Part shown: positions 1-64,000 of the stretch, piece by piece | Numbering within the stretch: position 1 is the first letter of the stretch | Layout of the letters: each line of letters opens with the position of its first letter | Assembly: GCA_963842885.1 (NCBI GenBank) | Contig: CAWJIE010000004.1 | Coordinates: 128,001-192,000, forward strand | Direction: 5' to 3' | Source of the DNA: an uncultured Nitrososphaerota archaeon | Lineage (GTDB): Archaea; Thermoproteota; Nitrososphaeria; Conexivisphaerales; DTJL01 | DNA length: 64,000 bases | Program-made: the position numbers and the translations under genes | Notes under the pieces: model-generated | Told to the model about the DNA's origin: nothing | Seen by the model: only the letters and a program-made list of their open reading frames with translations | Database searches by the model: none

Positions 1-1369
1 GGACATCGCAGGAATGGTGGCCTCGGAGGGCGTGCTGACCAGCAGGGGAGGGAAGACGAGCCATGCCGCAGTCGTGTCCAGAGGCATGGGGAAGCCCTGT
101 ATAGCCGGCGCTGAAGAAGTTAAAATCGACTTGGAGAAGGGGGTTTTCACCGCCAGAGGCCAGCGTGTCAAGAAGGGGGACGTCATCACGATAGACGGAG
201 GGAGCGGCCTTGTGTTCCTAGGAAGGGTCCCGGTCGTCGAGCCGGAGCTGACCGCCTCCGTGCATAAGCTGCTTTCGTGGGCGGACTCCGTGAGGCGGCT
301 GAAGATAAGGGCCAACGCGGACACGCCCGCGATGGCTGTAGCCGCGAGAAAGAACGGGGCCCAGGGAATAGGGTTGACGAGGACGGAGAGGATGTTCAAC
401 GCCCCCGAAAGGCTGCCGCTGGTTCAGTCCATGATACTGGCCGACACCAAGGAGGAGAGGCAGGCATTCCTCGATAAGCTGAAGCCCCTCCAGAAGAGCG
501 ACTTCAAGGAGATACTGAAGGTGATGGAGGGGCTTCCGGTCACCATCAGGCTCATGGATCTCCCTCTGCACGAGTTCCTCCCCAAGTATGAAGAGCTCCT
601 CCCGGAGGTGCTCCAGATGCGGATGTCCAACCCGGGCTCGCCCGAGCTGCCCGCCAAGGAGAGGCTCCTGAAGAGGGTGACGCAGCTTCAGGAACACAAC
701 CCCATGCTGGGCCACAGGGGGGTCAGGGTGGCCATGTCCTATCCCGAGATCTATCAGATGCAGGCTAGGGCCATCTTCGAGGCAGAGGTCGAGCTGACAA
801 GGGAGAAGGTGGAGGTGGAGCCGGAGATAATGATACCACAGGTAGCAGAGGCCGAGGAGTTCCGCAGGGCCAAGGAGATTGTCGACGAGGCGGCCGCCGA
901 AGTAATGAAGAAGGAGGGAGTCGAGCTGAATTATCGCGTCGGGACCATGGTCGAGACGCCCAGGGCAGCTTTGACTGCGGGGATGATAGCCCAGTACGCT
1001 CAGTTCTTCTCCTTCGGTACGAACGACCTCACGCAGGCGACATTCGCCTTCAGCAGGGACGACGTGGAGGGAAAGTTCATGCCCCTTTACCTCGACAAGA
1101 AGATCCTTCCGTTCAATCCCTTCGAATCGCTGGACCCTGACGGCGTAGCCCGGCTCATGGGCATCGCGGTGAAGGATGGCAGGGAGGTGAACCCGAAGTT
1201 GACCGTGGGCATCTGCGGAGAGCACGGCGGGGACCCGAAGTCTATCGCCATCGCCGATTCCCTCGGCCTCGACTATGTCAGTTGCTCCCCGTACAGGGTC
1301 CCTGTGGCGAGGCTGGCGGCAGCCCAGGCGACGGTACAGGAGAAGGTGCAGACGAGGTCAACTGTCTAG
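1..1369 (+). CDS. ppdK: Pyruvate, phosphate dikinase, C-terminal part (begins before window)
   Basis: GGKTSHAAVV phospho-His motif, GIGLTRTE, E-HNPMLGHRG, FFSFGTNDLTQ, GICGEHGGDP; frame is open to the window edge. Confidence 0.97.
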   Translation, partial: DIAGMVASEGVLTSRGGKTSHAAVVSRGMGKPCIAGAEEVKIDLEKGVFTARGQRVKKGDVITIDGGSGLVFLGRVPVVEPELTASVHKLLSWADSVRRLKIRANADTPAMAVAARKNGAQGIGLTRTERMFNAPERLPLVQSMILADTKEERQAFLDKLKPLQKSDFKEILKVMEGLPVTIRLMDLPLHEFLPKYEELLPEVLQMRMSNPGSPELPAKERLLKRVTQLQEHNPMLGHRGVRVAMSYPEIYQMQARAIFEAEVELTREKVEVEPEIMIPQVAEAEEFRRAKEIVDEAAAEVMKKEGVELNYRVGTMVETPRAALTAGMIAQYAQFFSFGTNDLTQATFAFSRDDVEGKFMPLYLDKKILPFNPFESLDPDGVARLMGIAVKDGREVNPKLTVGICGEHGGDPKSIAIADSLGLDYVSCSPYRVPVARLAAAQATVQEKVQTRSTV

Positions 1370-1424
1370 AGGGCCGGGCGCCTGCCAACATTTAATAAAC
1401 AAGCTACAACGACTCGTCCGATGC

Positions 1425-1540
1425 GGGCCCGTAGCGCAGTCCTGCCTGCGAAGGCGGGGCGAAATATGGATAGCGCGACTGCCTCCTATCCCGTCGGGGA
1501 CGAAAGCAGTAGGCCGTGAGTCCGAATCTCACCGGGCCCG
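1425..1540 (+). tRNA. tRNA-Arg(CCT) with two introns (D-loop 15/16 at ~1440-1464; canonical 37/38 at ~1489-1504)
   Basis: Acceptor GGGCCCG/CGGGCCC, D-stem GCGC/GCGC, anticodon stem ACTGC/GCAGT with CT-CCT-A, T-arm GTGAG-TCCGAAT-CTCAC; TATA-like TTTAATAAA at 1391-1399. Confidence 0.92.
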
Positions 1541-1663
1541 CTCCATCAACCAGCGCAGGCTGCCCCCTTGTCTTGCTGTCGACATCTCGGATGTCCGGTG
1601 ATCGGCCCGAAGAAGCTATTTTAATGCGTCCACGATAGGGACATCGTCGGAAGTCAGTCACCC

Positions 1664-2809
1664 TTGAGCAAAGTCGACTACATCAACCGCATCTTCGAGA
1701 ACCTGAGCATGGTGGACGCTGCCCAGGTCGAGCCGTTCTACCATGACCTGACGAACGCAGGCGTGATCATACCCAGCGGCGAGGGGAGGTCCAAGGGAGC
1801 GATAAGCATAGCCTGCAGCGAGCTGGCCAAGATGAGCTACGGGAAGAGGGTCCTCGACAGGGGAGACATCGGCTTCCCGGCCACCGACATGGCTTTGGCG
1901 GCACCCATACTCAGGCGGAAGTACGGTCAGGTCTGCCTGCTCATCAACTCCAGCAGCGGGAAGTCGCTGACGCCGCTTCTTGACGCGCAGAAGCTCGGCA
2001 TCTACCTGGAGAACACCGGGCAATCCCGGGACTTCAGGATAGACCTGATCACATCGGACGCCGAGTCACCGATGGGGAAGCTCTCGGCGAAGTATGGTAA
2101 CATGATCGTCCTCAAGAGCAGAGAGGAGGCCGAGACCCTCGTTGAATCGAAGGAGTTCAAGAGCTACGGCATACTTGAGGACATGTTCTCACTTGCTAGC
2201 GGGCTCCTGGCCCACAGCATGGTGGAGGCCATATGGCAGGAGGCTCCCGCCATCAAGATCCTTTCGATTGTGAAGGACATGTCCGCGGACATATCGAACA
2301 TGATGGACGACTTTGTGGGTTCGGAATACTTTGAATCCCTGATCAATTCTCTGGAACAGAGGAACACGTGCTTCTTCGCCGGCCTGGGGAGCAGCAAGGA
2401 GGTCGTGAGGATGGCGGCCGTCAGAGTGGGCCACGTTAAACGGGCGCTCGGGGACCTGGTCTACGTCTCAGGGGACTCTAACATCCCGCCGCCGAGGGCA
2501 GGAGACACGATAATAGTCGTCTCGATGAGCGGCGAGACGGAGATCGTCGCCGGCTGGTGCAGGAACTTCAAGAAGATGGGCGGGCAGATCGCCTCCATCG
2601 TCGGCACGCCCGACAGCACCATCGGCTCGCTCTCGGACCACTCCTACATCCTCAAGGGAGACTGGAAGCCTGGCACGCCCAGCAGCTTCTACATGAAGTC
2701 GGCCTTCCTCCTCAGCCCTCTCCCCATCTTCCTAGTGGAGCGCGTCGAGCAGAGGGGCCTCAAGCTGCCCGAGAACATCCTCCGGTGGCACAGGTCAGTT
2801 ATTTCGTAA
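1664..2809 (+). CDS. Tandem SIS-domain protein, 6-phospho-3-hexuloisomerase (HxlB/PHI)-like duplication
   Basis: Two PHI-like repeats: GEGRSKG...NSSSGKS and GLGSSKEVVRMAAVR...VSMSGET. Confidence 0.75.
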   Translation: MSKVDYINRIFENLSMVDAAQVEPFYHDLTNAGVIIPSGEGRSKGAISIACSELAKMSYGKRVLDRGDIGFPATDMALAAPILRRKYGQVCLLINSSSGKSLTPLLDAQKLGIYLENTGQSRDFRIDLITSDAESPMGKLSAKYGNMIVLKSREEAETLVESKEFKSYGILEDMFSLASGLLAHSMVEAIWQEAPAIKILSIVKDMSADISNMMDDFVGSEYFESLINSLEQRNTCFFAGLGSSKEVVRMAAVRVGHVKRALGDLVYVSGDSNIPPPRAGDTIIVVSMSGETEIVAGWCRNFKKMGGQIASIVGTPDSTIGSLSDHSYILKGDWKPGTPSSFYMKSAFLLSPLPIFLVERVEQRGLKLPENILRWHRSVIS

Positions 2810-2810
2810 C

Positions 2811-3864
2811 CTAGTCGAGGGAAGTCCGCAGGGGGAGAGTCATCTTCTCCACGTCGGTGAGGCCCTCGTAGTACTCCTTCATCCACGGGAGTATGTCCCT
2901 GCCGACGAGGTGGAGGAACCTGTGCTCGTTGGGGCTGGCGCTGTGGATGTACACGCGGTTGAATCCCATCTTTAGGAACTCGCCCAGCCTCTTGATTATG
3001 TCATCGGAATCGTCGGTGATGAGCCAGGTCTTCTTTATCCCCTCAAGCTCGGCGGGCCCCACGTTGGCCTCGAGCTCCCTTGGATCGGATATGCTCTCGC
3101 GGATCTCCTTCGGGATGGTCGGTGGGGGCCCAGTAGGAGGCGGACTTGAACGCCCTTTCATAGTCGATGTCGTAGGACACCTTGAACTCCAGACAGGTGC
3201 CCAGTTTCGATGGGTCCTTGCCAGCAGCGACGGCGGCGTCCTGCATGGCCTTCAGGATCGCGATGTGGTTCTCCAGTCCCCTGGGATTGGTGAGTATCCC
3301 GTCGCCCAGCCTGCCTGCCAGGGCGGCGACCCTCGCGTTGGCCGTGGCGATGTAGATGGGTATCTTCTTCTTCGGGGGCGTGTAGAGCTTGGCGTTGACG
3401 AGCTTGAAGTGCTTGCCGTCGTAGTTGACGAAGTCGCCCTTCCAGAGGAGTTGGATGATCTCGACTGCCTCCTCCAACCTGGCGATCCTTTCACTGGCCT
3501 TGGGCCAATCGAAGCCCAGCGGTACCTCGTTCATCTTGTGACCGGTGCCCAACGTAATGAATATCCTGCCGGGGAAGAGGCAGTCGAGGGTGGCGAACGC
3601 CTGGGCCACGATGGCCGGGTGATAGCGGCCGGTGGGAGTGGTGACGGCCGTCCCCACTTCCGTGCTGCGCGTCTGGCTCGCCGCAGCCGCCAGCCACACC
3701 CATGGGAAGACGGCCTGACCGTCCTTGTCGCGCCAGGGGGAGAAGTGGTCGCTGACGGCAATCATGTCAAAGCCCACGACTTCCGCCTCCTTCGCGTATT
3801 GGATTAGAAGCTCGGGGTTGTGCTGCTCAGCCGCTGCCCAGTATCCCACCCTTAGCTTGGGCAC
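2811..3864 (-). CDS. LLM-class F420-dependent oxidoreductase (F420 glucose-6-phosphate dehydrogenase-like); one frameshift ~3120
   Basis: GYWAAAEQ, VSDHFSPW, RYHPAIVAQAFATL, LGTG..MNE; C-terminus continues in ORF 2811..3161; GTG at 3864 follows a TATA-like element at ~3890-3902. Confidence 0.85.
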
Positions 3865-4086
3865 GAGTTTTGGAGGTGTGATGGTGGGTAGATATGCTTT
3901 TGGCCACGCCATCGCGGCAGGCGTCTCGAAGTTCTCCCCCACCCACGGGGAAGCCTAGTGTCTCTCCGAAGTAAACGCGACTCCATCCAACCGCCTCCGT
4001 CGGCGACGTAGAAGTGTCATCTACGTGGCGGGAGGCAAAGCATATCCAGCGGCATCGCTGGGGGCTGTTCGGAAGAGGCGGGAGGT

Positions 4087-4127
4087 TGATGGTATTGAAT
4101 TCTTTTCCAGCAGCAATAGATATCCAA
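4087..4127 (+). repeat. Left direct repeat (att-like) TGATGGTATTGAATTCTTTTCCAGCAGCAATAGATATCCAA
   Basis: 39/41 identical to 9455-9495. Confidence 0.93.
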
Positions 4128-4204
4128 GATTATGTGTCCAAGCCTGAAATAATATCCTGAAAGAACAGTCGGCGCCGTCTTGGTGCTCGAGCTAGCTAGC
4201 CGTC

Positions 4205-5662
4205 TTAGAGTTTGAGGCCTTTGGCTACGGATTTACCCAACTTCGAATCAGCTTTAGTCAGATTCGCAACCACTCGCAGTCGAATCTGTTTGTCTATGGG
4301 TGTAAGGTCTGCAACGAGGTTGTCTATCACATGTTCTTGGTCCATCTTGTCTAAGGAACGATACTTCTCTCCGGCTTGTTGGAAGTCGTTTGTTCTGCTG
4401 ATCTTCTTCTTGGTAACATCTCCATCAACGCGAAATGTGGACGCTGTTCCTGACGGAGCCTCCACGGGTGAGCCTCCGGCAATGGTTGCTGGTTCATAAT
4501 TCACAGGACCACTGTATTCTCCCATTTGCATTGACCCATCGCGCTGGCTGTTGTTGACCTCCGCCACGGGACGGTTTACTGGAATCTGTAGATAGTTTGG
4601 TCCTAATCTATGGCGCTGGGTGTCCGCGTATGAGAATGTTCTGCCCTGGAGCAACTTATCGGCGGAGAATTCTATGCCTGGAACGATGCTTGCTGGACAG
4701 AAGGCTGCTTGCTCGGTTTCAGCGAAGAAGTTCTTGGGATTGCGATTCAATACCATCTTCCCGACTGGCATCAGCGGGAACTTGTCTTCAGGCCAAGTCT
4801 TCGTTGGATCAAGCGGGTCAAAGTCTTGTTTTAGTTCATCCTCAATCTTCATCAGCTGCACAAAGAGCCCATACTCGACCTCTTCACCCTTGGCTATCGC
4901 GTTCCAGAGATCGCGGGTGAGATAGTCTGGGTCGGTGCCAGCCAGCCGGGTTGCTTCATGACGGTCAAGATTGTGAACTCCCAATCTTGGCTTCCAGTGG
5001 TATTTCACGTACTGACGTTTTCCAGCCGAGTTCACCCAGACATACGTGTTGACTCCAAAGCCCTCAGTCATCCTATAGCTCTTCGGCGTCCCGCGGTCTG
5101 AGAAGAGCCACATGATCATGTGCGTTGATTCAGGGGTCAAGGATATGAAATCCCAGAAGCTGTTGTGTGATGAAGAAGCCGCAGGTATGTTGTTGTCAGG
5201 TGCGCCCTTGAATGCATGAACCATGTCCGGGAACTTGATAGCGTCTCGGATGAAGAATACGGGAAGGTCGTTTCCAACCAGGTCGTAGTTGCCTTCTTCG
5301 GTGTAGAACTTTACGGCAAATCCGCGTGGGTCCCGCACTGTGTCAGCAGACCCCCTTCCACCAGTTACAGTCGAGAACCTTACGAATACAGGAGTTTCCT
5401 TATCTGGGTCCTGAAGGAATTTCGCCTTTGTGTAGGGCGCCATGCTCTTGTAAACTCGGAAGTAACCGTGGGCTGCTGCCCCCTTTGCGTGGACAACTCT
5501 TTCTGGGATACGCTCTCTGTCGAAGTGTGCCATCTTCTCAATGAACTGGACATCTTGAAGCAAAACCGGACCTCGTTCGCCAACGGTCAATGAGTTCTGA
5601 TTGTCAGCTATTGGCACGCCTTGATTTGTTGTCAGATGTTTCTTTTCTTTCATTCTAGGCAT
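4205..5662 (-). CDS. katA: Monofunctional heme catalase
   Basis: FDRERIPERVVHAKG active-site motif, RDPRGFAVKFYTEEGN, proximal ligand motif LLQGRTFSYADTQ. Confidence 0.98.
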   Translation of the reverse strand: MPRMKEKKHLTTNQGVPIADNQNSLTVGERGPVLLQDVQFIEKMAHFDRERIPERVVHAKGAAAHGYFRVYKSMAPYTKAKFLQDPDKETPVFVRFSTVTGGRGSADTVRDPRGFAVKFYTEEGNYDLVGNDLPVFFIRDAIKFPDMVHAFKGAPDNNIPAASSSHNSFWDFISLTPESTHMIMWLFSDRGTPKSYRMTEGFGVNTYVWVNSAGKRQYVKYHWKPRLGVHNLDRHEATRLAGTDPDYLTRDLWNAIAKGEEVEYGLFVQLMKIEDELKQDFDPLDPTKTWPEDKFPLMPVGKMVLNRNPKNFFAETEQAAFCPASIVPGIEFSADKLLQGRTFSYADTQRHRLGPNYLQIPVNRPVAEVNNSQRDGSMQMGEYSGPVNYEPATIAGGSPVEAPSGTASTFRVDGDVTKKKISRTNDFQQAGEKYRSLDKMDQEHVIDNLVADLTPIDKQIRLRVVANLTKADSKLGKSVAKGLKL

Positions 5663-5766
5663 TTCGATTCAATAGCAGATGTCCGAATCCCCTATAAATT
5701 TCTATCGTCATCGCGTAGCTAGCTAGGCCGGCCAAGTGGGCATCGTACGATTGCCATAAGTGTTGG

Positions 5767-6240
5767 GTGGCTCCTGGATCAACTCCCTGGATTCCGTTAC
5801 CGGATTCCCCCAGGGTTTTACAGGCTTTTTCGGCCATTAAGCACTTCGAGGAATTCCTTGTTTCCGAAGTCAAAACGGGAGAGGTGTCGCTCTGCGATCC
5901 CTACGTGTCCCCTTCTACACTATATCCCTTCTCCGCGTTGAAGGGTGACCTTAAGATTCTTCGTATCCTTACTTCCAACATCTACGATTCTGACAAGTTC
6001 GTTGACTACCGCAGGAAGTTCGAGAAGGAGATGAAACTGGTCGTCGAAGTCAGGAAGAGTAGGCAGATTCATGACAGATATCTCCTTGCTCAGGGCCGGT
6101 GCTGGTCAATTGGGTCAAGCATCAAGGACCTGGGTAACAAGGATACGATAGTCAAGGAGATTACAGAAGTCGCTGAATCCCTGACAGACCTGTTCGCAAA
6201 GAGGTGGGCTGAAGCAGAGGCGGAGGGAGTATCGGTATGA
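5767..6240 (+). CDS. PLD-like (HDR-variant) putative nuclease domain protein, possibly N-terminally truncated
   Basis: LCDPYV motif and IHDRYLL...SIGSSIKDLGNK motif typical of PLD-fold HDR domains. Confidence 0.65.
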   Translation: MAPGSTPWIPLPDSPRVLQAFSAIKHFEEFLVSEVKTGEVSLCDPYVSPSTLYPFSALKGDLKILRILTSNIYDSDKFVDYRRKFEKEMKLVVEVRKSRQIHDRYLLAQGRCWSIGSSIKDLGNKDTIVKEITEVAESLTDLFAKRWAEAEAEGVSV

Positions 6241-6839
6241 CCGATCAGGACAAAGGCCTCCCACCTAGGGTTGAGATTGCATTGGAGGCCGACTATGGTA
6301 CCTTTAGGGCGAGCGTCTCAGGGTTTCTCGACCGTGACGGTGATGCCAAATCCCTGGTCGCGGCATTGGCAAGGGCATTGGCAGAAGTCAACGAGTCCAG
6401 GAAGGACATCGACGAGGCTCTCAAAGGGGTGCACCGTGCCAAAGCCCAAGCACCGGAGCCACGACAGGCTCAACCATCTCAGTCGGGACCACCAAAGGAG
6501 TCAGCGTTGCCTGCGAGAGGCAAGGCCGGAATCCTCGAGTTCTCAGAAAACGACGTTAGATACCCACCGTCAGCTTTCAAGATACTGGGGTTCCCAGAAG
6601 CAATCGCCCTACTGATGTACGAGATAGACTTACCCTTGATGCCGGCCCGGATATCCTTCCTGATAAACAGAGGCTTCAAACACATTGACCCTAAGAACAT
6701 AAGTTCGTGTCTGACGAACAAGACCAGATACAAATTGCCCAACTATGTGATAAGAGAGAGCGCGGGTTGGAGGCTCACCGGGTCAGGTAGAGTTTGGGTG
6801 GAGAATGAAATCATCCCCAGTCTGAAGGCTGGACCTTAG
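6237..6839 (+). CDS. Hypothetical protein with C-terminal winged helix-turn-helix
   Basis: ATGA overlap with upstream gene; C-terminal NISSCL...GWRLTGSGRVWVE wing pattern. Confidence 0.6.
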   Translation: MTDQDKGLPPRVEIALEADYGTFRASVSGFLDRDGDAKSLVAALARALAEVNESRKDIDEALKGVHRAKAQAPEPRQAQPSQSGPPKESALPARGKAGILEFSENDVRYPPSAFKILGFPEAIALLMYEIDLPLMPARISFLINRGFKHIDPKNISSCLTNKTRYKLPNYVIRESAGWRLTGSGRVWVENEIIPSLKAGP

Positions 6840-6860
6840 TCGCGACTGGCCGCGCAGAGG

Positions 6861-7218
6861 ATGGAGAGGAAAGCGTTGGGCTATTCTTCAGCTGTGGACG
6901 TGGTACTGGAGGTTATCGTCTCAGGGGTGACTGGGCTTGTCTCAGGTGTAATGATAAACGCAATGGCTGTGGCCTTGTCCAACGTGGAGCCGAGCTACTC
7001 TTGGCTAGTGGGCTTGGTCCTGCCTAGTGATTATCCCCATAATAGGCGCGTTCTCTGACACAGAACAGATGATTGTGAGAGGAGCATTTTACTGCCTGGC
7101 GGTGATGATGACATCGCTGTTCATCTTCAACGATGTGGCTGAAGCAGGCTTGGCTGTTGTGGCTTTGGTTCTCACACTGATTCTGTCATACTACAAGAAC
7201 AATGACAGCGGATGGTAG
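6861..7218 (+). CDS. Small multi-pass membrane protein, probably one gene with a frameshift ~7025
   Basis: Two overlapping hydrophobic ORFs (6861..7058, 7027..7218) that join into ~4 TM segments. Confidence 0.5.
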
Positions 7219-7319
7219 TCCGGCTTGCGTAGATGACATCGCGGCTCTTCCCACCAGCGGATGAACCCATCTGGAAAGCACTCATCAATCCCCACCCATT
7301 GTGAGCTATTGGTCGAGAG

Positions 7320-7733
7320 ATGTCAATCTGGGGAGGGACGCCTCGGCGCAGAAGAACCAAGAGGAATAGAGGGAAGACCGCCTACAGGAAGGGGAAGATT
7401 GGAGAAACCAAAGTGAGGAAGCTCCTCGGGCGGCGAGGCATTAAACCCGTAACGAACCGGCTGCGGACGGCGAGCGGCGAGCATGACATAATTGTGCAGA
7501 CGAGAACAGGGAAGGCCTCCGTTGAGGTCAAGAATCTCAAGAGCCCTGTCTCCGCTGCAATGGTGGAGAAATTCGCAAAGAAGGTCAGCAAAGACAAGAA
7601 CATCGTAAAGAGGGGCATCTTCGTCTCAAAAAGCGGCTACACATCAGCAGCACGTAAAGCAGCAAGAGAACGGCACGTCAAACTGATGGACTACAAGCCT
7701 CCAAGAAGGAAAAAGTCCGGCTGGCTCTTCTGA
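7320..7733 (+). CDS. Mrr-like PD-(D/E)XK restriction endonuclease, very basic
   Basis: G..GE, EHDII, VEVK catalytic motifs; GIFVSKSGYT..A...A pattern of Mrr catalytic domains. Confidence 0.85.
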   Translation: MSIWGGTPRRRRTKRNRGKTAYRKGKIGETKVRKLLGRRGIKPVTNRLRTASGEHDIIVQTRTGKASVEVKNLKSPVSAAMVEKFAKKVSKDKNIVKRGIFVSKSGYTSAARKAARERHVKLMDYKPPRRKKSGWLF

Positions 7734-7798
7734 CCACTGAATTCGGATCCTCACCACTTGCAAAAGTTATTAATTGAGGGAGTAATGGAATGCAATGG

Positions 7799-7882
7799 AT
7801 GAAGTTAGTCAAATTTCGAACCAAGAAGGGCAAGAAAGTGTCTTTCCTCGGCCAGAGAACACAAAAAGAAAAAGGAGGATAG
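7799..7882 (+). CDS. Tiny Lys-rich peptide MKLVKFRTKKGKKVSFLGQRTQKEKGG (27 aa; removing one G would give ...FLAREHKKKKEDR ending at 7886)
   Basis: BRE/TATA AAAAGTTATTAAT at 7762-7774 about 25 nt upstream; shares a motif with the next ORF; below the ORF-track cutoff. Confidence 0.55.
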   Translation: MKLVKFRTKKGKKVSFLGQRTQKEKGG

Positions 7883-7886
7883 GTAG

Positions 7887-8024
7887 ATGCGCCAAGCCAG
7901 TTTCCTCGCGAAGTCGAAGGTGACGAAGAAAGTATCGTTTGAAACTAAGGAAGGAAAAGTGTCTTTAAAGGCCAAGGTACCTTCCAAACGAAGGAAGAAA
8001 GTAACATTCTATCACTCCAACTGA
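7887..8024 (+). CDS. Small Lys-rich repeat peptide MRQASFLAKSKVTKKVSFETKEGKVSLKAKVPSKRRKKVTFYHSN (45 aa)
   Basis: SD AGGAGG at 7873-7878; four (K)V/A-S/T-F/L repeats. Confidence 0.65.
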   Translation: MRQASFLAKSKVTKKVSFETKEGKVSLKAKVPSKRRKKVTFYHSN

Positions 8025-8074
8025 GAAGGGCAAAGATAATATCCACCGGTTCGTACTTACCAAGCGAGGAATAT

Positions 8075-8224
8075 ATGCCTAAGAAGATGAAGAACCCGAT
8101 TGATAGAATGGCTAAGGACGCAAAGGCTATGGGGAAATCAATCGAGAAGACGATGACCAAGGATGGAAAAGCTATGGAGAAGTCATTCGACAAGATGTTC
8201 GGTACTAAGAAGCACCGGAAATAG
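8075..8224 (+). CDS. Small Met/Lys-rich helical repeat peptide (49 aa)
   Basis: SD GAGGA at 8066-8070; internal 15-aa repeat MAKDAKAMGKSIEKT / MTKDGKAMEKSFDKM. Confidence 0.6.
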   Translation: MPKKMKNPIDRMAKDAKAMGKSIEKTMTKDGKAMEKSFDKMFGTKKHRK

Positions 8225-8253
8225 ACTCGCTGCAAAATGAAAGCATAATCTCT

Positions 8254-8281
8254 GTTTGTCCAACCTACAGGCGGGGCAAAC
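8254..8281 (+). repeat. Imperfect palindromic 11-6-11 site A: GTTTGTCCAAC-CTACAG-GCGGGGCAAAC
   Basis: 8251-8281 matches 9314-9344 at 24/31 with an identical CTACAG spacer. Confidence 0.6.
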
Positions 8282-8496
8282 CCAGAGACTGAGTCAGTCC
8301 CATTTTCGCAGGTCCAAGCCTACGTCCTTAGCTCGACCCCGATCTTGACGCTGTAGCTAAAGTTTCTCCGTCGACAGCTCAAATTCATCCTAACTCACTA
8401 CAAGCATGATTAGGACGAACAGATTGAGAATAATTCCGGCGATGATTTCGCCAAGAGTACCGCTTATAACCAAGCTACCACGATTACACCTTCATC

Positions 8497-8766
8497 TTGC
8501 CAATCCTGAAACTGCTCGACGGGACGGAAAGGAACGTCGATATCATCATTACGCTCACAGAAACGCCTACGCGAGGAGGCAAAGTCAAGCACATGAGGAT
8601 TGACCTCGAAAAATCAGAAGATTGGCTCCAAGTCGGCGCCTCAATGGTCGAGTATTCCAAGGACGGGTACATCTTCTACGTACCGATACGCCTTGTCAGC
8701 TTCATAGGAACTCGGGCGCTTGAAGTGGACGAATTTGCCCGCGACGTGCAAAGGGAATTGCGTTAA
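8497..8766 (+). CDS. Hypothetical protein (89 aa)
   Basis: ORF with TATA-like CTTATAA about 30 nt upstream; no recognised motif. Confidence 0.5.
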   Translation: MPILKLLDGTERNVDIIITLTETPTRGGKVKHMRIDLEKSEDWLQVGASMVEYSKDGYIFYVPIRLVSFIGTRALEVDEFARDVQRELR

Positions 8767-8937
8767 GTTCTTCGAATCAGGGGCAACACCACGACTTAGG
8801 CACAAACCCCGATTACCCAAGCGGATTGAACTACCTTATGTTACGCTCCTATCCCGGTTGGAACCTAGAGGGTAGGTCAACTGAAAGGGATGATCTAACC
8901 ATCAAGTATAGCAAACGACACCGAAAAGTATTAGATT

Positions 8938-9192
8938 GTGCCTCAGCCAGTTATCCCCATGCCTATTTGTCCAAACTGTAGCAGGGCTATCGAGTTTAAT
9001 CCGCAACTCAATGAGCGCCTTGGCTATCTCGCTTATCAGCACAAGGAATCTGGAATCTACGATCAGAATGGACGCAATCAAGGAAACGAGACATTGGAGT
9101 TCTTTTGTCCCTTGTGCGGTGCTCTGGTTGCCACGAGAGAAGCTGATGCATTAGACTTCATCAAGAAAAGAATGAGCCAAATCACACCATGA
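8938..9192 (+). CDS. Small zinc-ribbon protein
   Basis: CPNC and CPLC pairs. Confidence 0.6.
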   Translation: MPQPVIPMPICPNCSRAIEFNPQLNERLGYLAYQHKESGIYDQNGRNQGNETLEFFCPLCGALVATREADALDFIKKRMSQITP

Positions 9193-9316
9193 GAGGATTC
9201 TGCTATCATTGGGTAATTTCGTTCCCTGTTCCACTTTGGGTGACGGCTTTCTCAAGTAGCTCCATCCACTTGTTCTTTCCGTTCACCCCGATTCCCGCCA
9301 CGAAAGGGCTGATTCT

Positions 9317-9344
9317 GTCTGTCTAAGCTACAGGTTGGGCGGAC
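9317..9344 (+). repeat. Imperfect palindromic 11-6-11 site B: GTCTGTCTAAG-CTACAG-GTTGGGCGGAC
   Basis: Direct-orientation partner of site A. Confidence 0.6.
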
Positions 9345-9405
9345 TTAAAAACCACCAACGGCAGTGGGCCAGCCTCCCGCCCTCATTCAGTTATTCTATT
9401 GTTTT

Positions 9406-9433
9406 CAATAACATAAAGATGATTAAGCTATTG
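9406..9433. other. dif-like (Xer) recombination site CAATAACATAA-AGATGA-TTAAGCTATTG
   Basis: 11-bp inverted arms (9/11 symmetric), 6-bp spacer, inner ATAA/TTA ends; the minus strand contains the XerD-like TTATGTTA. Confidence 0.55.
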
Positions 9434-9454
9434 AGTCGTCATCGTCGGTCAGAC

Positions 9455-9495
9455 TGATGATATTGACTTCTTTTCCAGCAGCAATAGATATCCAA
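9455..9495 (+). repeat. Right direct repeat (att-like) TGATGATATTGACTTCTTTTCCAGCAGCAATAGATATCCAA
   Basis: 39/41 identical to 4087-4127. Confidence 0.93.
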
Positions 9496-9524
9496 AAATA
9501 CCATGAGAGCTAAACAAAGACGGC

Positions 9525-10181
9525 TTGTGGGTTGTTCTTTCGCACAAACTGGGCGCGAAGACCCCCTCCTTCGGCGCGGGTCCTTCCCTCACTATAGCAC
9601 CGATCAAGGAGATGAAGACCGGCGGCTCGAGCAACAGTTACACGCTCTCCTTCCCCAATCATCTTGGCACGCACATCGACGCTCCCAAGCACGTCGACGA
9701 CGGGGGAAAGGCCGTTTCTGACTACCCCCTTGACGCCTTCGTCTTCCTTCATCCTCTTGTCCTGGAGATTCCAAAAGGCGAATCTGAGCTGGTCACCCTG
9801 GAGGAGTTGAAGGAGCACAAGGGCGAGATTGGGAAGGCGGACCTCCTTCTGCTGCGCACAGGTTTTCAGGTCTACCGAGACAGGGACCCGGCCAAGTACA
9901 TGAACATGAATCCTGGCGTGTCGGCGGAGGCAGCCAGCTATCTTGCGTCCGATTTCCCGCGCCTGAGGGCCCTGGGCTTCGACTTCATTTCGCTGTCGGC
10001 AGTTCAGAAGAGAGAGGAGGGGCGGAAGGCACACAGAGCCCTCCTCAGTGGCCGGGACTTCTTCATCATTGAAGACATGGACCTGTCAAGATGCCCGAAG
10101 AGGGCCCGCCGTGTCTTCGTCATTCCGCTCTTCGTCGAAGGGATCGACAGCGCTCCCTGCACGGTCGCAGCCGAGACATGA
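9525..10181 (+). CDS. Cyclase-family (KynB-like) metal-dependent hydrolase
   Basis: HLGTHIDAPKH motif, LLLRTG, GFDFIS, IIE, DSAPC. Confidence 0.92.
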   Translation: MWVVLSHKLGAKTPSFGAGPSLTIAPIKEMKTGGSSNSYTLSFPNHLGTHIDAPKHVDDGGKAVSDYPLDAFVFLHPLVLEIPKGESELVTLEELKEHKGEIGKADLLLLRTGFQVYRDRDPAKYMNMNPGVSAEAASYLASDFPRLRALGFDFISLSAVQKREEGRKAHRALLSGRDFFIIEDMDLSRCPKRARRVFVIPLFVEGIDSAPCTVAAET

Positions 10182-10238
10182 CCTGGTTAGAGACTTCTCG
10201 TCGCAACACAGAAAAGCACACATCGGCCAGACAGTAGG

Positions 10239-11657
10239 ATGGAGCGGACTTTGCCCAAAGCTCAGATCGGCGTGCTCGGCCTAGGCACCATGGGCGAAAG
10301 CTTGGCCCTCAACATGGCTGGAAAGGGCTTCCCTGTGGCCGTCTACAACCGCACGGCAGAGAAGACCAAGGAATTCATGCGGCGGGTCGACAAGTCGATG
10401 ACGGTCGTGCCTGCATACAGCCTTCCCGAGTTCTCCGGAGCCATTGAGACGCCAAGAAAAGTGCTGCTGATGGTGACAGCCGGTCAGGCAGTCGACCAGA
10501 TGATTCGGCAAATCTCACCTTTGCTCTCGAAAGGGGACATCCTCATCGACGCTGGTAACTCCTTCTTCAGGGACACCGAGCGTCGCGGGAGGGAGACCTG
10601 CGAAGTCGGGCTGCGCTTCCTTGGCGTTGGGGTGAGCGGGGGGGAGGAAGGCGCTTTGAAGGGACCTTGCGTGATGGTGGGAGGTCCAAAGGAGGCTTAC
10701 GCGCAGGTTGAAGCCATACTCGGGAAGATAGCCGCGCGGACTCCGTCCGGCGTGTGCTCGGCATACCTCGGCCCGGGCGGAGCAGGGCATTTCACGAAGA
10801 TGGTCCACAACGGCATCGAGTATGCGCTCATGGAGCTCATCGCCGAGGCCTACGACCTCCAGGTTACTGGGCTGGACCTAGAGGCGGGCGCCGTCAGAGA
10901 TAACTTCTCAGGCTGGAACGACCACGAACTTCAGTCGTATCTAATGGAGATCACGGTCCAGGCCCTGTCCAAGACGGATGAGGATACGGGGAGGCCTCTC
11001 GTGGAGATGATACTCGATCAGGCAAAGCAGAAGGGAACTGGCAAATGGACTTCCCAGACGGCGCTGGACCTAGGCGTGCCCATCCCGACGATCGATGCCG
11101 GAGTGTCTGCCAGGAACCTCTCAGCATACAAGGACGAACGCGTCAGAGCCTCGAAGTTGCACCCTTCTGTCAGAGTAGCCTACAGAGGCGACACATCCGA
11201 CATATGCGACGAGCTGGGAGACGCCCTCTACTGCTCTTTCATAGCCTCCTTCGCACAGGGATTCACTCTGTTGAAGGCGGGTTCGAAGGAGTACGGTTAT
11301 GCGCTTCCTCTCGACGAGATAGCCCGTATTTGGAAGGGCGGCTGCATCATCAGAGCGAAACTGCTGGACAGGGTTCAGGCGGCTTTCGCAGCTGAACCCT
11401 CCCTGGACAACCTTATGGTCGACAGCAGCCTGGAACCGATCCTGCGGAGATTTGAAGGCAGCTGGCGGCACGTCGTCCAGGTGATGAAGTCCCTGTCAAT
11501 CCCGGCGCCCGCCATGGACTCGGCCCTCGACTACTACGACTCCTATCGCAGGGAGAAGCTGCCGGCGAACTTGATTCAGGCCCTCAGGGACATCTTCGGC
11601 GCCCACACATATGAAAGGATCGACAAGGCGGGCTCGTACCACACCGACTGGGCCTAG
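10239..11657 (+). CDS. gnd: 6-phosphogluconate dehydrogenase, decarboxylating (long form)
   Basis: GLGTMG, YNRT, VSGGEEGA, KMVHNGIEY, QKGTGKWT, RDIFGAHTY. Confidence 0.97.
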   Translation: MERTLPKAQIGVLGLGTMGESLALNMAGKGFPVAVYNRTAEKTKEFMRRVDKSMTVVPAYSLPEFSGAIETPRKVLLMVTAGQAVDQMIRQISPLLSKGDILIDAGNSFFRDTERRGRETCEVGLRFLGVGVSGGEEGALKGPCVMVGGPKEAYAQVEAILGKIAARTPSGVCSAYLGPGGAGHFTKMVHNGIEYALMELIAEAYDLQVTGLDLEAGAVRDNFSGWNDHELQSYLMEITVQALSKTDEDTGRPLVEMILDQAKQKGTGKWTSQTALDLGVPIPTIDAGVSARNLSAYKDERVRASKLHPSVRVAYRGDTSDICDELGDALYCSFIASFAQGFTLLKAGSKEYGYALPLDEIARIWKGGCIIRAKLLDRVQAAFAAEPSLDNLMVDSSLEPILRRFEGSWRHVVQVMKSLSIPAPAMDSALDYYDSYRREKLPANLIQALRDIFGAHTYERIDKAGSYHTDWA

Positions 11658-11789
11658 CAGCGGGTCCCTACGCTTTACTTCGGCTGACCTCGTTGGACGC
11701 ATGTCGAATCGATGGCGCATTTCATAGACTGGAGGTTACGGTAGAAAGAAGACGGCGGACACCTCGAGTGTGGAGGCGAGTCGCCCGAT

Positions 11790-12092
11790 CTATCCAATGG
11801 CCTTCTTGACGTCTTCGCGAATCTGGTCGTCCGTCTTGCCTTCGGTCGAAATCCCCAGTTCCCACGCGGCCTTCACGAGCTTGTCATGCTCGGAGGGCTG
11901 AGGACTTGACGAGCCTTCCTTGAGCTTCTTAAGCTCCAGCTCGGACTCGACCTTCGCCTTCTGAAACTCGCCCTGGGCGCGTCCGAGCGACTTCGCCAAG
12001 TCGGGGATCTTGCCGGCGCCGAAGATCAGAACGACTACTATGACGATCACTATCAGCCATTCCGAACCTTGCAGCAGCAGTGGTGCGAACAT
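11790..12092 (-). CDS. tatA: Twin-arginine translocase TatA/E subunit
   Basis: EWLIVIVIVVVLIFGAGKIPDLAKSLGRAQGEF. Confidence 0.92.
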   Translation of the reverse strand: MFAPLLLQGSEWLIVIVIVVVLIFGAGKIPDLAKSLGRAQGEFQKAKVESELELKKLKEGSSSPQPSEHDKLVKAAWELGISTEGKTDDQIREDVKKAIG

Positions 12093-12193
12093 ATCTTCGT
12101 CGCAAAGGGTCGCGATTCCGTCTGGTTTAAGGATACCGTTAGCCATGAGACAGGTTTTTAGGCGGAGGCGCCAGACGGAAGCGCATCGACGCC

Positions 12194-12634
12194 TTGTCCA
12201 TCAAGATTAGAGAATGCCGCCACGGCGACCTCCCCGAGGTCTACGACATAGAGAAGACTTCCTTCCCCCACCCCTACGACCTCGACGTCCTCCAGGCCTA
12301 TCTGATGCGGGTGGAGTACTCTCATTTTGACGGCTTCCTCGTCGCCATTCAAGGGAACACGCTGGTCGGATACATGCTCTTCGAATACGGCCACAAGGGC
12401 CTCATAGTCTCAATGGCCGTCAGGACCGACTCGCGTCGCAAGAAAGTGGGAACCCTTCTTCTCCGTGAAGCCTTGCTGCGCCTCTCCAAGAGGTGCAAGG
12501 AGGTGACCCTTCAGGTTGGAGTATCGAACGTGGGAGCACAGGATCTCTATCGCAGCTTCGGCTTCTCCATCGAAAAGGTCCTGCCCGGATATTACCCCGA
12601 CGGAGAGGACGCGTATCTGATGGAAAGGCGCTAA
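12194..12634 (+). CDS. rimI: RimI/Ard1-like N-terminal acetyltransferase (GNAT)
   Basis: IEKTSFPHPY, RRKKVGTLL, LQVGVSN..A..LY, YYPDGEDAYLM. Confidence 0.88.
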   Translation: MSIKIRECRHGDLPEVYDIEKTSFPHPYDLDVLQAYLMRVEYSHFDGFLVAIQGNTLVGYMLFEYGHKGLIVSMAVRTDSRRKKVGTLLLREALLRLSKRCKEVTLQVGVSNVGAQDLYRSFGFSIEKVLPGYYPDGEDAYLMERR

Positions 12635-13651
12635 GGCTTGAGCATCAAGCGGCCGAGGGTGGCCCTGTCCGACATCAGCTTGTGACCGCGAGATGCCTCC
12701 TCCAACGGGAGGGTGTCGTGGACGACGGGCTTGATCTTCCCTTCGGCGGTGAGCTTCAGGGCGTCCTCGACATCCTTCTTCACAGAGCTGATGCTCCCCA
12801 CGATGGAGAGCTCTTTCAGGATCAGGACCCCCAGCTGGAACTGGACGGACGAGGGGAGGACGTTCCCGACAACGACGAGCCTGCCTCCGGGTGCGAGGCT
12901 CTTCATGCTCTCACCAAAGGTCGGACCTCCCACGGACTCCAGGACGACGTCGACACCCCTGCCGTCGGTCAGCTTCTTCACTTCGTCGCCGAAACCCTCG
13001 GTCCAGACCACCACATCAGAGGCGCCTGCCTCTTTGACGCTCTGCGCCTTCCACTCTGAGGAAGTGGCGGCGATAGCTCTCGCGCCGAGGGCCTTGGCGA
13101 TCTGCACAGCGTGGATACCCACACCGCCGCCAGCTCCAGTGACCAGGACGGTTTCGCCGGGCTGGAGGGCGGCCCGCTTCCTGAACGCGTGCATCAGCAT
13201 CCCGGTGACGCAGGCAGAGATGGCAAGCCCGGCCGACGACACGCCATCAGGGGCCTTTACGAGAGACCGGCTGTTAATCTTCACGAAGTCGGCGTAGGAG
13301 CCGTCGATGTCTTCGCCGAAGGTCCTCTTCGAGCGGCAGAGGTTCTCTCTCCCCGACAGGCAGTATTCGCACTTGCCGCACGGCTCGTAGATCAAGGAGG
13401 TTACCCTGTCCCCCTCCCTGAAGCCGGTCACTCCAGAGCCGAGTTTGGCGACCCTTCCTGCAATCTCATGTCCCAAGACCACCGGGAGCTTGGTCCTCGG
13501 GAAGAAGCCCTTGGTCGTGAGGATGTCACGGTAGCAAATCCCAGTGAGTTCCGTCTTCACCAGCACCTCGTCCGGGAGCTAGGGGGGACGGGACAGGGAC
13601 GTCCTTCAGCATTAACTCCTTGCCGATGCCTTCTAGGTACAGCGCTTTCAA
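12631..13651 (-). CDS. Zn-dependent MDR oxidoreductase, acryloyl-CoA reductase-like; frameshift ~13580
   Basis: N-terminus MKALYLEG.. from TTG 13651; CYRD, GHE, CGKCEYC..C, CVTGM, GAGGGVG, EGKIKPVV. Confidence 0.85.
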
Positions 13652-13702
13652 CGCGAATCTGTGCGCGGGATCGGCATTAATGGGTTGCTCAGTTAGCTCG
13701 CG

Positions 13703-16574
13703 CTACTCTAGGACGATGGAGGGCTTGAGCGGGAGCGGATTGAGAGCCTTCCTGCTTGATGCCGCGGATGGAATGTCTTTCAGGACCTCCACGGCCTTCA
13801 AGCCGGTCTCGGAGGCGATGAAGGGGGCTGCATCGCGGAGGACCTCCCATTCATCGAAGGCGTCCGCGGCGAGGAGCTGGCCCAGGACTTCGTCTCCTAG
13901 GCCGCGGCATAGCTTTATGACGGACTGAATGAGAGACACGACAGCCTGCCGGTCGGCAGGGGCGGCCGAGCTGAGGCCTTCCTTGATTATGTCTCCCTCC
14001 TTCCTTCCCTTCAGGAGGTTGTCAGCCACCTTCCTGAACGATCTGCAACCGCTCCGCAGAGGCGACGAAGATGGAGGCCTTCGTGGGTTGCTGCTTGACG
14101 ACCGCCAGTATGCCCTTGACGTCGCCGATGGTATTTTCCACGTCCCACTCACCCAGCAAGGCGTTGGCGTCCACCATCCTTCCCTCCGGCTCAGGCCAGC
14201 GACCGATGGAGACGAGGCCCTTCCCCCCCAGCCTCTCATTGAGCTCCTCCGCCACAAACGGGACAAAAGGAGAGAGGATGAGCGACCAAGTGCGTGCGTA
14301 CGCCCGGAGAGTCTCCTTCCTCGGAGACATCCTCTTCAGGTACCATCTCAGGTCGTTCCACACGTCAAAGAACGCTGCCTGAAATGCGGTCCTGGTCTTC
14401 AGGCCTTCCACAGCCTGCGAAACGGCCAAGACTCGAAGCTGGAGCTTGGACATTAGCCACCTGTCGATGGGGAGCTCTTCACGGTCGATGGAAGACGCGA
14501 TGGACTTCTCGATGAAGGCGGGAAGGGCCGCGATCCTGCTGCGCATGTCCTCCGCGTTCTTCAACCGCCAATCCGGGTCGTCCATCCCTTCGGCGCTGGA
14601 CAGAAGGGTGCCCCGAACGGCGTCGGCTCCCATGTCCCCGATGGCCACGGAGATTGGGATGACGTTTCCCTTCGACTTGGACATCTTGACGCCTTCAAGC
14701 TGCATCATCCCGTTGACCCCCAGCCCCCTAGGCCACTGGGGTGGCTTGAACATGGCGACATGCTGCATGATGAAGAAGGTGAGATGGTTCGGGACGAGCT
14801 CCTTGGCGCTGTTCCTCAGGTCGACGGGGTACCAGTAGAGGAACTCAGACCTCATGGCGTCGAGAGCCTTCGCAGGGATGCCGGAGCTGGCAGAGACGCC
14901 TGAGGAGTCGCCAGCGCCGAGGAAGATAAAGTTGAACGCTTCGGGGGTTAGCGATTCAGCAGTTATCCCCCGAGAGCGGATGAGATGCGCGACTGTGTAA
15001 AACGCCATGTAAATGGTTGAGTCGCTGAGCGTCTCGACTATCCAATCCTTGTCCCAAGGGAGGGGAGTGCCCAAGCCTACCTTCCGAGCGCAAGGCCATT
15101 CCCTTATCCAGTTCACGCTTTCGACGAACCACTGCCGCGCCTCTTCGGGGAAGACCTCAGCGGCGGCGACGCATTTGAGAGAGTTCTCCTTCCAGACGGG
15201 GTCACTGTAGCGGATGAACCACTGGTCCTGGAGGACCTTCACAATGCATTTGGTCATGCAACGACAGATGACCTTCTGCGGCAGCTCGAACATCTTGTCG
15301 GCCAGCCGCATCTTGATCAGCTCGCCGACGATGGCCTCCTTGGCGTCGGAAACCTTCATGCCCGAATAAGCGAGGCAGTTCTCCTTCATGGTCCCATTGT
15401 GGAACTCTTTGCTGTAGATCTCCTTGGTGGCCTCCTCGCCCTTGGGATCCAGCTGGTCGACGGCCTGGAGGGCGTTTACGGCGTCCACGGCGGGGTAGGG
15501 GCCGTACCCTGCCAAGTTGATTATCGAGATGGGGGACGTCTCTTCGATGATTTCAGGCTTCACCTTGTAGGCACGCAGTTTCTCGTTGCCGGTCTTGAGG
15601 TCCCTCAGGGCCAGCCAGTCGTAAGGCGCATGGGCGGGGACGCTGTAGACCACGCCCGTCGCGTTGTCGGTGTCGACAAAGAGCGCCGGCAGTACGGGGA
15701 TCGTCCTCTCCACGATGGGCACCACACACCTGAGGCCCAGAAGCGAGAGGGCGTCGAGCTTCCGAATGATGTTGACCGCCCTTCCCTGTTCCGTGAGCTT
15801 GGTGACGGCCTCGCTGCTGATAATCCAGTTCTCACCGTCGACCACGACGTCGGAGTAGAAACCTTCGGGGTTGACCCAGACGTTGGTGGCGCCGAAGATG
15901 GTCTCGGGCCTGAACGTCGCCGCCACCAGGAACTTGTTCTCCTGTGTGAGCCTGAACTTGACTAGGGTGAATTCCTCGGGGGCTACACCCTCGCCCTCGA
16001 GCCTGTCATGGTCGCCAGTGGGGGACTTGTCGTGAGGGCACCAAACTACAGGGTGGGTCCCTTGGACAACGTACCCCAGCTCCTTCAGCTTCTCATACTG
16101 CCATTCGACGAACTTGCTGAACGCGGGCTCGTGGCTGGAGGTGTGGAACTCCCTGCGCCAGTCAATGGACAGGCCAAGGAGCTTGACGGCGTTACGGTTG
16201 TGCTCCGTGTAGTACTCCGCCATGCGGAGGGGGTCTTTGAAACTAGCAAGCACCGAGTCAGGTATGTGGTCGATGTCCCGGAACTCGTGGACCATCAGCG
16301 GGTCTCCTCTTGACAGCCGCTCGGCCGCCGAAACTATAGGCTGGCCGGTCCAGTGCCAGGCCCAAGGGAAGAGCACGTTGAGGCCCTTCATCCTCTTGTA
16401 ACGTGCGAAGACGTCCACCCTGAGGGCCGTATACGCGTGACCCAGGTGGAGGGGCCCGTTCATGTACGGGTAAGGGAAGGTGACGAAAACCTTCTGGCGC
16501 CCCGGGTCAGGGTCAGCCTGGAAGACCCCACTGTCCTCCCATCTCTTCACCCACTTCGTCTCAACCTCGCCCAA
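13703..16574 (-). CDS. leuS: Leucine--tRNA ligase (archaeal type); frameshift ~14045
   Basis: PYMNGPLHLGH, KMSKSKGN; C-terminus KA.PLKPSI in the second frame. Confidence 0.97.
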
Positions 16575-16580
16575 GCCGGA

Positions 16581-19302
16581 TCACTGTTTGTTTGCTTCTT
16601 TGATGAGGCGAGTTATAAGGTCTCTCAGGGGCTGAGTAGTGGAGGGTATCTCGCCACCTCCCTGGGCCATCTTCGCCGAGCCGCCGCCGGAGCCGCCCAA
16701 GAGCTTGGAGGACTCCTTCACCAGCGTCGAGGCGTCCACGCCGGAAGCCCGGGCCTTCTCGCCGGCGAAGATGATGATCCGGCACCTCCCGTTGAGCCTG
16801 GCCACCCCTACGTAGACGACCTCAGGCCTCTTCTCGACGATCTGCTCTCCCATGGCGATGTGCGCCTGGTCATCGTAATAGTCCGCGTCCAGGAAGAGGA
16901 GCCTGATTCCTCCGATGTCCTCGGACAGATGGGCGATGTTGGCGGCCATCTGGGCGGAGAGCTCCTTCGAGATGCTCTTGTACCTCTTCTTGAGCTGGTC
17001 GTTTCCCTCCCTAAGCGAGCCCACAACGGAGACGATCTGCTCGGGCTGCGTCTGGAACTGCTCGGCGACGCCAAGGACCCTGGATTCCTGCTCCGCCATG
17101 TACTTCACGGCCGGCCCTCCGGCCACGAATTCGAGGCGCTCGACGCCGTCCTGCAGCCTCTCAGCCTTGAGAAGTTTGATGTAGCCCACGTCGCCCGTCC
17201 TGCTGCAGTGGGTCCCTCCGCACGCTTCGACGTCGAAGTCTCCTATCTTCTGAACACGAAGGTCCTTCGCTGGGATCACCCCTCCCTGGTAGAGCCTGAA
17301 GCCATACTTCTGCTCCGCCACGCTGCGTGGCAGGACCTGCAGGTCCACCAGGATGTTCTCGCGGACGACCTGGTTGGCGACTTCTTCGATCTTGAGCATC
17401 TCCTCTCGGGTGAGGTGGCTATGGTGGGTAATGTCAAGCCTTGCCTTGTCGATGTCCTTGTAGGCGGAATGCTGCCAGACCCATGGGCCGAGGACCTGCC
17501 GGGCGGCCCCGTTCACGATGTGTGTGGCGGTGTGGTGGCGCATCAGGATGCCCCTCCTCACCTGGTCGACCCTTCCGTGAACCATCTCGCCTTCTGCCGG
17601 GGCCTTCCCCTCGAGGACGTGGACGATGACGTCGCCGTATTTGATAACGTCGACAACCGGTATCCCGTCGATGGTGCCGAGGTCAGGCTCCTGCCCTCCC
17701 GATCGCGGGTAGAACGCCGTCTGGTCCAGCACGATGGCGTCGTCCCTCAAAGGCCCGGAGGACCTTTGCGTCGAAGTCGAAGAGTGACCTCTCTTCGTAG
17801 AAGAGGGGCCTGGTCCTGGGCAACCCTGTAGTGTCATAGAGGGGCTTCTCCTCCGCCTGCTTCTGGACGATGTGCCTCTCCGTGACCTTCATGTAGAAGT
17901 CGGAGGGGACCGTTATGGAGAGGCCGTTCTCCTTAAGGAGCTCGGGCGTGACCCCCTCGCTGTCGTAGAGGCGGATGAGATCTTCCAGCGACGGCGATTT
18001 CTTTGACTTCTGCAGCTGCTGAACAATGGAGGCGACGCGGGCCTTGCTGGCATCGTACCTCCTCTCTTCGACGCCGAATATCTGTTCCACTGAGCCGATG
18101 CCCTCGGCCAACTCCGGATACATGGGCTTCAAGAACTCGGCATGAAGCGAAGCCAGCTCCGCCAGCGTTATGTCCCAGCCGTACTCTTCGATGAAGTTCT
18201 GGGCCCTTCGGAACAGGACCCGGAGGTTGTACCCGCCGGCCACGTTGCTGGGGAGCGCTCCGTCGACTATGGCGAATAGCAGTGTCCTGCTGTGGTCCAA
18301 GAGCGAGAAGGCCGCCTCCAGTGGAGCGATCTGCGCTTCAAGTCCCTCGCCCGTAAGGCCCAGCTTCCTAGCGACGGCCTCCTTGGCGGCGATGGGGTTC
18401 TGCACCTCGGTGATGTCCAATGAGCCAGCGAGGGAATAGTACTCCGTCAATAGCTTCTGGTCTGGGCGTAGCCCCAGCCGCTTGATGAGATGGTCGTAGA
18501 CTGGGCCGAATACGGCTTCGTAGCTGGTGGGCGTCCCCCGGGTCATCCAGGTGAAACGATTCAGGCCCGCGCCCATGTCGACTATGGGGTGGGGCATCGT
18601 GACGTAGCTCTCGGGCGAGCCTTCGAATTCGGTGAAAACGGCGTTCCCGATTTCAAGGCCTCTCACGTAGTATTCCAGAGAATAGCCGAAGGCCCCATAG
18701 CCCAGCCAGACGTCCTCTACGAAGGTTATCTCCTTCTTGGGGACGCCGAAGGGTCCCGTGAGAAGCCCGTAGTCCAGCTCGATGGTCTTGTCCTTCCAGT
18801 ATCCCTGGGCGTTGTTCACGGCGTGCTGGCCCACCATGCAGAAGGAGGTGTAGTGGCGCCCGGTCACGCCCACATTCTCGATGTCGTTGAACCTCAGGCA
18901 CATCTGGGGGACGACGAGAGGGTTGGCGGGGAAGTCAAAGATTATCTTTCCGTTCTCGACCCTCTGGAAGTCGATTATGGAGGCGACTGTGAAGTAGAGG
19001 TCGGGCCTCCAGCGGGCCACGACGGGATACCTCTTCACGCTTGTGTGGCCACGATCGACGAAGTACTTCTCGATGGAAGCCCAGGCGGTGGTGTAGTCCT
19101 TTCTGACGCTAGTGGGCGGCCTGCCTATGAAAGTGTACCCTTCGCATTCGGGGCACAGAGAGGCGTCGCTGGCCGTCCAGATGAACTTGCCACAGTTGGT
19201 GCATTGTCTGCGAACGAAGCCCTCCTGGCCGAACAGGGCGACCTTGTAGTACCGGGCGTAGTCCTCGGAGAACTTGCGGCGGAGCACGTCCTTGGATGCC
19301 AA
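16581..19302 (-). CDS. alaS: Alanine--tRNA ligase (archaeal type); frameshift ~17745
   Basis: RYPVVARWR, CLRFNDIENVG.TGRH, editing HHTATH and CGGTH, C-terminal GGSGGG. Confidence 0.97.
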
Positions 19303-19376
19303 TGAGACGCTGAACTCCTGTTACGGGAGGCATGTGGAAGATGTGTTTTTAAAAGGTTTGATGAATCGGGACTAGA

Positions 19377-19540
19377 AACCGGGCCTCTCCCTGTTTGCAC
19401 AGGTTCTCGCGAACCGAAGGTGAGGAGCGTTGGCTGGCCGCCGCAGGCAGTCAAGACTTATTACTGCGGGAGGGGGATGTTCGGCTCTGGCGGGTGGTGG
19501 GGCCTCCCACCGTTCCGCTGAAGAAATCCCGGTTGGGAGG
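19377..19540 (+). promoter_or_regulatory. Highly structured 5' leader with anti-SD; riboswitch candidate
   Basis: TATA TTTTTAAAA at 19346-19354; six nested helices and an alternative CCTCCCA/TGGGAGG pairing over the SD. Confidence 0.5.
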
Positions 19541-19544
19541 AGAA

Positions 19545-20066
19545 TTGAGTGTGGACACTAAGATAGCGATGGGGGAACTCAGCAAGAGTCGTGCGGAGCT
19601 GCTGGCGCAGACCGCGCTTATTGCTGCCGTCTATGGCATTGGGACCTACGCGATCGCGCCGATCGCCTACGGCCCCATTCAGGTGCGCATTACGGACGCA
19701 TTGCTGCCAATCTCATGGAATAGAAGGGTAGGCTTTGCTGGAGTGCTGGGGGTGACATTGGGAGTGGTGATATCCAACCTCATATCGCCGTATGGATTGC
19801 CCGACATAGTCATCGGGACCGCCGCCAATCTCTTCGTGGGCCTCATTGCCTACTTGCTGGGGAGGTGGCAGTCCAAGGGTTCCCTGGTCGTGGCCGCCCT
19901 CCAGGCGAGCGTGATAGTGGCGTTTTTCATAGGCGTCCTGTTGATGGCTTTGGTTTATTCCTCCAACCCTATCACAAGTTTCGCCACAATGTTGGTGGGC
20001 GAACTGGTGGCCTGCGTGGGATTGGGGGTGCCCGTCATGCTGGCTATCAAGACCCGCTATCGTTGA
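19545..20066 (+). CDS. queT: QueT-family transporter (7-deazaguanine precursor S-component-like)
   Basis: ALIAAVY...APIAYGPIQVRITDAL, GVTLGVVISNLISPYGLPDIVIGT, VGEL; start TTG 19545 or GTG 19551 after GGGAGG. Confidence 0.88.
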   Translation: MSVDTKIAMGELSKSRAELLAQTALIAAVYGIGTYAIAPIAYGPIQVRITDALLPISWNRRVGFAGVLGVTLGVVISNLISPYGLPDIVIGTAANLFVGLIAYLLGRWQSKGSLVVAALQASVIVAFFIGVLLMALVYSSNPITSFATMLVGELVACVGLGVPVMLAIKTRYR

Positions 20067-20165
20067 CCCGCTCGTCAGTCGGGAGGTGCCGCCACTAGCT
20101 TCCTATAGTTACCGTTCCGCGGAATTTCATCACAAATGAGATGTGGGGCTCTCATAATAGGCCTT

Positions 20166-21452
20166 TCAGCTCGCGGACCTGAAGAAGTCTTCAAGCCTCG
20201 TCTGGTGAAGGAAGTGCGGGATGAGCCGAGATGCTTCGACCCATCTCTGGATAGGTATCGAGAGTTCAGCGGAGGCCAGACGAAGCGCTTGGCCGAGGTC
20301 GTCCGCCTCGGTGGGAGGCCGCCGCAGGGCTTTGCGCGCGATTTCGCGGAACCGCCAGACGCCCAGGGGAATCCATTCGGGATGCACCTCCATGAGAACC
20401 AGCGCGCCGGCCTGTCTCCTTGTGCTCGCGAGGTATTCCAAGACCGGCAGCCTTGCCGCATGATATGCTCCCGCCAGATTGGTTGGGTAGGTCTTCCTTC
20501 CCGACGTCAGCTCGTAGTCAGAGTACACCTTCGAGTCGGCCGTCAGCCAACCCTCAAGGCCTTCGAACATCCAAGGGGATGGCAGGAGCACCACGCACAC
20601 GGTATTCCCCAAGGCCCTGTGGCTGAAGAAGCTGTAACCGCTGACCTCCGCGAAGTCAAGGACCTTGTCGATGAGCCCCCTTCCGAGGATGTCATCGACG
20701 GCCGTAATGCTCCATTCCGTCGGGACCAGCCTCCTGTGCTTCTTGACGCCGAGCAGGCCTATGCTGAGCAGCTTCGTGATCTGGCTCTGCCTCACGCCCC
20801 CAAAGAAGAGGTCCGGGATGGCTTCGGCCGCCCTGAAATCGGTGTCTCCTACCACCTTCTCCACCCTTAGCGAGACGGAGGGGTTCTCGGCCACTCTGAC
20901 GCTGACGAGCGGCGCTGAAGGCCCGTTGGGGGGGCTCCTCGAATTGAACACCTCGCTGAGGACCGGCCTCTTCCCCAAGACGGCCTCCACATCGGTGGGC
21001 TTCGAGGCCATGATGATCTCCTGGGTTGCAGAGAGGATGCGGGAGGGGTCGACGGCCTCCCCGACGTCCATTGTGTACTTGCCTCTCACGAGGCTCAGGC
21101 GGTAACGCAGAATCTCATCAAATCCCTTGTCCACCCATCTCTCCGGCATGTCCATCAGCGTGGTGTCCTCGTGCGGGAGAGGGGGGACAAGGGGACCAGC
21201 CAGCACCTTGGGATAGCCATGCTCTCCTACGAAGACCGAAGGTGGCGACGCGCCGAAGACCCTGTCGATGTTCTCGAGGCGGGCCGCCGATCTGAAGGCC
21301 TTGAGCTTGGCAATGTAGGGACATCGTTCTTCTCGACACAGGGAGGAGAACCCATGGCAGACCGGGCATCTTGCCTCCCTGCGCCGCTCCCCCCTCTGCA
21401 CCTCTACGAAACGAAGCTGTCTCATGTTATCCCCAGTAACGGACCCTGCCAC
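20166..21452 (-). CDS. nreA: Nre-family DNA repair protein
   Basis: N-terminal C4 finger, SPPSVFVG..GYPKV, LVPTEWSITAVD, C-terminal PIP box QTRLEDFF. Confidence 0.93.
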   Translation of the reverse strand: MAGSVTGDNMRQLRFVEVQRGERRREARCPVCHGFSSLCREERCPYIAKLKAFRSAARLENIDRVFGASPPSVFVGEHGYPKVLAGPLVPPLPHEDTTLMDMPERWVDKGFDEILRYRLSLVRGKYTMDVGEAVDPSRILSATQEIIMASKPTDVEAVLGKRPVLSEVFNSRSPPNGPSAPLVSVRVAENPSVSLRVEKVVGDTDFRAAEAIPDLFFGGVRQSQITKLLSIGLLGVKKHRRLVPTEWSITAVDDILGRGLIDKVLDFAEVSGYSFFSHRALGNTVCVVLLPSPWMFEGLEGWLTADSKVYSDYELTSGRKTYPTNLAGAYHAARLPVLEYLASTRRQAGALVLMEVHPEWIPLGVWRFREIARKALRRPPTEADDLGQALRLASAELSIPIQRWVEASRLIPHFLHQTRLEDFFRSAS

Positions 21453-21465
21453 AGACGAACGGCGT

Positions 21466-22458
21466 CTAGGAAAGCAGTCTGATTACGGCCTTCTTAACCT
21501 TCTCTTTGTACTGTTCCAGCTCTAGCGCCGACATCTTCCCCCTTTCCGTAGGGAAGCCAGCCGCAAAGTCGTGACCTCCCCCACCGAAAAGCTCTGCGAT
21601 CTTCCTGCAGCTGACATCCTCCACGGTCCTCCTGACACTTCCTTCGCCTGAGTCGCTGAGGCCTATGGAGACGTCGGCCTTGAATTGATCCAGCACGATC
21701 AGCGAGGCCTGCGTCCCCGAGAAGATGGCGGGGAACCGGAATAGGACGACGGAGTGCTTGCCGGCCTGGAAGACTTCGGAATCGGCCAGAATCTTCTTCC
21801 TCTCCTTCGTCTTCAGTGCCTCATACTCCTCGATGAAACCGTTCTGATAGGGCTCCACGATTCCGTCTTCGTCCGCTTCGATCCGTGGGAAGGCCAGCTG
21901 TAGGACTATTTGGAGGAGCCTCGGGGCGATTATCGTGCGCTTGTCCAAGTAGTTGGAGTAGTCTATCATGGCCATCAGCTTGGAGGTGACGCCGTATTTC
22001 AGCTCGAGGAGGTCCGAATCGCGTCCGAGCTTGGAGAGCAGGAGGGCGTGAGCGTCGTCGAGCCCGTTTCGGACGAACAGGTTCTGGTAGGTGATTTCCG
22101 ACGCCACAGTGGAGCTGGCACGGAGGTCGAGGAAGTCCACGACGCCCGAAAGGGAAGACCTGATCGCCTCGGTGGAAGGGTGGTGGTCGAACCACGATAT
22201 TTCATTGTTCCAAGACTTCAACGTCCGGAATTTCTCGAGTATGGGTTCGAGGTTGGGGAGATTGGTCGAAAGGTCGGTTATGAGGAACTTGCTATTCTGA
22301 AGCTCCAGGAACTTCTCCTCGACGACGGGGTCTTCGTCGGTGTAGTCTTTGAGCGAGATGACGTACGGCTGACGCTTGTGCTTGGCGACGAACCGAAGAG
22401 ACAGCGCGGCCGACGCAAGGCCGTCCAGGTCCTTCCGATGCGAAATGATGACGTACAT
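21466..22458 (-). CDS. DHH/DHHA1 phosphoesterase
   Basis: DLDG, ITDL, FDHH, GGGGH..AAG. Confidence 0.9.
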   Translation of the reverse strand: MYVIISHRKDLDGLASAALSLRFVAKHKRQPYVISLKDYTDEDPVVEEKFLELQNSKFLITDLSTNLPNLEPILEKFRTLKSWNNEISWFDHHPSTEAIRSSLSGVVDFLDLRASSTVASEITYQNLFVRNGLDDAHALLLSKLGRDSDLLELKYGVTSKLMAMIDYSNYLDKRTIIAPRLLQIVLQLAFPRIEADEDGIVEPYQNGFIEEYEALKTKERKKILADSEVFQAGKHSVVLFRFPAIFSGTQASLIVLDQFKADVSIGLSDSGEGSVRRTVEDVSCRKIAELFGGGGHDFAAGFPTERGKMSALELEQYKEKVKKAVIRLLS

Positions 22459-22591
22459 TGTTCAGCAGAAGGTGTTAGCCAATAACCTCAGATAAACATA
22501 ATCTCTAAACGGAAAACCTAGCTGACGGAAAGGGCATCCTCCCGTCTCTAAACCTTATATCGTCCACGGAGAAGAAAGAGAGAGTAGCTCG

Positions 22592-23623
22592 ATGAGTTCG
22601 TCCGTTTCTAGGGAGGCCGAGTTCGTGAGGTATCCGTTCATTCCGGGAGTCGAATCGTACCTCAGGGACTCGGGCTTCTCCATCGACGACATCGCGGACC
22701 CCAAGACCATCAGCAGGGCACAGGATATCCTTTCCAGGGCCGAGGAGAGGATCCTGGAGGCCCTGGAGAAGAAGCCTAGCGAGATTCGGTACGAAGACAG
22801 GTTCGTCGAAATCTTCAGTTTCATTGTTGCCATGATCATGGTGAAAGCCACCTCGAGCACCTTCCTGGAGAGGGTCTTCGCCCGATCGGAGGGGACCAGG
22901 TCCAGGGAGGCCTTCAGAGAGGAGGAGGTGGGCGCGATGTGCAACCTGATGAACGGGCTCTTCGACCTAAGGATGGAGACCGTGGAGAAGCTTCCGTGGA
23001 GGGCAACGGAAGAGGCGAGGATGAAGCTGCAGATGAGGGTGCCCGCCGAGAGGTACCTCAGTGTCATGGCCACCCTGCAGCTCTTGGACAATCCTCGGTT
23101 CGCCTTGGTGAACAACACGCTGTACTTAGGGTACATCTATCTGTCCAAGGAGAGGCTCGTCGACATCGTTCAGGACCAGTTCTCGCTCTTCATCTTCCAG
23201 CGCTTCAAGAAGATGGAGAAGCCGGTGAGGCTTCCACCGGCGATGCAGGAGATCGTGGAGAGGTTGTCTCTTAGGCTCCCCAAGCCCAGACCCTACCAGG
23301 ACTCCGGACAGTACAGGTACATCGAGAAGATCCTCGAGAGCCCGATCATGGATGGCAGGCACCGCATCCTCTGGCTCATCCTTCCTCCCTATCTCATCAA
23401 CGTGAAGAAGGTCTCGGACGAAGAGGCCTTCGATACAATCATGAAGTACATGCAGAAGTGCGGCTGGCACGAGACCAACGCCGAAAGGCTCGTGAGGTAC
23501 AACATCAACAGGGCGAAGAGGATCGGCTTGAAGCCCCCTAGGTTGGAGAGGCTGGCTGAGACGAACCCAGGCCTCTACAAGACCATCTTGGACGCCATCG
23601 CCAAGACCGAGAAGACCATCTGA
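22592..23623 (+). CDS. priL: DNA primase large subunit N-domain fused to a PriX-like domain
   Basis: RYPF, LVNNTLYLGYIY (PriL N-terminal domain); YIEKILE..IMDGRHRILWLILPPYLINVK (PriX-like). Confidence 0.8.
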   Translation: MSSSVSREAEFVRYPFIPGVESYLRDSGFSIDDIADPKTISRAQDILSRAEERILEALEKKPSEIRYEDRFVEIFSFIVAMIMVKATSSTFLERVFARSEGTRSREAFREEEVGAMCNLMNGLFDLRMETVEKLPWRATEEARMKLQMRVPAERYLSVMATLQLLDNPRFALVNNTLYLGYIYLSKERLVDIVQDQFSLFIFQRFKKMEKPVRLPPAMQEIVERLSLRLPKPRPYQDSGQYRYIEKILESPIMDGRHRILWLILPPYLINVKKVSDEEAFDTIMKYMQKCGWHETNAERLVRYNINRAKRIGLKPPRLERLAETNPGLYKTILDAIAKTEKTI

Positions 23624-23696
23624 TACCTCAGGGCATCCTTTACGAAGCGACCCCAACTTTATATCAATAGGAGGGAAGCCCAATGGCTGAGAGTCC

Positions 23697-24062
23697 TTGG
23701 CGGAGGAGTTCGAATTCAAACAGGTGATGGCGGTGAGGACGGACATCTCCATGGGCAAGGGTAAGTTGGCTGCACAGGTGGCCCATGCGGCCGTCGCCGC
23801 GTCGAGAGACACCGAACGGAAGAAGCCGAAGTGGTTCAAGGGGTGGTGGGCTGAGGGGCAGGCGAAGATCGTGGTCAAGGTGGGGAGCGAATCTGAACTG
23901 GAAGACCTTCGGCGGACGGCCGAGGAGCTGGGCCTTCCCACGGCCATGGTGGTGGATCGCGGTCTGACTCAAATCGCGCCCAACACGACCACCTGCCTGG
24001 GCATCGGCCCAGGTCCAGCCGAGCTCATCGACCGCGTTACGGGCGACCTCAAGCTGCTCTAG
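23697..24062 (+). CDS. pth2: Peptidyl-tRNA hydrolase Pth2
   Basis: VRTDISMGKGKLAAQVAHA, DRGLTQI, GIGP, VTGDLKLL. Confidence 0.97.
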   Translation: MAEEFEFKQVMAVRTDISMGKGKLAAQVAHAAVAASRDTERKKPKWFKGWWAEGQAKIVVKVGSESELEDLRRTAEELGLPTAMVVDRGLTQIAPNTTTCLGIGPGPAELIDRVTGDLKLL

Positions 24063-24068
24063 GCCGGC

Positions 24069-25218
24069 GTGAAAGCCATGAAGACCACAGTCCTAGAGGA
24101 ATTGGACATTGGCATCGGGGAATACGCCACCTCTGGGAAGGGGCTCGGAGGGAGGACAAAGACTGTCCCCGAAGACTTCGTGGTATCAGAGGTCCTCATG
24201 GATGATTCGAAGAAGCTCATAGTGAAGAAAGGGTCGGAGGGATACCCCCTCTACGTGCTCTGCAAGTGGAACTCAGGCACCATCGAAGCCCGTGAGAGGG
24301 TGCAGTGGACCACCGGCATCGCGATGAACTCCCTCGGCCTGAAGGACAAGAGGGCCCTGACGTATCAGTTCCTTTCAGGCAGGAAGAAAGCGGAGGCCCC
24401 GCCCGGACTTGTCGAGGAGGCGGCGTTCAGGGCTCTCACTGGTGGCCGAGACTGTCAGACCGCTGAAGAAGGTGGACCTGCTGGGCAACTTCTTCAGGAT
24501 CAGGGTCCACTCGTTCGGCGGGGACCCGTCGGACGTGAAGGAGATTGGATCGCTTCTCGACGCGTGCAGACTCCCCAACTTCTTCGGCTCGCAGCGGTTC
24601 GGAAGGGACAAGCCGAACCAGAAGGTCGGAGGAGCCATCGTGAAGAGGAGGTTCTCGGAGGCGGCGGAGATTCTGCTAGAGAAGGGGATGCCCGAAGCAG
24701 ACGCGGTTCTCGCACTGCGAAAGGTCCCCTTGAGCCTGAGGCGTCTACTGGTCCAGTCATACCAGTCCTACCTCTACAACAGGATGCTCAGCAAGGTCTT
24801 GGAACGGAGCGGCTCGCTTTCCGAGGAATCCGCGATGTACATCCTGAAGGGCAGAGACGTCCCCGTCGTTCTCGAAAGGTATCTCAGGGATCCGTCGGAA
24901 GCGATGGCTGGTTTCATCCCTGTGCCGCTCGGCCAGCTTCCCGGCTTCGCATTCAGGAACAGGCATGACCCGTACTCCATCGCCATGGCCGACGTTCTGG
25001 AGGAGGAGGGGCTCACGCCCAGGGACTTCTTCATCAAGGAGATGCAGGAGCTCAGCTTGGAGGGTGGATACCGGCCTGCCCCCATCGTAGGGTGGTTCAA
25101 GGGCTGCCGCGTTGAGGACTACGCCGAAATCCGGTTCGGGCTGTACAGCGGTTGCTACGCCACCGTCTTCCTGCGGGAGCTGATGAAGCCCCAGGACCCG
25201 ACGTCGTCAGGCCTTTGA
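24069..25218 (+). CDS. truD: tRNA pseudouridine(13) synthase; frameshift ~24430
   Basis: PEDFVVSE, GLKDKRALTYQ, GNFFRI, PNFFGSQRFG, GCYATVFLRELMK. Confidence 0.92.
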
Positions 25219-26618
25219 ACTTTTATCCAAGCCTGCCCGCTCGACCAGGGAGGAGGCCCTCCTTCTCGCTTCGCCGATGACCTTCTCTTCGTCCAAAGTT
25301 GTGACCTTCCTGTTCAGCATCAGGGCTCGTCCGTCCACGAAGACGTGGGAGACGTCCTGCCCGGTGGCTGAATACACGACGTTCGACAAGGGATTTAGCG
25401 ACGGTGTTAGATGAGGGCTGTCCAGGTCCAGGATGATGAAGTCCGCCCTGTACCCCGACTCGACACGGCCCACGACGCCTTCAAGACCCATCGACCTGTA
25501 TCCGTTAGTGACGGCCATCCTGAGGGCATCGCTGTAGCCCAAGGCCCTCGGGTCTCGCATAGCCACCTTCTGGAGGAGGGCGGCCAACTTGCATTCCCTC
25601 AGCATGTCGTAGGTGTCGTTGCTGGGCCCTCCGTCTGTGCCAAGGGCTACGTTGGCGCCTGCCTTGAGCATCTTCACCACAGGAGCGATCCCCGAGCCCA
25701 GCTTCATGTTCGAGGAGGGGTTGTGGGATATCGTGCTCCCTCTTTTTGCGAACTCCTTGATGTCGGCGTCGGAAAGCCAGACGCAGTGCACGTATACCGT
25801 CTTGTTCCTCAGAAGCCCCATCTTCCCGAGGAACTTGGCAGGCGTCGTGCCCCTCTCTTTGAAGTAGGCCACGTCGTCCTGGATCTCCGCGAGATGCATG
25901 GTCAGGCCGGAGTCGTATTCATCGAGGACTGAAGCCATCTCCTTGAACAGGGAGTCGCTGCAGGCGCCAGGAGTCCGAGGGGAAAGCCAAATCCAGAGCC
26001 TTCCGTCTTTGCCGTCCCAACGCCTGACGGAGCCCCCTGAAAGATTTGAGAGAAGCCTCCTTGCCCTCCTGCAGGCTGGCCGGGAGGGCCTCCTTCTTGG
26101 AAGCGTAGCCTGGGATGTCCATAATCTGCCTTCCCAGGGCGGCCCTGACGCCCGAAGCGTGGACGGCTTCGGCCACCTTTTCTGGCCCGTACCTACCGTT
26201 GACGGAGGTGGCGATGAAAGCAGTGGTGCCGGCCTTTATCATCTCGAGCAATGTAAGCTCGGCGCTGACGCGGCCGTCCTCTCCTTCGAAGCTCCCCTGC
26301 AGAGGCCAGACCCATCGCGTCAGCCAGTCAAGAAGGGTGACATCATCCGGGACTGAGCTCCTGAGAAGAGATTGTGCCAGATGGACGTGCGTGTTGACGA
26401 GGCCGGGCATGACGAGCTTGTTGTGGCCGTCGATGGTGACGTCAGGATGCACGGCGAGAGGCCTGACCTCTTCGGGCTTTCCGACCTTTATGAAACGACC
26501 GTCCTCGACGTAGACCGAGGCGGACTTGAAAAGGCGGAACCTGCTGATCGAAGGTGGCGACGGAGGCGTCTCTTACGAAGATACTCCCAGTCAAATCATC
26601 AGTCGCAGGAGTGACCAC
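25207..26618 (-). CDS. Amidohydrolase (MtaD/SsnA-like deaminase); frameshifts ~26545 and ~26035
   Basis: PGLVNTHVH, MHLAE, VHCVW, HNPSSNMKLGSG, LGTDG. Confidence 0.88.
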
Positions 26619-26646
26619 ACGCCCCTGTCGGTATTAAGACCTTCTT

Positions 26647-27699
26647 TCACCACGTCATCTTCAGGATCCCCTGGAGCCTTAGAGAGTCCAGGAGGCCCTC
26701 TGCGTAGCCGGCCTCCACCAGGGCAAGCTCGGGCTTCCCCTCCAGGATGAACCGGTCGGCGTCCGAAAGGTAGGCCTCCACGTTGTCGAAGACGCTTCGA
26801 AGGTCGGGCATCGAAGGCTGGGCAGCCAGCTCCTTGGCCACCTTCAGGGCCGCCTTGGTCTTTGCGACGGTCCTGTCTACGATGGTCTTGCTAGGAGGGA
26901 CCAGCGTCGTCTTGGATGACGCGAGCATGGTGGGGTCAGCCTTCGCCAGGGCGACGAGCGCCTCCGACTCGGTGTAGTGGAGGCTTCCGGGGACCAATAT
27001 GCTGTGAGGAGGAGGGCCGAACTCCATCATCTGGAGATCATGGAGCCTGCCCGCGACGACGGACTGGTCCGGCCATCCGAGCCTGGAGACGACGATCAGG
27101 AGGCGGTCGTCGGGGAAGACCCCCAGCCTGTAAGAGCTCTCGACCTCGCTGAGCATCTTCATGCCGTCAGTGGGCTTCAGGTCGAAGTTCTCGTCGTAGC
27201 TGTACTCCAGGAGGAGGAGCGTATGAAGCCCCAGGCCGAGCGTCTCCTTGACGGCGGAGTAGACGGAGCCGAGAGCGGAAGGCGTCGACCTGACCAGGGT
27301 GATGACCCGGCCCAGCTTATAGGGATGGAGACCCGTCTCGCCGAAGACGGCGTTGAGGATCCCTGAAGAGTAGAAGACCTTCACCGGGATGCCCAACTCC
27401 AAGGCACGAAGTCGTAGGGTCATGTGCGTCGTGGCGATCAGCGAGTCCCCCATGCAGAAGACGGCCGTCTCTCCCTTGGAGCTCTCCTCCAGTATCCTCC
27501 TCCCGTCCTCCAGGAGGGTGCGGGTAGCCGGAGCGAGCTCTCTGCCCACGAGTTTCCCCATCCGCGCCAGGAGGCCGTCCGGCCAGGGGCTCGTGTAGAC
27601 GTCGGCGTACAGATGATCGCATTTGCGGGCGAACTCCAGAGCCCCCATGGGGATGCCGTCGGTCCCCTGAATGCCGAGGCCTATGAGAGAGAGTGTCAA
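26647..27699 (-). CDS. dph5: Diphthine synthase fused to C-terminal DUF357
   Basis: LIGLG, YTS, GDSLIATTH, GLHPYKLG, HTLLLL; C-terminal YLSDA.RF...GYAEGLLDSLR. Confidence 0.92.
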   Translation of the reverse strand: MTLSLIGLGIQGTDGIPMGALEFARKCDHLYADVYTSPWPDGLLARMGKLVGRELAPATRTLLEDGRRILEESSKGETAVFCMGDSLIATTHMTLRLRALELGIPVKVFYSSGILNAVFGETGLHPYKLGRVITLVRSTPSALGSVYSAVKETLGLGLHTLLLLEYSYDENFDLKPTDGMKMLSEVESSYRLGVFPDDRLLIVVSRLGWPDQSVVAGRLHDLQMMEFGPPPHSILVPGSLHYTESEALVALAKADPTMLASSKTTLVPPSKTIVDRTVAKTKAALKVAKELAAQPSMPDLRSVFDNVEAYLSDADRFILEGKPELALVEAGYAEGLLDSLRLQGILKMTW

Positions 27700-27868
27700 C
27701 GGATGACTCAGTCAACCGCCAGCCCGCAGGTGCTATTATGGTTTGCCCGGATGAGTTTCCGGAAGGACTGGCGGACGATTGGCTTCTTGAACCGTCATGA
27801 CGAGTTTGCCAGGTGAGTTGTGGCATGAATGAAAAGCCTTATCTTAGTCAACAAGGCTCTCAGCACGG

Positions 27869-29067
27869 TTGCCAAAGGCTCGACGAGACCTCTCGGTCGA
27901 TGTCGAGAGGTACTTCAGGACCGACGCCGGAGTCGCAAAGAGCATCGCTCAGACCATTGGACAGATTGCCAGTGAGCTCAAGGGGAGGAAGGGAGGGGAC
28001 CAGAATCCGCATCATGAACTTCTGCGGCACGCATGAATGGACCACGACGCACTACGGCATCAGAAGCCTCCTGCCCAGCAACGTGGAGATGATCTCCGGG
28101 CCTGGATGCCCTGTATGCGTGACGCCCGCGAACTACGTCGACATCTGCATCCGGCTCGCCTTGGAAGGCGTGCGTGTGTATTCATATGGCGACGCCTTCA
28201 GGCTGCCCAACACAAATGCGGTCTCAAATGCCAGGAGTCTAGAGGAGGCGAAGGCTCTGGGCGGCGATGTGAAGGTCGTCTACAGCTTCCTTGATGCCAT
28301 CAAGGACGCCAAGGAATACGGGAAGGATTGCGTCTTCCTCGGGATAGGATTCGAGACCACCACTCCCAGCTACTCCGAACCGCTAGCTCACGACATGGTC
28401 CCCGAGAACCTGTATTTTCTGAGCGCCTTGCGCCTGACTCCGCCCGCGGCCTCCTTTGCGCTGGAGAAGGTGGGCGGGGTGGACGGCATCATCGCGCCAG
28501 GCCATGTTTCAGTGATAACCGGTGCGTCAGCTTGGGCGCCGATAGCTGAGAGGTTCAAGACCCCGGCGGTCGTCTCCGGTTTCGAGCCCCTAGATCTACT
28601 CATTTCGATAGCAGGCTTGCTCAATCAGATAAGCCGTGGGGAGCACAAGGTGGAAATAGAGTACAGGAGGGCTGTCGGCTGGGAAGGCAACGCGCGGGCG
28701 AAGGCCTCCATCGCAAAGGTCTTTGAAGAGGCGGACGCCGCCTGGAGAGGGATAGGCGTGATACCGGCCAGCGGCCTGGAACCTCGCAAGAAGTATGCGT
28801 CACACGACGCGAAGTTGACGATTTGACATACGGGATCCCACGAAGAAGACCTGGACCGAGGACCTCCCGGAAGGATGTCGCTGTGGCGAGGTCACCCTTG
28901 GCCTCATCAAGCCGACAGATTGCCCTCTCTTCCTGGTCGCCTGCACGGCGGAGAAGCCTTATGGGCCGTGCATGGTCTCTTCGGAGGGGACCTGCGCCGT
29001 GTGGGCAAGATATGGGGGCGGAGGGCTTGCCGACAAGGTGGCCGCCGAAACGGAGGCGAAGCGGTAG
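27869..29067 (+). CDS. hypD: Hydrogenase maturation protein HypD; frameshifts ~28004 and ~28820-28860
   Basis: CGTHE, GPGCPVC, GFETT, PGHVS, C-terminal CRC...C..F...[12 protein letters not shown]. Confidence 0.93.
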
Positions 29068-29376
29068 TTGTGCTGGGCCGTGCCAGCTAGGGTTATCGAA
29101 ATCAACGACCTGATTGCCAAGGTAGACTTCGGAGGCGGAACGGTCAGGGAGATCCTTGCCGCCACGCCCGAGGAGCTCTCCGTGGGAGACTACGTCTTGG
29201 TGCACGCGGGGACCGCGATAACGAAGCTTAGCGAGCAGGAGTTCCTCGAGAGCTTCAGCTACTATAGAGACATCGCCGTACAGCTGGAGGTCGACGCCGG
29301 CGTCTCCAAGAAGAGGGCGGAAAGGGAAGTGGACAGATCTCTTAGGGACCTGCTGGGCGATAGGGTCAGAGGCTGA
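29068..29376 (+). CDS. hypC: Hydrogenase chaperone HypC
   Basis: MCWAVPA, VGDYVLVHAG.AI. Confidence 0.95.
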   Translation: MCWAVPARVIEINDLIAKVDFGGGTVREILAATPEELSVGDYVLVHAGTAITKLSEQEFLESFSYYRDIAVQLEVDAGVSKKRAEREVDRSLRDLLGDRVRG

Positions 29377-29378
29377 TT

Positions 29379-30422
29379 GTGCGGATGGGACGGCGTTTCG
29401 TCACCCTCGCTCACGGAGCCGGCGGAAAGGAGACTCAGGAGCTCCTGGAGGGGATGCTGTTCAGCAGGCTGGAGAGGAAACTGAAGACCGTGAAGGGGGG
29501 AGTGGGGTTGGATTCCCCCGACGACGCCGCGGCCATCCCAATCGGCGACGAATTCCTGGTGGTGACGGTGGACTCATACACGGTAAGCCCGCTAATCTTT
29601 CCCGGAGGGGACATCGGGAGCCTAGCGGCTTCCGGTAGCATCAACGACGTGCTGATGATGGGCGGGAGACCCATCGCACTCCTCGATGCCATCGTGGTCG
29701 AGGAGGGTTTCGACCTGGACCTGCTCACCCAGCTCATGGATTCGCTTACTGCCACGCTTCGTCAGGAGTCCATACCCCTTATTGGGGGGGACTTCAAGAC
29801 GATGCCCAAAGGCCAGCTGGACAAGATCGTCATAACGACGGTGGGCCTTGGGCTGACAAGGAGGCCCATTGTGGACGCGGAGTTGAAGCCGGGGGACAAA
29901 ATCATAGTCACCGGCACCATGGGAGACCACGGCGCGACGATACTGGCCCTGCAGCAGGGGGTCGACGTGATGAAGTCGGGCCTGAAGAGCGACGCTCGAC
30001 CTTTGACGTCGTACATGCTACCCTTGTTGGAGCGCTTCGGTGAAGGCATCCATGCAGCGCGCGACCCCACCAGAGGAGGGCTGGCCATGACGCTTAACGA
30101 TTGGGCGAAGGGAAGCGGCGCGGTCGTGGCCGTCGAAGAGTCGGCAATCCCCGTGAAGGAGAGCGTTCGCCTCTACCTTGGCATGCTCGGCATCGACCCC
30201 CTGTATCTGGCGAATGAAGGCGCGGCCGTCTTGGGCGTCGACCCTCGAGTGGCTGACGGGGTGCTCAGGACGCTGAAGAAGGCGGGGGCGACGGAAGCCA
30301 CCATTATCGGCGAAGCTAGGAAGCCCAAGGAGCACAAGGGGATAGTCCTGCTCAAGAGTGGCATTGGAGGATACAGGATCCTCGAGGCGCCGGCGGGCAA
30401 CCTAGTCCCCAGGATCTGCTAG
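29379..30422 (+). CDS. hypE: Hydrogenase maturation protein HypE
   Basis: LAHGAGG, FPGGDIG, RDPTRGG, ANEG, terminal PRIC. Confidence 0.97.
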   Translation: MRMGRRFVTLAHGAGGKETQELLEGMLFSRLERKLKTVKGGVGLDSPDDAAAIPIGDEFLVVTVDSYTVSPLIFPGGDIGSLAASGSINDVLMMGGRPIALLDAIVVEEGFDLDLLTQLMDSLTATLRQESIPLIGGDFKTMPKGQLDKIVITTVGLGLTRRPIVDAELKPGDKIIVTGTMGDHGATILALQQGVDVMKSGLKSDARPLTSYMLPLLERFGEGIHAARDPTRGGLAMTLNDWAKGSGAVVAVEESAIPVKESVRLYLGMLGIDPLYLANEGAAVLGVDPRVADGVLRTLKKAGATEATIIGEARKPKEHKGIVLLKSGIGGYRILEAPAGNLVPRIC

Positions 30423-32690
30423 AAAGCACTGGCCCAGAGCAATCCCGCCGTCGCCGGGCGGCACCTTGACATTCGTGATGACCCTCAGACGGCCTCGGAC
30501 TGCCTCGCGGATGCCCTCCATGAGGTAGGTGTTCACCGCAGCTCCACCCGATACGGCCAACACCACGTCGCTTCTTCTCGATTTCGCAAGGGCAATCGAA
30601 GCCAGGCCTATTCCCACGGCGTGCTGCACGCTGTACGCCAAAAGGCCGGTGTCATTCGGGCGATCGAGCTCGAGCAGCTGCTCGAACAGGGAGGTCGTGT
30701 CGAAGACGTCGACCTCGCCCTTCCTGATCCGTGGCGTGAGCTGGTCTACCCCGCGCTTGGAAGAGGCCTCCAGCCTTATGGCGGGCTCTCCTTCGTAGCT
30801 GCGGAAGAGGCTCAGCCCCAGGAGGGCCGACGCAGCGTCCAACACCCGGCCTGTGCTCGAAGTAGATATCCCGGCGCTGCGCGATTGTTGCAGTATCACG
30901 TCGAGCTCCTGGCGACCGTGAGGGAGGCCACCAAGGAGGCCCTTGGCCGAATAGAGCTTGAAGACCTCACCGTCGCTGAGGAACCGGGACAGGATAGAGG
31001 CCAGCATCCTCGCGGGGTAGGTCGAGGCGAGGTCGCCGCCTGAGAGCGCTTGGTATTCGAGATGTCCCAGCCGGTGGTAGCCCTTCGTTCCGAAGCGCAG
31101 CACTTCGCCTCCCCAGATGTTGCCGTCGTCCCCGTACCCCGTGCCGTCGATGGCGATGCCGAGTACTTCACCTTCGATGTGATGCTCTGCGGCGACGGAC
31201 GCAAGGTGTGCCCAGTGGTGCTGCACCCTCCTGAGAGGGGAGCGGTATCGCTCGCTCCACCTTTCGGCCATTGCCGTGCTGGGGTAGCTGGGGTGGAGGT
31301 CACAGACCGTGGTCGAATCCTCGGGGCGCAACCTGTAGTTCTTGAGGAGGAGCTGGATGTACCTCTCCAGCTCCAACGACGTGGAGTATTCGTCAGTGTC
31401 ACCGATGTACTGCGTCAGGACGGCCTTGTCGCCGAAGCCGACTCCCCCTGCGTTCTGGAGCATGGCACCGAAGCAGACCGCTGGAGATCGCAACTTTGTC
31501 GGCAGCTCGATCCACTTGGGAGCGTAGCCGCGTCCTCTTCGCAGAAGCGCCGGGCGGCCCGCCGTCAGTCGCACGACGCTGTCATCCACCCTGTTGACTA
31601 TGCGCCTGTTGTGAAGCAGGAAGAAGTCCACATACGGCGAAAGCTTCTCCCTGGCTTCGCGCTCGTCCACGCACATGGGCTCTCCAGGAGGGTTCCCGCT
31701 AGTCATAATGGCGAAGTGGTCCCTCAACCGTCTCAGGAGGAGGTGATGGAGGGGGGTGTACGGGAGGAAGAGGCCCACCTGGCGCAGGCCCGGGGCCACC
31801 TCGGGAGACAACGGGGAACCCTTCTTGGCGTCTACCAACAATATGGGCTTCTCCGGCGAATCCAGGAGCCTCCCCTGGGCTGCAGAGACGACGCCGAGCC
31901 CTCCCAGCACATCCAAGTCCAGCCCCATCACGGCGAATGGTTTGGACGGCCGCCGTTTGCGGCGGCGCAGCTCTCTGACCACTTGGTCATCGCTTGCACT
32001 GGCCGAGATATGGAAGCCTCCTAGGCCCTTGACGGCCACGATTTTTCCCTCGACGATGAGCCTCCCCACCTCGTTGATGGGGTCGGCCGCTGAGATCCTG
32101 TGGCCTCCCGCGTCCTCCAGCCACACCCTCGGTCCGCACATGGGGCAGCTGATCCCCTGGACGTGAAACCTCCTGACGTCCTGCGGGTCGTCGTACTCAC
32201 GCCTGCAGGACCTGCAGAGCTTGAAGGGGTCCATCGAAGTGTTCGTCCTGTCGTAGGGGGTGGCCTTTATCACCGAGTACCGGGGGCCACATACGGCGCA
32301 GGAGTTGAAGGGGTAGAGGTGGAATCTGCTTTCCGGATCAAGGACCTCGTGGAGGCAGTCCTTGCAGACGGCCAAGTCGGCGGGGATCATCGAGGGGCTG
32401 TTGGCGTTGGCGTCGCTCTCCATTATGGTGAAGTTGCAGTAGCCCTTGGGCTCAATAGGTCGTGTCCTGATGGACTCGACATAGGCTGCGCTGGGCTTCT
32501 CCGGCTTGATCGAGCTGCGGAAGGCTTCCACGGAGGCGGAAGGGCCTTCCACGACGGCAATCACCGCACTTCCGCCCACATTCTTGACATAGCCTGAGAG
32601 GCCATACTGAGTGGCGAGCCTGTAGATGAAAGGCCGAAAACCTACACCCTGGACGATTCCCGTTATGGTGAGCTCCACGGCTTCTTTCAA
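30402..32690 (-). CDS. hypF: Carbamoyltransferase HypF
   Basis: GIVQGVGFRPF, Zn-finger CxxC repeats, KGLGGFH, QHHWAH, DGTGYG, GDGGIALGQ. Confidence 0.97.
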   Translation of the reverse strand: MKEAVELTITGIVQGVGFRPFIYRLATQYGLSGYVKNVGGSAVIAVVEGPSASVEAFRSSIKPEKPSAAYVESIRTRPIEPKGYCNFTIMESDANANSPSMIPADLAVCKDCLHEVLDPESRFHLYPFNSCAVCGPRYSVIKATPYDRTNTSMDPFKLCRSCRREYDDPQDVRRFHVQGISCPMCGPRVWLEDAGGHRISAADPINEVGRLIVEGKIVAVKGLGGFHISASASDDQVVRELRRRKRRPSKPFAVMGLDLDVLGGLGVVSAAQGRLLDSPEKPILLVDAKKGSPLSPEVAPGLRQVGLFLPYTPLHHLLLRRLRDHFAIMTSGNPPGEPMCVDEREAREKLSPYVDFFLLHNRRIVNRVDDSVVRLTAGRPALLRRGRGYAPKWIELPTKLRSPAVCFGAMLQNAGGVGFGDKAVLTQYIGDTDEYSTSLELERYIQLLLKNYRLRPEDSTTVCDLHPSYPSTAMAERWSERYRSPLRRVQHHWAHLASVAAEHHIEGEVLGIAIDGTGYGDDGNIWGGEVLRFGTKGYHRLGHLEYQALSGGDLASTYPARMLASILSRFLSDGEVFKLYSAKGLLGGLPHGRQELDVILQQSRSAGISTSSTGRVLDAASALLGLSLFRSYEGEPAIRLEASSKRGVDQLTPRIRKGEVDVFDTTSLFEQLLELDRPNDTGLLAYSVQHAVGIGLASIALAKSRRSDVVLAVSGGAAVNTYLMEGIREAVRGRLRVITNVKVPPGDGGIALGQCFLADPGD

Positions 32691-32842
32691 CAGGCCCCAG
32701 CCCCGAGTATGCGGGTCAGGAGCATCCTCCATCGATTTATACGTTCAGTGCGAGACGTGAAAGGGAATCGCCAATCATGAAGAAGCCTCATATACGGTCC
32801 TGCACGAAGGAGTGAGGTTCGAAGGGAGGCCAGTGAGTAGGC

Positions 32843-33289
32843 TTGCATGAAATGAGCCTGGCGCACAGCGTCGTCGCATCGGTCCTGTCAGAGGCCGACA
32901 AGCATGAGGCGAAGAAGGTCCTGAAGATTCAGCTTGCAATAGGGGAGCTGATGCAGCTCGACAAAGCCATTATGGTCGAGTCCTTCCGGTCGTTGCTGGA
33001 GGGGCCCGTCTTGGGCGGCGCCGAGCTCGAAGTTACAGACGACAAGGCCGTCTTCACCTGTCAGAAGTGCTCCGCGAAGTGGGGCATGGACGAAACGAAG
33101 GAGCAGCTGAAGTCCGTCGCTGCGGAACTCATGATCAGCGAGCCCGACAGCAAGGAGCTCCCCCTTCATTTCCTCCCTGAGCTGTATCCCGCCTTTGTCC
33201 ACTGTCCGCAGTGTGGCAGCTCAGACATCTTCCTGAGCGACGGCGGCGTCATCAAGATAACCAGGCTCGTCCTGGAGAAGAGTGAATAG
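32843..33289 (+). CDS. hypA: Nickel metallochaperone HypA (extended type)
   Basis: MHEMSLA, CQKC...LHFLPE...CPQCGS. Confidence 0.95.
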   Translation: MHEMSLAHSVVASVLSEADKHEAKKVLKIQLAIGELMQLDKAIMVESFRSLLEGPVLGGAELEVTDDKAVFTCQKCSAKWGMDETKEQLKSVAAELMISEPDSKELPLHFLPELYPAFVHCPQCGSSDIFLSDGGVIKITRLVLEKSE

Positions 33290-33291
33290 TC

Positions 33292-34069
33292 ATGCCGTTG
33301 ATGTTCCAGCAGGACCAGGCGCTCGACAGGCTCAGGCGGGTCAAGCACGTCATCCTTGTCGGCAGCGGCAAGGGTGGAGTCGGCAAGAGCTTCGTCGCGA
33401 GCGCCCTTGCCGTAACCCTATCCAGAGGAAGGCAATTCCACGGCCCTCCTGGACATTGACGTGCATGGCCCGAGCCTCCCAGGCTACCTTGACGTGAAGC
33501 CCCCCATCAGGAGCACGAAGGATGGGCTCGAACCCAAGGTCGTGGGGAAGCTGAAGACGATGTCCGTGGGGTTCTTCACAGGGGACAGGCCGGCTCCGCT
33601 GAAGGGAGGGGAGAAGCAGGCCCTCGTGACTCAGCTTCTGGCCCAGACCAACTGGGGGAAGCTGGACTTCCTGGTGGTCGACCTCCCGCCGGGCACGGGT
33701 GACGAGCTGCTCGCCGCCTTCAGGCTGTTCGCTGGCAACTGCCGGCTGATCCTCGTTACCACTCCGTCCGAGCGTGCTCTTTCGGTCGTGGCCAAGCTGG
33801 CCAGACTTGCGAAGCAGGAGAAGGTGGAAGTGGCCGGTTTCGTCCTGAACATGAGCTACCTTTCGGCGGGAGGAAGAAAGCTCTACCTTCTGGGGAAGGC
33901 CAAGCCCAAGTCCATGGAGGAGGACCTTGGAGCTAAGATGCTGGCCGAGATCCCGCTCGAGCCGAAGCTGAATGAAGATGACCTACTTTCAGTGCTCAAG
34001 GAGAACAAGGCCCTCGCCGTGGCCTTCAGCTCGCTCGCCCGGAGCATCGGCGGTAAGCGTCATTCCTGA
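33292..34069 (+). CDS. Mrp/NBP35 P-loop ATPase, probable HypB substitute; frameshift ~33425
   Basis: SGKGGVGKS, DIDVHGPS, DLPPGTGD, VTTP; directly after hypA. Confidence 0.88.
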
Positions 34070-34485
34070 CGCTGCTTCTTCTTTCTTGAGAACGTGAACT
34101 TCGCCGTCAGTACCTTCTCCGAGCTGAAGAGCTTGGAGCCGATGTACAGTATCAAGACGGTCCAGAGGACCAGGTAGCCGAGCCCCAGCATCCCGATGGC
34201 GTAGTCACCTGTGAAGGCCATCTTGGAGAAGATGGTGGCGTAGGAGAACGGGAACAGGAGGAGGCCCACCTGTATGGGGGTGGAGAAGCTCTGCAGGTCG
34301 CTGAAGAGCAGCATGAAGGTCGGTATCATGATGGGGATGATGAGATAGCCGACGACGGCCTGCGCGCTTCTGACGTCCTCGCAGAAGACGCCGATGACTA
34401 TGGCGAGTGACGTGGCGAAGGCTAAGGTAAGGAATACGAGGGCCAGAATCAAAGGTAAGGTCACCCCTTCAGGAGGTGGCAGCAA
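34060..34485 (-). pseudogene. C-terminal fragment of an ABC-2/NatB-type permease
   Basis: EDVRSAQ, PFSY, SKLFSSEKVL; N-terminal two-thirds absent, abuts the tRNA promoter. Confidence 0.6.
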
Positions 34486-34529
34486 CTTTCAAAGCCTTAA
34501 ATAATCCACACAAAAAACGCTATCGATGT

Positions 34530-34643
34530 GGGCCTGTAGCTCAGCCAGGTAGAGATTGACCTCGCCTAGAGCGGCTGGCTCTTACGGCACCGATCGGTGC
34601 TGGGGAAACCAGTAGGTCGGGGGTCCGAATCCCTCCAGGCCCG
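34530..34643 (+). tRNA. tRNA-Lys(CTT) with two introns (22/23 at 34553-34569; 37/38 at 34585-34607)
   Basis: GGGCCTG/CAGGCCC acceptor, GCTGG-CT-CTT-A..A-CCAGT, BHB motifs at both junctions; TATA CTTAAATA upstream. Confidence 0.95.
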
Positions 34644-34769
34644 CCTAAACCCTTTACACAGCAGAGGCTTCACTGTCGGGCGGCGGATTCTCTAGTATCG
34701 AGAAGCCAAGTCGATGCGGGAGAGGCTGGGAATACCGGCGTTGGGATGGTCCCCATTCTTCGAACCATT

Positions 34770-34850
34770 GTAAAATACTCAATATCCCACTATAATATGC
34801 ATTAAATATGTACTATACTTTTCTTGTAGGGTTTATGCATACCAATAATA
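34770..34850 (+). promoter_or_regulatory. AT-rich promoter/operator region of the hydrogenase operon
   Basis: Repeated AATAT/AATAC units and TTTATGCATA (palindromic TATGCATA) in a GC-rich background. Confidence 0.45.
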
Positions 34851-34913
34851 GCTGACTGACATCGGTCCTGCATGAACAATCTTCATAGGCTGGGGAGACA
34901 GTGAAAATCCTGA

Positions 34914-36044
34914 GTGAAGTTGCAGTACATCGTCGACCGGGAGTCCCTCTCAAGTCTCATCTCCAATCTGCGCTCCCTTGGGTACACGGTGGTGGGCCCG
35001 AAGCTCGTCGACGATGCCGTATGCCTGACCGAGATAACGAAGTTCGAAGACTTAGCCGGGGGGGTCGTGGACGTTCAGTCCCCTGGCAGATACAGGATCG
35101 AAGGTCTTTCTCCCTTCATCTTCTCCGCGGTTAACGGACCGCATTCCGCCAAGAGATTCCTCCATCCGAGCAGGGTGCCGATGGTCAGGCTTAAGGAAGA
35201 CCGGGGGGGCCTGAAGACCGAATCGGTCTTCCAGGCTGACAGGAAGTTCGCGTTCTTGGGGCTCCGGCCCTGCGATTTGAAGGCCGTCGAGGTGTTGGAC
35301 CGCGCACTCATCATGGCGCAGTACAAGGACCCTGTCTACACCCCTTTGAGGAAGGAGTCGATCTTTATCGTCGTCAACTGTGGCCGGGCCGGAGAGAACT
35401 GCTTCTGCGCTTCGATGGGAACTGGCCCGAAGGCTGAGAGCGGCTACGACCTAGCGATAACCGAACTTCCGGACAAGCTCCTGGTGGATGTCACCGACGG
35501 GCGAATGGGCTTGATGGAGGGCATCGAAATGAAGCTTGCGCGGCCGAATGAGCTGCGCCAGGAGTGGGACCTCATGCAGAAGGTGTGCGGCGACATGCGG
35601 AAGAAGATCGACAGAGAGAACCCCTCGGATTTCATGTACGAAGGGCTGGAGAGTCCCGTGTGGGACGAGGTAGCCCAGAGATGTCTGGGCTGCGGGAATT
35701 GCACTATGGTCTGCCCCACCTGCTTCTGCAACACGCTGCAGGACATCACTGATCTGAAGGACGGCAGCGTGACTAGGGTCAGGCTCTGGGACTCGTGCCT
35801 GTCTCGGAACTTCACCTACAGCGTCGGCGGAAACCCCCGGCTGGACAGGAAGGCCCGGTACAGGCAGTTCGTCATGCACAAGTTCGCCTACTGGCCAGAC
35901 CAATTCAGGCTGTACGGCTGCGTCGGCTGCGGGAGGTGCATCACTTGGTGCCCCGTAGGCATAGACATCTCGGATACGGTGAACAGGGTGCTGAAGACCG
36001 AGGGCGACAGAAGGCCGCTTCCGGAGGTTGTCAAGGTTGCCTGA
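34914..36044 (+). CDS. hydB: Group 3b [NiFe]-hydrogenase (sulfhydrogenase) beta subunit, 4Fe-4S
   Basis: GLRPCD, CFCASMGTGP, CLGCGNCTMVCPTCFC, CVGCGRCITWCP. Confidence 0.92.
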   Translation: MKLQYIVDRESLSSLISNLRSLGYTVVGPKLVDDAVCLTEITKFEDLAGGVVDVQSPGRYRIEGLSPFIFSAVNGPHSAKRFLHPSRVPMVRLKEDRGGLKTESVFQADRKFAFLGLRPCDLKAVEVLDRALIMAQYKDPVYTPLRKESIFIVVNCGRAGENCFCASMGTGPKAESGYDLAITELPDKLLVDVTDGRMGLMEGIEMKLARPNELRQEWDLMQKVCGDMRKKIDRENPSDFMYEGLESPVWDEVAQRCLGCGNCTMVCPTCFCNTLQDITDLKDGSVTRVRLWDSCLSRNFTYSVGGNPRLDRKARYRQFVMHKFAYWPDQFRLYGCVGCGRCITWCPVGIDISDTVNRVLKTEGDRRPLPEVVKVA

Positions 36045-36867
36045 GACCCTGGCACTCACTTACACGCGAGCCGTGGTCCAAGACATCATGCCGGAGACGC
36101 CTGACACCATGACGTTCTCGTTTGAGCTCGAAGACGGGCGGGGAACGACCGACTTCCAACCTGGCCAGTTCAACATGCTTTACGTCTACGGCGTCGGCGA
36201 GGTGCCCATCTCCATCGCGTCGTCCCGAAGCGAGAGGTCGGTCAAGCATACGATTCGCTCTGTGGGCACGGTGACCACGCTCATTTCCAGGCTGAAGGTG
36301 GGGGAAGTCGTCGGACTGCGTGGCCCGTTCGGTACTCCCTGGCCCCTGGAGGGCGCATACGGCAAGGAACTGATGATAGTCGCTGGAGGCTTGGGGCTCG
36401 CTCCGCTACGTCCGGTGATACTGGAGGCGCTCGCTTCCGCTCACCGGTTCAAGGGTGTGAAGGTGTTGTACGGTGCCCGGACTCCCAAGGACCTCCTCTA
36501 CAAGTACGAGCACGCAGGCTGGAGCAACAGAGAGGGGGCCGAACTCCTCGTCACCGTTGACAGAGCCGAGGAGGGATGGTCAAAGAACGTGGGAGTGGTG
36601 ACCACGCTCTTCAGGCAGGTGGATGTCCTTGCTGAGGACGCAGTCGCCTTCGTCTGCGGACCCGAAGTGATGATGAAGTTCACCGTCCAGGAGCTTCTCA
36701 GACGCAGAGTGCCGCAGGACAACATAGTCGTCTCTCTTGAGCGGCACATGAGCTGCGGGGTCGGAACCTGTGGCCACTGCCAGATGGGGCCGGTCTTCAT
36801 ATGCAAGGACGGGCCCGTCTTCGCGTATCCCAAGGTAAAGCAGTTCTTCGCCAAGGAGGGGGTCTGA
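36028..36867 (+). CDS. hydG: Group 3b hydrogenase gamma subunit (FAD/NAD(P), 2Fe-2S)
   Basis: PGQFNML...GEVPISI, RGPFG, AGGLGLAP, CGPEVMM, CGVGTCGHC..C.DGPVF. Confidence 0.92.
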   Translation: MSRLPETLALTYTRAVVQDIMPETPDTMTFSFELEDGRGTTDFQPGQFNMLYVYGVGEVPISIASSRSERSVKHTIRSVGTVTTLISRLKVGEVVGLRGPFGTPWPLEGAYGKELMIVAGGLGLAPLRPVILEALASAHRFKGVKVLYGARTPKDLLYKYEHAGWSNREGAELLVTVDRAEEGWSKNVGVVTTLFRQVDVLAEDAVAFVCGPEVMMKFTVQELLRRRVPQDNIVVSLERHMSCGVGTCGHCQMGPVFICKDGPVFAYPKVKQFFAKEGV

Positions 36868-36869
36868 AG

Positions 36870-37637
36870 GTGTCCAAGCCCAAACTGGGAGTGTTAAAGT
36901 TCTCGTCTTGCGACGGCTGCCAGCTCTCCATACTCGACGCGGAGGAGGAGCTTCTTGCGCTGCTGGACAGGGTGGAAATCAGAGACTTCCTCGAGGCCAC
37001 CAGCGCGTCGTCCGGCGCCCCCTACGACATCTCCCTGGTGGAGGGCTCCATCTCGACGCCGGAAGAGGTGGAGAAGATAGTGCGGGTGAGGGAGGACTCC
37101 AAGATGCTAGTTACTATCGGCGCCTGCGCCACGGCCGGAGGATTGCAGGCGTTGAGGAACTGGAGCAGGCTGGACCTCTTCAAGGAGGTCGTCTACCCGG
37201 AACCGAAGTTCGTCAGATCCCTTGAGAAGGCCCTGCCAATCAGCGACTATGTGGGAGTGGACTTCGAGTTGCGCGGCTGCCCAATAAGCAAGGAACAGCT
37301 ACTGCAGTTCTTTTCTGCCGTGCTTCGTGGTGCTAGGCCGAGGCTTCCCACGAACGCTGTCTGTTTCGAATGCAAGCGGAAGGGGAACGTCTGCGTCGTG
37401 GTGGCGGACGGAACGCCGTGCCTGGGACCTGCCACCATGGACGGATGTGGCGCTATCTGTCCGTCGTATGCCAGGGGCTGCTACGGCTGCTTTGGCCCCT
37501 CCGACGACGTCAATTTGAAATCCTACGCCTCCTGGCTTGAGAAGAGCGGCGTCGAGCGTTCGACAGTCAAGCTCCTGGTGAAGGGTATCAATTCCTATTC
37601 GAAGGAGTTCAGAGGGTGGCTGGAAGGCCTTGAGTAA
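36870..37637 (+). CDS. hydD: Group 3b hydrogenase delta (small) subunit
   Basis: SSCDGCQ, EGS, IGACATAGG, RGCP, CLGP...CGAICP....CYGC. Confidence 0.93.
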   Translation: MSKPKLGVLKFSSCDGCQLSILDAEEELLALLDRVEIRDFLEATSASSGAPYDISLVEGSISTPEEVEKIVRVREDSKMLVTIGACATAGGLQALRNWSRLDLFKEVVYPEPKFVRSLEKALPISDYVGVDFELRGCPISKEQLLQFFSAVLRGARPRLPTNAVCFECKRKGNVCVVVADGTPCLGPATMDGCGAICPSYARGCYGCFGPSDDVNLKSYASWLEKSGVERSTVKLLVKGINSYSKEFRGWLEGLE

Positions 37638-38922
37638 GCGGATAGTCGTCGACACGGGGCCTCTGGCCCGGGTCGAAGGTGAAGGCTCGCTCGTAATAGA
37701 GAGCGAAGCGGGGAAGGTACTGGACGTCCGCCTGAACATATTCGAACCTCCGCGTTACTACGAAGCTTTCCTCCAGGGGAGGAAGGTGGAGGAGGTGGTG
37801 GACATCGTGTCCAGGATCTGCGGTATCTGTCCCGTGGCCTACCAGATCAGCGCGCTCAACGCGCTGGAAGGGCTGTTCGGGGTGGAGATAGACGAGCAGG
37901 TCCAGAGGCTGCGCCGCTTAATCTACCTGGGCGAATGGATTGAAAGCCATTCTCTGCACGTCTTCATGCTCGCGGCTCCGGACTTCCTCCGAGTCCCCGA
38001 TGCCATGACCCTAGCCAAGAAGGAACCCGAGCTCGTCAAGAAGGCCCTCTCTCTGAAGCATCTTGGCAACGGCATCATGGCTGTGATAGGTGGAAGGGAG
38101 GTCCACCCAGTCTCCCTCAAGCTGGGGGGGATATACAAGGCTCCCACCAAGGAGGCCCTAGAAGATCTGACCGCCAAGCTGGACATACTCCTCGCATTCG
38201 CGGAGGAGGCCGTGCACTTCTCTGCGGCGCTCGAAGCCCCGACGTTGGAAAGGGACGTGACCTTCGTGGGTCTGAGGGAGCCGTCGAGATACGCCATAAC
38301 AGGCGGAGACATCGTGTCGAACAGAGGTCTGCATGTCCCTCCTTCGGCCTTCGAAGACAACTTCGTTGAGCACCAGGTGGAGTACTCGCATGCTTTGCGT
38401 TCCCTGACGAAGGACGGGGGCTCCTACATGGTGGGTCCACTGGCGCGGGTCAACCTGAACTTCGACCAGCTTCACCCAAGGGCGAGGGGACTGGCTGACG
38501 AGATAGGGTTCAAGCCGCCGGTGACCGACCCCTTCAAGAGCATTGTCGCCAGGGCTTTGGAGCTGGTCCACGCACTCGAGCAGGTCAAGGAGGAGGTCGG
38601 GCTGTATTCCGAGCCGGCCCACCCGCATCCGAGCTATGAATATCGCGAAGGGACGGGCCAAGGAGTGAGCGAAGCCCCTAGAGGAGTCCTCTACCACAGC
38701 TACCAAGTGAACCGAAAAGGGTACGTTGAAAAGGCGAAAATCGTTCCCCCTACGGCCCAGAATCAGGTGCGGATTGAGGACGACATCAGGGGGCTGGCCC
38801 CGAAGATCGTCGAAGCCTCCCCGGAAGAAGCAAGGAGGCTGAGCGAAATGGCGGTGCGCAACTACGACCCATGCATATCTTGCGCGACGCACTTCCTCAA
38901 GCTGAAGATCAGATGTCTGTAG
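37630..38922 (+). CDS. hydA: Group 3b hydrogenase alpha (large, NiFe) subunit
   Basis: RVEGEG, L1 RICGIC, L2 DPCISCATH plus a cleavable C-terminal extension. Confidence 0.96.
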   Translation: MSKRIVVDTGPLARVEGEGSLVIESEAGKVLDVRLNIFEPPRYYEAFLQGRKVEEVVDIVSRICGICPVAYQISALNALEGLFGVEIDEQVQRLRRLIYLGEWIESHSLHVFMLAAPDFLRVPDAMTLAKKEPELVKKALSLKHLGNGIMAVIGGREVHPVSLKLGGIYKAPTKEALEDLTAKLDILLAFAEEAVHFSAALEAPTLERDVTFVGLREPSRYAITGGDIVSNRGLHVPPSAFEDNFVEHQVEYSHALRSLTKDGGSYMVGPLARVNLNFDQLHPRARGLADEIGFKPPVTDPFKSIVARALELVHALEQVKEEVGLYSEPAHPHPSYEYREGTGQGVSEAPRGVLYHSYQVNRKGYVEKAKIVPPTAQNQVRIEDDIRGLAPKIVEASPEEARRLSEMAVRNYDPCISCATHFLKLKIRCL

Positions 38923-39066
38923 GAAGAGGTCCATCCTTCGTCGGCCTTTTGAAAAGCGTCGAAGCTCTCTCCCGCCTACCGAAAGAGTGCTCGGCCTAGG
39001 CTTGGTCTTACGGCCCGCCGGCCTCGCGGAAGACGAGCCCTCTGCCCCGATCCACTGCGCAGTTGG

Positions 39067-40398
39067 CTAGTTGGGGAACGGTGGTATTACGCCGCTCTTC
39101 ATCAGGGCTTCGATCTGGTTCCTCGCATGAGAAATCATTGAGGTGGACGTGTGCATGAGCTCCTCCCTAGACAGCTTCTTCCTGGTAATCCCCTGCTCCA
39201 TGGCCTTCGAAGCGACGGCCGTCGCGACGCGCGGGTAGACCTCCCATTCGGTCATCTTCGGGACGATATGCTCTTCGCTGAGGCCCCCTTCTTCTGCGAA
39301 CTTGGCGAGCTCCATGGAAGCTGCGACCGCCATCTCATCGGTGATGGTCTTGGCCCTGATGTCCAAGACCCCCCTGAAGACTGACGGGAAGACCAACGAA
39401 TTATTCACCTGGTTAGGGAAGTCGCTGCGGCCGGTTGCTACAATCTTCGCACCCGCGTCCTTCGCCTCCCAGGGCCATATCTCCGGGACGGGATTGGCCA
39501 TGGCGAAGACAATCGAACCCTTCTCCATCTCCCTGATCCACTCCGGTTTCACGAGGTTCGGGCCTGGGGTCGCTGCGGCTATCAGGACGTTGGCTCCCTT
39601 CAAAGCCTCGGGGAGACCGCCCTTCCGCTTCTCGCCGTTCGTCTTGATAGCGATATCGTACTTCCAGGGGTTCTCGGAGGCCATCTTCTCGATGTCCTCT
39701 CGCTCCGGCTGGAGGATCCCCTTGCTGTCGACCAGGACTATCTTCTTCGCGTCGACGCCGGCCGAAATGGCGAGGCGTGCGTTGCTTAGGTTGGCGGCGC
39801 CGGCCCCGAAGAAGACCACATGGACGTCGGAGAGCTTCCTGCCCACGACCTTGACGGAGTTGATGAGCCCGGCGACGGTGGCTGCTGCAGTCCCCTGCTG
39901 GTCGTCATGCCATACAGGGATGTTCATCTCCTTCCTGCACCTCTCCAAGATGTAGAAACAGTCGGGCTGCCTGATGTCTTCAAGATTGACGCCGCCAAAC
40001 GCCGGCTCCAGCACCTTTGCGACCTCGACGAAACGCTCCTTGTCGAGGACGCTTATGGGCAGGGCGAAGGCGTCGACCCCTCCCAGATACTTGAAGATGA
40101 GCGCCTTCCCCTCCATGACCGGCGCCGAAGCCTCTGGACCTATGTCACCCAGCCCTAGGACCCTGGTACCATTAGTGAGGATCGCGATGGTGTTCCATCT
40201 GTTGGTGTATTCGAAGGAGAGGCCCTTATCCTTGAAAATCTCCCTGGACACTTGGGCCACGCCCGGCGTGTACCACACCCCAAAATCCTTGAGGGAGGTG
40301 ACCGGAACGCGAGGGGCCACCTCGACCTTCCCACCGTAGTACGCCGCATACTTCACGGCGAGTTCGTACGGCTTGTTAACATCTGGTTTCGCTGTCAA
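39067..40398 (-). CDS. mae: NAD(P)-dependent malic enzyme
   Basis: YTPGVA, RVLGLGDIG, MEGK, NLEDI, HDDQQGT, GRSDFPNQVNN. Confidence 0.95.
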   Translation of the reverse strand: MTAKPDVNKPYELAVKYAAYYGGKVEVAPRVPVTSLKDFGVWYTPGVAQVSREIFKDKGLSFEYTNRWNTIAILTNGTRVLGLGDIGPEASAPVMEGKALIFKYLGGVDAFALPISVLDKERFVEVAKVLEPAFGGVNLEDIRQPDCFYILERCRKEMNIPVWHDDQQGTAAATVAGLINSVKVVGRKLSDVHVVFFGAGAANLSNARLAISAGVDAKKIVLVDSKGILQPEREDIEKMASENPWKYDIAIKTNGEKRKGGLPEALKGANVLIAAATPGPNLVKPEWIREMEKGSIVFAMANPVPEIWPWEAKDAGAKIVATGRSDFPNQVNNSLVFPSVFRGVLDIRAKTITDEMAVAASMELAKFAEEGGLSEEHIVPKMTEWEVYPRVATAVASKAMEQGITRKKLSREELMHTSTSMISHARNQIEALMKSGVIPPFPN

Positions 40399-40550
40399 TT
40401 CCAGGATCGACTTGAATTGGCTGATGCTGAGATTTAAGGTTGTCCTGTGCCCATTTCACGAATACTGTCAACATGTGAGACGTTGATGTGTGAAAAGCTT
40501 ACAGGAATAACCATAAACACTTAATAGAAACGCGCGACGATTGAATCTAA

Positions 40551-42347
40551 ATGTCCGCCCTCAACTGGCGCACTCGGCCCAGCGCGATAGGAGGTCTTCT
40601 TGTCGACACGGCCATGGGTCGATCCCATGCCGACACCGTCATCAGTCATGCCCGACTCGTCAACGTCAACACGGGCGAAATAGAGGAGGATGTAGACGTG
40701 GCTGTCAAGAGGGACAGGATAGCCCTCGTGGGGGATGCCCGGCACACAGTGGGCCCTTGGACCCACGTCATAGACGCGAAGGGGAGGTACCTTGCACCCG
40801 GCCTCATCGACTCCCATATGCACATAGAGAGCTCCATGGTCACGCCCACCCAGTTCGCCAGGGCGGTGCTCCCCAGGGGCACGACGACGGTCTTCGTTGA
40901 CCCTCATGAGATTTGTAACGTCAAGGGGTTGGAGGGGGTAAGGTACATGCTGAAGGAGTCGCTCTTGCTTCCGCTGAAGGTCTACTTCACGCTTCCGTCA
41001 TGCGTGCCTGCGCTTCCGGGATTCGAGTCGGCGGGAGCTGCCATCGGCCCCCCCGACATCGTTAGAGCGTTGAAGTGGCCCACCGTCGTCGCCCTCGGGG
41101 AGATGATGAACTATCGCGGGGTCCTCGCCCGCGACCGGAAGGTCATGGGGGAGATACGGGCGACACTTGAGGCCGGCATGCTGGTGGAAGGGCATTCCCC
41201 CGGACTTCACGACCGGTACCTTTCGGCCTACGTGGCCGCGGGCATCACATCCTGTCATGAATCGACGGGAAAGGAGGAGGCCATAGAGAAGCTGAGGAGG
41301 GGGATGTACCTCCAGGTCAGGGAGGGCTCCGCATGGCTGGACCTGAAAGAGAGCATCAGGGCTGTGACGGAGGGCGGGGTGGACAGCCGCCACGTCTGCC
41401 TAGTGACCGATGACAGGGAACCCGGCTCACTTGTGAAGCAGGGGCATATGGACCACGTGGTGAGGAGGGCCATCGAAGAAGGCGTGGAACCTGTGGAGGC
41501 CATCCAGATGGCTACCATCAATCCTGCCGAGCACTATGAAATGGGACGCTTCCTTGGATCGATCGCCCCCATGAGGAGCGCTGACCTGGTCCTCCTTTCG
41601 TCCCTAGAGGAGTTCAAGCCTTCCCTTGTGATGGCGGACGGCAGGACTGTCGCCTCCGAGGGTCATCTAGTCCTCCCCATCCGGCAACCGAAGGTACCAC
41701 GGGGGATGGTGGAGTCCATCCATCTGAAACGTCTTCCCGTCCCGGATGATTTCGCTGTCAGTGCCCGCAAGGAGAGAGGCACTGTAGAGGTCAGGGCAAT
41801 CGGAGTTACCGGGGGGAGCGTGTACACCAGGGAGACGGTGGAGGAGGTGACGGTGAAAGACGGCCTCGCCGAGATATCCCGATCGAAGGACGTCCTGAAG
41901 GTGGCCGTGGTGGAGAGGCACCACGCGTCTGGAAGGAAGGTCGTCGCGTTTGTCAAGGGATTTGGGTTCAAGGAAGGAGCCGTCGCTTCGACGGTCGCCC
42001 ACGATTCACACAACCTCCTGCTCATCGGCGCTGACGAAAGGGACATGGCCTTCGCTGCGAAGGCTGTCACGGAACAGGGAGGTGGGATGGTCGCCGTGAG
42101 AGGGGGCCAAGTCCTTGGCGCGATAAGGCTACCCGTGGCGGGACTGCTGTCGGACAGCCCGGTCGAGGAGGTGGCCGAGCAGGCGGAGGGACTCCTCCAA
42201 GCCTGGCGGAGCATGGGCTGCGAAATGGTGGAGCCCTTCATGACCATGTCCATGGTCACCCTGACGGTCCTCCCCGAGCTCAGGCTGAGCGACAGGGGGC
42301 TGCTGAACACCAGGGAGTTCAAATTCGTAGAGCCTGTGCTAGGGTAG
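40551..42347 (+). CDS. ade: Adenine deaminase
   Basis: DSHMHIESS, DPHEI, EMMN, EGH, HE, TDD, TVAHDSHN. Confidence 0.96.
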   Translation: MSALNWRTRPSAIGGLLVDTAMGRSHADTVISHARLVNVNTGEIEEDVDVAVKRDRIALVGDARHTVGPWTHVIDAKGRYLAPGLIDSHMHIESSMVTPTQFARAVLPRGTTTVFVDPHEICNVKGLEGVRYMLKESLLLPLKVYFTLPSCVPALPGFESAGAAIGPPDIVRALKWPTVVALGEMMNYRGVLARDRKVMGEIRATLEAGMLVEGHSPGLHDRYLSAYVAAGITSCHESTGKEEAIEKLRRGMYLQVREGSAWLDLKESIRAVTEGGVDSRHVCLVTDDREPGSLVKQGHMDHVVRRAIEEGVEPVEAIQMATINPAEHYEMGRFLGSIAPMRSADLVLLSSLEEFKPSLVMADGRTVASEGHLVLPIRQPKVPRGMVESIHLKRLPVPDDFAVSARKERGTVEVRAIGVTGGSVYTRETVEEVTVKDGLAEISRSKDVLKVAVVERHHASGRKVVAFVKGFGFKEGAVASTVAHDSHNLLLIGADERDMAFAAKAVTEQGGGMVAVRGGQVLGAIRLPVAGLLSDSPVEEVAEQAEGLLQAWRSMGCEMVEPFMTMSMVTLTVLPELRLSDRGLLNTREFKFVEPVLG

Positions 42348-42377
42348 AACAGAAAACAGAAACGTTGAAGCGAATGC

Positions 42378-43694
42378 CTACTTGACTTCGACGTCCTGCT
42401 TTTCGGTTATTTCCTTGACGATGCCAGCCGCGACTGTCCTGCCCGAGTCCCTCAGCGCAAACCTGCCCAGTTCAGGGAAATCCTTGTAGGTCTCTATGCA
42501 GATGGGCTTCAGTGGTTTTATCTTGACGATGGCAGCGTCGCCCGTCTTCAGGCTCTTCGGCTTGTCCTCGACTACCTGTCCCGTGCGCGGATCGATCTTC
42601 GACACCAGCTCGCTCACCGAAGCGGCTACCTGCAAAGTATGAGCGTGGAGGACCGGCGTGTAGCCGGCCGCGATGGCCGTCGGGTGGAAGACCACGATTA
42701 TCTGGCCTATGAATTCCTTGGCGACTGTGGGCGGCGCGTTCGTTGAACCTACCACGTCTCCCCTCCTGATGTCGCCCTTGGCGATTCCCCTAATGTTGAA
42801 GCCGATGTTGTCGCCAGGTATGGCCTGCGGGATCTGGGCGTGGTGAGTCTCGATGGTCTTCACCTCACCCTTCACGCCGGCTGGCATGACGACGACCACG
42901 TCGTTGGGCTTCATGACGCCCGTCTCAACCCTGCCGACGGGGACGGTCCCTACGCCGGTGATGGTGTAGACGTCTTGAATGGGAATCCTCAGAGGCTTGT
43001 CGGTGGGTTTCGCCGACTCCACGAGCATGTCCATGGCTTCGAACACGGTGGGGCCCTTGTACCACGGCATGTTCGGGGATTTCGTGATGAGGTTGTCTCC
43101 CTTCCAGCCGGAGACGGGGATGATGTTCAGAGATTCAACCTTGTAGCCCACCTTCTTCAGGAGAGCCGACGCCTCGGCCTTCACTTCCTCGAACCTCTTC
43201 TGGTCGTAGGGTGTAGGCGTTGTGGCGTCCATCTTGTTGATCAGCACGATGAGCTGGTTGACGCCGAGGGTCTTCAGCAGGAAGGCGTGCTCAACGGTCT
43301 GGCCTCCCTCACCCAGGCCCGCTTCCGTCTCTCCGGGCTTCGATGATATGACGAGGACAGCCGCGTCCGCTTCGCTGGCTCCGGTAATCATGTTCTTGAC
43401 GAAGTCCCTGTGTCCGGGGGCGTCGATAAGCGTGAACGTATACTTCTTGGTCTCGAACTTCTGGAAGGCGAGGTCGACGGTGATCCCCCTCTCCCTCTCC
43501 TCCTTGAGCTGGTCTAGGACCCATGCGTACTTGAAAGTGTCGCCTCTGCCTGTCTCCTCAGAGCTCTTGGCGTATTCGTCGATGAGACGTTGGTCGACGA
43601 CACCAAGATCGAAGAGGAAGTGACCCATGGTAGTCGACTTGCCGTGGTCGATGTGGCCGGTCACTACTAGGTTCAGGTGTGTTTTCTCAGGCAA
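42378..43694 (-). CDS. tuf: Translation elongation factor EF-1 alpha
   Basis: [36 protein letters not shown]. Confidence 0.99.
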
Positions 43695-43759
43695 CTGTAT
43701 GCACCCTAACTAACGCATAGCAACACGGAGGATATTATTTAAGGTTTAGTGCGAGGATT

Positions 43760-44354
43760 CTAGCGTGAAGAGAGCGCGATGCGCTCCTGCTCCGACTTCT
43801 TCTTCACAGAGAAGCTCGACCCGTCGTTGTTGGCAGCAGCGATGAGCTCGTCCGCCAGCACTTCCTCCACCCCGCGCTGAGACGAAAAGGCTGCCTCCCT
43901 GACCCCTTCGGCGATGAACCTGAGAGCCAGGTCGATGCGGCGCAGCGGCGCGACGTCCACCGAAAGGTGATAGACGACGCCACCGTAGCTGATCCTCGTT
44001 GTGTCTTCGTTGGGAGCGGCGTTCTCGACGGCTTGGACAAGGACCTGAACGGGGTTCTCGCCCGTCTTCAGCTCGACGATTCTCGAGAGCCGTGCGGACG
44101 ATGTTCATGCTCTTCTGCTTCTTGCCTCCCATCCTGCCGGTATTCTTGGCGTGCTTCCGTCCAAAGTGCATCAGAGAGTTGGCCAACCTCTCGACGATGC
44201 TGACATCGGCCTTGCCGAACTTCTTGTGCTCGTGGCGACCGTGAGTGTGCGGGATGACGGAAGGTCGCAGCGAAAGGACCCGCTGCAGCCCCACGTCGGT
44301 GACTTCAATCTTTGCGAGGTCCCATTTTCCGAAAAGCAAAATCTTGTCGGCCAC
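43760..44354 (-). CDS. rps7: 30S ribosomal protein S7; frameshift ~44080
   Basis: LFGKW, IVERL.N.LM, VDVAPLRRIDLAL, KKSEQERIALSSR. Confidence 0.96.
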
Positions 44355-44361
44355 GAAGCAT

Positions 44362-44802
44362 CTACCTCTTGGGTTTCTCTTTGCGGCCCACGACGAGCAT
44401 GCCCAAAGAGACACCGTTGACGGTGGATACCTGCCACCGGACCCCTGGGATGTCTCCCATGGCCCTCCCTTGAGACCCGCCGATCCCTTCGATGACGACC
44501 TCGTCGTGTTCGTCGACGTAGTTCAGCGCGCCGTCGCCCGGGAGAAAGGCAGTGACCTGCTTGCCGTTCTTCACAAGCTGCACCCTCACGCACTTTCTGA
44601 TGGCGGAGTTGGGCTGCTTGGACTCGACGCCCACCTTCTCAAGAACGATCCCTCTAGCCTGGGGGGAAGCCTCCAGCGGGTCCGCCTTCTCGTCCAGTTT
44701 CAGCATGCGCCTTTTGTAGTACTTGTTGGACCAGCGATGCTCCTGCCTACTGCTCTGAAGCTTGCGGGCAGCGAACTCGCCTCTCGGAGACTTATGGGCC
44801 AA
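44362..44802 (-). CDS. rps12: 30S ribosomal protein S12
   Basis: [23 protein letters not shown]. Confidence 0.99.
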
Positions 44803-44861
44803 GCCTTAGTCACCAACCCGCTGACATGCGTCCATATAAGATTTAGGTCTCAAAACGCGTT

Positions 44862-45305
44862 TCACTGGGTGATGATGTGTATGTGCTCAATCCCGAAGTA
44901 ACGTTTCGCCAAGATTCTCGCGCGCTCGGCGTTCCGGCCCCCCCGTCCGAGGACGGCCCCCTTGTTCTTGGCTGAGACGGTGACGATGCCAACCTTGGAC
45001 CCGTCCGCCTTCTCGTTAACCTTGGCGTCGATGACGTTCCTTGTGCCCAGGGCGTTCTTTATGAATTCGCGAGGGTCATCGGAGTATTCGACCAGCTCGA
45101 TGGGCCTTGCGATGACGTTCTCGAGGTTGTCGATGGTCTGGCCCTTCTTCCCTATGGCCTGCCCCATGAACTCCTTCTCGAGGACGAAGATGATGCGATC
45201 ACCAGCGGGATCGATGACGCAATCCCTGGAGCTGACGCCGGTTACGTTCTGGAAAATGGCCATGAGGCCGAGCTCTTCGGACGTGAGTTTTATTTCAGGC
45301 GACAA
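44862..45305 (-). CDS. nusA: Archaeal NusA (KH domains)
   Basis: AIGKKG, ELVEYSDD, LGRGGRN; operon position. Confidence 0.96.
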   Translation of the reverse strand: MSPEIKLTSEELGLMAIFQNVTGVSSRDCVIDPAGDRIIFVLEKEFMGQAIGKKGQTIDNLENVIARPIELVEYSDDPREFIKNALGTRNVIDAKVNEKADGSKVGIVTVSAKNKGAVLGRGGRNAERARILAKRYFGIEHIHIITQ

Positions 45306-45354
45306 ACCAACATCTCAATCCTAAACAAACGAAGCTCGTTTCACTACCTGTTCT

Positions 45355-45696
45355 TTAAGCCTTTTGCTCTGCGGGGGCCTCGGGGGCCCCAGAGCCTAGC
45401 AGCTTGCCGACATCGGCGTCCCCGGCGCTCTTAATGGAGAGCACCTTGACCGGGAACGACCTGCCGGCCGCTGCCCCGAGGGTGACCGCAGAGTCTTCGA
45501 AGACCACCAGGGGGACCTCCGCCTCCTTGCAGGCCTGCTGGACCGCCTCAAGTTCTTCGCTTCGCAGAGAGTTCGATATGACCACCAGCTTCGACGTCTT
45601 CAATGTGCGTAGGCTGGCTCGCTCGCCCAGGACCACCTTGCCAGACTTCATGGCAACCTTAATCACGGATGCAACGGCTTTGTTGTCCATTTTCAT
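45355..45696 (-). CDS. rpl30e: 50S ribosomal protein L30e
   Basis: MKSGKVVLG, LG.AAGRSFPV; operon position. Confidence 0.92.
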   Translation of the reverse strand: MKMDNKAVASVIKVAMKSGKVVLGERASLRTLKTSKLVVISNSLRSEELEAVQQACKEAEVPLVVFEDSAVTLGAAAGRSFPVKVLSIKSAGDADVGKLLGSGAPEAPAEQKA

Positions 45697-48600
45697 TCGC
45701 CACCTTTCATGTAGATATCAACCATTCCAGTGCCAACTGGTATGGTGGAACCCACGATAACGTTTTCGGTCACGCCCCTGAGCTCCTCCGTCTCCCCCCG
45801 TGCTGCCGCTTCGGCCAGAGTCGGGACGGTGATCTCGAAGGCTGCCCTGGCTAGGACGCTCGTCTTCGAGCCGGCTATGCCGTGCCTGCCAATCTGCTGC
45901 AGGATGCCCTTGCTGGTCATCAGGTCCGCCACCAGGAGGATGTGACGCACGTCCACCTCCAGGCCCTGCTCGTCCAGTGTATTGAGTATCTCCCTCACGA
46001 TGGCGTTCCGTGCGGCTTCGACGCCGAGGTTCATCGCTATCTCGTAGATGTTGTTGGTCGTGGTCTTGGTCGAGTCCACTCCCGGAAGCTTGAGCACTTT
46101 GCCGAGGTTGGATCCAGCGGTCTGGACCATCCACTCGTCATCCTTCTGAACCACCGAGACGCTCGTGATTCCGGGAACCCCCTTGACCCTCGTGTTGAGG
46201 GTCTTGTCCCTGACGCTCACGGCGGCCTGGTCCTCGAAGTTGTCGACCAGGATCTTGAAGAACCTGCCCTTTTCGTCCACCTTGGTCTTGTTCTTGGGCG
46301 ACTTGATGACGGAGGTTATCGTCTCCACCGTGCATGCCCTCTCTGCCATCTTCTCCGAGTCAAAGACGAATTCGAATGCTATCTCCTGGTAGTCCTTCTT
46401 GACCTGCTTGACCATGTCTCCCAACTTCGTGAAGAGTATCTCCCTGGCAACTTCCAACGCCTTCTCCTGACTGGCCTTGTGTTCCTCGTCCAAGTAGATG
46501 TCCATGGTGGGGGTGCTGGGCTGCTTGCGTGCGTCCACCAGCTCGATGAGCCTCGGCAGACCCAACGTGACGTCCCTCTCCCTTACGCCCGCAAAGTGGA
46601 ACGTCCTGAGGGTCATCTGCGTTCCTGGCTCGCCGATGGACTGCGCCCCGACGACGCCCATGGCCTCACCCGGCTCCACAAGAGCCCTCTTGTACAGCGC
46701 CACGGTGGCTTCGCAGACGGCCTTGGACGCCTTCTTGCTGAGCTCGCCCTTCTTCAGGGCCTCCTCGAGCTCCTCGGCCAGCCTCGGGTTGAGTCTGTCG
46801 ACGTACCCCTTAACGAGGGACTTCGCTTCGTTTTCCTTTATCCTGACAAGTGTCTTGTCGTCAAGGAGCTCTTGGGAGTCGATGAGCCTATCCACGTTGA
46901 CGGCCTTCCCGTGGTCGCTCTTTGATGGATCCACGCCGTCCTCTCCGTATCTGAACTGGATGAGGTTGCCTTGGGGGTCCCTCACGGTGGAATCGTACTC
47001 CACCCTGATGTGCTCCATGGCGTTCACAAGCCTCCTCTGCATGTAACCGCTCTGCTGGGTCCTGACCGCCGTGTCCACTAGGCCTTCTCTCCCACCCATC
47101 GCGTGGAAGAAGAACTCGATGGGGTCGAGGCCCTCGCGATAGTTGGACTTGACAAATCCATAGGCGTCGGGGTTCTTCTCAAGCTGCTTGAAATGAGCCA
47201 GAGCCCTGTGATAGTAGCCCCTCGTGATACGCTTTCCGCGCACCGACTGCTGCCCGACCGTCGCCGTCATCTGCCCGAGGTTGAGCGACGAGCCTCTGGC
47301 CCCCGTCTTTGCCATGATGATGCCCGCGTTCGTGTCCGGGAGGCTCCTCTCAACGACGCGTCCGGCGTGATCCCTGGCCAAGCTCAGCTGGCTCATGATG
47401 TACTGCTCGAGGGCCTGTTCCGGCCTGAGGCCCTTTATCAGGGGGAGCTTGCCCGCATCGTACTTCTTGTAGAGATCTCCGACGTTAGTATATGCAGTCC
47501 CGATGATGTCGTCGATTTCCTTCACGGCTTCGCCGCTGAGCTCCAGCTCGTCGAAACCAAAGGAGAAGCCCACCGACGTGATGTAGGCTCTGAGAATCCT
47601 AAGTATGGAGTTCAGGAAGGTCCTGGCAGCGTCCGTGCCATAGTCCTTCACTATCCTGTGGAGGATGGTATCTGGCTCCTCAGCCCCGATGGAGGCCTTG
47701 TCGATGACGCCAGATTGCAACACGCCACCCATGACGACGACGTCCTTCCCCTTCTTTCCGCCTTTGGCCTTGAACCACTTCGACGTCAACACATAGTTGA
47801 AATCCTTGGGGAGGAAGAGGCTGAAGAGCTGCCTGCCGGTGTAGAGCTCCTCGGGCTCCTTCTTCTCGGGAGGTGGGAGCTCGCCGCTGTAACCTCCGGC
47901 GTAGGCCAGGTTGGAGAACTGCGTCTTAGTAAGGAAGACACCGTCCTTAGTGAGGAGGAAGGCTGCAGTCAGGAAGTCCCTTATCGCTCCAATGATGGGG
48001 CCGCCGTACCTGGGGGAAATGAGCTGGTCCTGCACTCTCATGAGCGTGAGGGCCTCGGATCGCGCCTCTTCTCCCTGCGGGACATGGAGGTTCATCTCGT
48101 CCCCGTCAAAGTCGGCGTTGTAGGGAGGACAGACGGCGGGGTGAAGCCTGAAGGTCCTGTACGGGAGGACCTTCACGAAGTGTGCCATGATGGACATCCT
48201 GTGCAGCGAAGGTTGGCGGTTGAACAGAACGACGTCGCCGTCGCTGAGGTGGCGCTCCACCACGTATCCCGGAGCCAGCGCCTCGCTGATAGCCTGCCTG
48301 TCTCCAGCGAACTCGAGCCTGATCTTGACGCCGTCGGGTCGAATGATGTAGTTGGCGCCCGGATGCGTCGTAGGACCGTTAATCACGAGCTTCTTCAGGT
48401 GCTCGATGTTCCAGGAGGCCACCTTCTCGGGGATGGTGAGCTTCTTGGCGACCTCGACTGGGACACCCACCTCAGATATGTCCAAGCAGGGGTCAGGCGA
48501 GATGACGGTGCGGCTTGAAAAGTCCACCCGCTTCCCTGAAAGGCTTCCCCTGAAGCGTCCCTCCTTGCCCTTCAGCCTCTGGCTGATGGTCTTCAGCGGC

Positions 48601-49487
48601 CTCCCGGACCTGTGATGGGCCTGGGGGATGCCGGAGACCTCGTTGTCGAAGTAGGTGGTCACGTGGTACTGGAGGAGGTCCACAAGGTCTTGCACGATGA
48701 GGGGCGGCGTCCCCGACTCCTTGCTTTCCCTGACCCTCTGGTTCACCCTCAATATGTCCACGAGCTTGTGGGTTAGGTCGTCTTCCGATCTGATGCCGGT
48801 TTCCAGTGTTATGGAGGGCCTCACTGTCACAGGTGGCACGGGCAGGACCTGGAGGACGAGCCATTCCGGCTTTGCCGACAGCGGGTCGAAGCCCAGCAAG
48901 ATCAGGTCTTCGTCGAGTATCCTCTCCATGCGTTCCCTGATGGCCGCGGGAAGGAGGCGGACGGCGCCACCTTCATCGTTGATCTCATGGAACAGGTGAG
49001 GTTTGGTAAACTCGACCTCCAGCTTCTTCTTGCCGCAGTGAGGGCATACCTTGGCCTTCTTTGCCTTGGCGACTATCTCCTTCGATATCCGCTCGACGAT
49101 GTTGGGTGTCGTATATCCCTTGACCGTGATTTGCTCTCTGTATGCCTTGACTTCGTCCTCGGGGAGCAGAACTCTGCCACAGCTGCGGCAGGTGGCCACC
49201 AGCAGCGTGTGGGTGATCGTGACGAACGCCACATGGAGGACGGGCTCGGCCAGCTCGATGTGGCCGAAGTGGCCGGGGCAACGGGCGCTGGTATTGCCAC
49301 AGGTGCCGCACTTCTGGCCGGGCTCCAGCACGCCTAGGCGGCTGTCCATGAGGCCTCCCTGCACGGGCATTCCATCTTCGTCGTAGGTCTCCGGGACAGT
49401 AATCTCGACGGTGGAGTACTTCCTGACCTCCGAAGGTGAGAAGACGCAGAAACCGATTCCGCCGACGGTCTTTATCGCTTCTTCCAT
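45693..49487 (-). CDS. rpo1: RNA polymerase largest subunit, fused A'/A'' (Rpo1)
   Basis: NADFDGD, CPGHFGH, GEPGTQMTLRTFH in one 1264-aa ORF. Confidence 0.99.
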   Translation of the reverse strand: MEEAIKTVGGIGFCVFSPSEVRKYSTVEITVPETYDEDGMPVQGGLMDSRLGVLEPGQKCGTCGNTSARCPGHFGHIELAEPVLHVAFVTITHTLLVATCRSCGRVLLPEDEVKAYREQITVKGYTTPNIVERISKEIVAKAKKAKVCPHCGKKKLEVEFTKPHLFHEINDEGGAVRLLPAAIRERMERILDEDLILLGFDPLSAKPEWLVLQVLPVPPVTVRPSITLETGIRSEDDLTHKLVDILRVNQRVRESKESGTPPLIVQDLVDLLQYHVTTYFDNEVSGIPQAHHRSGRPLKTISQRLKGKEGRFRGSLSGKRVDFSSRTVISPDPCLDISEVGVPVEVAKKLTIPEKVASWNIEHLKKLVINGPTTHPGANYIIRPDGVKIRLEFAGDRQAISEALAPGYVVERHLSDGDVVLFNRQPSLHRMSIMAHFVKVLPYRTFRLHPAVCPPYNADFDGDEMNLHVPQGEEARSEALTLMRVQDQLISPRYGGPIIGAIRDFLTAAFLLTKDGVFLTKTQFSNLAYAGGYSGELPPPEKKEPEELYTGRQLFSLFLPKDFNYVLTSKWFKAKGGKKGKDVVVMGGVLQSGVIDKASIGAEEPDTILHRIVKDYGTDAARTFLNSILRILRAYITSVGFSFGFDELELSGEAVKEIDDIIGTAYTNVGDLYKKYDAGKLPLIKGLRPEQALEQYIMSQLSLARDHAGRVVERSLPDTNAGIIMAKTGARGSSLNLGQMTATVGQQSVRGKRITRGYYHRALAHFKQLEKNPDAYGFVKSNYREGLDPIEFFFHAMGGREGLVDTAVRTQQSGYMQRRLVNAMEHIRVEYDSTVRDPQGNLIQFRYGEDGVDPSKSDHGKAVNVDRLIDSQELLDDKTLVRIKENEAKSLVKGYVDRLNPRLAEELEEALKKGELSKKASKAVCEATVALYKRALVEPGEAMGVVGAQSIGEPGTQMTLRTFHFAGVRERDVTLGLPRLIELVDARKQPSTPTMDIYLDEEHKASQEKALEVAREILFTKLGDMVKQVKKDYQEIAFEFVFDSEKMAERACTVETITSVIKSPKNKTKVDEKGRFFKILVDNFEDQAAVSVRDKTLNTRVKGVPGITSVSVVQKDDEWMVQTAGSNLGKVLKLPGVDSTKTTTNNIYEIAMNLGVEAARNAIVREILNTLDEQGLEVDVRHILLVADLMTSKGILQQIGRHGIAGSKTSVLARAAFEITVPTLAEAAARGETEELRGVTENVIVGSTIPVGTGMVDIYMKGGE

Positions 49488-49499
49488 CTCAATACACCT

Positions 49500-52400
49500 C
49501 TATACCTTGTCCTTCAGCTTGAGACGCGGCGCGATGACCAAGCTCATCATCTCCTGCAGCAGCAACTTGAAGGCATACGCTACGGTGACGGTGGAGATCT
49601 TGCTCGAATCTCCATCCACCTTGCAAATGTACTTGCGCTGCCTGGAGTCGTAGTAGGCGATCAGACCACACTTCTCGCAGATGTGGACCTCCGTCTTGTC
49701 GGACTCCTCCAGGAGCCTGTCCTTCAGGACCATGGCGGCGCCATAGGCTATGAGACAGTCCCTCTCCATCTCTCCGAACCTCAGGCCTCCCCCCCGGGCC
49801 CTGCCTTCCGTCGGTTGCTTGGTGAGCATCTGCACCTGACCGCGGGCGCGAGCATGGATCTTGTCGGCCACCATGTGGTGGAGCTTCTGATAGTAAACGA
49901 TGCCGGTATAGATGTCGGCCGGGTACCTCTTACCCGTGCGCCCGTCATACATCACTTCCCGGCCCGACGGCAGGAAGCCGAACTGCTTTAGGATGCCCTT
50001 GATCTCCGAGGGCTTCTCTCCGAGGAAGGCCGTGCCGTCCACCGCAGAGCCTCTCAACGCCGCTGCCTTGCCAGCCAGCGACTCCAGGAACTGGCCCACG
50101 GTCATCCGCGAGGGAAACGCGTGGGGGTTCATGATGACGTCTGGAACGATTCCCTGTTCGGTGTAAGGCATGTCCTCCTGGTTGACCAGGAGTCCCACGA
50201 CCCCCTTCTGGCCGTGTCTGAGAGGCGAACTTGTCGCCCAGCTCAGGGATCCTCTGGTCCCTGACGCGTATCTTGTATATCTTGTTCCCTTCGACGGTCT
50301 GCGTCATAAAGACGGAGTCGACGACGCCGTTCTCGCTCGGCCTCACCGCGATAGAGGTGTCGCGCCTGTAGGGACCCTTCACCTCGAACTCCTTGTATTC
50401 CTCCATGAAACGGGGTGGGCTCGTCCTTCCTGCCAAGACGTCTCCTCCGGAGACCACGGCTTCGGCCATGACGACCCCGTCGGGCTCGAGGAGCCGGTAG
50501 AACTTCTCACCCCTGAAGCCGCGTATGTTGGCGTCGGCGTTGGGAAGTTCAAACTTGTCCTTCATTCCCCCGAGGTACTGCTGGGCCTCGGCCTCGTAGA
50601 GCCTGTAGAAGAACGTGCGACCCAGGCCTCTGTCGACGCTGGACTTGTTCAGGACAACGGCGTCTTCGATGTTGTAGCCTTCGAAGCTGAGGACGGCCAG
50701 CACGGCGTTCTGACCCATGGGCCTTTCGTCCATGTCGATCAGCGTATGCGAGCGCGTCTTGACCACGGGGACCTGAGGGTAGACGGCGAGGTGCTGCCGA
50801 ACGTAGCTAACTATGCCGAAGTTGGAGGTGGAGAAGCCGAGAGCCTGCTTGGCCATGGCCGACTCGTAGGTGTTCCTTGGGGACTGGTTGTGCTCCGGAT
50901 ACGGGATGAGGGAACCCGCCACGCCCAGGATGGCTGGCGTGTAGAGCTCGAGGTGCGTGTGTTGAGGGGTCAGGTCCCGGGCATCCAGGGCGATGTAAGC
51001 GTTCTCCTCTTCATTGGCGTCGATTATCTCGAGCACGCCCTGGGAGACGAGGTCGCGCCAGCTGAGCATCCCCGTCTTGACCTTCTCGATCATGTCGGGC
51101 GTCACCTGCGGCCTGCCGTTCTCGACGACGATTAGAGGCCTAAGAACCCTGCCTGCGCTGGCCGAGACGTAGACCCTGACCGTAGCGTTGGGCAACTCCG
51201 GCTTGTAGACATATATCGAGACGTCGGAGGGGATTTCGCCCCTGCGCCGGAGCCTCCTGAAGGCAGAGGCGAGGCGGAAGGCGTCGTCCACATAGCCCAC
51301 CATCCTGCCGTCTACGAAAACCTTTGCTCCTGTCTCCTTCAGCTCTGGAGTCGCTTCGCCGTATCTCACGACGCCGAGCGTGAAGGGTTTGTTGAGCACT
51401 TCATGGCTAGACGACGTGACCGAAATGATGGCCGAAAGGGCCAAGTTCTTGACCAGGCCGCAGTTCGAGCCTTCGGGGGTTTCGTTGGGGCATATCCTGC
51501 CGAAGTGAGTCGAATGGAGGTCCCTTGCTTCGAAGTTGGGCTGGCTCCTGCTGAGGGGCGACTGGATGCGTCTCAGATGGCTCAAGGTCGAGAGATAGTT
51601 TGTCTTGTCCAGAAGCTGCGTGACGCCCACCTTCCCCCTTCCCCAGTTGCCTGTGGCGATGGCGTTGGCCAACTTGTCAGTTATGATTCCGGGACGGATA
51701 GCCGCGCCGACGACTGCGGGCCCCCGCCTCTGGCCTACCCTGTCCAGCTGATACTTCATGTCCCGCACCATGTTCCTGAAGGCCGTGCGGAACAAGTCGG
51801 CCAGCATCTGGCCGGCGAACTTGATGACCTTGTTCCCGTAGTGGTCCTTGTCGTCCTGGTCGATGTATCCCAGCCGAAGCTCCAATAGCTTGCATGCGGC
51901 TTCGCCAAGGAAAGCAGCCTTGTCAAGCCTGTTGGACGGCTGCCGTCCAAGGTGGGGGAGGAGGTACCAGTCGAGGAGCATCTCAGCCCTCTTCAGCCTC
52001 AGCTCGTCCATCATGCCGTGGGCTACCCTGTTGCCTATGTACATCAAGGCGTCCTGGGACGTAAGCGCCTCAGAGGCCTTCTCGAAAGTGGTCTCCAGCT
52101 GGTTCTGTATGAAGCTCTTGACTGAGACCATGTCGGCCACCTCCTTGTCGGTGTTGATGCCGAGGGCCCTGAGAACGATTACGAATGGAAGGTCGACGGG
52201 GGAAGCCGGAAGCTTGACATACAGTGCGCCGTCAGGCTTGAGCTCCAGCTCGAGCTTGGACCTGTATCCCACTATCGAGGAGTAGATCTTGGCCTTGTAA
52301 GACGTCTTGCCGCCGCTCTTGTCGGTTTCGACCAGGATCTTGTTGGGCGAAAGGTCCTCCAGACCCACGATGACCCTCTCGGAGCCGTTGATGACGTAGT

Positions 52401-52881
52401 AGCCTCCTGGATCCTTGAGGTCCTCGCCTGCTTCGATGAGCTGCTCATCGGAGAGGCCGAAGAGCGCGCAGAGGTTCGACTTTACCATCACGGGGAGGTC
52501 CCCGATGTGGAACTTCTGGGTGACCTGGCCGGCAGGGCCCAGTTGCGGATCGATTATTGTTATTTCGAGGTAGAGGGGAGCGCCGTAGGTGAGGTTCCTG
52601 AGCCTCGCCTCCGTCGGAAGGATGTAGCTTATTGAACCATCAATCTCGACGACGCGTGGGCGGTCCACTATGACCTTGCCGAACTTCACCTTGTAGGAGC
52701 CGCTAGCTGTCTCGATGTCGGCCTCGTTGACCTCATCTATGATGCTCTGGAGCCCCCGGGCGACGAATTCGTTGTACGAATTCAGGTGCTGCCTGGCTAC
52801 GCCTTCCTTCTTCAGTATGTCCTCTATTATCGGCCATCCGTCCGTAAGCGTGGTCGAAGAAGATTCCATCATAACCATCAA
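49500..52881 (-). CDS. rpoB: RNA polymerase subunit B (Rpo2), unsplit; frameshift ~50221
   Basis: GDKFAS-RHGQKG spans the break; [19 protein letters not shown]. Confidence 0.98.
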
Positions 52882-53129
52882 CCCTCGACAACGAGGCGGT
52901 AGTAGACACTGGAACCGGCGGTCTTGCTATTCCGACTTATCTTAATCAGGTCGCCCGGTTTGGCCTGCAGCTCCAGGACGACGGGGTCCGTCGTCAGAAT
53001 GTACGGGAGCTGCTCGAAGGTGGCGTTGTACCGTTTCAAGACGCCTTCCACCTCGTCCTTCAACACAATCTCGTGCTTGGGCACGTCACGGTGAGCTGAC
53101 GGCTTGACCTCCTTGACAACTTCAGCCAC
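52878..53129 (-). CDS. rpoH: RNA polymerase subunit H (Rpo5)
   Basis: VPKHEI, QLPYI...DP, KISRNSKTAG...YYR. Confidence 0.95.
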   Translation of the reverse strand: MAEVVKEVKPSAHRDVPKHEIVLKDEVEGVLKRYNATFEQLPYILTTDPVVLELQAKPGDLIKISRNSKTAGSSVYYRLVVEG

Positions 53130-53332
53130 GGGCAACCACCTAGCTGAGATTGCGCTCCAGCGCCGGACAGGAAGTGCCTTAAAAACCGAAGATATGTAAA
53201 CATACAAAATTTTCCGCAACAATAGCGCCAGAAGGTGTGTATTTAACTTTTCTGTCCATTCTGGTTCCGTCTCGCGGGCCCCTTTTTGCCAAATACTTAT
53301 TATCTGAGACGGTGGGCGGGGGAGTGGTAATC

Positions 53333-54385
53333 ATGAAAGTCCCATCGTATGTCGGAGCCTTCAAGGGAAAGGATTTCCTGAACACTCAGGATTTCTCGCA
53401 GGAGGAGCTCAACCAGGTGTTGGACGCCTCTTTCGACTTGCAGAAGAAGTTCAGGGCAAGGAAGGAGACGCCCTACCTCCCAGGAAGGACGCTCTTCATG
53501 CTCTTCTACAACCGGTCCCTTAGGACGCGGAACTCCTTCGAGGGCGGCATATACCAGCTGGGTGGGCATGCGCACTTCCTGAGCCCCCAGGACGTTTACA
53601 CCCCCTCTCTCCCGGAGGACATGGTGGCCTACCAGACGGAGGCCATCTCGGACGTCGCCAGGGTGCTCAGCAGGATGGGCGACTCTATCGCCATCAGGAT
53701 CTACGGTGACGCCGCGAAATGGAACATCGGAAGGGGGCACAAGGTCATTCAGGAGTTCGCCAAGTGGGCTTCGATCCCCGTTCTGAACATGGAGGACGAT
53801 ATGTACCACCCGTTCCAGGCAATGGCGGACATCATGGCCGCCAAGCAGGCGTCGCCTAAGCTAAAGGGTAAGAAGTTCGTGGTGTCCTACGCCTACTCCG
53901 GCGGCCTGAAGCCGCTAGCCGTGCCCCAGAACGAGGCGTTGATAACCACGCAGTTCGGCATGGACGTCGTGCTGGCCCACCCGAAGGGGTTCGAGCTGGA
54001 GGACGTCGTGACGAAGGCCTGCAAGCAGAACGCCGACAGGTACGGCGGGAGCTTCGAGGTCAGCTACGACATGAAGGACGCGTTCGAAGGGGCGGACTTC
54101 GTTTACCCCAAGGCGTGGTCGCCCAAGGAGTTCTTCCCTCCGCACAGCGCGAAGATGGACAAGGACGGCGCCACGGCCTACCAGTCGAAGTACAAGGACT
54201 GGATATGCACCATGAAGAGCCTGGACAGGACCAACAAGGCCTACTACATGCACTGCGGACCGGCCGACAGGGGGCAGGAAGTGACGGATGAAGTGATTGA
54301 TGAGAACAAAAGGTCGCTGTACTTCGAAGAGGCCGAGAACAGGCTGCACGTGCAGAAGGCGGTAATGGCCATGACGCTCCCCTAG
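53333..54385 (+). CDS. Ornithine carbamoyltransferase-superfamily enzyme, knotted (ArgF'/YgeW-like) type
   Basis: SLRTRNSF, HPFQ, YAYSGGLKPLAVPQ loop, KAW instead of DxWxSMG, HCGPADRG. Confidence 0.85.
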   Translation: MKVPSYVGAFKGKDFLNTQDFSQEELNQVLDASFDLQKKFRARKETPYLPGRTLFMLFYNRSLRTRNSFEGGIYQLGGHAHFLSPQDVYTPSLPEDMVAYQTEAISDVARVLSRMGDSIAIRIYGDAAKWNIGRGHKVIQEFAKWASIPVLNMEDDMYHPFQAMADIMAAKQASPKLKGKKFVVSYAYSGGLKPLAVPQNEALITTQFGMDVVLAHPKGFELEDVVTKACKQNADRYGGSFEVSYDMKDAFEGADFVYPKAWSPKEFFPPHSAKMDKDGATAYQSKYKDWICTMKSLDRTNKAYYMHCGPADRGQEVTDEVIDENKRSLYFEEAENRLHVQKAVMAMTLP

Positions 54386-54467
54386 GCACCTAGACGCTAC
54401 ACTGCCGTCATTAGGGAGTTCCGCAACCCTAGTCTTAATAACGGGGGGATTTCAACCAAGTCAGAAC

Positions 54468-54565
54468 GGGCCCGTAGCTCAGCCAGGTAGAGCGCCGGGC
54501 TTTTATGGCCGACCGCGGTCAAAGCGACCCGGGTGTCTCGGGTCCGATTCCCGACGGGCCCGCCA
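54468..54565 (+). tRNA. tRNA-Lys(TTT) with canonical intron 54506-54526, CCA encoded
   Basis: GGGCCCG/CGGGCCC, CCGGG-CT-TTT-A..A-CCCGG, T-arm TCGGG-TCCGATT-CCCGA. Confidence 0.95.
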
Positions 54566-54995
54566 AACATTCTTCGTCCTCGCACTTGAGGTACTCCTTC
54601 AATCGCGGGACGCCGACGTACCCTCCCAGCTTCCCCGCCAGGGCGCTCTCCACCAGGGGAGAGACCTTCCCTTTCCTCATAGCCCAGAGGAAGGTGGGCC
54701 ACCCCAAGACGAGCACCATCCTATAAGGAGCCGACGAGGACACCAGGACGACCCTTCCCCTCCTGCAGTAGGGCTTAAGAGGTCCGGGCACGGTCACCAG
54801 GCCCAGGCCGGTCACTTTGGCCACCCAGTCTCTGCCCCTGAGGCGGCGAGCCCTAGTGAGGGCGACGGAGAAGGCCATGCCGGGACCTGCCTTCCAGTAC
54901 TTTCCCTCTTCGATGCTGGAGGCCAGCTCTCCGATTTCCCTGTGGGTGCAGCTGGGATACATCCTGCCCAGTTTGACCGTAAGGCGGGGGTCCAA
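54519..54995 (-). CDS. Hypothetical protein whose 3' end overlaps tRNA-Lys antisense
   Basis: 158-aa ORF; TATA-like TTAAAT on the minus strand about 27 nt upstream; no recognised family. Confidence 0.5.
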   Translation of the reverse strand: MDPRLTVKLGRMYPSCTHREIGELASSIEEGKYWKAGPGMAFSVALTRARRLRGRDWVAKVTGLGLVTVPGPLKPYCRRGRVVLVSSSAPYRMVLVLGWPTFLWAMRKGKVSPLVESALAGKLGGYVGVPRLKEYLKCEDEECLAGPSGIGPETPGSL

Positions 54996-55023
54996 TCGCC
55001 CTTTGGAAGAAGCTCTCTCGGAT

Positions 55024-55527
55024 TTAAGCAGGACTGAGAGTAGTGACGGGCTCCATGTGAATTGTCATGTAGACGTCACCGCCGAAGAGCTCCTTGACCT
55101 TGTCCTCCAGCAATGTGACGGCATCATGGATTTCCGAGAGCTGGGCGGAGCCCTGCGCCACACAGCTGATGTTCACGTACTGGACGTCGCCCATCACTTC
55201 GACGGTGACATTCCTCAGCAGCAACGAAGAAGAGGTCGTGATGAAGGACTTGACCTCCTCGATCTTGTCGAAGACTTGGACGGTCTCCAGCGGTTCGGTG
55301 TGCACCACTATGCTGGCGATATGGCCGTTGACTTCCCTTATCTTTGCCTCTACCGTGTCGGCCACTGCGTGCACGCCGGCCACCGTGGCATGGGGGTCGA
55401 CCCCCACATGAAGGCGCACGTTGTACGAGCCATTCACTTCGGACACCGTCTCGGCGCGGGTTCCTATAAGGATACCATCACGTAGTCGATGAGAGTGGGA
55501 GCACGTCATTCTGTCCGCTTCGGACAT
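55024..55527 (-). CDS. Stand-alone tandem cation-efflux C-terminal (ZT dimerisation) domains
   Basis: Two repeats ending in H...H..A..VE..I......VVHTEP and IH.....LE..V......IHMEP. Confidence 0.7.
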   Translation of the reverse strand: MSEADRMTCSHSHRLRDGILIGTRAETVSEVNGSYNVRLHVGVDPHATVAGVHAVADTVEAKIREVNGHIASIVVHTEPLETVQVFDKIEEVKSFITTSSSLLLRNVTVEVMGDVQYVNISCVAQGSAQLSEIHDAVTLLEDKVKELFGGDVYMTIHMEPVTTLSPA

Positions 55528-55689
55528 CGCCTGCGGAGGGCTTCGATGAGAGCGCGGGCTCCGCTGGCCGCCGCTGCTTTTGTCGATTCAACAGGACATG
55601 CTTTCAAAGGACCGCGAAGGAGCCGAAGCGCTTGGGAAGGTGACCATCGTAAAAGGATAAAAACCCCCTTTCAGACTTTCGGCAGTGGA

Positions 55690-55787
55690 GCCCAAGTCGT
55701 ATAGCCCGGCCTAGTATGTCCGCCTGTCACGCGGACGACGCGAGTTGGTCCAAGACCACGCGAATTCAAATCTCGCCTTGGGCGCCA
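55690..55787 (+). tRNA. tRNA-Asp(GTC) with T-arm intron (53/54, 55745-55764), CCA encoded
   Basis: GCCCAAG/CTTGGGC, TCCGC-CT-GTC-AC-GCGGA; perfect BHB CGCG-AGT-TGGTC/GACCA-CGCG-AAT. Confidence 0.95.
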
Positions 55788-56016
55788 TTTCTGTCGTTCA
55801 AATAGCGAGCGCTATACTCATGATGGGTTAGGCTGCTTGACCGTTGCTGCAGAAAGGGTCACGGTATCCTCTATTCCGCTCTAAGGCCATCTTATCCAGG
55901 TGCGGTAGCTGACGCCCAGCACACTCGTTTGGATGAGCTCGTGGGCCCCATCAGAAATCTGTGCAACAGTGAGGGCGCGAACAGCTCTGCTTCTGGTCGT
56001 TCGCCATTGTGACTTC

Positions 56017-56736
56017 CTACCCTCTGGCCCCCATCTGCCAGCCTAAGAGGACCAGGTTCAGCTCGCGCGCAGAGGAATCGTCCAGGCGCATCACATGGAT
56101 TCCGTTCACGAAAGCCAGTCCCACCTTTCTCGCCACGACTACCTTCTTCAGCCATGCCAAGTCCCTGGTCATAGATGTGAAGAACCAGTAGATTCGAACG
56201 TCGAGGCTTACCTTGAACGCGACCAGAGTGTCTCCCTGGTCCTTCATCATGTAGATATCGGTCCTGAGGTCTGGCTGGGTCTTGATCGTCCAGCCCTCGA
56301 CCCGGATGACCGGCAGGTACACACCAGGCTCCGGTTCCGCTGTCTCCAGCATCTCCTCATCTATCAACTCCTTCTCGATGCCGGGAGTCTCAACGCGTGG
56401 GGCGAAGTCATACGCTATCCCCATCCTTTCCCGCAAGCTACGGCTGGCTTCATCAATCTCCTCCAATACTTCGGCTTCGTCGTCGGCGTCGGCCAAGGCC
56501 CTAAGGAGGTCCTGCGTTCTGCCGTACTCAGGCTCCTCTCTCCTCAGGTCGGATTCGATGATGGCGCCGTCCCCACTAGTGAACTCCCTCAGCTCAAGGC
56601 CTAGCGAGCCGCACTTGCTGCAGGCCGAAGTCGCGACGATACCAGCTAGCTCTGCGGGCTGGCGGCGAAGCGATAGCGACGGGTTCACCGGGAAGGGGAG
56701 GGGTCCGCAGCTCCTGCAAACCACAAAGCAGACCAA
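56017..56736 (-). CDS. Hypothetical protein with N-terminal Zn ribbon
   Basis: CRSC and CSKC pairs, acidic middle, host-like codon usage. Confidence 0.6.
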   Translation of the reverse strand: MVCFVVCRSCGPLPFPVNPSLSLRRQPAELAGIVATSACSKCGSLGLELREFTSGDGAIIESDLRREEPEYGRTQDLLRALADADDEAEVLEEIDEASRSLRERMGIAYDFAPRVETPGIEKELIDEEMLETAEPEPGVYLPVIRVEGWTIKTQPDLRTDIYMMKDQGDTLVAFKVSLDVRIYWFFTSMTRDLAWLKKVVVARKVGLAFVNGIHVMRLDDSSARELNLVLLGWQMGARG

Positions 56737-56905
56737 TACTTGGTAAGTTCAGGGGAACCATCTGAAAAAGGTTGCCCGCCAGGGCGCGCTTCGCGTATCC
56801 AAGGACGCAAGGACTGCTTGATGAAATCCCCACGACATTGAAGCCTTCCCTCTTCACGGGGATGCTCGAAAGCTTATAGGGTAACGACGGAGCCATGGGC
56901 TGGAA

Positions 56906-57979
56906 ATGGCAGGAAGGCATGCGCGCGGCTCGGTCACCTTGGGCTATCTCGCCGTAGCCGGACTGCTGCTGCTCGTCGTCGCTACGATCCTAGTGGTCGC
57001 CCCCCTCGCCGTGGGAGACTTGGAGCCACTCATACAGGGCCTGGACCAGGGAGTGGGCCAAGTGCTCGTCGCCCCTGTCAACGGGACCTCCAATTCTCCC
57101 GTTCTCCTCTACGGCAACTCTCCGCTGCCTTCCGACTACTCCGTGCTAGTCAACTTCACTTTGCAGCTCATCAACCAAGACAGGAGCACCGCGGGCGGCC
57201 TCGCGGCGGTGAGCCTGGATCCGCAGCTGGCCGCCCAGCAGCACGCCTATAGCATGCTCATCAACGGTTACTTGAGCCACTGGGACACGCAAGGTCTGAA
57301 GCCCTACATGCGATACACCATTGCCGGCGGGAGTGAATACGTATCTGAGAACGTGGCGTTCATACAGGCAATCGGGAACTACAGGACCACCGCTTCGGTC
57401 GAAGATGCCGTAAAGAGGCTGGAGTATGAAATGGTCTACAATGACGCCTCACATGACTGGGGGCACAGGGACAACATCCTCGATCCGTATCACACCGGCG
57501 TTTCGATAGGCATAGCCTACAACGCCGACAGCGTATATCTGGTGCAGGACTTCACAAGCGATTATCTGAATTGGACGGCTCCCATAACCATGAGCGGGAC
57601 GGGGATCGTCACCCTCTCGGGGACCTTGTCCGGAGCCAACGGAGTGACAGGCGACAGCATACAGATGGTGCAGGTCTTCTACGACCCGACACCCTCTCCG
57701 CTGAACGCATCCCAGCTTTCGGGCTCTCCATACAATGGTGAATATGGGGAAGGGACTTTCGTAGCTGGCGTGGTGCAGCAGGGGTTCCTGGTGCCTCAGG
57801 GCGCTACCGTGACGGCGAGCCAGTGGGAGGCCAGCCAGACGAGCATTTCCATGACCTTCAACCTTGGACCTGTCATAAGGTCGAGCGGACCAGGGTGCTA
57901 TACCCTCTACATGGCATGGCAAAGCTCTTCAGGGGAGCAGATCCTTCTGACCAGCGACACGATCTTCGTCAACGCCTAG
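56906..57979 (+). CDS. Membrane-anchored CAP (SCP-like) domain protein
   Basis: N-terminal TM; LIN.DR, AAQQHA..M, SHW, ENVA, WGHRDNIL, VSIGIA. Confidence 0.9.
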   Translation: MAGRHARGSVTLGYLAVAGLLLLVVATILVVAPLAVGDLEPLIQGLDQGVGQVLVAPVNGTSNSPVLLYGNSPLPSDYSVLVNFTLQLINQDRSTAGGLAAVSLDPQLAAQQHAYSMLINGYLSHWDTQGLKPYMRYTIAGGSEYVSENVAFIQAIGNYRTTASVEDAVKRLEYEMVYNDASHDWGHRDNILDPYHTGVSIGIAYNADSVYLVQDFTSDYLNWTAPITMSGTGIVTLSGTLSGANGVTGDSIQMVQVFYDPTPSPLNASQLSGSPYNGEYGEGTFVAGVVQQGFLVPQGATVTASQWEASQTSISMTFNLGPVIRSSGPGCYTLYMAWQSSSGEQILLTSDTIFVNA

Positions 57980-58083
57980 GAGGGGCCCCGGCAGAGCCGC
58001 CTTCGCGCGCGATAGAGAAGTATTAATTACGCGACCTTGATAACCTTGGTTGGTGTAATCAGACGTCTAAATCCCGTGAAGCT

Positions 58084-58632
58084 TTGAAACCTATGCTGCA
58101 GAACGCGATGAACACGCTCACAACTGTCACCAAGCTCCTTGACGATAGAGAGTACAGGTTGAAGAACAAGGATGCGGAGGTGTTCGGCAAGATAGTCAGC
58201 GCCCTTAAGGCTAACGACTCGTCGCGGGCCAAGATGCTCGCCAGCGAGCTGTCCGAGCTTAGGAAGACGGAGAAGACTGTCATGAAGTCGAAGCTCGCGT
58301 TCAACGCCATCGTGCTCAGGATGGAGACCGTCAAGGACTTGGGCGACTTCAACTATATCATGGGGCCCGCCATCGCGGTGGCTGCCACGCTGCAGAAGCA
58401 ACTGGCCAAGGTCATGCCAGAGGCTAGCGGGACCATCAGTGACTCGTTCACCAGCCTGCAACAGACGATGTCCGAAGCCGGGCAGCTGACGGGAGGCTCG
58501 TTCAACGTGTCGTTGGCCAACGAAGAGGCCGAGAGCATCATAAGGGAGGCCGCCGCCGCCGCAGAAGAGCAGGCGAGGCAGAAGTTCCCCGAGGTGCCTT
58601 CTCGGGTCAGGCAGCTGGAGTCGGGGACCTAG
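58084..58632 (+). CDS. ESCRT-III/Snf7 (CdvB-like) protein
   Basis: RAKMLASELSELRK, LRMETV..LGD, EEAE.II.EA, KFPEVP. Confidence 0.88.
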   Translation: MKPMLQNAMNTLTTVTKLLDDREYRLKNKDAEVFGKIVSALKANDSSRAKMLASELSELRKTEKTVMKSKLAFNAIVLRMETVKDLGDFNYIMGPAIAVAATLQKQLAKVMPEASGTISDSFTSLQQTMSEAGQLTGGSFNVSLANEEAESIIREAAAAAEEQARQKFPEVPSRVRQLESGT

Positions 58633-59057
58633 AAGCTTAGCATAGCTATTCCCGTCACAGGGTCCACCTTCCTTTCCAATTTCACACCATCGACCTCCAC
58701 CAGATGGACCTCTCCCACGAAGACTTCTGTTCCCCGCATGAGATGACCGCCGAATGCCTTACCCTCCCTGTCGGAGAAGACGACGTGGCAGTGTATCCTT
58801 GGGCGGCCGTCAAGAACGCCGAAGTTGCCGGAGCACGACACGATCTCCAGCTCCTCATTCTTGCTGATGTTGACGTACTTGTGGTTCGCCTGGTCGTAGA
58901 ACGTGAACCCGGCCTTGCCGACCGCTCCAATGGCGGTGAATACCCCTCCGACCACACCAGATTCGGCGGCTAGCTTCTCAAGAGACTCCAGGAGATCGCT
59001 GCCCCTCTGGAGGTTGGCGATTATCACTCTCCCTGCCCTGCCTTGGACTGTGCCCAA
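58629..59057 (-). CDS. PPC-domain (DUF296) protein
   Basis: L..G.DLL..L, AIGAV, EIVSCSGN, IHCHVVFS. Confidence 0.9.
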   Translation of the reverse strand: MGTVQGRAGRVIIANLQRGSDLLESLEKLAAESGVVGGVFTAIGAVGKAGFTFYDQANHKYVNISKNEELEIVSCSGNFGVLDGRPRIHCHVVFSDREGKAFGGHLMRGTEVFVGEVHLVEVDGVKLERKVDPVTGIAMLSF

Positions 59058-59146
59058 ATGATTGTCGCTAGGGAGGCAGCGCGGACCGAAATAAGAACGT
59101 TGACGAAGCCCTTCTATCCTCCTTCGACCCAAGGGGAGGGCCTCCC

Positions 59147-59422
59147 TCATCCACCCGCAACCAACCGTGAGGCTAGTCCGCGAAGGGCCCCATGCATAGA
59201 TGATCCCGGCCTAGCAAGTCTCCGGAAAGGAGAAACGGGTTGGATGCCTTTTCGTCGCCTATGGTGGACTCCCCCCTTATGCCCGGGATGGATCATGGTC
59301 TGGCCTGGGAGGGAGATCAGTCCTTTCAGGGAGCACGTCGCCAGACGACATAGCTCGTCCTCCTGAAGGAATCTCCTCTCCTGCGGAGTAAAGACAACTT
59401 TCACAGATGGCCCCAGCGCCAA
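59147..59422 (-). pseudogene. Degraded PPOX-class (pyridoxamine 5'-phosphate oxidase-like) gene
   Basis: N-terminal FTPQERRFL...LCRLAT...G is typical; the remainder is unrecognisable. Confidence 0.4.
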
Positions 59423-59442
59423 GTCAATGTAAGAACTGTTTC

Positions 59443-59985
59443 CTAGGGAGACTTCGGAGGTGAGGAGGGGACGACGAGACGCCTTCCGTTGTAGTCGACG
59501 TTCGTGACCAGGTCAATGGCTTTCCTGAGCGTGTTTGACGCAAAGCACTGCCTCTCCGCATCCCTGCAGAGCTTCTCTACACGAGCGTCGCCTTCGGTGC
59601 CCGAGATCTTGACGTCGTAAATCATATTAGTGAAGGCTCCCTCAATCTTCCTGTCGAAGTGGCCACGGGCTGTGATTGAGAGTGAGTCGATCTTGAGCTC
59701 TCCCAGCATGGAGAGCTTGGCAAGCTGGGTGAGAAGACAGGTCGCCGCGCCCAAGACGAAGTAACTTAGGGGTGCGGGGCCAGTGGCGTCACCTCCGCGA
59801 AACGGAGGCTCGTCTACGGTCAGGGGGAACTTGAACTCCGTGCCCTCCCAACAGACAGCTGAAAGGCGAAGCTGTTTCGCGTGGCTGGCGTCAACTCTGA
59901 CTGTGCCGATGGGGCGGACGCTGTCTGGGAGCAGCTCGTCATTGTCTTTTTGAAGTGCCTTAAGGTGAGATGGGTCCGACTTCAA
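59443..59985 (-). CDS. OsmC-family protein
   Basis: DEP...GG..TGPAPL.YF...A.C, second Cys in CFASNTL. Confidence 0.88.
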   Translation of the reverse strand: MKSDPSHLKALQKDNDELLPDSVRPIGTVRVDASHAKQLRLSAVCWEGTEFKFPLTVDEPPFRGGDATGPAPLSYFVLGAATCLLTQLAKLSMLGELKIDSLSITARGHFDRKIEGAFTNMIYDVKISGTEGDARVEKLCRDAERQCFASNTLRKAIDLVTNVDYNGRRLVVPSSPPKSP

Positions 59986-60092
59986 GGATACGTCAGAAGT
60001 CTCAGGAGGGTGTCAGCTAGATATGTCTTCCCGAGAAGCGAGAGGTGATCAGGCGATCGCCTTTTAACCGGACGTCGGCATGATGCCTTCAA

Positions 60093-60839
60093 ATGTGCCG
60101 GATGCTGGCCTGTCTGACAACCGAGAGCCTGCCGGAAGGACTGCTGACTCAGTTTCGCCGACTTTCGCATGAAGGCAAGGTCCCCCCGAAGGCGACTCCG
60201 GGCCACCTCTCTGGGTGGGGAGTATACGCTTCTGACTTCGGAAGCTCGACCCTTCACTACCGTAGCAGGAAGGACGCATGGGATGACCCTTCGTTCGATA
60301 TAGTCAGGGAGGTCGTGGGGGATCTCTCGGGCGCCCGCGCGTTCATGGTCCACCTGCGAAAGGCGTCAATCGGCGCTCCCCGCGTGGTCAACAGCCATCC
60401 CTTCGTGGTCGACGGAAAGGTCTTTATGCATAACGGAAGCATAAAGGGCCTGTCCAGTTCCTTCTCGGCGTCGCGGGCAGCCGTCGGTCAGACGGACAGC
60501 GAGAAGTTCTTCCTCCTTCTGCTGGACAGCCTCGGGGACAAGAAGATGCCAGCGGCGCTGAGTGAGGTCTTGCCCAAGCTCGAGACGATGGACTACTCCT
60601 CGCTGACCTTCATCATGCTGGACGGCCCCTCACTGTACGCCTATCGTCACTTCGGAAGGTATGAGGACTACTACACGCTGTACTATGCTCAGACCCGAGG
60701 CTCCGTGCTATTCTCCTCTGAACCCCTGACTTCCAGGCTTGATTGGCATCCTATCGGGAACAGGGAGCTAATGCGGGCTCGTCTGGATGGGCGAAGGCCA
60801 GAGTTAGAACGATGCGTCATCCCCCAGCTCGTGGCCTAG
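60093..60839 (+). CDS. Class II glutamine amidotransferase (YafJ/EgtC-like)
   Basis: MCRM, GWG, HLRKAS, NSHPF, HNG, TDSE, SEPL. Confidence 0.92.
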   Translation: MCRMLACLTTESLPEGLLTQFRRLSHEGKVPPKATPGHLSGWGVYASDFGSSTLHYRSRKDAWDDPSFDIVREVVGDLSGARAFMVHLRKASIGAPRVVNSHPFVVDGKVFMHNGSIKGLSSSFSASRAAVGQTDSEKFFLLLLDSLGDKKMPAALSEVLPKLETMDYSSLTFIMLDGPSLYAYRHFGRYEDYYTLYYAQTRGSVLFSSEPLTSRLDWHPIGNRELMRARLDGRRPELERCVIPQLVA

Positions 60840-60878
60840 GGAAAGCGTTATACATTGCGCGACCCCCCGCCAGCCTGC

Positions 60879-61682
60879 ATGAAGATCTGTCTCGCCCAAG
60901 TCGCTGTCACGCCTTCGAAGGAGGAGAACCTGGGCAAGGTCATCTCCGTAATCGATCACCTGGACGCGGGGACCAAGCTCGTGGTGTTCCCTGAATACAG
61001 CATGGGCTTCCCGAATGCGGGCCTGAGCCGCAGATATGTGGAAGAGACCTCCGAAGAGATGGAGGGGAGTTTCGTCGGCGCGGTAGCTTCTTTGAGCAAG
61101 GAGAAGGGTGTGAGCGTCCTCCTCCCGATTCTCGAGAGGGGTCGTGGGCACCTTTACAACACCGCCGTCGTGATAGCCGGAGGGAAGGTACTGGGGGGCT
61201 ACAGGAAGACGAAGCTGTTCGACGCGTTCGGCTACAGGGAGTCCGACTTATTCGGGACGGGGTCCGAACTCGTCCTTTTCGAGCTTGGGTCGATCTCGTT
61301 CGGCACGGTGATCTGCTACGACATCAGGTTCCCCGAGCTGGTCAAGAAGCAAGCCATGGCTGGGGCCGATGTGATATTGGTACCTGCGGCGTGGTACAGG
61401 GGACAGATGAAGGAGGAACAATGGCAGACTCTGCTGATGTGCAGGGCCCATGAGAACACCTCATATGTCGTCGGCGTCGGGAACGCCAACGAGGCCTTCA
61501 TCGGCAGGAGCATGGTGGTCAGCCCGTCTGGCATCAAGGCGTTGGATCTCGGCGGAGGCGAATCCGTTGGATACTTCGACTTGGACTCCCGCGTCGTCTC
61601 CGATGCCCGCCGGAAACTCCCCGTCTTGAGGCAGTCTACAGAAAGGGCTCTAGCCTGCCGTGTCTTGGAAAGGGGCCGATAG
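60879..61682 (+). CDS. Carbon-nitrogen hydrolase (nitrilase family)
   Basis: VFPE, YRK, ICYDIRFPE catalytic triad, RAHEN. Confidence 0.94.
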   Translation: MKICLAQVAVTPSKEENLGKVISVIDHLDAGTKLVVFPEYSMGFPNAGLSRRYVEETSEEMEGSFVGAVASLSKEKGVSVLLPILERGRGHLYNTAVVIAGGKVLGGYRKTKLFDAFGYRESDLFGTGSELVLFELGSISFGTVICYDIRFPELVKKQAMAGADVILVPAAWYRGQMKEEQWQTLLMCRAHENTSYVVGVGNANEAFIGRSMVVSPSGIKALDLGGGESVGYFDLDSRVVSDARRKLPVLRQSTERALACRVLERGR

Positions 61683-61685
61683 AGT

Positions 61686-62003
61686 TCACCTGTACCTGAT
61701 TCTGAGGACGTAGGATCGCCCGGTGGTCTCGGGATGGATGAATTCGCTCACGTCGTCCAACTCCGCCAAAAGACGGTCGAGCTTTCTGAAGAACCCGGCC
61801 CTCGGGAACTGGAAGTCCTCCACGCGGTGTCTTGGGAGGCCTCTCACCGCGGCTGTGATGTCCCAGACCTCGCTGGCGGGGAAGGCCGACGCATGAACCA
61901 AATGAAGGTCGGAATTGGCAGTGAGAGGACGGGCTTTTAGGTTTGATGGGCTTTCGCGCTCGGACGATGGGGCATCGGTCAAAGCTGAGCCCAGCAAGGC
62001 CAT
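61686..62003 (-). CDS. Small hypothetical protein (true start probably ~61900)
   Basis: ORF with host-like codons filling the gap before tRNA-Val; no motif. Confidence 0.35.
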   Translation of the reverse strand: MALLGSALTDAPSSERESPSNLKARPLTANSDLHLVHASAFPASEVWDITAAVRGLPRHRVEDFQFPRAGFFRKLDRLLAELDDVSEFIHPETTGRSYVLRIRYR

Positions 62004-62044
62004 CGGAAAAGTTCTTACACCCGACAGCTGGGACCAATTCTGCT

Positions 62045-62123
62045 GGGCCGGTCGTCTAGTTCGGTCTTGGACATCTGCCTTACACGCAGAAGATCACAGG
62101 TTCGAATCCTGTTCGGCCCACCA
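62045..62123 (+). tRNA. tRNA-Val(TAC), no intron, CCA encoded
   Basis: GGGCCGG/TCGGCCC, TCTGC-CT-TAC-AC-GCAGA, ACAGG-TTCGAAT-CCTGT. Confidence 0.96.
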
Positions 62124-62318
62124 ATCAATTCCACTAGGCTCCAGTCGGAGAAACAAATGATCTTCTGACGCCTGCTAGGCCTTGGCCGCCGCAGTGGCCA
62201 CCCTCGTGATAGGATTCGTCGCGAGGACGTTCTTGGGCATAGCGGTCTAGCGGCCTTGAGTAGGGTGACAGGCGCACTTCGCTAGAGTGAAGAGGCACAC
62301 GCCACACGATGGACTGGG

Positions 62319-62846
62319 CTAGAACAGCTCTTCCGGCGCGCCTTGCACCTGGCAGACGTATCGGGCCAGGACGAAGAGCAGGCTGGAGAGCCTGTTCATG
62401 AAGGCGATTTCGTAGCCCGCCGGCTTCCTCCCAATCTTCATCTTCACAACTCGCCTCTCAGCCCTCCGACAGACGGTTCGCGACACATGGAGGACGGCAC
62501 CAAGATGTGACCCTCCGGGCAGGATGAACCTCCTCAGCGTGGGCAGCTTGGAGTCGTAGTCCAGAGAGGCCTTCTCCAACCAAGCTACGTCTGCCGACGT
62601 CACCTCATAGCCTTTGATTGAGAGGAGTGCGGCGTTGTAGCGGAAAAGGGTGAGCTGGATGGCCCTGAGGGTGGCTGAGACATCCTCCATCTCCTTGGAC
62701 AGGGCCCGGGCGAGGCCTATGTATGCCACCAGCTCGTCCACCGTCCCGATAGCCTCCATCTGATCTGAATCCTTCCTGACCCTTGATCTGGCGGTCGCCG
62801 TCAGTCCGCCGTCGCCAGTCCCTGTGAAAGGCTTTGCCCTAGCCAA
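62319..62846 (-). CDS. PduO-type ATP:cob(I)alamin adenosyltransferase
   Basis: TGTGDGG.T, GTVDEL, FILPGG, RTVCRRAER, NRLS..LF..AR. Confidence 0.95.
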   Translation of the reverse strand: MARAKPFTGTGDGGLTATARSRVRKDSDQMEAIGTVDELVAYIGLARALSKEMEDVSATLRAIQLTLFRYNAALLSIKGYEVTSADVAWLEKASLDYDSKLPTLRRFILPGGSHLGAVLHVSRTVCRRAERRVVKMKIGRKPAGYEIAFMNRLSSLLFVLARYVCQVQGAPEELF

Positions 62847-63002
62847 AACTCCTTGCTCCGTCTTGGTGGTGGGCAGAGGGCCGTATGAAGTTTACTTGAG
62901 ACATGCAGTGACCGCGCGCAAGCAGTATCATGAGCGTGGTGGAGGGAAGTCTTATATGCGTCGTAGAATTGCTTCCGAATTCGCCTGCTTGGGTGTGGCG
63001 AT

Positions 63003-64000
63003 TTGGTTCAAGAGCCAGATTACGACGTCATCATCGCGGGAGGCGGCATGTCCGGCCTGCTCACTGCGGCTGCCTTAGGGGTCTACTCGAAGCAGAAGGC
63101 CCGAATCCTAGTTGTTGACAGGAACTCGCCCTCCGAGCCAGGGAAGAAGACGGTGAACGGGTGGACCTGCGGCGACGCCACATCGAAGAACAGCTTGGAG
63201 TACTTGAACAAGAACTTGGGCATTAGCTACCTCCCACCAGAGCTCGAGCACCCGGTGGACGGGGTCCTGCTCTTTTCCCCCGATCATCAGACCAAGGTCC
63301 TGTTCGAAGGAGAGGGGTTCATGCTCAGCAGGAAGTTGCTCGCCAGGCGCCAAGTCGAAGATGCCAAGAAGCTTGGCGTCGAGTTCGCCTTCGGGGTTAA
63401 CCTAGACGCACTCGTCGCTTACGATGGTTGGATTAGGGGCGTCGCCGGCAGGAATCAAGACGGTTCGAACTTCAAGAAGACGGCGAAGGTCGTGGTGGAC
63501 TCCGCTGGCTCCGCCACGAAGCTCAGGCGAAGCATACCCGTCGATTGCAAGATTGAGAAGGAGCTAGACAGAGACGACTTGGAGAGCACGGGCAGGTACA
63601 TCTTCGACTTCGAGAGGGGGGTGGAGGACAAGACCTGGTTCGACCCAAAGTACGCCATCATCCATTTCGATCAGTATCTTAGCCCTGGAGGATACTGTTG
63701 GACGTTTCCTCGAGGGGAGACCAGGGTGAACATTGGCCTCGGGGTACAGAAGTCAGCGCTGGACGCCAGGAACAAGGAATATGGCAAGAGCGACACCCTT
63801 CAGGACCTCATCGATCAGTACGTCATGACGAACAGGGCCATCAAGAACCCGGTGGTGTCGAAGGAGGAAAGGGACCTCGGCAACAACAAGGGGAGCTGGC
63901 AAGTGCCCGTCAGGAGGCACAACGACTGCCTGGTGGCGAACGGCTACGCCTTGGTGGGCGACGCTGCTTGGATGCCCAGACCGATAGATGCGGGGGGGAT
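63003..64000 (+). CDS. Geranylgeranyl reductase-family flavoprotein (runs off window end)
   Basis: YDVIIAGGGMSG, CGDA, APGGY.WTFP, VNIGLG, LVGDAA; absent from the ORF track because there is no stop in the window. Confidence 0.92.
   Translation, partial: MVQEPDYDVIIAGGGMSGLLTAAALGVYSKQKARILVVDRNSPSEPGKKTVNGWTCGDATSKNSLEYLNKNLGISYLPPELEHPVDGVLLFSPDHQTKVLFEGEGFMLSRKLLARRQVEDAKKLGVEFAFGVNLDALVAYDGWIRGVAGRNQDGSNFKKTAKVVVDSAGSATKLRRSIPVDCKIEKELDRDDLESTGRYIFDFERGVEDKTWFDPKYAIIHFDQYLSPGGYCWTFPRGETRVNIGLGVQKSALDARNKEYGKSDTLQDLIDQYVMTNRAIKNPVVSKEERDLGNNKGSWQVPVRRHNDCLVANGYALVGDAAWMPRPIDAGG

Follow-up and report, generated by a model that had tools for sequence, protein, structure and literature searches.

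The window, a stretch of 64,000 nucleotides on contig C4 of the 2.03-Mb Conexivisphaerales-type genome G000 of a peat archaeon, carries between positions 3043 and 11657 a block of variable DNA set between two conserved flanks. The features of this segment are listed below with window coordinates.

3043-3942, minus strand: luciferase-like (F420 G6PDH-like) oxidoreductase (LLM gene), left conserved flank; Pfam Bac_luciferase 1.5e-52
3910-4086, no strand: G000-specific spacer from the conserved flank to the left repeat; no flank homology in G002, G001 or G004
4087-4132, plus strand: M3 copy 1, the left direct repeat, intact
4183-5755, minus strand: catalase segment; gene at 4205-5662, Pfam Catalase 6.2e-187
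5767-6839, plus strand: two overlapping ORFs (157 and 200 aa), a PDC-S05-like protein and an orphan
6861-7218, plus strand: membrane ORF in two parts (65 and 63 aa)
7320-7733, plus strand: Mrr-type restriction endonuclease-fold protein; Pfam Mrr_cat 2.9e-11
7795-8224, plus strand: three lysine-rich micro-ORFs with internal 15-nt repeats (family D5), from the ORF list
8239-8332, plus strand: internal junction, module M1 (8239-8295) then module B (8299-8332); nhmmer C4:136239-136295
8497-9192, plus strand: second cargo piece, an orphan (89 aa) and a Zn-ribbon ORF (84 aa), from the ORF list
9302-9506, plus strand: composite repeat M1-M2-M3, 205 nt; nhmmer 9.5e-61 over all 205 positions
9455-9500, plus strand: M3 copy 2, the right direct repeat, at the 3′ end of the composite repeat, intact
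9525-11657, plus strand: cyclase/arylformamidase-like gene and 6-phosphogluconate dehydrogenase (6PGD), right conserved flank; Pfam Cyclase 8.5e-24 and 6PGD 3.6e-112

The LLM gene scored 233 bits on NCBIfam TIGR03554, under the model cut-off, and the DNA homology of this flank with the congener G002 ended at about 3909; the adjoining spacer has no second copy in the genome. The cyclase and 6PGD genes are syntenic in all four congeners, G001-G004. An earlier note on this DNA had read the segment as a single integrase-less island, and its description of a lower-GC interior was borne out (0.42-0.55 between about 4000 and 9500 vs 0.58-0.63 in the flanks), as was its catalase and Mrr-like cargo. 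The ORF at 5767-6240, reported there as a PLD-like nuclease, does exist; it has no Pfam match, and the PADLOC candidate PDC-S05 was found instead (E 8.9e-12). The reported wHTH, membrane and Zn-finger ORFs are likewise present, with no family match or only matches under the cut-off, such as the Zn-ribbon matches of the second cargo piece. The two parts of the membrane ORF are probably a single gene, and one base at 7023 is absent from the contigs of three public runs (X1, X3 and X4). No Pfam match was obtained for the lysine-rich micro-ORFs. CTAGCTAG flanks the catalase segment at 4192 and 5719, two of only 10 occurrences in the genome, which confirms the 10-bp repeat pair described around katA. 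Module B has about 20 more copies in the genome, and depth spikes were seen at the internal junction in four of four runs.

The direct repeats, first given as 39/41 identical, are real and with a short extension match at 42 of 46 positions. They are not a tRNA end, the nearest tRNA lying at 54468. Homology with the G002 cyclase flank begins at 9456, so the right copy is part of the conserved region upstream of the cyclase, and the left copy sits 178 nt within variable DNA. Hence the pair does not delimit a single unit, and the proposal that the repeats are the ends of one island is not supported. A genome-wide search with the 28-nt M3 core recovered 17 copies when up to 3 mismatches were allowed and 30 when up to 5 were, and a reversed-pattern control gave 0 matches in the same genome. 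Thus what had been taken for a dedicated island repeat is a dispersed multi-copy motif, a finding which the earlier note itself had named as counting against its reading; this multiplicity, and the internal modules M1 and B, had escaped it. The window copies are the closest of 435 M3 pairs, which we count as a sign of recency. The conserved M3 core spans about -12 to +30.

M3 belongs to a family of intergenic modules (M1, M2, M3 and B) at about 80 loci. In nhmmer searches of the genome, the composite element gave 92 matches and a permuted reference 78, and merging the matches yielded 82 loci with a combined length of 8,006 bases. Modules stand alone or in strings of varying order, including the circularly permuted M1>M2>M3>M1, with uniform orientation inside long blocks; neighbouring M3 copies up to 6 kb apart form 8 direct pairs and 1 inverted pair. 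In arrays, same-orientation modules are spaced 0.7-7 kb apart, with 1-4 genes of mixed function, on both strands, between them. Most M3 copies are followed by short ORFs of 5-50 aa only, and a real ORF begins 27-29 nt downstream of some (C3:47608, C10:18699). As short, intergenic, lineage-restricted sequences of many copies and mosaic combinations, the modules resemble REP/BIME or BOX elements. M3 is non-palindromic: read as 11-6-11, its arms agree at 4/11 positions. The 211-nt composite repeat, folded as DNA, reached -22.1 kcal/mol vs a shuffle mean of -19.8 (z = -0.77), which is no significant fold. Neither a palindromic stem-loop nor a RAYT transposase flanked by repeats was found for these modules; the sole Y1_Tnp match in the genome is part of an IS200/IS605 element at C5:212-214 kb, far from any module, and no terminal inverted repeats of the MITE kind were seen on the modules.

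Among the 31 genomes searched, the modular repeat family is restricted to one genus. M3 counts were 17 in G000, 14 in G002, 1 each in G001 and G003 and 0 in G004, and M3 was absent from the 26 other genomes of the family and order. An exact M3 23-mer was found at 5 loci of only one Conexivisphaerales MAG in genome_contigs, at 23 loci in metagenomes and at none in IMG/VR contigs. Among the titles and abstracts listed in literature searches, none concerned such repeats in Conexivisphaerales or intergenic repeats of modular build in archaea.

Between the LLM gene and the cyclase lies a genuine cargo-accumulating hotspot, as had been proposed: its content differs among G000 (5.6 kb), G002 (10.6 kb), G001 (3 kb) and G004 (9.4 kb). 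No empty site with one repeat copy, as the earlier note expected, was found between these genes in the congeners compared. M3 lies immediately 5′ of the cyclase, about 30 nt from its start, in five lineages (G000; G002, with metagenome loci L083/L086; L087; L085; L091), and its core remains exact even in lineages with cyclase DNA of only 69-76% identity. The order M3-cargo-M3-cyclase was found in G000, G002 and metagenome contig L085, each with different cargo; the L085 pair shares 36 identical nt on either side of 1.1 kb of cargo. In G002 the orthologous distal M3 copy has decayed, and its cassette is still 89% identical. One 2.5-kb cassette is present in both G000 and G002, after an M3 in each but at different loci. 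The G002 assembly consists of 140 contigs.

The cargo of the window is pieced together as a mosaic from at least four segments that relatives carry elsewhere, which speaks against a single island. The catalase segment is 89% identical to G002:C62:16766-18342, a different locus; 5822-6819 resembles G003:C59 at 75% identity; and homologs of the 200-aa orphan (42%) and of the Mrr-type protein (62%) lie in the G002 hotspot. When G002 pieces were compared with G000, 17 of 92 homology break-points fell within 100 nt of a module, vs a random mean of 1.06 and maximum of 5 in 1,000 draws, in a sample biased by the picking of G002 pieces around M3 copies. The remaining 75 were not adjacent to any detected module, and the G002 catalase piece has none within 1.7 kb. 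Two clean pairs of cargo-bearing insertion and empty site in relatives carry 7-8-bp duplications at sites other than M3, and thus fit transposition or microhomology better than module recombination. Deletion between microhomologies could equally yield such duplications.

Host tyrosine recombinases had been suggested to serve the site in trans. The genome encodes three, all zinc-ribbon-tailed, and nothing ties them to the locus. Phage_integrase matches lie on C5, on C3 and elsewhere on C4, and none (PF00589) was found in or beside the island, in line with the earlier note, or the examined arrays. The three scored 51-91 bits on the XerA/integron-integrase model (cut-off 220) and 26-29 bits on integron-integrase models (cut-offs 265-435). 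Their family occurs in 15 of the 31 genomes, G000 among them, and in two of four congeners (G002 and G003), a patchy distribution across the order that does not track M3. The composite repeat is no imperfect palindrome folding single-stranded as attC does. A dif/Xer-exploiting site was rejected on its arms and on 30 copies instead of a single copy per replicon. The two 11-6-11 sites and the dif-like site claimed inside the island, for which no coordinates had been given, were not recovered: an inverted-repeat scan of 4000-9600 (arms of at least 9 nt, gaps of no more than 12) turned up 11 pairs, and the combination of 11-nt arms with a 6-nt gap was not among them.

M3 is, in addition, the specific landing site of a bridge-RNA-type IS110 element whose RNA is predicted. 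All three genome copies of this 1,280-bp element, which lies outside the window, interrupt an M3 at the same point, between ...TCCAGCA and CAGCAATAGAT..., whereas both window copies are whole. The transposase, the enzyme for which action on M3 is shown, has the DEDD/RuvC-like and Tnp domains of the IS110 family (PF01548 and PF02371 above cut-offs; NF033542 277 bits vs a cut-off of 140), and insertion is sequence-specific around a short core, without long duplication. The left non-coding end is long (175 nt) and the right short (61 nt), and one dinucleotide is common to both junctions. In a non-coding end, two guide-like stretches match both halves of the M3 target and flank a 6-bp hairpin, each ending with the shared dinucleotide (the core); a shared 9-mer between end and target arose in 105 of 5,000 shuffles (2.1%). 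Subterminal inverted repeats are about 13 nt long. The exact 13-nt end is present at five of the six ends of the three copies, the sixth (C7) having one mismatch; every other 13-nt match had two mismatches, so no non-autonomous element carrying these ends was found.

Taken together, these data lead us to favor, at a probability of roughly 0.55, module-mediated and likely homologous recombination at a REP/BOX-like repeat rather than a dedicated integrase. Since the repeats are two of about thirty hotspot-marking, IS-targeted copies, the locus is better described as a patchwork hotspot than as one integrase-less island. The space separating the LLM gene from the cyclase-6PGD operon would be one of many module-marked hotspots, with the cyclase-adjacent M3 as a long-standing resident, beside which module-carrying segments may be added or exchanged through shared modules of 40-200 bp. 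A module-bearing circle could enter by one crossover, or module-bounded segments could be exchanged by double crossovers or gene conversion; M3-cargo-M3 would result in both cases. The 5.4 kb would then be layered from several events (catalase, PDC-S05-like, membrane gene, Mrr, orphan and Zn-ribbon pieces), and M3 separately serves as insertion target of the IS110-family element. The repeat family and its spread, the variability of the hotspot, the mosaic nature of the cargo and the IS target are shown by the data, and from these we infer that the modules are the crossover substrates and host homologous recombination the enzyme system.

An integron-like cassette system with a remote integrase could produce much of the same picture. 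The attachment site would then be M3 itself or the full M2-M3-M1 unit, and one of the three zinc-ribbon tyrosine recombinases or an IS110-type RNA-guided recombinase would shuttle module-bounded cassettes in trans among about 30 sites. The one-orientation arrays split by few genes, the recurrence of M3-cargo-M3 at one site in three lineages, the cassette shared between loci, the permuted module order and the encoding of a recombinase predicted to read M3 by RNA all suit it. We nevertheless consider it unlikely: no recombinase adjoins any array examined, the tyrosine recombinases score far below cut-off and do not follow M3, there is no attC-like fold, and the IS110 element breaks inside M3 and has no non-autonomous relatives, while both window copies are whole. 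We give little credence to an integrase-less archaeal exchange of module-bounded circles between those M3 sites, catalysed in trans by the IS110-type or zinc-ribbon tyrosine enzymes, in which M3 would stay near-identical across species through repeated exchange. Regulatory function could instead explain why the cyclase-proximal M3 is perfectly conserved, and M3 might mainly be an operator-promoter under selection, each copy tied to a neighbouring transcription unit and its placement around cargo incidental. Its fixed distance from a less conserved cyclase gene and the real ORFs just downstream of some other copies are in keeping with this. Such a role as the main one is rather improbable, given that most copies lead into short ORFs only, that copy 1 faces the 3′ end of the convergent catalase gene, that M3 lacks the genome's CTTAAATA-like upstream A/T-rich consensus, and that the orthologous distal copy decayed in G002 beside a well-preserved cassette.

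It is very unlikely that a mis-join of this metagenome-assembled contig at the multi-copy M1-M2-M3 block has put the island next to a cyclase allele that it adjoins in no single cell. The right junction (Zn-ribbon ORF to M1-M2-M3 to cyclase) is, from 9347 to 9481, unbridged in its assembled arrangement among the public contigs listed; run X1 contigs show 9347>9469 and 8326>9382 joints instead, and the two best runs match the cyclase flank at only 95-97% identity and the island and left flank at 99% or above. Against a mis-join, G001, G002 and G004 each have the LLM gene and cyclase on a single contig, separated by a gap that varies; contig 12 of run X3 bridges the left repeat (3847-5209), other public contigs cover 4901-8534 and 7701-9295, and on metagenome contig L087 (96% identical) M2, M3 and the cyclase follow one another directly. 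As a point against the recombination that we favor, no crossover was caught directly: neither circle nor empty-site joints, both anticipated by the earlier note, were among the joints listed, which come from contigs only. Repeats of this kind break short-read assemblies, and island calls in such genomes therefore need long reads.

If the modules do mediate exchange, as in the recombination at REP/BOX-like repeats that we favor, the genus would show how an integron-free archaeon builds and reshuffles accessory stress, defence and transport genes at many chromosomal sites; were the cassette-exchange reading true, Nitrososphaeria would have an integron-like platform dispersed over the genome. Few descriptions exist of modular, REP/BOX-type repeats specific to an archaeal lineage, and the IS110 element, whose predicted bridge RNA is directed at a host repeat, offers a natural, testable case of archaeal RNA-guided recombination with a known target.

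The element resembles the IS621 bridge-RNA group of IS110 in its DEDD and Tnp domains, long left and short right non-coding ends, single-sequence insertion, shared junction dinucleotide and guide-like stretches flanking a hairpin, all in keeping with the rules set out in PMC11208160. It differs in its subterminal inverted repeats, an IS1111-group trait, its archaeal host and an RNA that is predicted only. According to that paper (Durrant et al. 2024, whose references include Choi 2003 and Tobes & Pareja 2006), REP elements are targeted by IS621 and other IS110-family elements. Like REP/BIME of enterobacteria and pseudomonads, the modules are short, intergenic, high-copy, lineage-specific mosaics and IS110-family landing sites; unlike them, M3 is non-palindromic with no significant fold, no Y1 transposase lies near the modules, the host is archaeal, and one orientation is held over tens of kb where REP/BIME alternate. 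BOX elements of Streptococcus pneumoniae are modular and intergenic (boxA-boxB-boxC) and, like the modules here, are not known to have a transposase. The modules share with BOX, by description, three or four short intergenic boxes in variable combinations, but they flank mosaic gene segments and have a circularly permuted order. In integron arrays, a single promoter-less or orphan gene, or a few of them, lie between one-orientation repeats (attC, or VCR in Vibrio), and IS110/IS1111-family elements of the IS1111-attC group target attC repeats. The arrays here are similar in their one-orientation repeats between genes, IS110/IS1111 targeting and varying cargo at a fixed site, and differ in having no adjacent IntI and no attC hairpin, in lying at many loci and in carrying multi-gene cargo on both strands.

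The direct repeat of the window belongs to a new modular family of intergenic repeats, specific to this Conexivisphaerales genus, which frames mosaic accessory DNA and is the target of an IS110 element. The two copies, at 4087-4132 and 9455-9500, were identical at 42/46 bases, and the GC content was 0.42-0.55 between them vs 0.58-0.63 in the flanks. Several orphans are encoded between the copies, together with the following:

4205-5662, minus strand, catalase
7320-7733, Mrr-type nuclease-fold protein
157-aa protein, PADLOC candidate family PDC-S05 (E 8.9e-12)

The earlier note had thus described the repeats, the lower GC and the cargo largely correctly. It was also right that the interval lacks an integrase (Phage_integrase matches were absent) and that the repeat is unrelated to a tRNA end, the closest tRNA lying at 54468. 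An Rfam search of window 3800-9800 with E up to 1 gave zero matches. The repeat pair reported around katA was recovered as well: CTAGCTAG, which occurs only 10 times in the 2.03 Mb genome and reads as a stop codon in several frames of either strand, is present on both sides of the catalase gene, at 4192 and 5719, close to the ends of a segment shared with the congener G002. The 11-6-11 and dif-like sites claimed inside the island were not found.

Several other features were observed in the window. The catalase and PDC-S05-like genes are divergent, and a near-perfect 20-nt palindrome that separates them (5737-5756) may be an operator. At 7023 one base is missing in contigs of three public runs, which would join the ORFs 6861-7058 and 7027-7218 into a single membrane protein, so this ORF split reflects either variation among strains or a fault in the assembly. 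A 15-nt unit (KKVSF-like motif) is repeated in three lysine-rich micro-ORFs at 7795-8224, and this segment is 74% conserved in the congener G003. Two 98-nt tRNA calls (54468-54565 and 55690-55787, one with an undetermined anticodon) probably both carry introns.

When the whole genome (2.03 Mb, 11 contigs) was searched with the 28-nt core of M3 (as the repeat is called hereafter), 17 copies were found at <=3 mismatches and 30 at <=5 mismatches, with 0 for the reversed control at either threshold; such dispersal contradicts the idea that the repeats are the private ends of a discrete island. Conservation around the core extends over about 42 nt, and the right copy is the final portion of a composite element of 205 nt (window 9302-9506), whose pieces were named M1, M2 and M3. 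Iterated nhmmer searches with this composite returned 92 pieces across the genome (78 with a permuted reference), merging into 82 loci. A fourth repeat completes the set:

8299-8332, repeat B, 25-30 nt, about 20 copies

The modules occur alone or as M1-M2-M3, M2-M3-M1, M3-M2, B-M3, M3-B and M1-B, they are intergenic in every case, and their orientation is uniform within blocks that span tens of kb. Where M3 neighbours lie <=6 kb apart, 8 pairs are direct and 1 is inverted. The island interior itself contains M1 and B (8239-8332). Among the 435 pairs of the 30 M3 copies, the two in the window are the most similar (42/46 vs a median of 31), which points to a recent common origin. M2-M3 was rejected as a small RNA or coding sequence, given that spacers differ among copies by non-multiples of three and that the fold of the composite was not significant. 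In locus L061 (C3:493000-512000 of the same genome), each of the short stretches at about 8104-8286, 12258-12346, 16160-16704 and 17413-17983 matches several small contigs of G002; intergenic repeat families beyond the four modules are therefore present in the genus.

The taxonomic range of M3 is narrow. At <=3 mismatches we found 14 copies in G002, 1 each in the congeners G001 and G003, 0 in the congener G004 and 0 in 26 genomes of other genera in the family and order. A scan of species-representative genomes for the exact 23-mer matched only one Conexivisphaerales MAG, G002 itself, at 5 loci; the same 23-mer was present in 23 metagenome contigs and in zero IMG/VR contigs.

To the left of the repeats lies a luciferase-like oxidoreductase gene (LLM) and to the right the cyclase gene of a cyclase-6PGD operon; the cyclase was found in 4/4 congeners. 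In G001, G002 and G004 both genes are on a single contig, separated by 3, 10.6 and 9.4 kb, respectively (5.6 kb in the window), and the DNA in the gap differs among them, which upholds the proposal of a cargo-accumulating hotspot; no empty site was found among these three. G002 homology stops at about 3909 on the left and resumes at 9456, the exact left edge of M3. Thus, the right repeat is part of the conserved upstream region of the cyclase and the left one lies 178 nt inside variable DNA, which is not the layout of a discrete island. The LLM gene (3043-3942) is F420-type G6P-dehydrogenase-like and the right flank (9525-11657) includes a 6-phosphogluconate dehydrogenase next to the cyclase, so that the hotspot splits an apparent pentose-phosphate gene neighbourhood. 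In several lineages the cyclase start is preceded by an M3 at a distance of about 30 nt, with an exact core even at one-quarter divergence of the cyclase gene:

the window's own genome, G000
G002, also as metagenome loci L083 and L086
locus L087, 96% identical to the window
locus L085, cyclase 69.5% identical
locus L091, cyclase 74% identical
G004 and G001, decayed form

The arrangement M3-cargo-M3-cyclase occurs three times:

window, 5.4 kb cargo
G002, decayed M3, then a 2.5-kb cassette, then M3
L085, copies identical over 36 nt, 1.1 kb cargo with one membrane gene

In the assembly, a public contig (run X3, 3847-5209) bridges the left repeat, and the stretches 4901-8534 and 7701-9295, which make up most of the interior, are covered by others. 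Among the listed public contigs none crosses 9347-9481 in the assembled arrangement. Identity in the two best runs is about 99% for the island and LLM flank and 95-97% for the cyclase flank; either strains vary exactly at this module block, or the contig was put together from different strains at that point. The hotspot itself is seen on single contigs in three congeners, so this doubt does not affect it.

The cargo is mosaic. Its catalase piece (4183-5755) has 89% identity to a different locus in G002, on contig C62; segment 5822-6819 is 75% identical to G003:C59; and segment 7321-8127 is 74% identical to G003:C75, with part of it 84% identical to the G002 hotspot. Conversely, the cargo of the G002 hotspot has counterparts at four separate loci of G000 (75-89% identity), one piece being preceded by M3 in both genomes. 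Other M3-rich regions of G000 show just as much mosaicism when compared with G002, and G000 also contains duplicated cassettes. Of 155 array ORFs, the 120 longest that fell within retrieved loci were scanned, which gave ABC transporters, AbiEii, DUF3800, helicase, HNH, GNATs, zinc ribbons and propellers besides numerous orphans, with a broken IS110 copy as the sole mobile-element family. As for a possible vehicle, no replication, capsid or conjugation families were present among 34 ORFs of C9 and C10:1-15000, which carry NADH dehydrogenase, transporters and orphans.

The best fit to these data is a family of REP/BOX-like repeats in which each copy would provide portable homology for the exchange of segments. 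If the resident M3 crossed over with the M3 of another module-bearing segment, incoming or paralogous, the product would be M3-cargo-M3, and recurrent exchange would keep the resident M3 fresh while distal copies decay, as in G002. Homology break-points lay within 100 nt of a module in 17/92 cases against a chance expectation of 1.06, a count biased by the choice of G002 pieces around M3 copies. Counting against recombination at modules, the other 75/92 break-points had no detected module nearby, and two clean insertion/empty-site pairs between congeners with modules inside, L027 8143-9886 (1.75 kb, vs G000 C3:234818-234824) and L035 8315-12320 (4 kb, vs G000 C3:243547-243554), show duplications of 7 and 8 bp, respectively, at non-M3 junctions. 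In addition, the listed joints in contigs of four runs are module-to-module, with sides of 21-35 nt, and consistent with other loci; none is a circle, excision or empty-site joint. For an "empty" M2-M3-M1 unit no empty site was found in congeners, because the flanks are themselves mosaic.

A site-specific system acting at the modules is possible, and the earlier note had proposed that host tyrosine recombinases service the hotspot in trans, a part of its reading that was not upheld. G000 encodes three, two in tandem, with unusual C-terminal zinc-ribbon tails:

C5:9507-10703, tyrosine recombinase
C5:10877-11965, tyrosine recombinase
C3:398804-399859, tyrosine recombinase

However, all three score far under the XerA and integron-integrase cut-offs, and the family is patchy over the order and does not track M3. 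Isolated N- and C-terminal fragments of this recombinase family lie at C9:16774-17214 and C3:20563-20871. A RAYT reading of the repeats was rejected. A regulatory role for M3 is likewise possible, though a poor fit, since the downstream ORFs are mostly tiny and M3 is without the CTTAAATA-like upstream motif of this genome; a simple promoter was rejected on the same grounds.

M3 is also an insertion target. A 1,280-bp IS110-family element (277 bits vs a cut-off of 140 for the NCBIfam model "IS110 family RNA-guided transposase") has two intact copies and one broken copy:

C3:189232-190508
C7:19004-20283
C3:1416-2699

All three are inserted at the same point within an M3: the left flank ends ...TCCAGCA (first half), the right flank starts CAGCAATAGAT... 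(second half), and CA is common to the junctions. Since both M3 copies of the window are whole, this element did not place the island there. It was not found in congeners, G002 having only relatives of 32-48% identity. A different IS110-like gene of G002 is placed inside an M2, and a second family member thus seems to target a second module; in L068 (G002:C52, 1390-1500) the transposase gene starts about 55 nt past the break in M2, with 43% identity in the N-terminal part. The non-coding ends of the M3-targeting element measure 175 nt (left) and 61 nt (right), with subterminal inverted repeats of about 13 nt. Its left end holds two short stretches with a 6-bp hairpin between them, the first identical to the top strand of one M3 target half and the second to the bottom strand of its counterpart, and both terminating in the shared dinucleotide. 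Given that a shared 9-mer arose in 105/5,000 shuffles, this match is supportive of a bridge RNA, short of proof. The two guide-like stretches and the hairpin have the same layout as the target-binding loop of the bridge RNA, as set out in the published account (PMC11208160).

Follow-up and report, generated by a model that had tools for sequence, protein, structure and literature searches.

A conserved RNA element before archaeal queT genes as a candidate translational riboswitch

The queT locus and its leader

The stretch of DNA analysed here (the window, 64,000 nt of a contig from an uncultured Nitrososphaerota archaeon) carries on its plus strand a gene that the initial annotation had called queT, a reading borne out by Pfam (QueT, PF06177, E 1.6e-26). 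The start codon is most likely the GTG at 19551, which lies 10 nt after GGAGG and aligns with the queT starts of same-genus relatives; the other candidate is a TTG in frame at 19545. Directly before queT lies a conserved element of ~54-55 nt, whose edges are marked by a contig from a DNA run that is otherwise unrelated to the window and matches it within 19490-19543 only. The features of the locus are as follows.

17683-19302, minus strand: N-terminal part of the alanyl-tRNA synthetase (AlaRS) gene, divergent from queT (Pfam tRNA-synt_2c, E 8.6e-69)
19346-19354, strand not assigned: distal TATA-like box, TTTTTAAAA, conserved within the genus
19456-19463, plus strand: proximal BRE/TATA-like box, ACTTATTA, conserved; probable queT promoter
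19489-19542, plus strand: conserved element, made up of P1, an internal loop, P2, an A-rich tail and the Shine-Dalgarno sequence (SD)
19489-19493, plus strand: 5' strand of P1, G-GCGG, partner of 19515-19519
19494-19495, plus strand: 5' side of the internal loop, GU
19496-19501, plus strand: 5' strand of P2, GGUGGG, partner of 19506-19511; SD-like, and a rival of the SD for the anti-SD
19502-19505, plus strand: P2 loop, GCCU
19503-19509, plus strand: anti-SD, CCUCCCA, made up of three bases from the loop and four from the P2 3' strand; complementary to 19534-19540 over all 7 bp
19506-19511, plus strand: 3' strand of P2, CCCACC
19512-19514, plus strand: 3' side of the internal loop, GUU
19515-19519, plus strand: 3' strand of P1, CCGC-U
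19520-19527, plus strand: A-rich linker ending in AAA-U
19528-19532, plus strand: CCCGG
19534-19540, plus strand: SD region, UGGGAGG, the 3' strand of the pseudoknot
19551-20066, plus strand: queT coding sequence

Promoter spacing suggests that the element lies in the 5' leader of queT. Across 59 loci, an A/T-rich block lies at -36 to -28 from P1 (A/T fraction 0.75-0.88), and at metagenome loci an A/T-rich 7-mer is present at the promoter position in 111 of 114 cases, against 49 of 114 for a control window. As this promoter-like block lies ~30 nt upstream, the motif probably starts the mRNA; in the window, the spacing from the proximal box makes a queT transcript start at ~19483-19489 likely. 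The initial annotation had instead started the transcript from the TATA-like sequence at 19346-19354, which is indeed present but is better placed for AlaRS: it lies ~23 nt from the 20-nt, SD-containing leader of the minus-strand AlaRS open reading frame and probably serves that gene, and it could also give rise to a longer queT transcript. The flank of the distal box on the AlaRS side appears to resemble the A-rich upstream flank of the proximal promoters.

From the distal box the initial annotation had derived a 165-nt leader, folded into several helices and closed by AACCGGG/CCCGGTT. All of the complementary strings that it listed are in place in the window, with pairing of 7/7, 8/8, 3/3, 5/5 and 7/7 in helices H1 to H5 and 6/6 in a CCGCAG/CTGCGG pseudoknot, but most of these pairings are broken in four same-genus relatives (G001-G004). 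H2 retains 8/8 in G003 by means of different letters and falls to 3/8, 2/8 and 3/8 in the other three; H3, a 3-bp hairpin, keeps 3/3 in G001; H5 retains 3, 4, 6 and 2 of its 7 pairs in G002, G004, G003 and G001, and the pseudoknot 4, 3, 2 and 2 of 6 in the same order. The predicted fold of the leader (19370-19555) has an MFE of -76.5 kcal/mol, shuffles averaging -72.4 (z = -0.88, 37 of 200 shuffles as good), and the closing helix is unused in the MFE structure. RNAalifold, applied to the genus alignment, retained P1 and P2 only, with a covariation term of +0.52. It also offered, within the genus, a CCC-GGUU-GGG mini-hairpin, which was dropped, copies with a GGAGG SD being unable to form it. 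Two of the proposed pairings fared differently: the hairpin GCGG..GGTGGG-GCCT-CCCACC..CCGC (19490-19518) and the complementarity of CCTCCCA (19503-19509) to TGGGAGG (19534-19540) are both conserved far beyond chance. These belong to the element at 19489-19542, and the remaining ~110 nt of the proposed domain are unconserved. In a metatranscriptome run, one 199-nt contig spans 19408-19606 with 20 differences (<90% identity); DNA carry-over is possible in such libraries, and if the contig stems from RNA, the transcript of this relative starts upstream of the start predicted here.

Conservation, covariation and distribution

In total, 181 distinct copies of the element were collected. Of these, 114 are metagenome copies found by a sequence pattern that itself fixes the GU, GUU, AAA and CCCGG letters and the inner P1 pairs. 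A set of 69 copies was found or confirmed by covariance model, ~16 of them coming from a narrower pattern without fixed GU letters. Subject to that constraint of the search, the 5' side of the internal loop reads GT in 181/181 sequences, and it is invariant in the 69 model-found or model-confirmed copies as well; the 3' side, under the same constraint, reads GTT in 177/181, GTGCT in three and GAT in one. Among the 69 copies the A-rich linker varies in length from 8 to 14 nt, its AAA is kept in 68 (ACA in the exception, L203), and CCCGG is present in 67, with CCCC-AAAA in its place in L196 and L197. Most of the invariant positions (GU, GUU, AAA, CCCGG and the inner four P1 pairs) never vary and are therefore uninformative on pairing. 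A MAFFT alignment shifts P2 by one column between subtypes, and the counts below are anchored on the junctions instead.

Evidence for pairing comes from the positions that do change, and the test in relatives proposed with the initial annotation gave a strong result for P1, P2 and the anti-SD:SD helix alike. The closing pair of P1 is kept in 175 of 181 distinct sequences by way of six pair types (GC, AU, UA, CG, GU and UG); in a set of 58 distinct sequences it is kept in 57 (GC 32, AU 9, UA 6, CG 5, GU 3, UG 2, other 1). Positions 3-6 of P2 pair in 147-170 of 161-181 sequences, the types including GC, UA, AU, CG and GU, and compensatory changes in P2 are found among the copies. The anti-SD:SD helix reaches at least 5 bp in 180 of 181 sequences, in 73 sequence versions, and complementarity is retained in 28 sequences that lack the CUCC core (for example UUCCGAC/GUCGGAA, ACAUCUC/GAGAUGU, CCUUCC/GGAAGG, UGUCUC/GAGACA and CCCAUCC/GGGUGGG). 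Two summary statistics point the same way, both overstating significance because the sequences are relatives of one another: in the set of 58, 91.4% of cells pair as opposed to 82.2% in shuffles, a value that 0 of 500 shuffles reach, and true anti-SD/SD partners give -14.65 kcal/mol in the 181 sequences against -13.35 (sd 0.14) for swapped partners, with 0 of 5000 permutations as good (1 of 5000 when the same partner-swap test is confined to the 69 copies). A pairing of the CCC in the tail with the first two bases of P2 was considered and is unsupported: these bases vary (GA, GG, AG, AA), and the tail does not change to match.

With samples of 151 genomes each, the covariance model (R1) detects the element in 15 from the window's class, 28 from its phylum and 13 from an Asgard phylum, a frequency of roughly 9-19% in the two phyla sampled. 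The named carriers in the window's phylum are Bathyarchaeia and Methanomethylicota MAGs. The window's own genome has one strong match (72.4 bits), its five weak matches (E 0.03-0.73) having been taken as chance, and six genomes searched whole hold one copy each. A first DNA pattern, run on named genome contigs, returned 119 stretches; the 18 with the full motif are all archaeal MAGs, and the other 101, most of them in bacterial records, lack the 5' half of the motif and were set aside as products of a pattern that was too loose. From the metagenome pattern, four of 120 stretches (L229, L252, L270 and L280) were rejected by eye as being without P2, pseudoknot and promoter box. The ~55 nt of the element alone are conserved before queT in genomes of the same genus as well as in another family's AT-rich genomes. 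Many queT genes of relatives (L005, L006, L007, L016 and L017) have no motif before them.

Gene context and comparison with known RNAs

The genes that follow the element belong to one pathway. At the genome loci, the next open reading frame is a Pfam QueT in 52 of 59 cases, and queC lies on the motif strand after the first open reading frame in 15 of 59; at the metagenome loci, the first open reading frame is QueT in 103 of 107 and a radical-SAM protein in one of 107. A radical-SAM frame also comes next at two genome loci, L120 and L168 (the latter from the window's own family), where the five best NCBIfam matches are all QueE models. Every downstream gene scored is queT, queC or queE-like, the queT-queC order being frequent and queE-like genes appearing three times, so that the set comprises genes for the synthesis or transport of a single metabolite. 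Neither a purine-metabolism gene nor any other context was seen in the ~170 loci scored, and no regulator gene accompanies the motif in the loci inspected. The window's genome encodes ArcTGT; a clear queE was not found in it.

As the initial annotation had anticipated, the element matches no catalogued RNA family. Rfam 15 gave no match for the window at gathering score, and at E values up to 10 the window copy, L202 and L036 drew chance microRNA, lncRNA and thermometer matches only. The models for preQ1-I (RF00522), preQ1-II (RF01054) and preQ1-III (RF02680) gave no match, again including E values up to 10 with the three copies. Literature searches turned up no description of the motif, and the terms queT, preQ and queuosine are absent from the main text of one preprint (10.64898/2026.10.21.760802).

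The closest likenesses are nonetheless to the preQ1 riboswitches. In preQ1-II, the SD is hidden in a pseudoknot with a hairpin loop, making a translational OFF switch. The queT-leader element shares with this class (also known as the COG4708/queT RNA motif) its place before queT and the SD within the pseudoknot, but the conserved sequence differs, the hosts are archaea instead of Streptococcaceae and relatives, and the likely ligand is preQ0 in place of preQ1. In preQ1-I, a conserved C just before the 3' strand of P1 pairs with the ligand. This class and the element have in common a small H-type pseudoknot, a 5-bp P1, a short 5' loop, an A-rich linker and an SD in the second helix; here, P1 and the anti-SD:SD helix are both attested by covariation, the A-rich linker is conserved, and the minimal copy, L202, has the same topology as preQ1-I. 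The element is ~20 nt larger than preQ1-I, its pseudoknot has a competitor in the inserted hairpin P2, and its invariant GU, GUU and CCCGG have no counterpart in preQ1-I. The position of the ligand-pairing C is occupied by the last U of GUU in those 177 of 181 element sequences, and with U rather than C adjoining the P1 3' strand, a guanine-like ligand has no obvious Watson-Crick partner in the model. That queT genes are sometimes under preQ1 riboswitches is stated in part of a paper on YhhQ, which cites Meyer 2008 (PMC5372724).

An archaeal RNA also deserves comparison. sRk28 of the Thermococcales, a conserved RNA (70/100 nt) that has a hairpin and is proposed to form a pseudoknot, is presented in sections of two reports as a putative pre-Q1 riboswitch (Phok et al. 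2011, PMC3124441; Jager et al. 2014, PMC4247193). According to the same sections, its neighbour in Pyrococcus abyssi is a queC-like gene, it is expressed under growth-phase control, and the authors compared it with preQ1 riboswitches. As far as these published descriptions go, sRk28 resembles the element in being a conserved archaeal RNA with a hairpin, a proposed pseudoknot and a queC-like neighbour, and differs from it in being an orphan small RNA in T. kodakarensis, the sections cited describing neither an association with queT nor a spread to other archaeal phyla. sRk28 may be related to the queT-leader element. The riboswitch classes given as known in archaea in the relevant part of one review are fluoride and TPP (McCown et al. 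2017, PMC5473149). Those two classes are common to bacteria and archaea, whereas the queT-leader motif occurs, among named genome contigs, in archaeal records only.

A model for translational control and its alternatives

The reading that we favour, and consider reasonably probable, is that the element is an uncatalogued and so far archaea-only translational OFF riboswitch, situated at or just after the 5' end of the queT mRNA and responsive to a 7-deazaguanine, with preQ0 as the best candidate. Archaea insert this base into tRNA on the way to archaeosine. The whole case is one of comparative sequence analysis, from which we infer that a ligand binds, what it is and in which direction control runs. 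The pyrimidine strand CCUCCCACC would be contested by two folds: in the ON fold, it would pair with the SD-like 5' strand of P2 and leave the SD free; in the OFF fold, its partner would be UGGGAGG and, probably, the GG of CCCGG as well (which may serve as the alternative partner of the last two C of the P2 3' strand), to form an H-type pseudoknot that masks the SD. The anti-SD overlaps the 3' strand of P2, so that the two folds are mutually exclusive; in the window copy their predicted energies are similar (-10.1 kcal/mol for the P2 hairpin, -15.4 for the anti-SD:SD duplex). A ligand held among the invariant unpaired bases (GU, GUU, AAA and CCC) would lock the pseudoknot and turn off translation of queT or, elsewhere, of queT-queC or queE. 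The proposal of a new class of translational riboswitch made in the initial annotation keeps its anti-SD switch and its possible preQ0 ligand and is supported by the lack of an Rfam match, by covariation and by a linkage to que genes; its architecture and boundaries have had to be replaced.

Other readers of the same RNA must be weighed. The SD-masking platform might be controlled by a macromolecule that stabilises one of the folds. This might be an RNA-binding regulator, an unmodified tRNA, or ArcTGT, which would either act on the leader or be titrated by it. The platform is tied to the archaeosine pathway, and the genome has an ArcTGT gene. The discussion section of one paper mentions a bacterial TGT with an mRNA as substrate and suggests that ArcTGT might act on RNAs other than tRNA (PMC4770233). 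Even so, ~20 invariant unpaired bases shared by two phyla in a 55-nt RNA are typical of a pocket for a small molecule, no regulator gene travels with the element in the loci inspected, and the element is too small for a T-box-like reading of tRNA; we regard this explanation as unlikely.

A riboswitch of the same architecture might instead bind something other than a 7-deazaguanine, either another purine or a general signal. The ligand is proposed from gene context, and the model holds no obvious ligand-pairing C; against this stands the uniformity of that context, confined at every scored locus to queT, queC and queE-like genes, and we judge the idea decidedly improbable. Slightly less probable still is an element that works with no ligand at all, as a constitutive mask of the SD, an RNA thermometer or a stabilising 5' structure. 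Competing folds of similar predicted energy would suit such a role, for which the helices alone suffice. A thermometer or stabiliser has no need of invariant unpaired bases, however, and would leave unexplained why archaea from peat, AT-rich genomes and Asgard genomes share the sequence and why it is linked to a single pathway. The 165-nt multi-helix aptamer, already largely refuted in spite of its intact pairing in the window, the persistence of H2 in G003 and H3 in G001, and a metatranscriptome contig that covers part of it in a relative, is very improbable indeed, given that copies in other families and phyla lack any such upstream sequence and carry their promoter box immediately in front of P1.

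Beyond the riboswitch reading favoured here lies a broader proposal, which seems to us evenly balanced between right and wrong: that the element, found in the window's phylum and an Asgard phylum, would represent the first riboswitch class confined to archaea, a preQ0 sensor that controls SD-dependent translation through strand exchange, with hairpin P2 invaded by the SD together with the tail's palindromic CCGG, and that sRk28 would be its euryarchaeal member, making the class pan-archaeal. In 2014, direct evidence of riboswitch control in archaea was still said to be wanting, in a section of one report (PMC4247193). The tests are simple, given so short an RNA and a candidate ligand, preQ0, that is open to synthesis. 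If the riboswitch reading is correct, the element would be a fourth architecture for the sensing of 7-deazaguanines, would supply archaeal genetics with a small natural switch, and would make metabolite-controlled initiation of translation on archaeal ribosomes directly testable. It would also reveal the balance that archaea strike, in providing preQ0 for archaeosine, between salvage (queT) and synthesis (queC, queE).

Boundaries of the queT leader element

In the window, queT (GTG at 19551 to 20066, + strand; Pfam QueT match, E 1.6e-26) is divergent from an alanyl-tRNA synthetase (AlaRS) ORF at 17683-19302 (− strand), and the intergenic region carries a TATA-like TTTTTAAAA at 19346-19354. The initial annotation had read a 165-nt leader in this region as one structured domain and as a new riboswitch controlling the Shine-Dalgarno (SD) sequence. 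The complementary strings that it listed are all found at the locus, and its view that no known riboswitch class applies agrees with an Rfam 15 search, in which no family reached the gathering score over the locus and only chance matches appeared up to an E of 10. As a structured unit, however, the 165-nt leader folds no better than expected from dinucleotide shuffles (minimum free energy −76.5 versus −72.4 kcal/mol, z = −0.88), 37 of 200 of which fold as well. Moreover, the proposed upstream helices (H1-H5) and CCGCAG/CTGCGG pseudoknot are mostly broken in four same-genus relatives, which when aligned to the window keep 3, 2, 8 and 3 of the 8 pairs of H2, 3, 4, 6 and 2 of the 7 of H5, and 4, 3, 2 and 2 of the 6 of the pseudoknot; the exceptions are relative G003, in which H2 pairs 8/8 via other letters, and relative G001, which retains the 3-bp hairpin H3 (3/3). 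RNAalifold applied to the genus alignment kept a sole hairpin, at 19489-19519 (covariation term +0.52).

A QueT protein search of 61 related genomes gave matches in 19, and the upstream regions of queT in the relatives share only the last ~55 nt before the start codon. The four other genomes of the genus have this block in near-identical form, and it is also clearly recognisable in a second family of the class, in genomes that are rich in AT. The preceding 110 nt differ between members of the genus itself. Similarity between the window and a 4271-nt contig from a different organism is confined to 19490-19543, which marks the edges of the conserved element. Comparative evidence therefore upholds the earlier reading in kind, as a putative new SD switch with a conserved 3′ hairpin and anti-SD pairing, but reduces its extent from 165 nt to 54: judged from sequence, the real feature is a 5′-terminal element with a predicted SD-sequestering pseudoknot.

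The 5′-terminal position is suggested by an A/T-rich block (A/T fraction 0.75-0.88) that lies 28-36 nt before the first base of helix P1 across 59 loci, often as TTTAATA or TTTATAA with AAAG in front. An A/T-rich 7-mer occurs at that distance in 111 of the 114 metagenome loci listed; a control window placed closer to the motif contains one in 49 of them. As this is the usual archaeal BRE/TATA promoter spacing, transcription probably begins 0-8 nt ahead of P1. The window's proximal box is ACTTATTA (19456-19463), and the distal TATA at 19346 appears well placed to serve the divergent AlaRS gene, whose leader would then be 20 nt long and include an SD. Between the two boxes, the spacer (19355-19455) keeps short islands within the genus, e.g. 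GAAAAC and GTTTGCA, and shows no supported structure in the genus alignment. Evidence against such a proximal start comes from a metatranscriptome run, in which one 199-nt contig spans 19408-19606 with 20 differences; if it derives from RNA, it reflects a longer transcript in a relative, although DNA can occur in such libraries.

Several observations concern the surrounding sequence. Directly after queT lies an archaeal Nre-family gene (Nre_N and Nre_C; 20166-21452, − strand), beyond which is a weak DHH/DHHA1 phosphoesterase-like gene (21466-22458, − strand). tRNA matches at 34530-34643 and 54468-54562 (+ strand) span 114 and 95 nt and exceed the 71-position model, so that they probably contain introns. 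AlaRS (16581-19302, − strand) is read as two overlapping ORFs in different frames (17683-19302 and 16581-17837). Similar fragmentation occurs elsewhere in the genome, where queC is split over three pieces and the TGT gene over two. Numerous indel errors in the assembly may account for this, as may genuine breaks in these genes.

Secondary structure and anti-SD pairing

The element comprises two helices, P1 and P2, followed by a linker, an invariant block and the SD.

Features of the conserved element (window coordinates, + strand)
19489-19493 with 19515-19519: P1, GGCGG / CCGCU
19494-19495: internal loop, 5′ side, GU
19512-19514: internal loop, 3′ side, GUU
19496-19501 with 19506-19511: P2, GGUGGG / CCCACC
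19502-19505: P2 loop, GCCU
19520-19527: A-rich linker, ending in AAA-U
19528-19532: invariant block, CCCGG
19534-19540: SD region, UGGGAGG

When 58 distinct sequences are aligned to the model, 91.4% of P1/P2 cells are paired, against 82.2% in shuffles (reached by 0 of 500), and pairing falls to 42-68% when the partner is shifted by one to three columns. The P1 closing pair, kept in 175 of 181 copies, takes many forms among the 58 (GC 32, AU 9, UA 6, CG 5, GU 3, UG 2, other 1), and P2 covaries as GGCGG/CCGCC, GGUGA/UCACC, GCGG/CCGU and GGGU/ACCC, with GGAGG/CCUCC in Asgard copies.

The complementarity noted earlier between CCUCCCA (19503-19509; the anti-SD, made up of P2 loop and 3′-strand bases) and the SD region proved both correct and general: at least five contiguous pairs can form in 180 of 181 copies, in 73 sequence versions, although relatedness among the copies means that such counts overstate independence. 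In 28 copies devoid of the CUCC core, complementarity is kept through changes on both strands (e.g. UUCCGAC/GUCGGAA, ACAUCUC/GAGAUGU, CCUUCC/GGAAGG, UGUCUC/GAGACA and CCCAUCC/GGGUGGG). Permuting SD strands among sequences made the duplex weaker, its mean energy rising from −14.65 to −13.35 kcal/mol, and 0 of 5000 permutations were as good, a count subject to the same overstatement. Because the anti-SD overlaps the 3′ strand of P2, that hairpin and the pseudoknot are mutually exclusive, as had been proposed; their predicted energies in the window are −10.1 and −15.4 kcal/mol, respectively.

Some copies have almost no P2 (2 bp in L202; similarly L196 and L197) and look like plain H-type pseudoknots. 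The two C's before GUU are conserved irrespective of the opposing P2 bases, and could pair in the pseudoknot state with the GG of CCCGG; the bases concerned do not vary and so give no covariation signal for this pairing. Every copy is compatible with it apart from L196 and L197, in which CCCC-AAAA takes the place of CCCGG. In the Asgard copies L207-L209, GUGCU replaces GUU and the pseudoknot is GCACC/GGUGC or CCUCG/CGAGG. Both rare variants could have altered specificity.

Distribution and gene associations

A loose DNA pattern run over genome contigs returned 119 stretches, 18 with the full motif, all in archaeal metagenome-assembled genomes: one is from Methanomethylicota, one from Promethearchaeota and the rest are from Bathyarchaeia (among them Ca. 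Bathyarchaeum tardum). The 101 remaining stretches, mostly in bacterial records, lack the 5′ half and were set aside as chance. R1, a covariance model built from 29 copies, gives a single strong match (72.4 bits) in the genome of the window, where five weak matches were taken as chance, and one strong match apiece in five other carriers. It matches 15 of 151 genomes sampled from the window's class (5/8 in the window's family, 9/10 in another, 0/81 in the largest), 28 of 151 from its phylum and 13 of 151 from the phylum to which the Promethearchaeota copy belongs. A stricter pattern yielded at least 120 stretches in metagenome contigs, of which 4 of the 120 listed were false matches. Removal of duplicates from the genome set and the metagenome matches listed left 181 distinct copies. 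The pattern fixed GCGGGT, GTTCCGC and AAA-N-CCCGG in 114 metagenome copies, so invariance of these blocks counts only for the other 69, all found or confirmed by covariance model.

A Pfam QueT ORF follows the motif at 52 of 59 genome loci, and queC lies further downstream on the same strand at 15. At L168, in a genome of the window's family, and at L120, a radical-SAM ORF directly follows the motif; for each, the top five NCBIfam matches are exclusively QueE models (lowest E values 7.9e-26 and 1.5e-20), with scores below the equivalog cut-offs. The remaining five loci fell outside scoring (contig ends, frameshifts, or an ORF not in the scored set) and encode QueT-like translations where readable. 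Of 107 first ORFs from the metagenome loci listed, QueT accounts for 103 and radical SAM for one (L224); the remaining three were assigned to no family, and two of them belong to false motif matches. Directly after the motif, the scored genome and listed metagenome loci thus show no gene family besides QueT and radical SAM. The window's genome encodes a TGT-family enzyme and queC, each read in pieces, and shows no clear queE.

Individual loci depart from the simple arrangement. In L008-L011 (one genus of family f8), a 7-codon ORF with a stop follows the SD, ~10-35 nt past the motif, and queT starts ~25 nt later in another frame, implying coupling or re-initiation; the short ORF may encode a leader peptide or be what is left of a decayed N-terminus. 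In genome G039, the motif (L012/L022) precedes a short truncated queT-like ORF and two full tandem queT paralogues, and a second copy (L021/L170) precedes a third queT. In G001, of the window's genus, queT is broken by TAG, TGA and frame changes and the motif (L014/L020/L023) is intact, scoring 67 bits; no other copy of the genome set has an A-G mismatch as its P1 closing pair.

Proposed function and relation to preQ1 riboswitches

QueT forms the substrate-binding component of a transporter whose predicted cargo is queuosine precursors, and QueC and QueE make preQ0, which archaea insert into tRNA to yield archaeosine (PMC5372724). This conserved, covarying RNA lies 5′ of only queT, queC and QueE-like genes and is able to hide the SD; it is therefore best read as mediating feedback by a pathway product, and we consider it probable, if well short of certain, that it is an SD-hiding feedback riboswitch for that product. 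The ligand, putatively preQ0, would bind the pseudoknot fold, sequestering the SD and lowering translation; in its absence, the SD-like 5′ strand of P2 would hold the anti-SD and leave the SD free. That a protein or tRNA reads the same RNA is unlikely. A riboswitch for another ligand, set against the association with preQ0 genes, is more doubtful, and a ligand-independent structure slightly more so. The long 165-nt domain, with its helices mostly broken within the genus, is very improbable.

Among known systems, preQ1-II is closest in function, being likewise located 5′ of queT and using an SD-sequestering pseudoknot. Closest in topology is preQ1-I, which has a ligand-pairing C; the present element lacks this C at the equivalent place. 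None of the three preQ1 Rfam models matches the element at the gathering score or with E up to 10, and a full-text literature search found no description of the motif. A possible precedent, compared here by its published description, is sRk28, a conserved 70/100-nt RNA with a hairpin and a proposed pseudoknot that adjoins a queC-like gene in Pyrococcus abyssi and was likened by its authors to preQ1 riboswitches (PMC3124441); it is also expressed in Thermococcus kodakarensis (PMC4247193). The present element occurs widely in two archaeal phyla, has no Rfam entry and is associated with both transport and synthesis of preQ0. As a candidate for a new class of archaeal riboswitch it is strong and lends itself readily to testing.
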